Shown here: in pieces, positions 1-64,000 of the stretch
Layout of the letters: the number at the start of each line of letters is the position of its first letter
How positions within the stretch are numbered: position 1 is the stretch's first letter
Translations under genes and position numbers: made by a program
Assembly (NCBI GenBank): GCA_951406725.2
Contig: OX597817.1
Location: forward strand, 18,662,001-18,726,000
Direction of reading: 5' to 3'
DNA length: 64,000 nucleotides
DNA from: Octopus vulgaris
Lineage: Eukaryota
The notes under the pieces: model-generated
Told to the model about the DNA's origin: nothing
What the model saw: the letters and a program-made list of their open reading frames with translations, nothing else
The model's database searches: none

Positions 1-752
1 ACAAGTGGGTACAATACGAACTGAATGAGTATCAAATAACACGTTGTTTTGAAACTAGCTGTTATTTGCTTTCGCGGTGTAAAAGCGAACCATTTTTGCA
101 TCGTGTGATGAAAAATGGATTCTTTTCAACAGTAGTAAGCGTTCTGCACGGTGGTTGGATAGAGACGAAGTGCCAAAACTCAATCCAAAAAAGAATATTC
201 ACCAAAACAGCTAATGATGTGTTTAGTGGTCCAGCGCTTGTGTCATCCACTACAACTTCATGAGACCTGGTAAGTCAATTGCAGCGGATGTGTACATCAA
301 CGAATTGAATGAAATGATGAGTGAACTTGCAATTAAACAACCAAGATTGGTCAATAGATACAGGCCAATTCTTTGCAAGACAATACTAGAACACAAGTTG
401 CACAAAGAACGCTTTTCAAGTTACAGGAACTGAACTTGGAAGTACTCTGTCATCAACCATATTCACCAGACCTTGTACCAACTGACTATCACATTTTCGA
501 GGCATTAAACAACTATTTGCAAGGAAAAAACTTCAAATCTGAAGATGATGCAAAAACAGCCTTTCGTGATGTCATCACTTCTAGCTGTCCACAATTCTTC
601 CCTGCCGGTATAAACAAGCTACCGATAAAATGGCAAAAATTGTGTTGATAATTTAGGTGCATACTTTGATTAACTACATTGATTTTTGTTGAGATAAAGT
701 AAAATAAGCTTTCGGTTTAAAATCGGATATTTCACTGTTGATGATCTGATAT
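1..752 (+). mobile_element. Mariner transposase relic, 3' part, runs off window start
   Basis: Frameshifted motifs KWVQYEL (WVPHEL-like), CDEKWILF and QPYSPDLVPTDYHIF (YSPDLAPSDYHLF-like); reading ends GAYFD* near 673; probable TIR ending in TA near 752. Confidence 0.9.
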
Positions 753-904
753 ATCTAACAACATGAGCAGGAATGGAGAAAATCATATCCTTAACTGATG
801 GTTACAACATACATTACCATTGTTTCTATTATTCTTTCTAGATCTAGATAACTGCTTGGCTTTATTAATCCTTTTTACCTTTTGTTTTATACATACATAC
901 ATTC

Positions 905-1240
905 ATACATAAAAGGTGGCTGCCCCCTCGTTATCGAGTATGGTCATTGCACGAAGCTTAATCAATGTTGTTATAGTGCAATGCCTATGCAATAAGATTT
1001 TTTTAAAGTGAGGAAAGGCTGTGCACTGAGTCAATCACACTCACTAAGCAACAGCAGCCATAATCCGAAAAGAAGAAGAAGTCAACTTTATCGGTAACCA
1101 CTGAGCCGCAGGTTTTATGTCGGAGTTATCCCAGTTTCCTGAGTTACCTTCTCCTAGAAGGATGCCCTAACAAAGGCTAGGAGTCCTTCACTCCCAATGG
1201 TTTAACCGCGCGATCGGGTATTCAGTCCGATTATTTCTAT
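905..1240 (-). mobile_element. Unclassified non-autonomous retroposon-like repeat flanked by (CATA)n
   Basis: Minus strand contains agcctttgttagggcatccttctaggagaaggtaactc, resembling RTE-type 5' UTR/SINE bodies, and ends in (TATG)n; family not verified. Confidence 0.35.
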
Positions 1241-2217
1241 GTCCTTGCGCATGATACAGCCTTAAGGCATTTATTGGATACATACATACATACATACATA
1301 CATACATACATACATACATACATACATAAAAAGCACACACATATACATACACGCTCGCATTCGTATACGTAGATATATGTATAAATATGCGTGTATATAT
1401 ATATATACATAGGGATTATTAGTATACCGTTAAAAGTAATCTGAGGCATAGATGGCAATGTTGTTTAACTGAGTATTATAAATATAGCACTTTATTCTTT
1501 CCCTTGCCATTTTTATCGCACAATGGCATTTAGGTTAAGAGATGTGGAGCGCAGTGATTTTTATTTATGCCTAATTTATCCGCAGTAACGGAACATGTTT
1601 GTGGAAGAGGTCAGCACAGTATTCAAGTAAGATGATCGTCTAAATGATTCAGATATTGAATGCCAATTCAAAACGTCCGGGAAAAAGATTCGAGGGAATA
1701 AAATTTAATTAAAGTACTATATAAATGTGACAGATTTCGTCCTTACTCCTAAGATGCTTAAAGGAAAGTCAATTATTGCTTTTCACAGGCAATGACTACA
1801 ATAACATGCAGCGTAAACACACAAATGCATTCAACTGGTGAATGGAAAATTAACCTATGTGACAGCTAGTGTCGTGTATGATAACCACTCACTTAGTCCG
1901 TAAATGGAACAGCACTTTCATAATGGAACCAGCAGCTGCAGAAGCAATAGAAGCGGCTCTTTTCAAATTAGCAGGAAGATGTAATAGTATATCCTGCCAA
2001 TTCTCTGTATAGAATATTTAGGACAAATAAAATGAAACAAGCAACAACGAAATAAAATAACCAAACTCGCTTCCACCAACGCCAAAGAAAGAAAAAGAAA
2101 AGTTAACATGCTTCAGCTCTCAAACCAAAACAAGACAACCACACGAATAAAATGCAAAAATGCAAATTATATCAATATATATATATGTTTGGGAGTGTGT
2201 GTTGTATACATTTGTGT

Positions 2218-2231
2218 ATGTATATATATAT

Positions 2232-2289
<58 letters not shown>

Positions 2290-2333
2290 GTGTGTGTGTG
2301 TGTGTGTATATATAAACATTTTTGTATACATAC

Positions 2334-2401
<68 letters not shown>

Positions 2402-2402
2402 G

Positions 2403-2434
<32 letters not shown>

Positions 2435-2599
2435 AACATTTTTGTATACATATATATATATACTTACTTGGAAGAGGATGCGTGGCATTTCGCCATACAA
2501 TAAAAAAAATAATAAAACATATGCATATATACATACATATATGTACGTATCTACATCTATATATGTATGTATATATGCATATGTTTTTATTTATTTTGT

Positions 2600-2638
<39 letters not shown>

Positions 2639-2712
2639 CATATGTATGAATATATATATATATTTATACATAAGTATATATATATACATATATGGATACA
2701 TATATATGTATC
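2218..2712. repeat. Compound (TA)n/(TG)n microsatellite
   Basis: Direct reading; includes tataaacatttttgtatacata twice (2311, 2431). Confidence 0.95.
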
Positions 2713-2999
2713 TCTTTATCTCTTCCGAGAGAGGCAGACAGAGAGACAGAGACAGAGAGATGTCATTGCTTACCGGTATGCAATCACTTAAAATATTTCT
2801 GTAGTAGAAATTGAATGAAGTAATGGGAAACGAAAGGGCGATAGGAAAGAAACATGAATAATATGACAGAGTCATTAAATTCTTGCCTAAACTTCTTTGG
2901 CAGTGAAGTATAAATTAGACGAAAAAGCTTACACATAGGCTAAAATTATCTCACAATGGAGCGGTATTCTGAACATTATTCCATTATAGTGCATAGAAA

Positions 3000-3220
3000 G
3001 TGGTCGATTGGTAGAATCGTTAGGTTGTAGTGCAAAATGCTGAGCGGAGTATTGTTACAAATCTTTGGCCCCCGAGTTCAAAATCTCATCGCGGTCAGTT
3101 TTACCTTTCATCCCTTCGGTCACGCTAAAATAAAGTGCTCAACAAGTTGTTGGGTTAATGTGATCGACAAACCAATTTCCATTAAGAATTGCTGGGTTTG
3201 TGCTTGAATTAGAAACAATT
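3000..3220 (+). mobile_element. Diverged SINE family B (Meta-domain-like)
   Basis: gagttcaaat...ttacctttcatcccttcgg...taaaataaagtgc matches the family B core. Confidence 0.6.
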
Positions 3221-3257
3221 AAAATAGTTCTTACAATACTATGACTTACATAAGTGC

Positions 3258-3318
<61 letters not shown>

Positions 3319-3321
<3 letters not shown>

Positions 3322-3543
3322 CTTTACTACCCACAAGGGGCTAAACGTAGAGGGGACAAACAAGGACAGACAAACAGATTAAGTTGATTATATCGACCCC
3401 AGTGCGTAATTGGTACTTAATTTATCGACCCCGAAAGGATGAAAGGCAAAGTCGACCTCGGCGGAATTTGAACTCAGAACATAACAGCAGACGAAATACG
3501 GCTACGCATTTCGCCTGGCGTGCTAACGTTTCTGCCAGCTCGC
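3319..3543 (-). mobile_element. SINE family B (tRNA-like head, Meta-domain-like core)
   Basis: Reverse complement gcgagctggcagaaacgttagc...gagttcaaattccgccgaggtcgactttgcctttcatcctttcggggtcgataaattaagtacc; many near-identical copies in window. Confidence 0.9.
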
Positions 3544-3569
3544 ATATATATATATATATATACGCACCC

Positions 3570-3703
<134 letters not shown>

Positions 3704-3705
3704 CA

Positions 3706-4831
3706 CAGGGTGCGTAAGGTATTTGAGGACAGTTATATACTTACACAAAAATGACTCTTAGAATCAGACAGTATTGCCCTTTTACTGAAAAAGGTTTTGA
3801 GGATAAGAATAAACTTATTGTTTCGTCATTTTATTCAAGAAAGTCTTCAGTTTCAATAACGTCTTCTATGCGAGGTCTGAATCGCCTACATGCTAGGACC
3901 AAGTGGTCTGTGTCCATATTGGACATTACTCTGACTATGAACGCTTTTAAGAATTCTTTAGTGTTATGAGGGCGCTCATCAATCTCTTCCTCAACTACAC
4001 TCCATACATAGTAGTCCAATAGATTGAGATCTAGAGAGCTAGGAGGCCAAATGTAGGGGGTTATGTTTTCATGAAAATTTTCCGTCATCCATTGCTGCGT
4101 TGCTGTATCCTTGTGTGATGATCCCGAGTCTTGTTGAAACACATAAGGTCTTCAGTTGCATACATCATTGATCCATGGCTTAACCACTGTATTCAGAACA
4201 TCTATGTAGGCAGCAGAGTTTACTCGAAGACCTCGTGGAAAGAAGTGAGAAGGCACCACATGTCTTTCATTGCTGACAACCCCCAAAATTATGACAGTTG
4301 CAGGAAATTTTGTATGCATTACTTTTGGAACTTCTGAAGAGTCTATACATAGCCATCTGCCATTTCTTCTGTTCACTTAATGATCTTGATCAAAGTTTTT
4401 TTCGTCTAAGAAGAACCAAATGACATTTTTCTCTGCTTGGTTTTTTTAATTTGTTCAGGATCTGATTAAGCGATTTTCCTTCACTGTTTCTGACATGAAA
4501 TGACCTTTTCTCATCGCATAAGATTTGTATCTGATGTCTTTGTAGACAACATTTCAGATTGTTTCTTCTGCCACATGGTATTCCTTTGCAATCAGCCTCA
4601 CGGATCTTCTGGGATTGTCATCAATGTTCTACTTTACTTGTTGAATAAATTCTGGCGTTCTAATAGTTTCAATGCGTCTACAATGTGTCTTACGCTTTGA
4701 TACTGGTGATACATTTCCGTCTTTGCTTCTAACACCTTGCGAATTTTGTAGACGAAAGATCAGGCGACTTTTAAAAAGCGTGCTATTTCTAAATTGCTAT
4801 GTTCAGCCTTTATAGCCACGATGACTGCGTA
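3706..4831 (-). mobile_element. DD37D (maT-type) Tc1/mariner transposon relic, 5'-truncated
   Basis: ORF 3831-4142 FQQD...WPPSSLDLNLLDYY has 37 residues between the 2nd and 3rd D; ORF 4152-4376 TKFPATVIILGVVS; TIR cagggtgcgtaagg at 3706. Confidence 0.92.
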
Positions 4832-4893
4832 TATATATATATATATATATATACAGTTGTGTATGCATATAAATATATATACATTTATGTATG

Positions 4894-4946
<53 letters not shown>

Positions 4947-4972
4947 GAATATATATGTGTATGTATGCGTAA

Positions 4973-5013
<41 letters not shown>

Positions 5014-5060
5014 TGCATATATATGTATCTATCTATCTATCTCTTCCGCGAGAGAGGGAG

Positions 5061-5121
<61 letters not shown>

Positions 5122-5380
5122 TAAATGTCAATATTTCTGAAGCAGAAATTGAATGAAGGGAAATGAAAGGGCGATAGAAAAGAAAGATGAATAATATAAC
5201 CTACTTGTATGATGTTTGTACGTATGTACTTTCGTCCATCTATCCGTCTCTATAGGGTACATGTGTCAATGTGGTGTCTCCTTTCGTAAACGTCTTGTTT
5301 CCGTGTGTTCTCAAGGTTCTCTGTGAGAAAATGTATTGTTGTATGTATGAATATGTATTCATATTTTAGGTAGATACAAT

Positions 5381-5600
5381 GCGGTGAGCTCGCAGAATCG
5401 TCAGCACACCGGGCGAAATGCTTAATGCCATTTCATCCGTCTTCATGTTCTGAGTTCAAATCCAGTCGAAGTTGACTTTGTCTTTCATTCACTAAGGGTC
5501 AATAAAATAAATACCAGCTGAATGTTGGGGTCGATAGAATCAATGTACCCCTCCCCACCGAAATAGCTGTCCCTGTGCCAAAATTTGAAGTCGAAATTGA
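5381..5600 (+). mobile_element. SINE family B
   Basis: gcggtgagctcgcagaatcgtcagcacaccgggcgaaatgc...gagttcaaat...gactttgtctttcat. Confidence 0.85.
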
Positions 5601-7134
5601 GTTTAGTAATTGTGGTATTAATTGCATATGTCTTGGTTTCAGCTTGCTCAAGGAATTAAAAAGCATAGTAACATCACGTATTTTGCTCGCCATGCAGAAA
5701 ATGATATACCTTCTGTAATTATTCGAGTATAACATGCTTATAACTGAAATTCTTTGCGGTCACAGTATTGAAATTATCGAATAGTTTTATCGGTAAGCTG
5801 TTCGCATTCCAGAGAGGTTAACAGAACTTTATAATTTCGCCTCTATTTATAAACGTACTCTCTAGGTATACCTTTCCATTACCTGTTTTCTAACATTTTT
5901 ATTAGTTGCAATAATTTTTCTCGTGCAATTTCTGTGCAACTTCATTTCCCCTGTTCTGTTATATTTTCGCAAGATTTTCAGCTATATTTACTGATATCAT
6001 ATTTTCTACATCCAAATTTATCTTTTACAAATTTTACTTATTTAACTTCATCTTTATTCTTCTATCATATATTTTTTTTTAAAAATTAATATTTTTACTT
6101 CATGTGTTTATTTGCTATGCTGTGTTTTGCTTTATTTATTTTATTATATGAAGCTATAGTAAGATAATGGCCTATCTTATACATGGAGAATATAAGTTAG
6201 CTCAAGGCATTTTAAATAATTACATTAATCATTGCGTATACTGAGCCAATATCTAAAATATACAAGAACGAATGTTTTAGACATCGTTAAGTTTAGTTTG
6301 CTTTCTGTAGATATAAATATTGCTCACAATAAACAATGGAAGTGAAAAGATATGCAATCCATGAGGACCACCAGACACTGGATTATAGAATTCGCTTGCG
6401 GGAAGATTTACTCTTATGCTATTTACAAAGAATAGATGATGGAGGCCAGAAATTAGAAGAGAAAGTAGTCACAGTAATAAACTAAAGGTCACATGTACAT
6501 TATTAACAACCAGCAATTTCATAGAGTACTAAGTTTAGTGTAGAGAGATTACAACGGTGAGGCAATTTCTGAAACAATATGTCGCTGTCCCTTCATACGC
6601 AATTTTTGCATTATGAGAACTCAGTTTGTAGGAAGGATCTTATGTTTTTCTTCAATTTATTGAATGTATTTAATTTTGCACTTAAGTATTTTAGATCTCA
6701 GGAAAACTGGAAATGAATATCGATATGTATTGTACTGAAGTACTCATTATATAAACATGAATTCGTAGTTGAACGCAATCACTAATACTGTGGATCACTA
6801 CTAATCAACAATGACAGAAACATTGAAAAAGGAAAAAGAGAAAGGAAACCACCCATGATCTGTGAGCAGTTAAACAAAATTACACTAATTAGGTTTGCCT
6901 CTTCTTATTTTTAGTTCAATTCACTGCCAGTGTGTTTCGCCATAGGGAAAGGCGCCTCCTCTCTGCATGGCTCTGCACGATTAATAAACAAGTTGTACGA
7001 GAACTCCCTGATTTAGAAATGTCAGCAATAAACTTGACGTAAAATAATTCAAAATGAAAGAAGCCATAAAAAACAAAGGGAAGTAATTCGAAAATCAGCA
7101 TCGTCAATGACGTCGTTAACAAAACGTCACTATA

Positions 7135-7541
7135 GGCGTAGGAGTGGCTGTGTGGTAAGTAGCTTGCTTACCAACCACATGGTTCCGGGTTCAGTGACAC
7201 TGCGTAGCACCTTGGGCAAGTGTCTTCTACTATAGCCTCGGGCCGACCAAAGCCTTGTGAGTGGATTTGGTAGACGGAAACTGAAAGAAGCCCGTCGTGT
7301 ATATGTATACCTATATATATATATGTGTGTGTGTGTGTGTATGTTTGTGCCTGTGTTTGTCCCCCTAGCATTGCTTGGCAACCGATGATGGTGTGTTTAC
7401 ATCGGCAAAAGAGGGCGATAGAATAAGTACTGGACTTACAAAGAATAAGTCCCGGGGTCGATTTGTTCGACCAAAGGCGGTGCTCCAGCATGGCCGCAGT
7501 CAAATGACTGAAACAAGTAAAAGAGTAAAAGCGTAAAAGAG
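7135..7541 (+). mobile_element. SINE family A (tRNA-derived head, internal TA/TG microsatellite, (GAGTAAAA) tail)
   Basis: ggcgtaggagtggctgtgtggtaag...ggttccgggttcagt (A/B-box-like); tail ggcggtgctccagcatggccgcagtcaaatgactgaaacaagtaaaagag; at least 6 copies in window. Confidence 0.92.
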
Positions 7542-8772
7542 ATGTCAATAAACAATTAATTTAATAGTAAAGATTCCTTATATTTTAGAACATGACCTTT
7601 ACTTGTGTAATACACAATAGTATTTCATCATCGGGTTATGGTTTATAACTTTAGGCATTAATAAAAATATTTTAACCAACTTACGCAATCTTAACATATT
7701 TGTAATTACATTCATATTTCAAATTCATGAATATATTCGAATGGCAGTTTTCCAACATTTTATTAAATATTCTCGTCCAACAGTTTTTCATCTGGATTTT
7801 TATCGTGAAATACATTTATACGTCCCAATAATAATTATAATCCAAATATCAATCCTATTACTATTCCTTCCGGCCATTTTTCTTGCCACTTAAAAATGCC
7901 TAGCAACCTAATAATAATTTCGACAACCGTAAGAGAAGCACTTCTAATAGAATCTTTCGATTTCTGTTTTATTTAGCATATTTCCTTAGTATGTTTTTAC
8001 CTGGCGCAGATAACAGAATTTTATATGGAAATATCTCAATGTAGCCTTTATTCTTTTAATGAATCATTTTCTATCGATCTAAATATCGTGTCAGCGCAGG
8101 ATATAGAGCAGTTCGTAAATCTTTTAAACAGGATCAGATGAATGCCTATTTCATTAAGCTTTAAATAACTAGCTCGACCATTATACTATAGACAACCGAG
8201 TTTGCAAATTTCCTGACGATTCAAACTCTCGGTTCAAGAGTCAATAATATGAAATTGCAATGACACTTTGATTGCAATCAAGGAATTCAAAATTCAGTCA
8301 ACCATATCTGAAGAGAAATTAAGAGAAAATTAAACCTAGAGTTGCGATACCATAATGTTCTTAAGCACTAAGATATAGGTTAGGAATGCGTCAATGAAAT
8401 TTCTGTTTGGCTACTGAAACGCCAAAATACCACAGATGCCGCCTTTGTAGAATGCATTGAATTCATGGAAATGGATTAGATCAACCGGAGATATTTCTGA
8501 TTCCCTACTCACTACTTAATTATAAAAAGAAAAAAACAACATCCATATAACAGTAACTTGCACATCAAAACTTAATCCACGAAACACGTAGTATTCCTAA
8601 ACAAAAATAACACACTTTATCTGCACATAGCATAAATACTCAATATTAATATTAAGACCATTGATTTTCATATAGATCGAGAATGAATTTAGCCTTTGAA
8701 ATGAAAGAGGAAACCGAGCAACTTTGACAAAGCTGTTTTTCTTAAAAGTGTTGCTGTTTTTCAATTTCATTT

Positions 8773-8934
<162 letters not shown>

Positions 8935-8937
8935 TAT

Positions 8938-9250
8938 GTGGAGGCGCAATGGCCCAGTGGTTAGGGCAGCGGACTCGCGGTCGGAGGATTGCGGTTTCGG
9001 TTCCCAGACCGGGCGTTGCGTGTGTTTATTGAGCGAAAACACCTAAAAGCTCCATGAGGCTCCGGCAGGGGATGGTGGTGATCCCTGCTGTACTCTTTCA
9101 CCACTCTTTCTCTCGCTCTTTCCTCTGTTGGCCTGCTCGCTTAGAAAGCGGGGTGGCGTCGTTCGAAGGCTAAAACAATGCGAACGCATTGTGACTAGCG
9201 ATGTGTAGCAACATTTGATGGTCTGGTCGGTCACGTGATCACGTGATATA
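8938..9250 (+). mobile_element. SINE family C, tail type 1
   Basis: tRNA-like head ggaggcgcaatggcccagtggttagggcagcggactcgcgg...ggtttcggttccc, shared with the 10242 and 13408 copies. Confidence 0.9.
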
Positions 9251-9479
9251 TATCTTCTATCTAAATAAAAAGAGACGTACCGTCAACTATTAATCCATAG
9301 ATAAAAAAAATTATTATTAATTTGTTGTAATGGCTAAAGTAGATCCAAACTGAGCTATCAGTTTATTATCATATTTTCAAAACATGACGTAGCAGTCCAT
9401 CAAATAGATATTGATTTTTATGTATGTATATATGAATGTTTGAATATCTGTATGTGCATGAGCATGTACATGTGTGTTT

Positions 9480-9895
9480 TATTCTTTTATTCTTTTACTT
9501 GTTTCACTCATTTAACTGCGGTCATGCTGGAGCACCGCCTTAAAGTGTTTTAGTCGAAGAAATCGACCCCAAGACTTATTCTTTTGTAAGTCAAGTACTT
9601 AAGTACTTATTCTATCGATCACTTTTGCCCAACCAGTAAGTTACGGGGACATAAAGACACCAGAATTGGTTGTCAAGCAATGGCGGGGGAACACACACAC
9701 ATACACACACACACACACATACACACACACACACACACACACGCACATACGACGGGCTTCTTTCAGTTTCCGCATACAAATCTACTCACAAACCTTTGGT
9801 CAGCCCGAGGCTGGCTAAAGTAGAAGACATTTGCCCGATGTGTCATGCAGTAGGCCTGAACGCGGAACCAAGTGGTTGGAAAGCAAGTTTCTTAA
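9480..9895 (-). mobile_element. SINE family A
   Basis: Reverse complement of family A tail and body (gcggtcatgctggagcaccgcc, gacgggcttctttcagtttccg). Confidence 0.88.
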
Positions 9896-10241
9896 AGTTT
9901 CTGGCAGAAACCTAGCTTGCTTACGCTCAGATTACCGAATGAAGGGACTCAGGAAGTCCAGGATGGCTACTGAAAACTGGGCTGATATTGGTCAAAGCGG
10001 GTCATATGGTGCTGTTAGGAGTGATATCGGCCTTGTAGAGATGCATTAGAAAGGAAATTGTTTTGGTCTGCGTGACGAAACAGGAAGCTTGTGGCGCCTT
10101 GGTGTGTGGCTGGCTTTTGGAGGGACTTGGAATTTGACAGAAAAGTGGCCTGCGGATGCATGTATGTGTATACCAGATATATGAGTGTATGGATGTGGGT
10201 GTCTGATGTTTATGCGTGTGTGTCAGCTATGCGTGTTTTTG

Positions 10242-10545
10242 TGTGGAGGCACATAGCCTAGTGGTTAGAGCAACGGAATCGCGGTCGAGGGATAGCAGGT
10301 TCGAATCTCAGACCGGGCGATGTGTGTGTTTGTGAGCGAAACACCTAAGCTCCACGCGGCTCTGGCAGAAGGTAATGGCGGACTTCTGCTGAGTCTTTCC
10401 CCACAACTTTCTCTCACTCTTTCCTCCTGCATCTTGCAGCTCACCTGCGACGGACCGGCGTCCCGTCCAGGTGGGGAACCTATACGCCAAGGAAACCGGG
10501 AAACCGGCACTTATGAGTCAGGCGTGGCTTGAGAAGGAACAAACA
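10242..10545 (+). mobile_element. SINE family C, tail type 2
   Basis: Family C head followed by cctgcgacggaccggcgtcccgtccagg...aaaccggg tail. Confidence 0.85.
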
Positions 10546-11010
10546 CGGTGTATTTGCGAGTGTGGATGAATGTTGATAGTATCAACTTGTTAATGAGAAT
10601 GTGCATGTTTGGTAGGGTGTGTTTACGCATGGGTGCGAGTGCATATCAGCTGTGTGAGAGGAATCGTGTGGGCGAATTTGTAGGAGTACCTGTCAGCTGT
10701 GTATATCAGTTGCGTATGGATTAATGGTTTTGAGTGAGTTTGTGGGCATATATGTATGTGTGTGTGTGTGTGCGGGCATGCGCGGTAACGCGCCTTAGTG
10801 CCTGGTGTATGCGCGTGCATGCGTAACAGATATATGGTAGCGGTGGTGGCAGCGGTGGTGGGGAAAGCGTTGGACTGTGACAGCAGCGGCAACAAAATCA
10901 AGGGCAAGAGCAATGTTAGTAACCGAGCTAGCACCACAGAGACAAGAATCATATACCGACGAAGGAGAGGACGAATTGACAACATATGCAAACAGAACTA
11001 CACTATTATA

Positions 11011-11047
<37 letters not shown>

Positions 11048-11139
11048 AGAGAGAAAGAGAGAGAGAGAAACAGATAACTATGCAATCCAACCAAAATATC
11101 TCAGTTAAGCAAACGTAAACAGAATTACTATTTACCCTT

Positions 11140-11265
11140 AAAATGCATCGTACATATTCAAATAATCTTCTTGCTTTATTGAATGGCACGATGAACATTC
11201 TAGTGAAGTTGAACATCTTATCTGGCCACCACAGACCCCCAGATCTCAATATTATTGAGCATGGT
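11140..11265 (+). mobile_element. Tc1-type transposase fragment
   Basis: Translates [27 protein letters not shown], matching the Tc1 WPxQSPDLNPIEH motif. Confidence 0.75.
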
Positions 11266-11271
11266 GCATTT

Positions 11272-11447
<176 letters not shown>

Positions 11448-12219
11448 AATATATTTTTGTTTGTTTTTGTGTGTGCTTGTGTGTATATGTGTGTATTGGA
11501 TAACTTGTATCAAAGCCTTTTCGTATGAGGTCGTTGTGATTTGAAGCAGTAAAGGTCCTAAATCTCTTATCCATCTATATCGAACTGCAGCTTATCTATC
11601 TTTTTGGTGAAGTGAAGTTGGAATTTGTTGTTTCATCTATATCGAAAGCAGCAGCAATATGTATTTTGATAAGACAATAATGGACTTTTTAAAGTCTTGA
11701 GTTTTATTTTTCGCTCGTGTTTATTTTTCTGTATAGTTCTTTTAGCTGTACAGTGCTGTGTAGTGCATTTCAAATGATTCTCATAAGTATACCCTGAACT
11801 GCGAGGTGCATGCCACAATTGTATAATCAGTTGAAACGGTTAAGCCTACAACTTTCGCATTTTCAACTTAAATTATAAATCCCATTGGTTATTTGTAGTT
11901 TGTTTTGATGTCTGCAGGTTATTAATAACAAGAATGCTATAATTTAGTTTCCATTTTATGATAGTTTATGGATTGGTGTAAAAAACTTGACTTCTCTTTT
12001 TGAGCTCTTTTTAATAATGGGCCCATGCAATACACTTTATATGTATTCTTTTGTGGGTTTTATAGGTATAGTGATTAATTTGTTTACGTCGTTGCAGTAG
12101 TTCGATAGTCAAGCGTTCTTAATTAAAATCGCACCGAGTTCAACTTTGCCTTCATCATTCATATCTATAGATAAAGTACCAGACTAACATTAGGGCTGAT
12201 TCTTTTTGTTCTGACTTAA

Positions 12220-12221
<2 letters not shown>

Positions 12222-12278
<57 letters not shown>

Positions 12279-12289
12279 GTCTCTCTGTC

Positions 12290-12350
<61 letters not shown>
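12222..12350. repeat. (CT)n/(CTGT)n microsatellite
   Basis: Direct reading. Confidence 0.97.
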
Positions 12351-12353
<3 letters not shown>

Positions 12354-13194
12354 AAATGAATGAGCTGCGCTGAGGTCCAGAGAAAGCTTGACGCCACCAG
12401 GTTAAAAACGCCCGTCGCACGCCGCATATCACGCCGATGGCCTTATGCTTCCATGAAGACTTGAGGACACACAGTAAAAAAAATATCTGAAAGTCAGACT
12501 CTTAGCTTATGTACATTATGAGTTCATAATGTAATTAAGCAGTTACACAAGAAATATAAAATAAATCACATTCGTTTGCAAGAAAGACACAAATTAATCC
12601 GTATTCTTGCATGAAGCAGCGAATGTCTCTATACATACAAAACGGTTAGAAAAGCAATTAGAATCTCTTTTATAAACAAAACATCACAGAATAAAAGAAA
12701 TGATAATCAACGACATTCAATCTGACAATCTAATAAGCCAAATCGTAAATCATATTGGAAGAAATAGCTCAAACACAATGATGATGAAATTAAAAGCTGA
12801 AATATTGTATCAATCAAATAGATAGGTGATATAAAATGAATAGATTATTCAAAATCTCATAAAATAGAAAAGGAAACGCATTACGCCAAACTATAAATTA
12901 AAACTAATAATATAAAAAAATGGAAAACGGTTGACTTATAAAAAAAAAGTGGAATAGTACTTGTGAGTGTTAGCCTAATGGCCCTCCCGAAATAAAACAA
13001 AATCTGTTGCAACATTCAAGTGCACTTACAGAATATTGCAAACCAAATAAAATTATAAACTTCGCATCAATAACAAACTTCAGTAATGTGAACCTAAAAA
13101 TGTTACTAATTAGCAATTACATTTGTATTATCGAATGACAAACCTGAAATTTGTGCAAATTATAGAACAACTTTTTGTATAGGGTAAAGTAATA

Positions 13195-13401
13195 ATCCTT
13201 TCTATTATAGGCACAAAGCCTGGAATTTTGGGGCAAGGGGCCAGTCGATTAGATCGACCCCAGTACACAACTGGTATTTAATTTATCGACCCTGAAGGAT
13301 GAAAGGAAATGTCTACTTCGGCGGAATTTGAACTCAGGACGTAGCGACGGCCGAAATACCGCTCGTCCAGCGCGCTAACTACTATGCCAGCTCACCGCCT
13401 T
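13195..13401 (-). mobile_element. SINE family B (alternative tail)
   Basis: Family B core; tail ccccaaaattccaggctttgtgcctataatagaaaggatt; degenerate TSD tatagggtaaagtaataat / tataggctaaaatgataat. Confidence 0.88.
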
Positions 13402-13407
13402 GATATA

Positions 13408-13790
13408 TAGGAGCACTCCGTCGGTTACGACGATGAGGGTCCCAGCTGATACGATCAACGGAACAGCTTGCTCGTGGAATTAACGTGTAAGTGGCTGAGC
13501 ACTCCACAGACACGTGTAACCTTAACGTAGTTCTCGAGGAGATTCAGCGTGACACAGAGTGTGACAAGGCTGGCCCTTTGAAATACAGATACAACAGAAA
13601 CAGGAAGTAAGAGTGAGAGAAAGTTGTGGTGAAAGAATACAGCAGGGTTCACCACCACCCCCTGCAGGAGCCTTGTGAAGCTTTAGGTGTTTTCGCTCAA
13701 TAAACACTCACAATGCCCGGTCTGGGAATCGAAACTGCGATCCTACGACCGCGAGTCCGCTGCCCTAACCTCTGGGCCATTGCGCCTCCA
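13408..13790 (-). mobile_element. SINE family C, tail type 3, with 15-bp TSD
   Basis: Family C head on the minus strand; caccgccttgatata duplicated at 13393-13407 and 13791-13805. Confidence 0.92.
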
Positions 13791-13999
13791 CACCGCCTTG
13801 ATATAGGCTAAAATGATAATGATAAACCTCTGCAGCTCGACATGCACTTGCAGTAAAGAAAAACAACAGTTCACTGTACGGCACGACACGTAAGAATCTA
13901 TAGGAAAAACCTTACAAAAAACTGTTTTATTCTTACTGTCCTCCTTTTGTTACTACATTAGCTCTCCGCAAGAAATCCCAAATTTTATTTAATTTGCTT

Positions 14000-14227
14000 T
14001 GCGCGAAGGGCTGGTTTAAATACGTCGCGTCTTGCCCCTACCTTTGAAACGTGGAGTAGATAAAATAGGGGACAACTGATAAAAGGAATGTTCTTTATGT
14101 TGGTTGTTACGTTTCTCTTTTTGTTTCTTACGTTGTTCCCAAAAAGTTCGTTTTCTAGTTTTTTGTTTTTTATGTTCTCGTTTCTCATATTCTTCATGTT
14201 TTTTTTATGTCCTGTACCCATATATGC

Positions 14228-14230
<3 letters not shown>
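14000..14230 (+). repeat. Small non-coding interspersed repeat related to 63320-63760
   Basis: Shares gaaacgtggagtagata, gacaactgataaaagg and terminal tcctgtacccatatat with the 63 kb copies. Confidence 0.55.
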
Positions 14231-14268
<38 letters not shown>

Positions 14269-14349
14269 TTTGTACATATGTGTATGCATATATGCATATA
14301 TTTATATTATTATATGATCGAACGCCACGCATCCATTTCCAAGTAAGTT

Positions 14350-14445
<96 letters not shown>

Positions 14446-15315
14446 GCAACAGTTATAACGGTAGAGAATATGAAGACACGTAGTCGTAATTTGGAACACA
14501 AACGGTATTCACCCCGATAGTATATCCCTCTAAACACTCTCTCCCTTTCACACACACACACACACACACGCACACGCGCATACACTCACTCACACACACA
14601 CGTACACATGTGTGTGTGTGTGTTCAAACAAAGACTGGAAAATTAGATGTCGCTTGCCTGCAAACAGACCTTAGGCGCTATTTGCTTCCCTTAAACAAGT
14701 AAATTAACCTTGTCAGATTAATTTTTTTAAATTTTTGATATCATTTCTCCATTTCGCTGACTGTCAGTAGAGTCACTAACAAACAAATACCGTTGTTTGG
14801 TTTAGTGTGTCCCTCTGCAAACTAAGAGAAAAAAAATTTAATTAATTAGAAATTGAGCACATAGGGTCCAGTACATCAGCTCCTGTTTTAAAAACAAATT
14901 CGTATCATTGGTTTATTTCAGTTACTTCTCCTACTTTGTTGAAGTACAAAAGCTAAAACGCAATATGTGCCCCAGTATGACTGCATACATCGTAATTCAT
15001 TTTCCAACATCTCTGAAGGTCTAAGAAATAAATGTCGGTAAAATGCCGTGTTGATCATAGCACATAGTGTTATAAATAATGTAATGTTAACTGGTAAATC
15101 GATATCACTTCTAGATGTAATAGGAAACTAAGGAAATGGAGAAGTGTTCAAAGCCTTAGAAACGCATAGGCGATATTAATAGTACCAATTTTATTTACTC
15201 ACTGGTAACGAAAAAACAAAATAAGCCCAAAATTACTGGGGATGTTGTTCACGAAACTTGCCTAAAGAAATTATAGTTTTGTATTTAAACCAAAGAAAAA
15301 ATATTAGATAACATG

Positions 15316-15386
<71 letters not shown>

Positions 15387-15387
<1 letters not shown>

Positions 15388-15598
15388 GTTAATCCAAACA
15401 AGAAAACACAAGAAAAAACACAGCAACGCAAGGGCGTGGAACAAATAAAGTATTATTGGACGCTCAGGAAAGAAGGGAAGAAGAAGGGTCTAACGTTTCG
15501 AGCGGAGCTCTTCGTCGGAAACAAAGGAAAAGGAAAGATCCAAAGAAGGGAAGACGGAGGAAACAAATCGCCAACGGTACACACGCGGTCACATTTTG

Positions 15599-15600
<2 letters not shown>
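15387..15600 (-). mobile_element. Small TA-embedded repeat with minimal hammerhead (Penelope pLTR-like)
   Basis: 15488-15522 reverse complement gttt-CCGACGA-a-gagc-tcc-gctc-GAAA-cg-TT-agac. Confidence 0.65.
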
Positions 15601-15693
<93 letters not shown>

Positions 15694-16246
15694 TGCGTAT
15701 ATAAGCACATATAATATGCATATAATATATATCTGATCGAATCGTCCGTGTGTTAACATGGCGCTCCTAACAACAAAGTAAACTTTATTCAATCAAGATA
15801 TCCTTAGCCTGACAAGTTGCCGGCGTGCTTTTGGACATTTTGTACAAAGTTATGAGGTATCATGGTATTATGACCCACTGCATGTGCTCCGTGGGGATCC
15901 CCGTCAACAAATCTTTACGAACTTTGTCAAGGAAGTATCGGGAAATTTCGGAAAGCAAGCTATTACCTATATCCTTACGCTGCGCTTTTAAAGCAACAAT
16001 TACAGCGTGCCTTTCTGTGTTCTGAGTAACTCTGATATCTGATGTTATTTATCTGAAAAGTATGAGCTCTTGAAAGAGTTGTCCTCCAAAATCTGTCGCA
16101 CCCTGTGTGTCAGCCGAAATTGCAAGGATGATCCGGTTCTTGACTGAAGATTAGAGGCTTCGAATGACCCGTCCGTTTTTGTGTCGTCTATTTGAGTGTT
16201 TTGCGTTCTTGTCCCATTTTGTATTTTTTTAATATATATATATTTT

Positions 16247-16535
<289 letters not shown>

Positions 16536-16779
16536 TGTGTGTGCGTGTATGTGTGTGTGCGTGTGTGTTTGTTCATGTACGCGTGTATGTGTGTATGTAT
16601 GTGTGTGTATGTGCGTGTGTGAACATAATTGGATGCGGTCAGCGCGCGACAATCTAATTATTTAGGTTTCCGCCTTTATCGCTCGAAGTCCTGTGCAATC
16701 TGAGGAGGGCTACAGTGTCATATAAGAAGAAGATGTTGGCCTGAAGTTGGTACGCCTTTACTTCATCTGTTAGATATAT

Positions 16780-17110
16780 TTTAGCATTAGGTAACACATG
16801 ATGTCTCACAGTTTACGCAACCGAAGATGCACTTCAAACAGGCAGCAGTTGTAATCAAACAAACCCCCAGACAGAGAAACGTGAGAGACAAGTTACATAT
16901 ATTCGATAACCATATTTGGATACCTATGTTTAAGTCTAGAAGAGGAGGGAATTACGGGAGGAGATGGAATGGGATTACGGGCCTCGTAACCATGAATGGT
17001 GCTGGTAAAATTCAGTCGAACCGCTCAGCTGAATGCAGAGACATAGGTCACACTAAGTTGACCTTGTGAAAACGACTAGATAATGCATCGGGTGGCCGAA
17101 ACGCTATTAG
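16780..17110 (+). mobile_element. Penelope-like element 3' end (post GIY-YIG region), decayed
   Basis: QRNVRDKLHI...PMFKSRRGGNY..RW resembles the RKVKEAIHI...FNRDGG...W end of Penelope endonucleases; followed by ggccgaaacgc. Confidence 0.45.
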
Positions 17111-17326
17111 GATTTGTGGCGCCACTGGTGATAGATGCATCCGGCCAAATATCCACATACACACTTAAAGCATACAGATATACATCTAAACGCTCACACC
17201 CACACACATACATACTATATAAAACTTTGTTGAGGAGACCGAAGTAATGTGAAATGAAATAAAAAGTAAACTACAAAAGGGAAAAAAGAACAACAGTTGG
17301 AGTTTTACCTTATATTTCGATATATG

Positions 17327-17483
17327 TGCACAGGAGTACCTGTGTGGTAAGTAGCTTGTTTACCAACCACATGGTTCTGGATTTAGTCCCACTGCCTGGC
17401 AGCTTGGGCAAGTGTCTTCTACTAAAGCCTCGGGCCGACCAAAGCCTTGTGATTTGGTAGACAGAAACTGAAAGAAGCCCGTC

Positions 17484-17557
<74 letters not shown>

Positions 17558-17775
17558 GTGTATATGTTTGCGTGTCTGTGTTTGTCCCCCAACATCGCTT
17601 GACAACTGATGCTGGTGTATTTACGTCCCCGTAACTTAGCGGTTCGGCAAAAGGGTCTGATAGAATAAGTACTAGGCTTACAAAGAATAAGTCCCGGGGT
17701 CGATTTGCTCGACTAAAGGCGGTGCTCCAGCATGGCCGCAGTCAAATGACTGAAACAAGGAAAAGAGTAAAATAG
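17327..17775 (+). mobile_element. SINE family A
   Basis: Full head, internal (TA)n and tail as in the 7135 copy. Confidence 0.92.
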
Positions 17776-17789
17776 TAAGAGGATATGGG

Positions 17790-18070
17790 TGTTATGACGT
17801 CTTCCTCAGGACACGTGGAAGATGAGGAATTGAATAAGTTACTGCTCAGATAAATGGAAGACGAGAGTGACATAGTGACATGCGCAGACTGATGTTGTCT
17901 TGATATCTAATCTGCTTCGTGTAGCTTCTTTCGGTTGGTTGGAACTGGCCTCTGCTTCATTAAGAAGGAAGGTTTTCTTCATCTTAATGTTGTCTGTATT
18001 TCGAAGAGTGGCCCTGATTGATATTGGGAAATCTCGTGGTGGTAATTCTGCATGTGTTTATAGACTGGGA
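17790..18070 (-). mobile_element. Possible Penelope-like 3' fragment
   Basis: Minus strand PVYKHMQN followed by a stretch resembling the end of a GIY-YIG domain, and cctgaggaagacgtc; heavily decayed. Confidence 0.3.
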
Positions 18071-18486
18071 TACTCTTTTACTCTTTTACTTGTTTCAGTA
18101 ATTTGACTGTGGCCATGCTGGAGCACCGCCTTTTTTAGTCGATCAAATCGACCCCAGAACTTATTCTTTGTAAGCTTAGTACTTATTCTATCGGCCTCTT
18201 TTGCCGAACCGCTAAGTTACGGGGACGTAAACACACCAGCATTGGTTATCAAGCGATGTTGGGGGGGGGGGGACAAACACAGATACACAAACACACACAC
18301 ACACACACATATATACATATATACGACAGTCTTCTTTCAGTTTCCGCCTACCAAATCCACTCACAAGGCTTTGGTTGGCTCGAGCCTATTGTAGAAGACA
18401 CTAGACCTAGGTGCCACGCAGTGGGACTGAACCCGGAACCATGTGGTTGGTAAGCAAGCTACTTACCACACAGCCACTCCTACGCC
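18071..18486 (-). mobile_element. SINE family A
   Basis: Full-length reverse complement copy. Confidence 0.92.
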
Positions 18487-21269
18487 TATCCTATCTTCTG
18501 AGACAAAGTGCAACTATTTCAAAATTATAATTTCCTTACTTAATGAACAAACGCCTGGGATATTTGTATGTAATGTTTCTTGGAGTTTATCATCGTTGTT
18601 TACAACCAAGTCACTCATAAAGGGATAGTTCTTTGATGAAGGTGTCTCCATGTAGGTCGTCATGTATTTTTTAATATTATATTTATCTGTATATAGACCT
18701 ACGTATATAAACCTACGTATATAAACCTACGTAGGCATAAATGTCAAACTTACGTATTTTTTCTGATGACAGAAAATTGATGAAAAGTCATTTTCTATTT
18801 TCGGTCCTTATTAGCGTTTCACCAGACGCGCCTGCATCGCTTAACTCATCCAAGAGAGACCAGGTGCCAATCTTTTCATATAAATAAGTGGAAACAATAA
18901 TAAGCAGAAATAATTACAATCGATTTTGTGTATTATTGGCGAAAACAACAAAAACACTCCCCACCTCCTAAAAAATAAAACCTAATTGTTTCTTATGCAA
19001 ATTATGGCTTTTATTACTCCCTCCAGACATGTCTACAATTAAGATTTACTATTCGAAGTAAATATAATATGACACGTGGTTCATTATTTCATTACATAAA
19101 CAAACAAAAATGGTAAATATACGTAATAAAGCAAATGGTATTTCTTATCTTCTGAGAGACAAAGTGTAACTATTTCAAAATTATAATTTCCTTACTTAAT
19201 GAACAAATTAAAATTTATACTGTTTATTCTCTATTTTGTGTTTGGAAATGCTTCAAAACTTATATATTTACTATAATTTTCAGTTAAACTTGTCTCAAGT
19301 CATATTCAATATTCAACTTAAGCATGAATACAGATACAAAAACATAAACACATTTATTGTGAAAAATATTTAGCTCATTTTCAACTATTTCTAGAGAAGT
19401 CACAGACATAGCTTTATGTGTGTTTACTGACATGAAATCTCGGCACCTTTGGCTAATCATGGGTACGCTGTACAGTTTGAGCAGAGACATATTCGGTGGT
19501 GAATATGATTAGGAAATCATATTCAGTAATGGCCATACCTTTCCCATTTGTAGAAAAGCGACGGCATAAGAACAATTTGATCATTTAATCTGTTTGGAAT
19601 ATCACTCCTGTTGAGTCTTCCATTTTTATGGTCAACAAGTGAAAAGTTAACTCGTATATTTAATTTGTGGATCCTGGAAAGTCAGAATTTTTTGGGGTGT
19701 GATAAAACTCTGGAAGATTTCCAAACTGAAATGTAATATTTAATAGGGAAATGAAGCGATGTGGTGCGAATGTCACCCTGTTGTCAAAATACGAGTGGGA
19801 GATACGATCTCTTGACTATAATTTCTTCTGGTCAGTTTCTACGGGGTAACGCTGATGTTGACGTAACTCTTGCGATAAGTCGTGTCACCAGGCTAGTGTC
19901 GCTTCTAATCAATATATCCGATAAAAGAATGAAGTCTAGATTAGTTCAGGATGCTAATCAATGTATAACTGTTTGTAGTGTTTATGTTGCTACGATGATA
20001 AACAAACAGAATAAGGAAGATTTATACGATTTGCTTCGGAGTTCGTGCTAAGCACCAACAACTAATTACCTGCTTGCCATAAGCGATTTCTGTATAAGAC
20101 AGGACAGAGTTATCAGAAACAGGTGACTTTGGAAGAGGACATTCCAACTCATGTCAACAATTCTAATGCATACAATTCCCCGACTTCCAAATAATGAGGT
20201 TTGTAAAGCTGGTATTATCTATAAGTGCAAATGTGGTATCCATTGAACTATGAACTAACCCACGGGAACAAAATTCTGTGAATAAGATTTGAGCGTGATA
20301 CTAGGGGCAATGGATTAACTGCTTGAGCGAGCACATATTTGTATGAACTACATAGCGATTCGTGAGACAGAATTGCAGGAAGGTTGGCTGTATTTTAACA
20401 ACAAAAAAGAAAAGAAAAGAGGCAGTGAACCTAAAAAAAGAGCAAATTAAAATAAAATAACACTTATAGTACATAGTAGATTATGGTCTTATTACTTCAC
20501 TTAATGGGATACGTAATATTTCCCATTCATGAACAGATCCACCTGGCTACGAAAGGTGAAATATTTGAGATTATTTATTGCGGAATAAATAAATGTTTTA
20601 CAAAACAAAACAGGAGAAAAATCGATAAGGACAGAAAAAGAAACAGACAATAAAATTTCTATCATTGTTAAATACTTCTAAATAAACATATCACGATTTG
20701 ATAAACATACTTTAATTACATAATTGGTTCTTTCATTTAAGTGTCAACTTATATCTCCTCATGTAAGAATGGATGTCATTTCTGTTCGTGTACTGAATGG
20801 CTTCTGAATTTTACCGTAGACCTTTCCAAATCACGTCATTAATGGTGTAATTTACCTAAGTAAAAATGGACAGCAGAATATTAAGTTGATGTACCACATA
20901 GATATGAAATAGTTTATTGAATAATTTTATACATCTAAGCGTATAAACATTTTTATTGGCTTCCTTTTACGAATACACAGACACACATGTGTGTGTGTGC
21001 TTGTGTATGTATATGTATATGTGTGAATGTGAGCGTTTCCATGTATATATACCTTCATCCATACATATATATGTGAGTTAAACACTACTTTCTGAGGTTT
21101 GGTTTCCTCCTTCGTTTGAATAAATGTAGTATTTATATATATACATACACACACACACACACACACAAACACTCATACACGCTCTCATACACGCACACAT
21201 GCGCGCACACATGCGCGCACACACAAAGAGGAGCTAACTGCTGCAACATATGTATCAATTGATATCTTT

Positions 21270-21580
21270 TTATTGAACTACGAGTAAAGTTGTAAAATAC
21301 CGCACGAGTGGAAATATATATGAGAGAAGGTTTGAAAAGGCAATTTTAAAGATGTTTATTCACTTGACCGGTTTCACTTTTTTAGAAAAAGATTGTCAAA
21401 AGTAAAATGTAAAGCTTTGTATAAGCTTTGTTGTATTAAGTACTGGTTTTCACAAGTGTATTAAAATACATATATACATTCTTTGATAATAATAAGAAAA
21501 TGTTGGAAACAGTTTACATGAAAGTATTTAAGAAAATATTCAACAAAAAGTATTAGGAGTTCAATAAAAATCATGTTTGT
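21270..21580 (-). mobile_element. pLTR-like repeat with U3-A8 hammerhead variant
   Basis: 21363-21402 reverse complement ctt-TTGACAA-tcttttt-cta-aaaaagt-GAAA-ccgg-TC-aag. Confidence 0.55.
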
Positions 21581-21586
21581 TTGGTA

Positions 21587-21633
<47 letters not shown>

Positions 21634-22079
21634 AGGAGATATAGTTAAGAATTTACAAAAAATTGGAGAGGAACCAACCTTTTTGGCATTTTTTGTCTTG
21701 TGTGCAGCTAAGGAATGTTTACTATTTTAAGGGACAGTGTGGAAGGTTGGCTCGGATGGGGGGGGGGAGCAGCAACGAGGAATTGGAAATATTTTTGTTT
21801 CTGGGCTAGTCTGTCATGGTTCAGTGGTTTTTGGAACTGGTCTCAGAAGTCAGAAGGGTGTGACTGTGTGTGTCACTGTGCACGTCTCTATGTGTGTGTG
21901 TGTGCGTGTGTATATACATGTGTTTATTTTTGTGTCTGCAGGCCGTTTTTGATTGGTCCCAGAGTTTATTGTGGCGTGTGTATATGGGTCTGTGTGTTTT
22001 ATATTTGGTAGGATGGTGTGTGTATCTGTGTGCACGTTTGTGTGTGTGTGTAAGTGTGTGATTAATATTTGTTAGGGTG

Positions 22080-22540
22080 TTGTGTGTGCCCATGTGTGTG
22101 GATGTGTTTGTTCGCGTGTGTGTATGTGTGCTTCTGTGGGTGCGTGTGTATGTTTGTATTTTGTGTTGGTGGAGATGTTATGTGTATGTGTACGTGAGTG
22201 TGTGTGTGTGTTTGTCTGTCTGTCTGAGTATGTTTGTGTTGTTATAATTGTCCTGGTGGTGTGTGTGTGCGCATGTGTGTGTATGTGTGCGGGCGTGTGT
22301 ATATTTGTGTGTTTTGTGTTGGTGAGAATGTTATGTATGTGTACGTGAGTGTGTGTGGGTCTCTGAGTATGTTTGTGCAGTTTTAATTGTCCTTGTGGTG
22401 TGTGTGTATGTGTGTGTGTGTGAGCAACCGTATGTGTGTGTGAGGGTGCATATGTATGTGTGCGTCTGTGTGTGCGCGTGTGTATGTTTGTGTGTTTTGT
22501 GTTAGTGGGGATGTTATATGTGTGTACGTGAGTATGTGTA
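22080..22540. repeat. Cryptic GT-rich higher-order repeat, about 3 units of 150-185 bp
   Basis: tttgtgtt(g/a)gtg..gatgttat..tgtgtacgtgagt recurs at about 22160, 22313 and 22496. Confidence 0.75.
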
Positions 22541-22678
22541 GATTTGAATACAAAAGCGGTGACTCTAACAGGACAGATTACATGCTAGAAGGAACAGTCA
22601 AATTCCAAACCACGGTTACGAGCAATTTCGAAGGGAATGAAAATTACTCAAAGAGAAAATCACACATATATTTATGTG

Positions 22679-22737
<59 letters not shown>

Positions 22738-22812
22738 GAAATAGGATAAAATCTTCATAAGAAATTATCAAGTAGTTAGCGTGAAAAACCTCATAAGAGA
22801 AAAAATCTATAT

Positions 22813-22848
<36 letters not shown>

Positions 22849-23943
22849 AATATATTTACAAAGAGCATAAGAATTATGAAGTACTATGAAGAAAATACGT
22901 GATTTCCTAACTTGACACCTGTCTAAGGATGCTTGGAATTATATTATAATTGCAATAATCATAATTCCTCTGCGGCCAATAATTGCCCATTATTCCAGCT
23001 GCCTCGAACGTTGAATAATCTCCAGCTTTCCCAGATAGCATGCCCCGAAACGGCAGAAAGTTGGAAATCTTATAGTTTGTGTCTCCATTCCCTACTCAGG
23101 TTAAATCTTTACGCAAGGTATTTTTCAAAATCCTAAGCTCTGATTTCTTACCACGTCATAAATATTAAAATCTCGTACTTTACAGCATCAAAGTTGGGAT
23201 CTGTAACTGCTTCTTCCAATAGGTGCAAACGTAGCTTCTTTACTGTGGGATTAGTTACGAACTATCCATTTGGACCCCTAAACTAACCCATTACGTACTA
23301 ATACTATGAGCTTCTGGAACGCTACCTACTTCAATAATAGAAGCGCTGGTACCATCACTTCTAGTAATAGTAACTGTTACGCATAAGGCATTAGTGACAC
23401 ACTCTCCAATCTCCATTCAAGTATCAATATCTCTTCCGGCTCTACCTCGAGTATAACTAATCATATGACTTAGCATTGAATAAGGATTGATCTTAAGCAC
23501 ACTGTTAACGGGAAAATTTGTAAACTTCAGGACTCAAAACGGTAGAGGAGTAGGGGCCGAAACCGGACGTGGTTCCTCCTGATGATGTCTTGAGCTAAGT
23601 GGATCCTGTAAAGGAGCTGTTGCGGTAGCAGACCACGAAACACGGTTGTAATTCCTCAAAGGAGGATTAAAACAAAAGACGACAGTTTCTGCCGATTAAA
23701 AAGCGTATATATAATCATGCATTGAGTTATATTGCCCATTTTTGTATATTTGTTCCAACAAACGTACATTTACGTTTGTATACATATCAGAACCACACCA
23801 GGAACATCATACTAAACATAAATGCAAAATTCTCCCTGAGTATTTGCATCGAAAGGAGGTAATCTCTGTTTACAAAAGGGGAGAAAATGAAAATAAAATA
23901 CATACAGCAAGCTAATGTCTCCGCAGACCACGAACCATACCAA

Positions 23944-24125
23944 TGGCGAGCTGGCAGAAATGTTAGCACGCCGGGCGAAATGCTTATCATTTTTTCGTCT
24001 GTTTTTACGTTCTGAGTTCAAATTCCGCCGAGGTCGACTTTGCCTTTTATCCTTGCGGGGTCGATAAATTAAGTACCAGTTGCGTACTGGGATGGATCTA
24101 ATCGACTGGCCCTCTCCCCAAATAC
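23944..24125 (+). mobile_element. SINE family B
   Basis: ggcgagctggcagaaatgttagcacgccgggcgaaatgc...gccgaggtcgactttgcc. Confidence 0.9.
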
Positions 24126-24199
24126 AACTTCGAACAAAAACAGCGAAATCAGGTAACTTCGCAACTTGGAACTGGAAATTTAAATAACACAGAATTAGA

Positions 24200-25860
24200 G
24201 ACTCAAAAGGTTTGACTGACTTGACGATCTTCAGCTAGTAACATCGAACACTACCGGCCCTGGTACTTTCCACTGTGGGAGCCTGCATAGTCGCTTTTGT
24301 AGTTTATTCTGGGTTATTACTACATTCCCCAATGGATTCTCCTCTTCAGGGTGCTTTTCAACTTTTTTGAGTCATTTCTCTTCCAAGCTGTGCTCTTTAC
24401 TGGCATTCTAGAATCCTTCACAAAATTTCTTTCCCTCATTGATATCCGAACTAAATTCCCCGGTTCTTTCTCTGTTCGAAAAGTCTCTTTTGGTTGCTTA
24501 AAAAAAAGCTTATTTTGATGGAATTGGTAACAATGATCATCGTACCTTTTTAATTTCTTCGGTTTAGCAGTTATTCTTTTCTTCAATTCTTATATTACAG
24601 AACCGCAACCTTTTTGTTCTTATTCTGTATTTCACTTTCAGCCCCTTTGCACCGTCATCATTTTTCAACTGTTCCTCTTTCATCCTGCTTAGGTGGTTTT
24701 TTTCCCCATTCTTAATTTGTAACACAATTCTTCATGGTTCTAGTTGTTTCTTATTTATTCTCAAGAGCCTTACCACGGCGATGCCAGTAGCTTTCACGAT
24801 GTTTTTCATGTTCTTGCGTTTTGGTTTTCACATAATTCAATATTTTGTCTATTCTCTCCGTTCGTAATTTCAATCTGCTTCTAGCCACATTCCTTATGTC
24901 GGGGGAAAAGATAAAGGTACTTTCTCAAGTTGCTCTTTTATATCATTTCCACGATATTTCTTCAGTCTCCAGATGTTCCTTGTTCTCTTCAAATCTTGTC
25001 GATTTACTTTAATTCCGTTCTTCTCTATCGATGTCTGCTGAAACTTCTTTTATCATCTCCCTTCAGCATCAGCATCTTCAGCGATATCGGAACCTGCTCT
25101 GCTAGTTTCCTGATCTATTTCCCATTTTATCTCTTCTATCTCAATCCCAGATAGCCATCCATTGATCTTTATCAACCGTGCTTGTCCTGCAAGATTTCGC
25201 TCACTTCGTTCAAAAAGTTCTATTTCGTTTCAAATATAGAGCATTCTTTTCCTGAAATTTTTCATTGCTGGATCGCTTTTCAGATAATATTTTGCCTATT
25301 CCATATATTCATTAAAAAGGGCACAGGAGTGGCTGTGTGGTAAGTAAGTAGCTTGCTTACCAATCACATGGTTCCGGGTCCAGTCCCACTGCGTAGCACT
25401 TTGGGAAAGTGTCTTCTACTATAGTCTCGGGCCGACCAAAGCCTTGTGAGTGGATTTGGTAGACGGAAACTGAAAGAAGCCCGTTGTATATATGTATATA
25501 TATATTTATGTGTGTGTATATATTTGTGTTTCTGTGTTTGTTCCCCCCCCCCAACATCACTTGACAACCGATTCTGGTGTGTTTACGTCCCCGTAACTTA
25601 GCAGTTCGGCAAAAGAGAGCGATAGAATAAGTACTAAGCTTACAAAGAATAAGTCCTGGGGTCGATTTGATCGACTAAAGGTGGTGCTCCAGTATGGCCG
25701 CAGTCAAATTACTGAAACAAGTAAAAGAGTAAAAGAGTAAAAGAGGGTTTCGCGTGGTGACGACGTGGGATGCCCGTCCCTTGATCTTTTTGGTGCAACA
25801 CCTTCACCATGATTTCCGGACCCGTGTATGCCATTATTTCTATCTTCTATATATATATTT
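24200..25860 (-). mobile_element. R4/Dong-clade non-LTR retrotransposon, 5' portion, decayed, interrupted by a SINE
   Basis: KKRITAKPKKLKRYD..QFHQNKLF and PQWKVPGP motifs typical of the region N-terminal to R4/Dong RT. Confidence 0.7.
25319..25745 (+). mobile_element. SINE family A nested in the R4-like LINE
   Basis: Full-length family A sequence. Confidence 0.92.
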
Positions 25861-25879
25861 TCATTCTATTGACGACTGA

Positions 25880-25956
25880 TATGTTGTTGTTATTGTTATT
25901 GTTGTTGTTGCTGTAGTTTTTGTTGTTGTTCTTATTGTTGTTGTAGTAGTTATTGC

Positions 25957-25987
<31 letters not shown>

Positions 25988-26087
25988 CTTCTTCTTCTTC
26001 TTCTTCTTCTTCTTCTCCTTCTCCTCCTCCTCCTTTTTCTTCTTCTTCTTCTTCTTCTTCTTCTTCTTCTTCTTCTTCTGCTTCCTC
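25880..26087. repeat. Compound (GTT)n(CTT)n microsatellite
   Basis: Direct reading. Confidence 0.97.
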
Positions 26088-26377
26088 TTTTTATTTTCGT
26101 TATTATGTCAGTAATATTTAAAACGAGAAAATAGCACCAGTAAGTTTCATTAATAAAAGGTGCAAACAAAACACCTAATCATAGCAGGTTTAGGATTACT
26201 ATGCCAAACGTCGGTTGCGGCATGCAATATTAACCACACGAAAGTTTAGCAGAAACACAAATCGTGTTTCTGGTCTCTTCGTATAAAGAAAGTCCGGGGA
26301 GAATTTTCGGGCACTTAATTATCAGTATATGACTCTCTCCAAACCAATTAAAATTTTCTTTTCCTTTCAGATACCCC

Positions 26378-27500
26378 ATGCCAGATAAAAGGTCATCACC
26401 AAAGAACCTCATGTGTGTGAGTGGAACTATCACAAGAAATGAGAAAACATGTAGTCGTTGTTGTCTGTCCAGAACACAACGATTTAGAAATTACCAACAT
26501 TCTAAGAGCTGCACGATCCTTTTTTGGAAGGAATTGGAAAACTCTGTTAGGAATGTTTCAAAAGTATCAAATAGAAAAATATTCTAAATGTTGGAATAAT
26601 ATAAGGACAATGAAATTCATCCAAAGCTTTCAACATTGTCCATGATGGTCCCAGAAAATCAATGAAGGTCATCACCAAAGAACCTCATGTGTGTGAGTGG
26701 AACTATCAGAACTAAGGTGCACGAGGATATTCAACATAAGCCATATATACGAAGGACAAGCCTATTTACGTCTGTAAAAACACAGAATCACTGATCTGTA
26801 CAAGGCGGCTACTTAACAAGATACGAAACTCTTACAGACATGGCGTGCTTTGGTTCTGTTCTGATGAAAAAAATCACTTCAAATGAGACAAAGAAGTCTA
26901 ACAGGAGAAATTACAGATAGTTGAGGCAGTTACTTCTATATTGCAAAGGATGTGCACTAGATTTTCAGCAATTGGGGTGATTTTTTGGAGTGGTGAATAA
27001 CGAAGGTCATGTCATGCTATGTTACATCTTTCCACATAATTTTAGAATCAATACTGTCAGATACATCGAGCCACTGGAGACAGTTGTTGAGCGGTGGATG
27101 CATGAAGTTGCTTAATACGTTTTCACAAAGCCTACATAACTCAAGAATGAATGTCAGGTAATCTTTACAATCATCCAAGTGCCTGGTCAGATTTAAATTC
27201 TTAGGAGAAAAGGAGATCAGCCGACATCCTCGCAATATCATAGCTTCACCGAAGGTCGCAATTGTGCAGATGATGTTCGAAATGAATGAGGAACATTCAG
27301 AGCAGACATGTCAAAGCTTCTGGTACTGCACTGGAGTAATTACGGAAGCTGAAAGCGGATACATAAAATGAATTTCTAAGTAAGCTATAGAGAACATATG
27401 TAGAAATTTTTATTAAAATACATTTGACTTTTGTACGATAAGAACTGTTTTATTATATTTCCAAATCTGTACTCAAATAACTCTTGCACTGAATATACAG
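26378..27500 (+). mobile_element. DD37D (maT-type) transposon relic, heavily decayed
   Basis: LSQEMRKHVVV...EHNDLEITNILRAARSF aligns by eye with the N-terminus of the 3706-4831 copy ([22 protein letters not shown]); SDEK and GVVNNEGHVM motifs. Confidence 0.75.
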
Positions 27501-28240
27501 CTTCGTATATATACTGTGGTAAAAACGACTTGAAAGAAAAAATAAAACAAAAGTTTTATTCATACCAACATTCGCACGTTTGCACACACACACACACACA
27601 CACACATATGTATGTATATGCGTATACATAAATATATTGATACATACATACATACATAAAAATACACATACGCAGGCGCGCACGCACACACACACACTCA
27701 GACATGAAATTTTTTATAACTTACCCGAAGTTTTAATTATATTTTATAGCTGTAACTTATACACCTGAAAATTTAGTATTGATTTTTTTAACGTACGACA
27801 GTAACCAATGCAAGTCAAACGCTCGACATTTTCCTAGCACCTATCGTTCTTCTTGAAGTTTAATTATTTCCAGGTTAAACGTAGTTCTACAGACGTATGA
27901 TGACAAATACTCTACGGAAAATACCTCAGATTTCTTAAGGCATCATAACGTTTATTTTTAGGACAGAAGAATGTGAAATAAGGGAAATTTTGGTTTCTAT
28001 TTCTTGTAAATTGACCAGAGCGTAGAAAGACCGAATGTATTAAGTATACTGCCTCTTGCAAATGGGGAAAATATATCGTTATTGGTGTGAAATATGCTTC
28101 TTTTCATCACTGATAATTATCCTTTATTAGCTTTACATTTTTATTGCTATATCCCTATTCAAATACTTTGCCTTTGTTTCAGTTTATTTTCAAAATAAAA
28201 AACTAAGTAAAATAAATATGCCATAAGGAATCAAGTGATT

Positions 28241-28429
28241 AGGCGCAGTGTTGGTGTGTGGTAAAAAGCTTGCTTCCCAACCACATGATTCCGGTTTCAG
28301 TCCCACCGCGTGGCACCTTGGGTAAGTGTCTTCTATTATAGCCTCTGGACTACCAAAGCCTTGTGAGAGTGTATTTGGTAGACGGAAACTGAAAGAAGTC
28401 CGTCGTATATATATATATATATATATATG

Positions 28430-28494
<65 letters not shown>

Positions 28495-29150
28495 TATATA
28501 TATATATATACTATATATATATATCTACTATATAAAATCCGTTCTGTCTGTCTGTGTGTGTCTTCTAGGATCCCGGGCACCCTCCATCCGATTGCACTCA
28601 AACTTAATATGTAGATACCGACGGTATCAGGACGTGTATAAGTCTTTAAAAAATTACAAAAATCGATTCTAGATGAGAATGCGAACGATAAAGCCGTGGG
28701 ATTGTGCATTTGTACGCGCAAGTACGTCATCGATAGATACTACGCATAGGCGAGAAAATTTCTCGTTGTCTCAAATTTAGGTTTATGTTTCTCAAAGCGG
28801 AGGCCCATGAGACGGTCGGACAACCTGTTTTGAGAAAATTTGGTTTAAATGTTTTACAATTCAGCACCGTCCATTGGACGGGGGGGGGGGGGGCTTTTGC
28901 TCGTATGTATATATATATATGTATTTGTATATATTTTGTGCATGTTTCTGTGTTTATCTCCCCTACCATCGCTTGACAGCCGATGATGGTGTGTTCACGT
29001 CCCCATAATATAGCGGTTCGGCAAAAGAAACTGATAGAATAAGTATTAGGCTTACAGAGAATAAGTCCTGGGGTCGATTTGTTCGACTAAAGGCGGTGCT
29101 CCATCATGACCGCAGTCAAATGACTGAAACAAATAAGAGTATAAAAGAAA
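28241..29150 (+). mobile_element. SINE family A split by a Helitron
   Basis: Head and body at 28241-28406, tail at 28930-29150. Confidence 0.88.
28524..28903 (+). mobile_element. Non-autonomous Helitron
   Basis: Starts A|TCTACTATATAAAA; subterminal hairpin ccgtcc-att-ggacgg (28867-28881); ends CTCG|T (CTRR-like); no TSD. Confidence 0.7.
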
Positions 29151-30944
29151 GGAATAACATACATTAACATGAACTTTTGATAGCTATTGGTTTTATATGG
29201 GCAATATAGAATTCCTTTAGAAAACTTATTATTTGAACACGTTTTCTTGAGGTACGTCTGTTAGAAAAAAGTCGGAATTGAAGGTAAAGTTTGTACCAGA
29301 AGGATTTTTACGTAAATTGGTTTGGAAGAACTTGTTTTTGTTTTGTGGATTGAACCCTTTACTAATCGTTAAGGATTCAGTCACCCAAATGAAATACGCA
29401 CTTCAATACCGCAGTGAATATTCACTTGAAATAACAGCAGTAAGGATTAATGTGAGTTAACTTTCTTAGCGAGGTACGCGTTGCAACCAGAGTTGTATAT
29501 GAACCGTGAACACTTCAAATAGTAGTATAATAACTTATCGATTTCACTAGCTTTTACTAAAACATTTTGACTATTTAATATTAACGAATGTATTCTTCAC
29601 TTAAAAATAATTATTATCTCTTTATTGTTCCAATTGTAAATTCAAATAATAGGAAGAAAAGATAAGAATGAATAAAAATATGGTTTAAATAGATTTCCTC
29701 GCGAAAAACCCCCAAGTTAAACTATAAAAAGAGAAAGAATGAATAAAATTAATTTATGTGAAATTTGTAAAAATGTCTACTTCCATAGAATTTTCATAGA
29801 ACATTTTCTAAAGGGACTGTTTCTCTTCGTTAGGAGAACAATGAACATAATTTTTCAAGTAGAATAAAAATTTGTGAATTCTATTGTTTTTAAGACGTCG
29901 GAAACTTTTAGAAACCACAAGAAGTTAACACCATCGCGAAATAAAACAATTACTCTCCGTTTCATTTAAATAAGCGATAAGTGGAATATAAGAGGCATGA
30001 ACAAATTTCTTCTTGTTTAGATAAGTAGAAGCGACAAACTATGACAGAGCAAAATAGAAGTTTTATAAACCACTTACAGGCAAGATGTATTTTGAAATTA
30101 TTTTTCAATCATAAAAATTATATTTTTGTATTTCTTTAAATATTTGAAGAAGATACTGGAGTGTTTCAATAATTGGATTTTAAATTCATAACAAGAATAA
30201 CAATAATAAGAGATAATAAGAAAATAATTAGCCATCAACAATTCTTATTAAATATCATACTCAATATGGTAGGTGTAATTAAGTGAACCGGTTGAGAAAA
30301 CATTAAAAAAAAATTGAAAACGATAAATGACCAATAAAATTGAATAATTGCATTTGCATTGACGAAAAAAGCAAGAAACCCAACAACAATATAACAATTA
30401 TTTCTTATATAAACATGACACCTATGAATTATAGACAGAAAGAAATATAAAATTATTTCTTTTTTGCATTCATTTGAATATTATGCTTCGCAAATTAAGC
30501 TAGGTGAAGTTCTGTTCATATTGCTTTCTTTTTCAATTCTAGAAACGGTGGTGCATCGGACTAAAATAATTTAATATATTCATGCAATTCTTCAGAAAAA
30601 AAAAATGCGGCTTCTTTAGAGACATAATTATATATTTACGGACGGTGACATAGTTGAAAGAATTCTCGCCATTACTCTGTGGCACTCATCTTATATCGAA
30701 TGATATCGAAAATAGAGATCCGTAGAAATTAAATTCATGTCGTAGATTAACGAAACTAAATTTTCAAAGCGCATTAGCGTTTCGTCAGTCTAATTGGTCT
30801 CACTCCCGTGAGTCTCTTTAAATGATTTAATTGCCGTAAACCTCAGTAATTCATTCCGCAAATATTCTAAATGCGAGAAATGCTTAAGAGCGACAATCGT
30901 GTCGTTTTACCAGCAGTATTAGCTAGTTATTTCCTCACCAAGTA

Positions 30945-30983
30945 GTATATGTACATGCATACGTACATATATACATACATACA

Positions 30984-31033
<50 letters not shown>

Positions 31034-31083
31034 TACATACATACATGTATATATACATATATATATGTGTGTATGTGTGTGTG

Positions 31084-31156
<73 letters not shown>

Positions 31157-31195
31157 GTATATTTGTGTGTGTGTGTGTTTGTGTGTTTGTGTGTA
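30945..31195. repeat. Compound TA/TG microsatellite
   Basis: Direct reading. Confidence 0.95.
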
Positions 31196-31475
31196 AGATC
31201 CAGCGATCGAGGTGTAGAAAGAAAGTTAGCTTCGAGCAATCCGTAGTGAATATGAAGAAAAAAAGACCTTTCAGAACCAATAGTGGCTTATTATAACGGA
31301 AGACTGCAATTTTTTTTTTCTTTTTTCGATGAATGATGAGCTGGAAAAATTATTTCTTTTTATAGTCAAGTGTGCGAAAAAGAATACAAAAGTTATGGAA
31401 TGGAGTGTGGGAAATCCGGGCTATGTATGTTTCATAGCTAGTGGAACTTCAAAAGTGGTAAACTACAAGTGAGAT

Positions 31476-31712
31476 ATACCTATTTCTTTATTACCCACAA
31501 GGGGCTAAACATAGAGGAGACAAACAAAGACAGACATAGGTATTAAGTCGATTACATCGACCCCAGTGCGTAACTGGTACTTAATTTATCGACTCCGAAA
31601 GGATGAAAGGCAAAGTCGACCTCGGCGGAATTTGAACTCAGAACGTAGCGGCAGACGAAATACCGCTAAGCATTTCGCCCAGCGTGCTACCGATTCTACC
31701 AGCTCGCCATCT
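31476..31712 (-). mobile_element. SINE family B
   Basis: Full-length reverse complement copy. Confidence 0.92.
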
Positions 31713-31936
31713 TGATTAGATTTAAGGCTACATTGTCACAAGGAGGTACATGTTGATGCAAAGATTCAATCAGAAAGTGTGGCGGGCACAGTATGTGAGG
31801 GGTATATAAATGAGGGGAGGAATAAGTAATAGAAGAAGAAAAGAAAGAAGAGTAAAAAAAGAAATAAAGAAAACAAAATAAAATATAGGGGAGTGAGAGA
31901 AAGAACGAAATGGACGGATCGGTGGTAGATAATATA

Positions 31937-32394
31937 TATTTCTTTACTACTCACAAGAGGCTAAACATAGAAGGGACTAACAAGGACAGACGAAGGGATT
32001 GAGTCGATTATATCGCCCCAATGCGAAACTGATACTTTATTTATCGACCCCGAAAGGATGAAAGGCAAAGTTGACCTCGGCGGAATTTGAACTCAGAACG
32101 TAACGACAGACAAAATACCTATTTCTTTATTACCCACAAGGGGCTAAACACAGAGGGGACAAACAAGGACAGACATAGGTATTAAGTCGATTACATCGAC
32201 TCCAGTGCGTAACTGGTACTTAATTTATCGACCCCGAAAGGATGAAAGGCAAAGTCGACCTCGGCGGAATTTGAACTCACAACGTAACGCAGACGAAATA
32301 CCGCTAAGCATTTCGCCCGGCGCGCTAACGTTTCTGCCAGCTCGCCGCCTTTCGCTAAGCATTTCACCCGGCGCGCTAACGTTTCTGCCAGCTC
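31937..32394 (-). mobile_element. SINE family B multimer (duplicated head, two tandem bodies)
   Basis: Bodies 31937-32119 and 32120-32350; cgctaagcattt..cccggcgcgctaacgtttctgccagctc repeated at 32302 and 32353. Confidence 0.9.
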
Positions 32395-32921
32395 TAGTAG
32401 ATTCAGCTTAATCACAGAATTCAATGGTAGGATTGGCATTTGAAGAGAAGAGAACTTGGCGGGGAATGGGTGGGGAAATATTTTTGGTTGTGGGAGACAA
32501 AAGAAAGAATGTACGAATAAAGCAAGGTAGGGTGGGGAGTATAAGCACGGTTAATAGTTTTATGGTCAACAGGCGTAAATTGGTACAAGAAGAGAAAAAA
32601 TGTATGTAGAAAGAGTGTATGTAGGCGTATGTATTTCTAAGTTTACGGGTGGAAGGGTTGGGGGAAGTAGTAGAAAGATAAGAAGAGAAGAATATTTTAG
32701 GTAGTAAGTATAAATACGGATAGAAAATTGTAACTGACGATTAAAGAATTAAAAGGGGATAAAAAATATTGTTGGTTTAATACGCAATGGTAGCGAGGGT
32801 GGGTGAGTGGGGAAAAAGATATATGAGAGTTATGGGGAGACAAGAGCTGGGGGGGGGGGTGTAATTATTTGTATTTCGAGAACAAATTGAGTAGTGCTAT
32901 TGTTAATCTTAATTTTTCTAT

Positions 32922-33125
32922 GAGGCGGCGAGCTGGCAGAATCGACAACACACCGGCCAACATGCTCAATAGAATTTTTTGCGTTCTGGGTTCAAATTTC
33001 ACTGAAGTCGACTTTTGCCTTTCATTTTTTCGGGATCGATAAATTAAATGCCAATTGAACACTGTAAGGTGTAATCCACTCATACCCTCCCCAACATCGC
33101 TGGCCTTTTTCTAAAATTTGGAATC
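32922..33125 (+). mobile_element. SINE family B, diverged
   Basis: aggcggcgagctggcagaatcg...gtcgacttttgcctttcat. Confidence 0.85.
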
Positions 33126-33727
33126 AAACTTTCTTTTGATATCTTTTTGTGAGTTTTGTGATTACTTTCTGGAGAATGTTGGCGTAGATTCTGTCACTCC
33201 TCTAACTACTACTACTGCGTCAGCAGTTTGTTTTGGGATGTTAACTGTATTACACAGAAATCCTTTCAGCCTTTCACAAGTTATTGTCTTGATATTTTTT
33301 TTCTTAATGCTACTGTTACATCTCTACTGAACAATTCTTGGTGGGTTGTGTGTAAGTTTCAGAATTGCATTGAGAATATAGCAATATCATAAATATCAAT
33401 TCAGGGATGTAATAACTTACGAAAAGGAAACGATAAACCAAAAACAAGTACAGTATATTGTTCCGGTACTGATAACATCGGAAAAGAATAAGAACATTCC
33501 AGTGTATGCGTTGGCATAAGACTTGGAATGGCAACTTTTAGGCTGTATAAGATTAACAATTGCGCGCTCTCAACCTGGAAGTAATAAACATTTAAAAGCT
33601 TTCACTTCACAGCAATGACATAAATATGAAGACCAGGCATTATCCGCAACAAAACCGCCCGTTTTTTACAATATCAACGAAAGGAAAGAGATAAACAGTA
33701 AAAAAAAAATCAACTTACACTTATTGC

Positions 33728-34290
<563 letters not shown>

Positions 34291-34369
34291 GAACATAAGT
34301 AATCAGTAGCATTAATGCAATAGAAATAAGAATAACAGCCATTTCTATGAAGGCCATAGAAATTACTAT

Positions 34370-34620
34370 AGAAACCAGAAATCAGAAAGAATTGGTTTTA
34401 AGAAAAATGTGGAGTGCAACCTTGTCAGGGAAGCACCACCCGAAATAAATAGCAACTAAAGCAAAACAAAAAAACGAAAACAAACAAATGCAAAAGGATC
34501 TTCTTGATGTAATAATTTCATCCGATGACACTGAAGAGGTGGTAAAGAAAAAGAAGAGCTCTTGTGAGATAGCAAGGGGCACCTTAGCTTAAGACAGAAA
34601 ATAAAAATATACATATCGTT
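34370..34620 (+). mobile_element. Decayed R4/Dong RLE endonuclease fragment
   Basis: ISSDDTEEVVKKKKSSCEIA resembles ISARRPDLVIVNKKKRTCRIVD of RLE domains. Confidence 0.35.
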
Positions 34621-34959
34621 AGTTTCGGTTGAGAATCAAAGTCAAATGTTGGCCTCTGGTTGTTAGAAATAGGTACCGGACGTCCTTAACAGAAACCATT
34701 TTTTTACCGAAAGAACCTAGCACTAACCGATTGCAAACCTAATTAGTAATTATCTTATTTCCTTGACCTTATCTCTTCCTTTCTGAATAAATACTGGAGG
34801 TGGTAACCAGCGCTCGGTAACTAATTTGAATGTAGATATACAGACCTTCCTCAGTCTTGCCTCGTGAGTGTTACACGAAACGAAACCAAACAAAAAAAAT
34901 TACAGGCTAGTTGAAAGGTTACCCACTTCCCGCCCCATTTATGAGAAAAGTTTCAAGAT

Positions 34960-37900
34960 TTGAATCTAAACCTAATCACAATGGAACTGGTACTTTTCGG
35001 GATGGTGTTGTGCGTCCGGCAGGTGTGTAGAACAGCTGTGCAGGCCCAGTCGTAATAAGGCTACCACTGATAAAAATTGACAAAAACATTAGTTTGCTCA
35101 AAATAGAAATGAGATGATTAGATCTCTGGAGAGAACGTTCCCACCAAGGCGATCTGAAGGATGTGAGTGAAAAAAGGATGACTGACAAATTAAGAAAGCG
35201 GAGCGGTTAAAAAAGGTAAAACAAGATAAAATTACAGGATAATCGTATGTAACTTTTGCAGGGAGCAGAAGTTACATACGAAACACAAATTGTACGAGAG
35301 AATCAACAGGGCTTCGATATGGAATGAAGACATATATCAACAGTAGAGAACCACAGCGCACATTTAGCTGAAGAACCACAGGAAAAGATATAATAAGAGC
35401 TAGTTGCTCCCCGTAATAGAATGCTAGAAGTGATACGACTTAAAGACAAGAAGGGGTTCTTATAATTGAAGTCATGCGATAGAGCAGCGCTGAGATCAGA
35501 AGTTGGGAACGTGAACGAAGTAGTTCTTAGAATTCAAACTAGAGACATCTGAAAGTTGAATTCTTGAATGTATATCACTGCATATGTCACCTTGGAGAAA
35601 AAGGGGGTATTTTGAAGAAAAAGAAAGAAAATGGAAGTGAAGAGCCTTTCTGGAAAATCAAAACATCGATAAATGGATAAATGATTTGAATAAGATCGAG
35701 ACGGTAAAACGAAGAAATGTGTGACAGACAAAAGCTGCAGAATCGTGTGAGTAGGAAATACTACATGGAAATTAATTGAACTTTGTATATCTCACATATG
35801 CTACAACAGAAGAGCAAAGCATGTGTAATTATGAACAAGAGGTACAAAGAAATGTGCCTAGAGTTCAAATAATGCCAACTGTTTAGAACAAACCAGAAAA
35901 TATTCTATGGAACTCTAGAAGGAGGGAGAGAGTCGCCTGACCCCACAGAAGCAACGCCCTTTTTGGAGCAAGATCTGGTTAGAGAAAATCAAATACAATG
36001 AGAAGAAACTTGACTTGAAAACTTGAGATAGGAATATTGTGACATAGAGGCGTATGTGGGTATTACCTTCACAATAGGAGATATATGAACTGGAGTCAGT
36101 AAAATTCCCATTTGAAAAGTAGCCGGTCCTTCAGGAAATTTAGATTCATAAGAGTCCTTAATTTCCCTCCTAAACTGCAGGAGTTCCTGCATGACTGTGC
36201 GTAACAAGAACTTTTACCATGGTGGATGGTTAGAAGCGGAACAATGCTCTCTTGAAAGATCCACTTGGGGGAACTGAGTCTTGTAACTACGGCCCGATTG
36301 CATACTTACCCAATATGTTGAAACTTCCTTTCTGGAGTAGTGTGTAAAAATCTGTATGAACACTTGTAAGAAATCGACTGCAAGCTGATGAACATAAATA
36401 CCCCAGAAAGACATCAAAAGGAATTGCATTACTTGTAGATAATGCAATTCTAAAGAACTTGTCAATGGCTCGGATTGATTACAGAAAGGCACATGGCATG
36501 GTGCCTCATTCGGTTATTCTGAAATGCTTGGAGATGGTTGGAGCATCTAATATGATATCTTTTGTTAGCAACACTATGATGAACTGAAAGACAGTTTTGA
36601 CAACAAGAAGAGTGATCTTGGACAGGTGAACAGGAATATTTCAAGGACTTTCAGTGTCATCCTTTGCGTGTTTGTTGTTATCATGTTACCACCAGCACTA
36701 GTTTTGAAGAAGATGAGGGCTGGCTACAGACTGCAGAAGAAGAGAAATAATTACACGCATATTGTTCGCGGACGATCTTGAGCTTTACGGGGCCAGCAGA
36801 GATTAAGCTTTACACACGTGTTCAGGCGAAGCCATACGAATTTTCTTACAGAACATCCGGATGTCGTTTGGTTTAGGTAAGTGTACTGTCCTAGATATGA
36901 GAGTTCATGGGGTAGAGCGTCCGGACGACAATTATTTTAGATGATTAGACAGAGAAGCATAGAAGTAAATTCGTATATTTCAATTAGACCAGACAATAAA
37001 CAACAAAACGAAGGGCAAGATCATATCAGAATAAATGAGAAGAGTGAAGAAGCTATTATAGATCCAAGCGGAATGGTGGCAATGTGACCAGAAACATAGG
37101 CATGGTTCGCTACAGTGTAGAAGTTGTGAAATGAAGAAAAATAGGAATTGGTAAGATGGACAGAACTAGAAAACAAGTGTCGTGCTCGGGTGCCTTCGTA
37201 TGAGAAATAATGTAGCAAGGCTTTATCTACTTAGGAAGGTCGGATAAAACGGATTCATTGAAATAGAAGAGTGTAAGAAGGAGAGTAAATCACTGCATGC
37301 GAGAGCAAGCGATGAATGGATGTTGCATGTCGAATTAAGAGAAATAGAACATCCAGGAGTACAAAATGTGGACTTATGAGGAAAAGACAACATCTGAAAA
37401 GATAAAGTGCTACACAGAATTTATCCAACTATTATCAGATGTAGCTGATGAAGAAACGTCGCAATGGTTGATGGATTTTTAAAGGAGACAAAAGACGTTA
37501 TTCTTTTTGTCCAAGAACAAATATGCAATCTAACAGAGTATTGATAAGACAACAAAAACGCTTCCGTAGAGATTGTTCGGAAACTTATTGGAAATAATCA
37601 GATGTAGTTTGTGTATGTTTAAAGAAAACCGAGGAGAACAGAAAACGCCATGACACAGTCGCAGTGCAGGTAAACTGGGAGAGGTACAAGGTGTGTGCTG
37701 ACAATTAGCACGAAGATCAAACCTTTTGTGTCGCAGAGAAACTATGTTGAGATATGACAGTGTACAGGGGTAAAAAGCTGCAAAATAATCGACCAGATAT
37801 CACTCTCCTAAAGAAAGAGACCAGAGCATGGATCTTCATAGAAACAGTGATGTCTGCAGTTAAGAACATTGTGAAAACAGAGAATGGGGAAGTCGTTATG

Positions 37901-38230
37901 TATCAGGAAAGTGGCATTTGAAGTGGAGCATATTCATACCACAGAGCCTCGTGTGGCAGTATACTATTCATCATGCTCAATACAATGAGAATAATCTCAA
38001 TAGAAATAAAAAGCTGGTTTGAGAAGGTCTAGCAAACACCACTAGAACTGCATTATTGATGGTCATACTGGGAACTGCATCTGTGTGGAAGTAAGTGTTG
38101 CCTCTTGAAGTACAGGAAGGAGCTGAGACATGAGGTTGATAACTCAAGGAACAACAAAACTAGTAAGAAACGCATAGTATTAATGATGATAGACTCTCCC
38201 GTCGAAGACGATGTACGAGAGTTCAGCTTT
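34960..38230 (+). mobile_element. Near-full-length decayed R4/Dong-clade LINE
   Basis: Frameshifted motifs in order: (W)KVAGP, NYGPIAYLP, KNLSMARIDYRKAHGMVPHSVILKCLEM, LFADDLELYG, FGLGKC, KRHDTVA, NRPDI, LGTA. Confidence 0.88.
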
Positions 38231-38279
38231 GTGTGGAACGACTTACTCAAATAATCTGTTTATAATGATCAAATGCACG

Positions 38280-38482
38280 TGCTGTATATTAGCTCACACA
38301 CTCCATCAAATCAACGTTGTCCGAACAGGTGCACGGTGTATCATTTGTCAGGTGTCGAAGTGATCGCAGAGCAACGTGAGATGAAGCACCTTGCTCAACA
38401 ACACAAAGCACCACCCGGTCTAGGAATTGAAACCACGATCTTGTGGTTGTGAGTGCAACATCCTAACAACTTGGCGTGCACT
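38280..38482 (-). mobile_element. tRNA-derived SINE (CORE-like)
   Basis: Reverse complement gttgttaggatgttgcactcacaacc..gtggtttcaattcctagaccggg..ttgagcaaggtgcttcatctcacgttgctc. Confidence 0.7.
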
Positions 38483-38487
38483 CTCAG

Positions 38488-38506
38488 ATAATAATAATAA
38501 TGATAC

Positions 38507-38571
<65 letters not shown>

Positions 38572-38613
38572 TTAATAGTAAAAGTAACAACAACAACAGC
38601 AACAACAATAATA
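38488..38613. repeat. (AAT)n/(AAC)n microsatellite
   Basis: Direct reading. Confidence 0.97.
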
Positions 38614-38618
38614 AATAG

Positions 38619-39180
38619 CCTGATGCAGTGCCAGACATGGCTCTCATGGCTTTTGATCTTAACTGATTAGAAGTGTTTTCATGTACATTGTTTTGTCTTG
38701 GTATTAAAGATGGGCTACAGCAAATATTCTGCTCAATACCACAGGTTGACCTGTCAGTTGTTTGACCTTAACCTGCTGAGCATGTGCCCTAGTGTCTAAC
38801 GATATGTGTATCTCTTATCACGTACAGAAGTAGTGGGGGAGCATCCTAGCCATGTGTTGAGAGGGATTCTTTGAGATATTGATAATTCACATGAGGAAAC
38901 ATTGGTGTTTCATTCAACATCCTTAAAGAACCCTTATTCAGGGGCCTTTTGAGTGGGATGGGCTACTCGACTAGAAGAAGATACTAACTGGGTCCCACCT
39001 GTAAGATCATGCGCTGTTTATTTTGATATGGGATCACCATGTGGCGCACATATGGTTGTGATGCATGTGCCTGGTGTACCCTTATCAGAAGGGTAGCCAC
39101 GATGCGTATACTGGGCTTCGTGTATTTTGTCCCAGTGTAACTTTGATGGCATGCACTACTCTCTCACTCAATAATAATAG
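38619..39180 (+). mobile_element. SINE-like retroposon with (AAT) tail
   Basis: Ends gatggcatgcactactctctcactc-aataataat and is flanked by AAT arrays; resembles an abundant octopus repeat from recall, unverified. Confidence 0.55.
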
Positions 39181-42100
39181 TAATGGTAATGATAATCTTT
39201 TTTTTTTATTATAGTCGAAATACCTGAGATATGGTGTGAAGAAATTGTCCGATTACATCGTTAAACAACGGCCATTATATACTTATTATAAATGTAACAT
39301 CACTTGGTTTCGAAATTATGGTCACTAAACTAATGTTGAGTGCACATCTTTAAAACATTTACTTGGCAACATATACCTCAAGTATTCTCAGAAAGTTGGC
39401 TATGAATAATTTTTTATTATTATTAGGGAAAAGAATAATTTTATTTTACTTAGTTTTATAAATTCTTCATTTCCATCGCTCATCTTTTGAGAGATCTTTG
39501 GCACAGCTACTGAATTCTGTCCCCATTGGAATATTTCCTTTATCCAGAAAGAAGGAAACAATGATTTCATGCCAAGTTTTCTAAATATGACTTTAGGACA
39601 ACGAACGGAATAGAATGAATAGTCAAAAGTTTTAATCGTATCTGGTTCTGAGTAAAGAATAAATTCAATAATCATGTTGGTTCTACAAATTCATTTATGC
39701 ACGCTTCGGATCTAAACGAATTTTCATATGTACATGCCTCTATCTACACCATGAAAAGTAAATCTAAGAAATATAGAAACAAACATAAAATCATATATTT
39801 ATAGATGCACATTCATTTGCACACACACACACACACACACCAACATTCACATGCACAAGCTATCTTGCAATCTAGTATTCTTACGCACTTCTAATATCAA
39901 ATTTGTAACACCTGACAGAATCTTGCAGTGTTAGTTTGTAATTCTAGTTTCTAGATATAAGTATTGAAAATGGTGTTTCTTGTCACTCTCTACTATTACA
40001 AGTACCTGGCAGTTTGGTTTTTCTGCTTAGTTGAGAAATACTTTAGGCCATAATATATGGGAACCGGCAAACATTTACAGGCAGTTATTTTATATCTTAT
40101 AATTATTATTTATTTTTAGTTGGTTTTTCAAATATGTAGATAGTCTTAGTTAAATTTTGGTGGTTTTCTTCTACTGTTTTTTGCTGTTTCAGAAAAGAAA
40201 TTTCCTTGTAGTTACGTAGTTATATTTGTTATTAAAGATGCTGGGTCGTAGCCACAGTTTCAGTTTTAAGTAAGACAACAATGTAAGCAATTGTTGTCGG
40301 CGTTTTCCATTTATTTTAATATATTGCTATGACCATTTGTATTGAGTTTTAGTATGATTAATTTACCATGACATGAATTAAATTTGTTAATGGTTGTTAT
40401 GTAGTATATACATTGTATGTTTCATTTCTAATGTATTCTGAGCTTTTTGTGCACACTGAATAACGTTTCTCTGCTTTTTCCATTTATATTTTGGCTTTAT
40501 CTGATTTGAATTCATTTTATAGCCATTATACTATTACCACAAAGCCGTCTTTGTTTCCCAGGTTACAATTACAATTCATCATTTGAAAATAATAAACGTA
40601 TCATATTAGGCATACATTACTAAGTGATGTTATTGTTGTTGTGTAGTATCAAATTGGCCCTGAATTAGAAGTGAAGGCCTGGGGCGATTTTGCATTACTG
40701 TTTTCTTTTGTGAGAATTCTGCAGGGCTTATGTTCAGAAAATGTTTGATCTGGGTGAATAGTTACCGTTGGTGTGTGGGTATATACTCTCCAGTTGTTAG
40801 TATGATGTGGTATGTCCATTGTCTGAGATGCTGATTCTATTAATTATTTTGTTTAGAGTTTTACTGTTTTCATGATTTATACTGGATACCAATTTCCATT
40901 TACAAAGTTTGTTCTTTACTTTCATTGTACTTTAATTTTTGCCTTTTTATCAAGAGATATATTTGTTTTGTGCGTAGTTTAATATTGGGGCCACGGTTTT
41001 GTAGTTATCTCCAACCTTTATCAGGTTGGATAATACAATAAAATAAGTGTGGTGCAGTTTTTGTTTCCTTTTTAAATAAGATTTTTTAAAACTCTCGACG
41101 CTTTACTATTATTTTTAAAATTAAATATATGTAGTACACCACTTAAGTATGGTTATGATCGAGGTGTTGTTGAGTTATGCGAACCTTAATTCTGTCTCTT
41201 GGTGGAAGTAGTTCATTATTTTTATAGTTAGTAAACATGTTCGTATTGTCTTCTTTGATAAGGTAAAATGAATGATTGATAAGATGCTGGATGGAAGTTG
41301 ATGGTGCACTTGTATTATAGTTGTGGTAGAGTGTAGAGTAGAAACTGGTATGGAGTTGTAGCTAGCTTGATGGAAATAATCGTGTGCTGGCGAGTCGCTT
41401 AAGATGTAAAGAAAGTTTACTTGTGATGTTATAGTGTTTCTATTCTGTTAGTGTTATCACTTAATATGTTTAGTTTTAGTGGTTTGTCTTTACGTGATAC
41501 ATATACTTTCTTTTAGTTGTTTCTTCTGCTTATCTTATGCGTGAGTTTATATTAACAAGACTATGAATGCGTAACAGGAGGGAATGAGGGCTGTTTGGAC
41601 TTTCTTTGCTTTGTTTTGACATGATTTGACGTTCGTTTATATCTGCTTTAGATGCTGTGTTTGCCGTTTATATATATATTGTTCTATTCACTTTACCTTT
41701 TGAAGTATCTGTGTCGGTGGAGAGTAGTGCTTCTAGAATACTTCCATCGTATATGGCTTGTTCATGTTAAGTTGGCATGCTTATTATTGTGAAAAAAATC
41801 TTTATTCATCGAAGACGTTATATACACTATCACCGTCATGATCTCTTTTGGAATATTTTGTAAAAATGAGTTACTCAATCATTTCAGCTCGTAAGGTAGG
41901 GACATGTGTTAATAAAATTTGTTTGCTATATCAAACGTAGAAGGCTCCTAATTAACTTGAATAGTAAATGTTTATAACATGGAAGCTATATGATATCACT
42001 TAAGGAGCAATTTAGAATCAGTTGAATATATGTCAGTTCTGAGTTGGTACTAATTTTATTGTCACTAGAAATCTGAATGACAAATACGTTCAATGCAGAA

Positions 42101-45100
42101 TGTGAATTCAGAATGTAAAGATTACTAAATGGGTATTGTAAATGACATTATCTTATTATCAGTCGATCGTGCTTGCCATTGCTCTATTAAGTGATGTAAT
42201 TTCAGTGATAATTAAGTTGTGTAGTTATAGAAAGAAATATTGACCTATAATAACACCATAACGTATTTACAAGATATCTTATAATAGTTAATATACAGCA
42301 TAATTCATTTATTATAAAAATCTAATAAACTGATTACATAATGAAGTTATGTTACCTTCGTTTCGTTATGATTTGTTGGAAGAGGGAGGAGGGTAGTTAT
42401 GACAATTTCCATAGTTTGTGAGAGTGGGTGGAGAAAGGAGAGATTTATCATTTGGAAGAGACCTGATCCGAATGCTTTTTAACGGAACGGACACTGTTAA
42501 ATGCATCCAGAGGTCAAATGATGTTTGAAAAGGATAACCGATTAATTCCACCCAAAAAGCGAACAATTTTTCCAAAGATTTCCAACGTAATTTCTGTCAA
42601 CAAAATGTCCACCCTTCTTTACGTTGCGCAGTACGATGTAATATAAAATATAATTGGGTGCTATTTCTTACCTTCCTCTGCTAATTTTTAGCAGCTATGA
42701 CAGTAAAATTTGTGCTTTGCAAGAAAACAGCAAGCATAAGTTCCGTTTTACTTAACACCCTTTTTGTGCCTTTCATGAGGCTTCAAAACCTATTCCGCAG
42801 ATATCAACAACCTCTGATGCACGAGTTTCTCCATTTTATTTAAATAAATATACAACAGAAAGTCGTTGATATTTATGCATAATAGATACATTAGCAGAAG
42901 AGATAGAAAATGGTATAAAAAACTGGAATTTATGTTAGACTGGATCATTAACTGAAGGAATTAGGTGTGAGTGCCATGCCTATAGTCTTTCATACATAGT
43001 GTATCTATATTTCGTGACGAAGAGAACACTTATATATTTGAAATAACTATGACTAGGCACCACTGCTTGTTTAAAGAAAGTAATGCATTAGTGAGTGTGT
43101 TAGTTAATCGTTCAGCAGAGCCTTCTAGCTAGTACTGAAATAGAATCATAGATCTCAGCCTCCTCTGAGGTCAGCAAAAAGTGGACAATACACAGACATG
43201 CGTATCTACAGTTGTGTTGAGAGTATTAGCTGATCTTACTGTATTAACTTTCAAACACGGCCACGTCTTGTATCTACGTGTCTTTGGTAAAATGACGTTG
43301 ACAATTCTGTTGTTTTATGTCCATTTTAACAGGGGTAAGAGAATAATAAGTAAACTGAAATTGCTCGGACAATGATTCGAAACAGAGGCACAAACCAAAT
43401 CAATTCAACAGTTGTTAATGGAAAGACGATAAAATTTCATGGTAGTTGTAGCGCATTATGCTAAACTTTGAATTCAGTGAATTTGGATACAAACCTCCTA
43501 TTTTCTTATGTATCCGTTTATCATAACTTCAATGTCTTTTTCTGTTTTCTATTGTATATTTAATTTATTGTTCTGGAAATTATATATATATTTTATGACT
43601 ATTTTATGGAAGGTATTTATCTTCTATTAGTAGCTTCAATGCACAGTTCATGAGTCATACAATTTTATTGTATAGAAATTGATAAATGTCATTTATCTAA
43701 TGATCTCATTCCGAATGTTTCTGATTTAATATGTTGTATATGTATATTTGTTGTTATCCAACGTTGTTTGCTGTTATCTATTTTAATAGCTTCAAACTCT
43801 GATGAAATATCCAGAAATTTAGTGCACTTTAACTCTGCGATAACGTACTTATGAAATCTAATTGTTAATTAACTTCAACACGCCAGATAGAAGCTGGAAT
43901 AGGTTTTGTAAAACGTATAGTTATAGTGACTTGGCACGAATATACTAGATTCTGTTGAAATAGTATAACAATGTTCTCTGCTGTGCTGCATTACAGAATA
44001 CATGTGTATAGTTTGCTGCCATCATTGTGTATAATGGACAGATGTAGATACCTTCCTTCCAAATACGATATCATTTTGGACGGTAAGGGACGAATCAGAC
44101 GGGCTAAATCTTTGCGAGCGAATAGGCTCTTTAACTGACGAAATAGACACACCAAATCGGATGAATGTATTACTGGTATATCAACAGTGTTTTGATTTTT
44201 TTCAACATTTTACTGTGATAAAGAATTATATCTATGGAGTTTTAGCCAACACAGAAAACGAGAAATCTATCGGATAAATTTCAATTCTGTATTCGTATTT
44301 CATCAATGAGGGAGTAACATCGTAACTTTTCAAGGGAATACTGTATTTCTCAGTACGAAACTTAAAGATATGTTTTAAAGTATATTTTTTACAGCTGGCA
44401 TCTACAAATGTAAATTCTCAGAACTGTGTGGCTAATGGAAGTATCCATTAATATGAATTGGAGTTGAGATATAATCAAGATAGTTATGTTGGTGCGTCAT
44501 GGGTAGGGGTATTTATGGTCTCGACCGATATATAACTTAAAATTTGTACAGTATGCCGATATATACCAGTTTTATTCGGAACTCTGAAATACTAAACATT
44601 ATCTAAAGGTAAATTCTTATTCGAACAAGAAAATCATCAATGATATTTAGACATGATATACTTAGCCTGGTACATTATTAATACCTTGGAAAAATATGAA
44701 TGTTTTAAACATTTTAGTATTTTGACGTTATTTGAAACAATTCCAAACTAATTAATACAGTCATAATCTACTTCTGAAAGTTTTATATCAATCAAATCAA
44801 TGAAGAACACTCTGCTTCTTCGCTCCGGTAACCTGTACCCCACATAATGGATTCTGTAATAGAGAGGTTTTCTGCTGTTTGTAGTCATTTTATATTTCTT
44901 CTCTATGACTGTTATTTACATAGAAAAACTATGCAAGAAAACAATACTGGAGTAATTTTATAAAATATTTGAGGGGACACCGTACACGGGCATTACCTAC
45001 TTTTTCCGCGATATTATCAGAAGGAATATTTCACACAACATTAACGTAAATTGAATGAACACAAAAATAAAATCTTATCTGACTGTGTAGACAGTATGTG

Positions 45101-46167
45101 AATATATCTTACAACATAATTAGAGCTACTATTCTCTGGACGAAATTGGGTTGCTATGCAACTATGCATTTATATTGGATTTCGTTTTCCATGTAATTTA
45201 TTTAGATTTCCAAAAGAGAATATTTTGAAAATGATGAAGAAATATAAAGAAATGATATCATGCTTAATAATCTTTTAAAAAATAATAAAAAAAAGATGTG
45301 GACTTACCGGCTTTACGTCATTTATGAGAAACCAGAATGGACATTCAAGCAATCGATCAAGCAAACAACATATAAAACAGTGGGGAACAAAATTGTTGGT
45401 TGTGAGATTTGTTTTTGTTGGATAAAGGAATGATGGTGACCATGCACAATAATTGTATTCTCTCGTTTTTAAATAGAAATGAAGAACTATATTGCATCAC
45501 CGGCACGGTGTGATAATCACCGTTTATGCACGTCTACTATTACATTAACTCTCGTGTAAAACATACGATAATGGATTGGATTGAATTTATGATACTGTTA
45601 GAAGATATTCAGTCGTTTAGAAGGTCTCAGATGAAAACAGTGCTAAAACCTACTTTGTAAAAGAACGTGAAGAATAACAAGCTATTCAGTCACAAACCGA
45701 TGTGAGTAAAAATACTTAAAAGCATTTTATACATGGCAGTGGGGAAAAAAACAACTTAAGGTGTACCAATTGTGTTAGTTTTAACGGTTTCAGGGTGAAG
45801 AATATCATGGAACGCCAGTCTGTAACCTAATAAATAACTACTTTCAACAATTCACGGTCTCTTAATCCACCATTTTTCGTTCTATCTGTCTTCTTATGTG
45901 TTTTCTCTCTTATGTTCCCTCAATGTTCATAGAACCGTACACCCACACACGCGCACACACGTACAGACACTGAGATATATATATGCGTGTAAATATATGA
46001 ATGTATAAATATATATACATACATATACGCATGTATATGTGCATGTCTCTCTCATTTTCTCTCTTTTTCTCTTTGTATATATATATATATATATACACAC
46101 ATATATATATATATATACACATATATGTATACATATATACATATATATATTTTATGTATATACATAA

Positions 46168-46253
<86 letters not shown>

Positions 46254-46819
46254 TTGTGCGTGCGTGTGCACATATGCGTACACATATTCGCTCGCACGGA
46301 GGCACACACGGACACACAAATACACACACTCACATATACACACATGTACCGAAACGCATACAGGCGTAAAAACACACACACACACACATACAGCCATAAG
46401 CAGATACACATATGGTAATTTGCAAATGGACAATGTTTTACAATTCTGCAGGACGAACTGTAAAATAAAAGATGAAATAAGGAAAATATAAATAAAATGA
46501 ACAATAAAAGTTGCAAAGAATCTGGCAACAAATTGTTTCTGAAGGATTGGCGTCGTTTTACCGGTTTCCGTCTTCCATTTGGGGAATTGCAGGCTCCTGT
46601 TTGGCGAAAATATAAGATAGAATGTTAAAGTAAGCGAAGAGGGGAAAGACGAAAGCTTATATCGATATCGAAAGGTTTAGGACAGATATATATCATTTTT
46701 AAAGGCTGTTAAAGTTAGTCGGTGATGTTCTAGGAGAAATATAAAAGAGACGGCAGTCGTGATAGCTGTAGAAATGAAAGAATATGTGTGTGTGTACGTG
46801 TGTGAGGACGTGTGTGTGT

Positions 46820-46855
<36 letters not shown>

Positions 46856-46957
46856 CAGATAGAGAGAAGAGAAAGGTTGCTGAAAGAAGGCAGCATGCAT
46901 GTTGCACATTCTGAAATAGTCATTGCTGCGCATGTGTAAATGCATATTCTATGTATG

Positions 46958-47041
<84 letters not shown>

Positions 47042-47071
47042 TGTATGTATTTATGTATTTATGTATTTATA

Positions 47072-47375
47072 TATAAAAACACCATCCGAGCGTGGCCGTC
47101 TGCCAGCCTCGTCTGGCACCTGTGTCGGTGGCACATAAAAAACACCATCCGAGCGTGGCCGTCTGCCAGCCTCGTCTGGCACCTGTGTCCGTGGCACATA
47201 AAATCACCCACTACACTCTCGGAGTGGTTGGCGTTAGGAAGGGCATCCAGCTGTAGAAATACTGCCAGATCTGACTGGACTGGTGCAGCTTTCGGGCTCC
47301 CCAGACCCCAGTTGAACCGTCCAACCCATGCTAGCATGGAAAGCGGACGTTAAATGATGATGATGATGATGATGA

Positions 47376-47378
<3 letters not shown>
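47072..47378 (+). mobile_element. SINE/RTE-related 3' fragment with (GAT)n tail and internal tandem duplication
   Basis: ggttggcgttaggaagggcatccagctgtagaa...aacccatgctagcatggaaagcggacgttaaa(tga)n; about 63-bp unit aaaacaccatccgagcgtggcc... present twice. Confidence 0.8.
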
Positions 47379-47448
<70 letters not shown>

Positions 47449-48454
47449 TATATGAATATATATGAATATGTGTATATGAGAATATATATATATAAATACA
47501 AACACGCACGCACACACAGTTGTATTGGGGACGTGTTTCCGCACATGAAGCACCATACCCCAAGTGTTACATAGTGGAACTAAATCCAAAACTAAATGGT
47601 ACTGGAGTACATTTCTTAACCCCACAACCATATTTCCGTCTACACACATGCACACAAATATATGCACACACACACACGCACACATGCACGCACACACAGA
47701 CACACGTGTACCTATGTCCGTGTGCGTGTGTGTGCGTGTGTGTGTGTGTGTGTGTGTATTTGTGTATATGTGTATAGGTGCAAACATGGCTGGTTAAGAA
47801 ATATATTTCGCATTCATGTGGTTTTGGGTTCACACCCACTGCGCAGCAACTTGGCTAGGGTGCTTCCTTTACAACTGCACGTGATCTATATAACTATGTA
47901 TGTGTGTACATGTGCACACACATACGCGCACACTCACGCACATACATCACAGAAACATGCGCACACACATGCTCTTCAGTGCGATTGTGTATGTGAATGA
48001 ACTTAGAGTTGTTTATCGATCTTGATATGGACACCCATATATATATATATGTATGGGAATGTAAGTATAAATGCGCATTGTTTGTGTGTGCAGTTAAGAT
48101 CTGTGTGAGTTATGGCGTGATAAAGCCATTGAGAAGAGAGGGTAAAAACATTAAAAATCTTCCTAAATATATTCCCGAACTAAAAGAAGAGAATAAAAGA
48201 TGATTAGAAAACAAAATAACGATAACAATTTTTATTAAAAGAGAAACAGGGAGAAAATACATTGATGGAAGGATAAAACTAATAAAGTACGGAAGAGTGT
48301 AAAATGGTAAAGAAAGACAGGCCAAGCATGTGGTGTGATGGAGCAATAGTGATATGGAGAGAAAGAACATTGGTTTAAAGAGGAATAAGTGAACGAGAAT
48401 GAACGAATATGTGAAACGAATGTATGAGCGTGTGCGTTGGTCTGCGATTGTCTG

Positions 48455-49210
48455 TGTGTGATTGTGTGTATGTGTGTGTGTGTGTCTGTATGGTGGAGAG
48501 AGAGAAAGAGAAATGAAGGATGTGTGTGTGATTGTGTGTGTGTGTGTTTGTGTGTGTGTCTGTATGGTGGAGAGAGAGAAAGAGAAATGAAGGATGTGTG
48601 TGTGATTGTGTGTGTGTGTGTTTGTGTGTGTGTCTGTATGGTGGAGAGAGAGAGAAAGAGAAATGAAGGATGTGTGTGTGATTGTGTGTGTGTGTGTTTG
48701 TGTGTGTGTCTGTATGGTGGAGAGAGAGAAAGAGAAATGAAGGATGTGTGTGTGATTGTGTGTATTGTGTGTGTGTGTGTGTGTGTCTGTATGGTGGAGA
48801 AAGAGAAAGAGAAATGAAGGATGTGTGTGTGATTGTGTGTGTGTGTGTGTTTGTGTGTGTGTCTGTATGGTGGAGAGAGAGAAAGAGAAATGAAGGATGT
48901 GTGTGTGATTGTGTGTATGTGTGCGTGTGTGTGTGTCTGTATGGTGGAGAAAGAGAAAGAGAAATGAAGGATGTGTGTGTGATTGTGTGTGTGTGTGTTT
49001 GTGTGTGTGTCTGTATGGTGGAGAAAGAGAAAGAGAAATGAAGGATGTGTGTGTGATTGTGTGTGTGTGTGTTTGTGTGTGTGTCTGTATGGTGGAGAGA
49101 GAGAAAGAGAAATGAAGGATATGTGTGTGATTGTGTGTGTGTGTGTGTTTGTGTGTGTGTCTGTATGGTGGAGAGAGAAAAAAAGAAATGAAGGATGTGC
49201 GTGTGATTGG
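48455..49210. repeat. Minisatellite, about 75-bp unit x 10
   Basis: Unit tgatt(gt)n..gtctgtatggtgg(ag)n aagagaaatgaagga(tg)n; aatgaagga counted 10 times. Confidence 0.97.
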
Positions 49211-50006
49211 TGGAATGCTGGGTAGCCAGGAAAAAGAGACAGATAGAAAGGAATTTGGTGAATCTTAAACAGAAAACAACCGAAAGAAGTGTGAACTGAC
49301 TGTAGAGTAAAGAGAATAAAATGAATGTAATTGAATAAGAATGGAATACAACCAGAATAAAGGAATAAAAAAAAGAACTCAGTAAGGTGAAGAAGAGAGT
49401 GTGAATAAAATACGAAACAGAAACAGGAACGAGAAAACAACCAGAAAGAAAGTAAAGAGGTATATAAGAAGTTGAAGCACAGACAAAATATAAAAGTATT
49501 GAAGTAAAACTAATACATTAAGCCATACATGAATCCTTATAAGCAACGGACCTATGAGTGCGCTTGTACGAGGTCGAACAGCCTGCTAGAAATAACAGCT
49601 AATTTTCTCTCATATTAGCATGTCAGACAAGGAAGAAAACTTGTCACACATTGAAGCCAGCGATACACTACACCTAAAAACAAGCATGTTAGCCACAGTA
49701 TGGACCATAGATAGAATCTCTGTTTGAACTGAGAGAAGGAACAATCAAATGTTCCTCAAATCAGACTCTGCTGTCTTTTAAAAAAGAATGCAAGAAATTG
49801 TTTTACCTGCGCGAAAAGGCAAGATAATCCAAGTTCAGTCGCAACGGATGATCATAAGTTTTCTCGGTCAAGACTGTTCTGGATTTAAACAGCAAAAATA
49901 TTAATAACAGCAATCGAAGAGATACTGGAGTCCTTCAGATACTGCATGTATAACTATAACAATTATGGCAGAACACATATATTTCTAGATAAACCTATTT
50001 TCAAGT

Positions 50007-50370
50007 CGTGACGCATATTTGCCATTTGAATATGGCTAACCCCTAAGGGTGGATGCTACTGTAGTTTGTAGCCCCAGTAAGATACCTCCTCCAGCTGGTT
50101 ATAGACACACTTTCTGTGCCCTATCAGTATTTGTGAAGGGAAGTCATCCTTCCCGTCTTCAACTTATGATACACACGGACTCGAGTTTCAAGGTATTGAC
50201 CTATCATCAGCGTGTGACAATCATAGTTGTCGACGAGAATTCAGTTTCCCTCACAAATACATATACTTTTTCCAGTAGCATCCACCCTTAGGGGTTAGCC
50301 ATATTCAAATGGCAATTATGCGTCGCGATGTGTTACCGCTACTGTTTATAACTCGCTCTGAGATTTATCA
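50007..50370 (-). mobile_element. Hammerhead-bearing non-coding retroelement (retrozyme/pLTR-like), copy 1, with 5' inversion
   Basis: 12-bp TSD ctattttcaagt (49995-50006, 50371-50382); 56-bp inverted repeat 50006-50061 / 50273-50328 with 2 mismatches; homologous to 57883-58302. Confidence 0.85.
50172..50216 (-). ncRNA. Type I hammerhead ribozyme motif
   Basis: cacacg-CUGAUGA-uaggu-caau-accuu-GAAA-cucgag-UC-cgugug: 6-bp stem I, intact core, palindromic stem III ACUCGAGU, GUC site; U-U at the base of stem II. Confidence 0.85.
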
Positions 50371-51539
50371 CTATTTTCAAGTGTTAAGAATCTACATATA
50401 AAATTAGTTCATGCCAAGTAGTGGCAAATACAGTGAGGCCGGTGATCACGAAGTTAAGGCTGCTCAGCAGCCAGCAATGCTCCAACTTCAAGAAACAAAA
50501 CAACTGTTTGTAATACTTTTTGCTGAAATTCTTACTGCTAGAATTTACGTGGTTATCGGTACGGATAGGCTGGATACACATCTTATCGGTTCGGTTGTCT
50601 TCTTTACGAAATACTTCTCGCATACTGCAAAAGAAATACAAGTTACTTCATTTGGTAACAACTAAAGTACTGTGACCAAATGACCTACGACTATACTAGT
50701 GCTTATTTGTGTGCTCACATCATCTGCCAGATAAAGTGAAACAAATGGTAAATATTACATTAGTATCACGATTCGCTACTCGCTCAGGTTAATCAAGGAA
50801 CACTCACCTATGCACATTATATCAGAAAAAAGTGGAATTGTCGAAGATGATTATTACGAGAGCTGAACTATCGGGGACGTGCATATCTTTGAATTTACCA
50901 TCTATAAATTTACAAAATTTACCAATCATCAACAACCGACAAGAATTGAACTAATCTAGACACACCCAAAGGTTCCTTACAATGCCGTGTTTGTCTATAC
51001 TTTCTCTTCATGCACAGGCTGCTTTAAGTATACTTCCTTACAGTTTCCTCGAAACAGGTTGGAGAGTAAGAAATATTATCTCTCTTGTGTATCGAGTTGT
51101 ACAACACGAGTGTCGTTCATATTACTTGGCAGCTTAACAACTGAAAGAATGCGAAGAGAGCCATCGAGAAATATGGCATGGCTTGGATGTTTTAAACTTT
51201 GAGATACCCGCAACAGTCAGGTCAGTCCTCGGTAGATTTCCCCTAGTAGAGAGCAAGAAGAAGATTCGATCCCAATGTCGTGGTACTTTTTGAATTCAAA
51301 AGGAATGAGAGATAAAGAAAACCTCAGTGGAATTTCCGTAGAGAAATCTGAGAGTCGGAACGAATACAGAACCGCATCTAATCCAATACTTAAAATTTTC
51401 TATCAATACGCAGCGTTTTGAGAATAGGGTATTTATGTTTGTATGTATGTATGTATGCATGTATGTATGTATGTATGTATGTATGTATGTATGTATGTAT
51501 GTATGTATGTATGTATGTATGTATGTATGTATCTATTAT

Positions 51540-52692
51540 GTATGTATGTGCAGATTTGTATGTATTATGTATGTATTCTCATACATATAGATGCATATTT
51601 AGACATACTTATATATATTTAAATGATAAATTCTGGAAAGTTTTACAGATTTTTACCGTTCAAGCGATGGATTTGATCTGTGGTCATCGAATTAGCTTTC
51701 TCTTTTCTGGTTTTGACAAGCCTAATTTCTCAAGATTGGTATTTAGGCATTGTGTTAATATCCCAGGGCCCCAATAATTACAGGTATAAACCTGAGCTTG
51801 TAATCTGGATAGAGTAAGTGCAGATTTCTCAATAGTTCAGCATAAGTGTTCTCTTTTTCACTGATCTTCAGCTTTATGTTAATATCCGCTGGGCAGCTAA
51901 TTTCCACAACTGTGCACACTTTCTCTTCTCTATCCTAAATCATTATATCAGGTCTGTTGTGCTTACATTTTATTGAGGTCTTCACTGGGACATTCCACCA
52001 TATTCCTTTTTAATATAAGAGTCTATGGCTTCTACCATATTGTGGGTTCATATTAACTTTGTCCACGGGATTATCCTTCCGACGGATTTCATTATAGACT
52101 GTTCTAGCTACAACATCATTTTCAGACAACTGCTTGTGATGTGGGTGATATCTTCAGTGTGAGCTCCACAAAGTCTGCATCGGTTGTTACATTTCACGTC
52201 TTTTCCTGCATCTCTATCCATTTTGTGCATCAGATACATGGTTGATATTTCCTGTTCCTGGATTGCAAACGCATACCCTTCAAAGTGGTAAGTAGTAATC
52301 TGGCTATTGGTCCACGATAGACCGCTTTGATGATCGATGTTACTATCATCACGGGGCTTTGTACTAACGTATCCATACATAGTCTTCCGCTCATATAGGC
52401 TCATCCTTTCATCTGAAGATATGTTGCAGTAGAGTCGTGTAACTTCTTTGGGCATGTATTCTAGATTATCAGGCAAAGTCTTGCTCAGGGAGCTGCCTTC
52501 CGTGTCTTATGATGCACTTCGATACTTGCTGGTTAAAAGATGTTGCTGAAGGAATATGATGCGACATTCAAGGGCATTTTGGATTGATGTGAAGCCTTTG
52601 CCGCCCTTTTCTTTTTAGGTTGGGCGGTGTACGTCACTGTTTATGTGGACATTATGTGTGCTTGCTAGTATTTTTCGGGTTTTCACATCATA
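51540..52692 (-). mobile_element. RLE-type (R4-like) LINE 3' fragment with (CATA)n tail
   Basis: EGYAFAIQEQEI, CRLC..H..SSC zinc knuckle, WWNVP..KHNRPDI..VVEISCPAD..KEN..IIGALG (PD-(D/E)xK-type endonuclease). Confidence 0.92.
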
Positions 52693-52794
52693 TGTATGTT
52701 TGTAGGTCTGTCTGTCTGTGAGTCTGTCTGTCTGTCTGTCTGTATGTATGTATGTATGTATGTATGTATGTATGTATGTATGTATGTATGTATA

Positions 52795-52967
52795 TATTTA
52801 TGTGAAGATTTGTATGTTTTATGTATGTTTTCCCATGCATATAGTTTCATATCTAGACATGCTCATATATATTTAAATAATAAACTTCTCGAAAGTTTTA
52901 CATATATTTACCGTTCCAATGATGGATTTGATCTGTAGTCTTCGAATTAGCTTTCTCCTTTCTGGTT
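52795..52967 (-). mobile_element. Second, very short 3' copy of the same RLE LINE
   Basis: Matches 51545-51712 (agatttgtatgt...gatggatttgatctgt..cgaattagctttctc.tttctggtt). Confidence 0.85.
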
Positions 52968-53078
52968 GTATGTATGTATGTACGTATGTATTTATGTATG
53001 CATGTATATGTATATATGTATGTATATGTTTGTATGTAAGTATGTATGTATGTATGTATGTATGTATGTATGTTATAT

Positions 53079-53161
53079 GTGCAGGGGTGGTAGTGTGGTA
53101 TGAAGCTTGCTTCCCAGCCACATGGTTCCGGGTTCAGTCCCACTGCGTGGAAACTTGGGTA
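53079..53161 (+). mobile_element. SINE family A head fragment
   Basis: gcaggggtggtagtgtggtatgaagcttgcttcccagccacatggttccgggttcagtcccactgcgtgg. Confidence 0.8.
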
Positions 53162-53169
53162 CACACACA

Positions 53170-53400
53170 TATATATGGAGAAGGTTGAAAAGTAAGACAT
53201 GAATTGACATGTATAAAGAAAATAGGTCAAGGTAGAAAATGCTTAAAATAACTTTATCATAAAGAACATCTTAGTACCGGCTTCAGTCTTTGCGACTTTT
53301 TCAACTTGGAGTAAAGCATGAAAAACGATTAAATTGTGGAAAATTTAAATGTAATTTTTTAAAGAAATATTTCCATAATTTTGAAATAGGTGGGGTATTT
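53170..53400 (-). mobile_element. pLTR-like repeat with decayed U3-A8 hammerhead
   Basis: 53273-53306 reverse complement ag-TTGAAAA-agtc-gcaaa-gact-GAAG-ccgg-TA-ct. Confidence 0.45.
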
Positions 53401-53790
53401 TCATTTTTGCTGTCTCTCTGTCTTTTACTTTTGTGAAGGCTCGGTATGTAGGTAGTAGCAGATCTGCAGATCTTCGGATATATAATGTAGGTTTTCAACA
53501 TACTCCATTATAATTCTTAGAAAATATTTCATCAGAACTAGAGAATGAAAGTATTACATGCTGCTAATATTGTAGCAGAATGAACTTTGAGAGAAAATAC
53601 TCCAACTATAATTTGAAGTGAATAACAATGTGGTCACGAAATGGTAGCATAGCAACGGTTTTATATATATATTTGCTTTTATTCACCTTACTTCTAGCTG
53701 TGCAGATAATACTGGACTGATTTGGTGCCTCAACTTAAGTACCTAATTCAACTGAATCCTAATTATTTCTTTTATCTCTCTCTTTTTATC

Positions 53791-53886
<96 letters not shown>

Positions 53887-53905
53887 GTATGTATGTATGT
53901 ATGTA
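53791..53905. repeat. (ATCT)n then (ATGT)n microsatellite
   Basis: Direct reading. Confidence 0.97.
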
Positions 53906-53999
53906 CGTACGTACATATATGTACGTATATATACATATCTATCAATGTAATAAAACGCACTTAAACTACACTGCGAAGACAAAGTTTCTGGAAAAAGAA

Positions 54000-56210
54000 A
54001 GACCTCCGCAAGTCTGCAATTCTATGCAAAGGATGCCTGCTGGCTTGGAAACATTGGGACAGGCTATGGATTCGCTCATCTCAAATCCGATGTGAGCATT
54101 ACTCGTTTCAAGGCCAGGAGCAAGAACACGACCATATCACAAACTACAATTTCTCCACTATGGAAAGATGTGGACCGTGCACACTGCTCATAAGAGGAAA
54201 GAAAGTGTGGATGTAGTGCCGACAGCCACTGTTGAACAACGGTTCATTTTGAAATGGCACAGAGGGTAGTTAGGTAGCTGACCTGGCTTCATCAGACATT
54301 GAATTTGAGGTTCATGTACTAGCACTCAAGACCACCTCAAACAACAAAAGATCCAAGGTGATCTCAGCATATGTCAGATCAATGGCCACTACCAACATGT
54401 TATATATCATACCAGTGTTCCTGTTGAACATAAAGGGCCTTGTAAGACCCACAAACGCAAAACCCGATACCTGAGACACACAAATAACGTGGCGCTGACC
54501 CATAATGTTAAAATGACACCAACGATTCTGTTGGGTCATAACTTGATAGGACTAACAATGTAAGGTCTGCAGAAAACTGCATACATGCAGGCTACTAGAA
54601 GCACCCAATTCCTCACCAGCCAGAACTTTCACAAAGCTGACTTGAAGGGTAGTGAGAAAGAGGTCATGGAACAAAACTGGTCTACCAGTCTCTCTGCCTA
54701 ATATATTGACATAAAGCTACTGCACTTTATGATAATCATGCATGACATATGCAATAAGTTTGCTCCAGAGAGAATACCAAACCAACAAAAAATATAATTC
54801 CAAATGATAGGAGGATTCTAATGAGATGACGAGTAAAAACATCAATCCATCTAAATGGGCCACAAAAGAATAGCAAGGGATCCTATTTCAAACAAACAAT
54901 GCTCGAGATCGAAAGTGAATTCAAATACTCACGTGAAAAGGAGAGCGCAAAGAAAAAAAGACAGGGTTGTCATATTATAAGACGAATTATAAAGCCTTTA
55001 ATAAAGTTGCAAAAGAGTCTGCTTCAGTATAGTACAAGATAGGGCCACTGCTCGAAGAAAATCGTTCACCGACTGCAGACCCCACGGAGGATAAGTGAAA
55101 TACTGAATGTGCAATACAAGAGTGCTTTTAAAACTCCATTGGGATATTTGCAAGTAGCTATGCCTGATGATTTCTACACGAAGAGATCACAATTATTGGT
55201 AACGAAATGGAGGAAACTGATGTAATATCAGCCATTGATGAGATGAGCTCAAACTCAGCCAAAGGCGCTCATGGATTCCCGGCAATCCCTCTGAAGAAAT
55301 GAAAAGGGACTCTAGCAAGACCACTCCATATTCTCTTTCAGAGCTATCTTGCAACTGGAAGACTTCCCAACAAGTTATAGAAAGGCATAATATGTCCTAT
55401 TCATAATGCAGTTAGCAGAGAACATGCTAAAATTATAAACCTGTCTCTCTAGTGTTCCATGTCAGCAAAGCCATGGAGCGCATTGTCAGGAGAAAACTGA
55501 TCGCATTCCATGAACATAATGAATTACTCCCAAACCCAGCATATTTTCCTATCAGGAAGAAGCTACATTGCACAGCTTTAGCAGCATTATGACTAATGTT
55601 AAACAATTACTGAAGCTCTCAAACGTGGACGTAATATAAACTGGTTCTATGGAGGACTGTTGTACTCAGCCGTCTGAACTACTGTTCTCAACTGTGGTCA
55701 TCCTGCAGTGTCATATTATATAATAGCGGAACTTGAGGCAGCCCAGCGGTGTTCCTCCAGGAAGATTGCATCAATGAAATAGCTGAGCTATTGGGAGGGA
55801 CTGAAATAGATACGATTCTATCCATTGAAGCGAAGACGGGAAAGGTATACAGTGATATACGTATGGGAGATTCTGGGGGGCCTGGCATCAAACTTTGATA
55901 TTGAGAGCCATACTAGCCCTCGAACTGGACATCAATGCACTGTTCCAGAGGTCCCAGCTATCCTGTCTAGAATGAGGAGCATGTACTGAAATAGCTTGCG
56001 GTTCAATGGTGCACTGATATTTAACGCCTTGCCTATACATCTGAGGTATCTTTATGGAGTATAGGCAGATGCTTTCAAGAAGCAACTTGAGCTCCTACTA
56101 ATCAAGATCCCAGATGAACCTATGTAAAAGTAGGAAACTCAAAAGAAGGCTGCAACGTCGAATTCCCTCCTTCAACAAAAGCCAGTCACATAAGACTGAC
56201 CACTGAAAAG
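54000..56210 (+). mobile_element. CR1-clade LINE relic with internal deletion of the RT core
   Basis: SNSAKGAHGFPAIPLKK, GIICPIH..KNYKPVSL..SKAMERIV, SNVDVI, joined at about 55640 to LSRLNYCSQLW..ELEAAQR..LSYWEGLK..RRRERY..WEILGGL; left boundary uncertain. Confidence 0.85.
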
Positions 56211-56370
56211 ATGATTACACTGGTGGTGTTCCAAGCATGACCACCACCTAAGGGATGAAACGTATAAAAGAAAGAATTAAAAAACTAATATATATATCGT
56301 TTGTAGAAAACAAAAATCCAGACAATAAGAATAAGCACGCTCTAAGATGCAGAGCAGTTTATATTTTAAT

Positions 56371-56558
56371 GGGAAAGGTCGGTTTACTCTGGGTTTCCGG
56401 TCTATAAAGGGTTTAGTTTATAGAGTATAGTCAGATCTCAAAATCTGTTGAAGTTAGACCTCTTAGGCCAACATGTTTTGGGATCTAATGATGCACCATA
56501 AGGCGAAAACCTTTACAGACGGGAAACCCAGGGTGACCCCATAAACCGGCCTCCCCCC

Positions 56559-56560
<2 letters not shown>
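56371..56560. mobile_element. MITE with about 50-bp imperfect TIRs
   Basis: gggaaaggtcggttta-ctctgggtttccggtctataaagg versus reverse complement of cctttacagacgggaaacccagggtgaccccataaaccggcctccccc. Confidence 0.7.
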
Positions 56561-56599
<39 letters not shown>

Positions 56600-56602
<3 letters not shown>

Positions 56603-56785
56603 TTATTCATTCACTTGTTTCAGTCATTTGACAGTGGCCATGCTGGAGCACCTCATAGAGTCGAACAAATCGACCCCAAGACTTAATATTTCTAAGCATA
56701 GCACTTATTCTATCGCGGTCTTTTGCTGAAGCGCTAAGTTACGTGGGCGTAAATACACTAACAGCGAGAGTGGGTGGACCAAACA
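56600..56785 (-). mobile_element. SINE family A 3' half
   Basis: cttgtttcagtcatttgacagtggccatgctggagcacc...aaatcgacccc. Confidence 0.85.
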
Positions 56786-56841
56786 TATAGATATATATGT
56801 GTATGTATATATATATATATATATACATGTATATATATATG

Positions 56842-56917
<76 letters not shown>

Positions 56918-57558
56918 ATGGGTTGAAAGGAAGCAATACTAATGCTGAAGGTGAGCGGAGGAAGCCTCGGCCAACCAAACCTCTAATAGGCAAGCCATCA
57001 ATAACCAAATAACCAAATAGTTGTTATCTCTGCTATTTCGTTATAAAAGGAAATCGGAGCTTGCTGGTTGGTGTTACTTCCAGAATAGACAGCTACGATA
57101 TTTCGATTAAACGATAAGATCCGCATTGTGTATTAAATGCTACAAAACGACAATTTCTGGTTAATTACATATTGTATTGTGTTGTATAGTTGAAAACTCA
57201 GAGGAATGAAAACTGCCAACAGAATTATTATTAACATCCTATTCGTTTGGCATTGTTTCAGCGGGAAACAGCATATGTCGTTAGTGAAAAGAACGTCTGG
57301 GTGATGAAATATGTTAAGTGTAGGAAAGCGTATTGAATTGTATTGAGGATCAATGACGAAACATAAGTGGCAATACACACACTGCACACAGATAGAGGGC
57401 GAAAACAGAGACACGCGTATATGTACATAAACGTAGTAACATACGAAACACAACCGCTTTTATTCTTCTCTCTCTCAAAATCAATTACAAAGTTGTACAT
57501 ATACATACATACGTATATCTATATCTATATATAAATGTATGTGTAATTACATATATAC

Positions 57559-57622
<64 letters not shown>

Positions 57623-57843
57623 GTATATATATCAATAATAAATAGTGGCACAACAAGGTACCAATTTTCGCTGGAAATAACAGTTGACAACCGTTCGATG
57701 CTAGATAACGATTCACTGAATGTGTAGAAACAAATATGTGTGCGGGTAGCGAAAAGATGGTACTTTGCTGTGTCACTATTTCCTATTTATAATTCTACCT
57801 TCACGGTGCTTTATTTAGCTCGAAAATGATATTGTAATAATAT

Positions 57844-57882
<39 letters not shown>

Positions 57883-57892
<10 letters not shown>

Positions 57893-58302
57893 TCTGTTAT
57901 ATCAAACCTCTGAGCGAAATATAGCTAGTAGCAGTAAGGAACCATAATATATTTGCCAACCAGGTTTGGCATCCTATGCAGGACAGTGCTACTGATGTTT
58001 ATAGCGTGAGGAAGACATCTCCTCCAGCTGGTTAACGACACACATTCTGTGTCCGATTAGTATTTGTGAGGGGAGGTCATGGCACTCATCTCTAGCCTCA
58101 CGCGACACACACAGACTCGAGTTTCTAGATGGTTACCCGTCCTCAGCGTGTGTTAATCACCAACTAGTGATGGAAGCTCATTCCACTCACAAATTACTCT
58201 ATATTTTTGAAACTATTCGCTGATCTCGTAGAAGAGAGAGAGAATGTTATATTAAATCTTTGAATGAGATATAAAGAGTAGCAGTACGGAACCGTAACAT
58301 GT
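57883..58302 (-). mobile_element. Hammerhead-bearing non-coding retroelement, copy 2 (about 1.2 units of a 350-bp monomer)
   Basis: Homologous to copy 1 (tgctactg..ctcctccagctggtta..gacacac..ttctgtg..agtatttgtga); about 68-bp imperfect direct repeat at 57883 and 58233. Confidence 0.8.
58107..58153 (-). ncRNA. Type I hammerhead ribozyme motif, slightly decayed
   Basis: acacacg-CUGAGGA-cgggu-aacc-aucua-GAAA-cucgag-UC-ugugugu; weak stem II. Confidence 0.75.
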
Positions 58303-58869
58303 CAAACATCCAGTCAACATCATAGTGTTTGGAGGGATCATCAGTGACGCTTCCATTCATCTTCCCACACGACCTCAGACTCAACACGAAGGCCTTACAT
58401 CAAGTGTTTGAAGGACGTAGTGCTGCTCTGGGTCAAGGGGGTGACTGCTGGAAGATTCTATGTTTACCAACAGGACTCTGCACCATGTCACACAAGCAGG
58501 AGAACCCAGTCATGACAGTCAGACAATTTCTGTGACCACATCATCACCCCTAACATCTGACCACCTAACTCCTCAGACTGCAAACCCCTTGATTATTATC
58601 TGTTGGGCGCAGTTATGTAAGAGATCATCAAAACTCCTAGTAACACCAAAGATGATCTGAAGGCACGGATTATGGCAACATTCACCAACTTAAACCAGGA
58701 GACCGTTCAGAAGAGTTGCAGCATGTTCCGAAGTTGCCTGGAGGTTGTCTTTGAAGCCAATGGCGATTTTATTGAATAAATTTACTCTTTAGTTTTTCAA
58801 GATATTTTAAATGTAATTTTGGTAAATATATCTGTTAAAATGAGATGTCAGTGTTACCGAACCCTGTAT
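58303..58869 (+). mobile_element. DD37D (maT-type) transposon 3' relic
   Basis: HPVNIIVFG, YQQDSAPCHTSRRTQS, PNI*PPNSSDC.PLDYY, ANGDFIE*; ends ccctg-TA. Confidence 0.9.
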
Positions 58870-60321
58870 TTACATATATATATATGCGTGTGTGTGTTTG
58901 TGTTTTTGTGTGCATATGTATGTGTATACATACACCGAATAATATGAACACTGCAAGTAAGTACGAGAAATAGATAGATAAATAGAGAATGCGTGTTTGT
59001 GTGTGACACTGTACTAAACACACTGTACTGATTAATTCCATTCTGTACTGATTTGAAAGACTATCAAATCTCTCTTTAGTGTTTATTTCTACGTTGTGTT
59101 GAAAATTATAGTTCTTACACAATAATTTTGCTGTTGATCCAATGCAATTTTTCTGTTTTCGCTTTATTTCTACGAAAGTGTCTTGAACCATGCATACACA
59201 CACGCACACACACACACACACACACACATATACGCACACATCTATAGATGCATATTACTGTATGTGTGTGTGTATGTAAACCGATGTAAATGTCATACAA
59301 ATTTGTCAAATGAACACCCTAATCGATTTTCGATGGTCATTGGGGTCTCATCAGAAGTGACTACATCGCCTGAACAATCCTAGAGGAACCTTATCCAATC
59401 CGTTTATATACACATCGAATCCAGTAGCTTCAGAGAAATGGAACAACTAATTTGCATACTACAGGCGTATCAAATATCCCCTGGGTTTTGTTCCCTACTT
59501 ACATTATATTCACGAACGCCGTACTTACTATCACTTCAACCAACACCTACTCGTACACAAATGATAACACCCATAATCTCAAGCCCTTTGCTCATAGATA
59601 TCATCTACACGAAACCGAAATACTTCATTCCAAACTTGCACTAAACCCATGATTCAATCACAGCACATACCACGAAAACATATTTGCAACTTAACTTTTT
59701 AAACATCAAAAGCACTTAACTAGAAGCCTCTCAATTACGTTAATTCATATTACAAACATCATTGAGATTCTAGCAAAAACACTTATACAACAGACCAAAA
59801 CATAATCCGTATTCAAACATTTTGCTCCAAAACCAGAAAATATTCCGCAAGGAATACAACACCCGTCCTGGGGAAAGTGTAACTGTTACGCACTCAACAT
59901 TATAGACCATCTCAACAGACTAAGTATTCAATTCACTGGCATGACGCTGCTCACAAACACACGCCAACGACTGGGCCATAAGCGGGTTGCGTCATTCTAC
60001 TTATTTTTCTACTGCTGCTGCCATATTTTCTGCATGTCGAGGCAGTCTTCATTCGTGTCTATATGTCTTTCCCCTTTTCGTCCTTCTTGACACTCTATTT
60101 TGCACCTTACTGTGGCTCTTCCTTCATAAGGTATCAAATTCCTTCCTACCTTACAGAGATTTTCCTTTGCAGAGGCGTCTACTGGTCTTGGAGTACGTAT
60201 AAATGGTATGGGCATAACATCTTTCCTTCATAATCTATAATCATACATGCACGTTTACAGGTACACACATATGTATGTATGTATATATGCGCGCGTGTGT
60301 TTGTATATATATTTATATATA

Positions 60322-60410
60322 TTTCTATTCCTGAGCGTTATACTAATACATCTATTTGTTTTGTACACCACCTATCTTCGTCTTTTGTTTTTCTCGTAAA
60401 CTCTCCCTAT
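60322..60410 (+). repeat. Fragment of the 16351-16535 repeat family in opposite orientation
   Basis: ttcctgagcgttatactaatacatctatttgttttgtacaccacc closely matches the reverse complement of about 16390-16432. Confidence 0.8.
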
Positions 60411-60443
60411 ATATACATATATATGTATATATATATGTATATA

Positions 60444-60526
<83 letters not shown>

Positions 60527-61199
60527 TTATGATATACAGAGGACTTAAGTGTAGCTACTATAATTCTGATAGTATGGAACTGACGAGATTGTATATCAAG
60601 CAAACTTTTAGGATTAAAACACAGAAAAAGAGGGAAAGAACGAGATAAGAAATTAGATACAAACGAGAAGACAGTATGGCGATAGGGGCTGTTGAAGTTG
60701 TGTCCCCTTTATCTGGAAGAATTGGAAATAACAATAGTTGAGGTAATTAATTCAACGAAGAATGGTTAAAGCGACACTCCATGCTTAATACAGAGAGAGA
60801 GTGATGTTTTTCAGTCTCGCAATAGAAACTTATTCAGATGCTTTCGTTTTAATAAAAATCTCGGATCAAGAATTCATTCGGTCTGTGGAGTTTTTAAATG
60901 TCCTCGATCGTTCTACGTTTCTCTACTTTATGGTGTCTAGAGTGTTGTTGACCTTCACGCTTTCGCGAAATGTTTAAGTAAGAATCGCGTGTTAGGCTCG
61001 GAAAGTAATTTTTCTTTTACCAACGTTACTGTCACAAAAACATTAGATGTGTGAAACCTTTTTGCCAAAGTTCATGCAGCAGAAACAAAGCAGCATTGAG
61101 TTGCATACACTTGAATAAGAGCGCAACTGTCAAGTCCTACATTGAAATAAACGGTTATAGGTCTTTTTGAAGCATCTGACTATGTTATATACTCTAAAG

Positions 61200-62480
61200 A
61201 ATCATCTAATAATCAACTTACTCATAATAGCTTGAAACATACTGGAAGAAATTAGTAATATTGTTATTATTCTCAAAAGAAGCACCCTTTCGGTATCCAC
61301 AATGTACACTGCAAATCAACAAGTGGTGCCCATGGATTTAATTCTAGGTACTCCCATGTAACCGAATACAGAACATACTGCAACAACGACAAAATTATAT
61401 ACATCAAGTTTGTTGAGCTTGTACTGCTTGTAAAGGTCAAATTGGAATATGCTATGAAAGTAATGGAAATATCAACAAAATAGCTCTGTACTAAACGTCA
61501 ATATCCCGAATAGTATAAAATGATTCCACTTCTAGCAATAAAATGATTCCACTTCTAGACATAAACATTCAGATAGAAAATGATACATCGCATCCGTTTA
61601 CATCAAAAACACGCATAAATGCATAAACTTACGTGAAAGCATCGGATTTCCCTATAGATACAAAATGTCAGTTGTAAAATCACTTCTTTGAAAAGCATAC
61701 GGATTATGCCGTTAACAAAGTGCTAAACAAATAAATCTACAGAATAAAACACATTAATCAACATCGGGTATTCTATGAAACTGATAGGGTAAGCCGTAGA
61801 ACAATACAAGACGATATACAACACAATAATAAATTATACACTTCAATTAGATACACACAAACAAAACATGTGTATTGCATGAATCAAACACATACTAACT
61901 ACAATACAGTTGAATATATTATCCAAAGCTCTATAAAACTCAGCATAGAATGCTTACACCATGCCATAAATATACCACAAAAACACTAAAATTAAAAGAT
62001 AAAGTCACAATAACAGATGATAAGCATGTAAAGCCATGAACAAGCCACTAATGTCTAAAGTGATTTGTAAAATATATTGCATACTTGAATTTGCAATTCA
62101 CCAATTCAATGGATCTAGTGGGCATGCAAGTTACAAGAGCGGTAATTTTCTGTCGGATGAACATGCACTTACAGCAAGGAGATTTTTCTGTATATATAAT
62201 ACTACTCAGCCAAAAACCGAACTAAATAGGAACATTGTAGAGAAAACACATCTGTACTTATGGAATTATTCGTAAAAATGCAAGATTAATGATGGAAGCA
62301 ACACTCATGACATGGTGCAATGTTAAACGAAACACAGAGATAAAATCGTAAAAGCAAATATAAACATCTCATGGATTGATCATCAATCGAACGTTCAAAA
62401 ATGAATCTCCCCGCGAAAATATCTACACCACTGGCATAGGGTCAACTTACTATAAAGATGTAATAACACACGTCAGTATC
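61200..62480 (+). mobile_element. Decayed Penelope-like RT plus GIY-YIG relic
   Basis: IPLLDINI (LPFLD-like) then SVYIKNT (SVYRKPT-like), upstream Q..VVPM remnant, downstream SKVICKIYC; many stops. Confidence 0.45.
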
Positions 62481-62930
62481 ACTTCATCCTTATATATTGT
62501 ATTCGAATTTTGTGTTACAAGCAGCTCAATCTCAATAATGTGAGCATTATCAATATCATGTATTTAACGTATGCATGTTCACGTTGCTTTTTAAATAAAC
62601 TTCGAATTTCGGTTCACTTGTGCGACGCTTTTGCACTTCAGTAGATAATTCTTACACTATTGGGTATACTTACTTCTCGGTGGCTATTGCGATTTGTTCC
62701 GGAAGTGGAGGAGTATGTGACTGGTGAGCAGATATAACCGCGCACTATCGGTATCTGCGCACTCGTTCACTCACACAGCGATTTCGTTTTGACTATCTTT
62801 GAAGCATGGTGCGCTTCTTAACACTATACGTCTTTAAACAGACATCTTTAAACGGATCTCCCTTAGAAGAAATACTTAGGGTTTGTATCGTTTAACAACA
62901 CACATACATTAAGTCTGTGATATTGATAAC

Positions 62931-62967
<37 letters not shown>

Positions 62968-62969
<2 letters not shown>

Positions 62970-63075
62970 CAACAAACAGGTGCATAGGTTTAACGTTTTG
63001 GAAAGTGAGAAAGTATTTTACGTTTCAAGCCTACGCTCTTCAACAGACAGGAACACGAGAAAATAAATAGATAGA
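62968..63075 (-). repeat. Copy of the 16351 repeat with decayed hammerhead-like motif
   Basis: ttttacgtttcaagcctacgctcttcaacaga matches about 16444-16475. Confidence 0.7.
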
Positions 63076-63319
63076 GAATAAACATTATCGATATCATAGA
63101 CTTAGCTTATGTGTGTTGTTAAACGATACAAAGCCTCAGTATTTCTCTCTCTCCTGTATCTTTTCTCTTAAAAAAGGCAAAACAAAACTGTGTCCCACAG
63201 TTCAGTATTTTCCTCTCGTTCTCGTTAAACGACCTTCTATGTGTGTTTTCGTTTGGTTTCCTTGTATATTTCCACTGTCATTTTTTGTTCCCAACTTTGA
63301 CCCTCCATAAATTCTAAAT

Positions 63320-63531
63320 TTTATTTTAGAATTAATGGGAGCAATTGTGTTTGAGGACTCACATTGTCGTTGGATACTCGAAATGAGGAGTAGATAGGAT
63401 CCTTTCTCTGCGTTAACTTGTCCTGTTTTCCATTTTTCTCGTTGCTTATGTATTTCTCTCGTTTTTTTCCTCGTTTGGTTACGTATTTCATGTTATTTAC
63501 ACCGATGATGACATCCTGTACCCATATATCC

Positions 63532-63569
<38 letters not shown>

Positions 63570-63760
63570 CAGAATTTATGGGAGTAACTGTCTCTGAAGA
63601 GTCATATTTCCATTGAGTGCTCGAAAACAGGAGTAGATAGACAGCCGACAATTGATGAAGGGTCCTTTCTATGTTAACTTGTCCTGTTTTCCATTTTTCT
63701 CGTTGTTTATGTATGTCATTCGTTTTTACCTCGTTTGTTCACGTATTTCATGCTATTTGA
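63320..63760 (+). repeat. Tandem dimer of a non-coding repeat with hammerhead-like core
   Basis: agaatt.atgggag..ctcgaaa..aggagtagatag..gttaacttgtcctgttttccatttttctcgttg repeated at about 63328 and 63571. Confidence 0.8.
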
Positions 63761-63880
63761 TAAATAATATATTGTTTTCTGCAAATATTCATTGGGTTCT
63801 CTTTGGCTTCACGTTGCTCAATTAAAGTCGTACACATATATATGCTTACGTGTGTGTGTATATGCGTGCAGGTTATATGA

Positions 63881-64000
63881 AGGCACGTTGCTAAAGGGTT
63901 AGGATATTCGGCTCACAATCGTGAGTTCAATATCTGGCGTTGTTTTGTGTCCTTGAGCATTTTATTTCACGTTGCTGCAGTCGACTCAGCTTGCAAAAAT
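63881..64000 (+). mobile_element. tRNA-derived SINE head, runs off window end
   Basis: ggcacgttgctaaagggttaggatattcggctcacaatcgtgagttcaat..gtgtccttgagca..tttcacgttgct. Confidence 0.65.

Follow-up and report, generated by a model that had tools for sequence, protein, structure and literature searches.

In this study, a 64,000-nt window of Octopus vulgaris DNA ("the window" denotes this whole stretch) was found to contain, at positions 57883-58300, 1.19 units of a multi-copy, non-coding monomer of about 352 bp, decayed and carrying a single type I hammerhead motif in each unit. This insertion, hereafter copy 2, is probably a decayed copy of a non-LTR retrozyme that was mobilised in trans by a Penelope-type enzyme. 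A first-pass annotation of the same DNA had reported a diverged homologue about 8 kb away; this homologue, copy 1, was found at a distance of 7.9 kb and is 72% identical to copy 2 (187/260 aligned columns). The monomer has a GC content of 0.43-0.44, and its body contains no ATG ORF of at least 30 amino acids. It lies within the size, composition and coding limits used for retrozymes (150-450 bp, GC below 50%, no protein). The earlier placement of its length, about 350 bp, in the range of animal retrozymes was correct, and GC content and hammerhead type fit this group as well.

Copy 2 is read on the minus strand. Its 3' end in RNA sense is segment A (57883..57950, delimited by repeat comparison); the monomer body (57951..58232) comprises segments B and C, the hammerhead and segment D, and is adjoined by segment A' (58233..58300), a second, partial unit that is joined to D as in other copies of the family. 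The two A segments are identical at 54 of 68 positions in an ungapped comparison at an offset of exactly 350 (E 1.3e-11), which bears out the report that about 68 bp at the left end of copy 2 recur imperfectly 350 bp further on; the words tgttatat (57895/58245) and agtagcagta (57927/58277) were both re-found where they had been placed. The span originally given, 57883..58302, holds this repeat and is slightly too long, with 58301-58302 already lying in, or overlapping, a transposon remnant. Segment A opens with an (AG)5 run that may belong to the element, the target or both, and the 10 of the 54 matches that lie in this run would suit a chance resemblance, or a unique flank duplicated on insertion. 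Both are extremely improbable: without the run, 44 of 58 positions still agree, whereas the best chance match of the same 58-mer to the rest of the window, both strands included, is 31 of 58, and part of the repeat is also present in the tail of copy 1.

Further evidence against a duplicated flank comes from other copies of the family. Of the 13 public runs listed, four DNA runs were used, which come from three studies and bear three organism labels; their contigs were placed on 57881-58460 with a likeness threshold of 80%. Each run contributed 2432 to 3620 contigs, many of them on the flanking transposon and most less than 95% alike. Dozens cover A', and some run on into B in each of the four runs; duplication of a unique flank, which the first-pass annotation had named as the outcome that would speak against its own reading, was therefore ruled out. 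Six of the 15 joints listed (the best 15 of 49) are such head-to-tail joints from A' to B. One of them, 58298>57947, corresponds to a period of 352 and is present in all four runs, from all three studies; the period is 350 in copy 2 and 347-353 in most of the joints listed with letters. A single contig reads hammerhead-D-A-B-C without interruption, and the passage from D to A' is bridged in 2 of the 32 pieces listed (31-letter rule). Because contigs read from A' on into B and from D into A', segment A is part of the monomer, and copies start and end at different places on it. The monomers thus form a multi-copy family with head-to-tail joins (A' to B in 4/4 runs, and the D to A' pieces), as is required of retrozymes. 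The family contigs, which are short and collapsed, show no array of two full units, and there is none at either copy in the window. The majority letters of the family used below represent a mix of subfamilies, taken from 40 of 113 rows, and the loose-end rows listed come almost wholly from the transposon flank. Within the monomer, summed contig depth (which is not copy number) is highest at 58021-58040, a short segment with the palindrome CCAGCTGG, in which 16 bases are identical in copies 1 and 2. This segment may be a conserved signal common to several subfamilies.

Both copies carry a type I hammerhead motif with the core words CUGAnGA, GAAA and GUC and three helices. A descriptor scan placed the motif of copy 2 at 58102..58160 (minus strand), with the core CUGAGGA at 58146-58140, GAAA at 58125-58122, a helix III of 2 bp with the palindrome ACUCGAGU at 58122-58115, and a predicted GUC cut between 58114 and 58113. 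Helix II has 4 bp with a C-A mismatch at its base; helix I has 6-7 bp and is followed by an internal loop and a 5-bp upper helix. In copy 1, the core CUGAUGA lies at 50210-50204, and a different 4-bp helix II has U-U at its base. The earlier description of a shared core and identical stem III (ACUCGAGU) beside a divergent stem II thus holds in the descriptor scan. Two of the differences in helix II are attributable to decay of copy 2: with the majority letters, the G-U pairs at 58127 and 58129 become G-C. At four places with G-U pairs in copy 2 (58103, 58106, 58127 and 58129), the majority letter of the other copies, read by eye, gives a Watson-Crick pair. The three type I candidates that the descriptor gave in the window lie on the minus strand (cores at 58146, 50210 and 59354), whereas 40 shuffled windows gave one match in all and none at the strictness of copies 1 and 2. 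All 17 drawn pairs are kept in both copies, one of them changed on both sides and five on one, and covariation over these two sequences did not exceed its shuffle control (258/500). An Rfam search of the whole 64 kb returned no match at the gathering score, and no hammerhead was among the 48 weak matches up to E 10 in 49500-58800. Motif scans of metagenome contigs, viral contigs and prokaryote genomes gave no match.

Folding predictions favour other structures for the isolated motifs. The hammerhead fold of copy 2 was calculated at -4.2 kcal/mol (upper helix left out) against -16.3 kcal/mol for the lowest-energy fold, and that of copy 1 at -5.6 against -11.9 kcal/mol; self-pairing of the palindrome ACUCGAGU was calculated at -10.7 kcal/mol. 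In these models, the self-pairing palindrome and the poor monomeric fold fit the dimer model described for hammerheads with a short helix III (PMC4209133). The G10.1-C11.1 pair, termed highly conserved in the same source, is replaced here by an unpaired C-A (copy 2) or U-U (copy 1). Folded as a circle, the monomer exceeds its shuffles in stability by a small margin that is the same for the two strands (z -1.8 to -2.0). The third candidate of the descriptor scan is a decayed type I hammerhead-like motif at 59312-59362 (minus strand; core CUGAUGA at 59354), unrelated in sequence to copies 1 and 2, with a palindromic helix III (AAUCGAUU) and a broken helix II. Beside it, at 59390-59960, are broken frames that look Penelope-like by their motifs; Pfam gave no confirmation for these frames, and a homologue search among longer proteins returned none from 751 candidates.

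The anatomy of copy 1 is the best clue to the mechanism of insertion. Copy 1 consists of a long arm of 266 bp (50007..50272, minus strand; B, C, hammerhead and D) and an inverted arm of 98 bp (50273..50370, plus strand). Of the latter, 55 bp match the end of the long arm (53/55), and the outer 43 bp form a tail that extends beyond this end and corresponds to part of segment A. The insertion is flanked by an exact 12-bp target-site duplication (49995..50006 and 50371..50382, plus strand), which has two matches in the window against 0.01 expected; none of 100 shuffles reached two. Copy 1 thus combines an inverted truncated arm, a tail and a target duplication, the footprint of Penelope mobilisation. 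As described in the available text of PMC3846280 and PMC8557442, Penelope-like elements have one arm that is inverted and truncated, sometimes a tail of 30-40 bp, and a target duplication of 8-10 bp, compared with a tail of 43 bp and a duplication of 12 bp here. In vitro, the tail has been traced to the distance between two internal start sites (PMC11167929).

The repeated segment of copy 2 had been described as homologous to the inverted segment of copy 1. This applies to the outer 43 bp of the 98-bp arm, and the match is weak by itself: tail and A agree at 27 of 34 positions (E 0.02-0.03), and the ungapped value of 31/58 equals the best chance match. What lends it credibility is its collinearity with the 55-bp arm next to it. 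The claim that both insertions are partial multimers fails for copy 1, which spans about 309 of about 352 positions in two inverted arms; therefore, no template longer than one unit is needed for it. In the public runs, 5 of the 15 joints listed (the best 15 of 49) join opposite strands at varied places, as expected from further two-armed copies. In addition, the joint 58080>58250, found in one contig in each of two of the four runs and counted as a single event, restarts where the tail of copy 1 ends. Both the tail end of copy 1 and this restart lie at 58250/57900, and the left end of copy 2 is 5-17 nt away.

The same features raise the question of whether the monomer is simply the pseudo-LTR of an autonomous Penelope-like element, in which case both copies would be 5'-truncated partial tandems and there would be no free-standing retrozyme. 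A tail, an inverted arm and a target duplication are typical of such elements (PMC8557442, PMC3846280), type I hammerheads whose helix III is small and palindromic occur in their terminal repeats (PMC4209133), and retrozymes homologous to such repeats are reported in Xenopus (10.64898/2026.07.22.740005). However, the sequence upstream of D, here and in other contigs, is segment A instead of coding sequence, and neither copy contains an ORF; some of the 1059 loose-end rows beyond those listed may still lead into coding sequence. The helices of 6-7, 4 and 2 bp and the additional upper helix also fit the canonical rather than the minimal motif, as these are described in PMC4209133. This origin is therefore considered quite unlikely. 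No autonomous partner element was found.

The ends of copy 2 differ in character. On the left, it abuts a (TA)n microsatellite (57840..57882; 57840-57883 with period 2 in TRF), which is likely to have been its target site. On the right, it is followed by a high-copy DNA-transposon remnant (58302..58868, plus strand) that lacks its left part. Contig depth over this repeat is very high, and the loose ends show that other copies continue to the left of 58302 with different letters. The upstream motif of the transposon is absent from the window, and no partner was found there for a candidate right terminal repeat (about 58846-58868). Its frame matched Sleeping Beauty transposase weakly (E 0.19) and gave no Pfam match; the label Tc1/mariner-like, assigned partly on motifs, is presumptive. 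The original right end of copy 2 probably disappeared when a deletion fused the copy to the middle of this transposon. The description of copy 2 as terminally redundant is thus right as to the end repeat and overstated as to the terminus, the right end being probably a later break at a transposon interior. Because the original right end was probably deleted, 68 bp is a lower bound for the overlap, and no target duplication is left at copy 2; an inverted arm and a tail are likewise absent.

The surroundings of both copies are about 35% GC, rich in microsatellites, and without long ORFs outside repeats throughout the window. A second, diverged remnant of the right-flank transposon lies at 3852-4208 (minus strand; about 42% identity in translation, E 7e-20). 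To the left of copy 2, 57640-57782 is a 143-bp segment whose long inverted ends match imperfectly (29/34 and 36/44); folded as RNA it gives a hairpin of -48.5 kcal/mol, and it is possibly a small DNA-transposon derivative. Other repeats in the window include a head-to-tail cluster of a dispersed repeat of about 230 bp (31474-32346), a minisatellite of about 75 bp (48375-49285), and a 63-bp tandem pair of 98% identity (47075-47200).

Copy 2 is an old insertion. Its divergence from the 32 listed pieces amounts to 16.1% (12.6-19.6%), and no fewer than 21 of its 282 body sites depart from the majority letter, mostly by changes from GC to AT. Against this 16% background, the 14 differences between A and A' are not exceptional (P 0.07 for 14/58; P 0.20 for 14/68), although their divergence of 14/58 is significantly higher than that of the arms of copy 1 (2/55; Fisher P 0.002). 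Because copy 2 is old, these differences still allow one pass over one RNA, and one old insertion followed by decay is their simplest reading. Alternatively, copy 2 may be the remnant of a longer head-to-tail array, formed by satellite-like duplication at the DNA level, or of two insertions, trimmed by deletion; the overlap would then be uninformative on a single pass of reverse transcription. The value of 14/58 is indeed somewhat above the 16% that separates copies, copy 2 is broken off on its right side at the interior of a transposon, and local tandem amplification from a terminal repeat has been proposed (10.64898/2026.07.22.740005). On the other hand, the register in which D passes into A' is that of other copies, and the left end lies at a (TA)n tract near the position where the tail of copy 1 ends. 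Moreover, at six of the seven A/A' sites for which a majority letter is listed, the segment opposite the change carries that letter, which indicates a private change from one common letter. An array or a double event is thus regarded as unlikely. The overlap of A and A' can no longer separate a circle from a tandem transcript, or one event from two. RNA editing was rejected as the source of the changes in copy 2, with a tally of three on the sense strand against four on the other and with GC>AT changes leading by 15 to 9 (28 sites). The three sense-strand A>G changes relative to the majority cluster at 58099-58106, in the 3' arm of upper helix I, and there is no strand excess across the copy.

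The preferred reading, a retrozyme copied by a Penelope-type enzyme acting in trans, may be outlined as follows. A multi-unit locus elsewhere would be transcribed from the strand that is minus here, and the hammerhead, probably dimerised by way of its palindromic helix III, would cut the transcript at one site in every unit. The released units may then be ligated into circles. A borrowed Penelope-type reverse transcriptase/endonuclease would nick AT-rich DNA, here the (TA)n tract; copying would start inside the RNA in segment A, pass an intact cut site and overrun its own start by at least 68 nt. In copy 1, two cDNAs begun about 43 nt apart from two cut strands would have been joined head to head. 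Copy 2 would later have decayed, likely neutrally, and lost its right end by deletion into the middle of the DNA transposon. It is likely dead: a single hammerhead would not suffice for it to free a unit on its own.

As for the template, it had been suggested that a circular or tandem RNA of about 350 nt was used. Copy 2 did need a circle or a template of more than one unit, and between a circle and an uncut tandem transcript the balance is close to even, leaning slightly to the circle. A circle as template is a published proposal (PMC7229834; PMC4209133). In vitro, the main substrate of a Penelope-like enzyme was uncut RNA (PMC11167929), which weakens the need for a circle. A more specific possibility, which we put forward tentatively, is that the enzyme runs round a ligated 352-nt circle from two fixed starts separated by 43 nt and, having dropped off, can resume at the same point; the lineage would be an old one in which an open helix II base (C-A or U-U) is tolerated. 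Copy 2 would then be the fossil of an overrun, and such genomic footprints would supply the missing proof of circle-templated retrotransposition in animals. So far, the route by which animal retrozymes return to DNA, through a circle and a Penelope enzyme, has been proposed and not shown. To this, copies 1 and 2 add an insertion with a full Penelope footprint and a copy longer than one unit, both of them old.

Several known systems can be compared with this family. Plant-type LTR retrozymes carry a type III hammerhead in two LTRs and have a 4-bp duplication, according to the accessible parts of PMC7229834 and 10.64898/2026.07.22.740005; the family is ruled out as one of these by its type I hammerhead, its single motif and the 12-bp duplication of copy 1. 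Penelope-like elements and their pseudo-LTRs resemble it, as far as their published descriptions were available, in the head-to-head inverted arm, the one-arm tail and the target duplication of copy 1, and also in partial tandems, AT-rich or (TA)n targets and a type I hammerhead. Unlike in autonomous Penelope-like elements, neither an RT nor a GIY-YIG frame is present in these copies.

Li, Clavereau and Pollet (2026; bioRxiv 10.64898/2026.07.22.740005) view retrozymes as non-autonomous Penelope derivatives, on the grounds of co-occurrence and of homology to pLTRs in Xenopus, and also describe solo monomers of retrozyme families. Our overall reading is the same. In the available text of that preprint, no mollusc is among the groups named and the anatomy of insertion sites, given here, is not treated; by the rule stated in it, two consecutive hammerhead units, copy 2 is no active retrozyme. 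A description of a retrozyme from a cephalopod host may be missing from the literature searched.

The closest likeness is to the metazoan non-LTR retrozymes, of which Cervera and de la Pena (2020; PMC7229834) describe, in the portion available, mussel units of 350-390 bp and the axolotl Rtz_353 with HHR_Amex2, a motif whose helix III has 2 bp and whose helix II has U-U at its base. According to that portion, the common features are a non-coding unit of about 350 bp with GC below 45%, one type I hammerhead per unit, a 2-bp helix III with a tetraloop, and a target duplication of more than 4 bp (here in copy 1). Copy 1 also shares U-U at the helix II base with HHR_Amex2, whereas copy 2 has C-A. 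The likeness to the mussel and axolotl retrozymes is drawn from their published descriptions, and the present family showed no arrays made of two or more full units. Retrozymes of such size are thus already known from mussel and axolotl, and the present family is probably a further, old member of this group.
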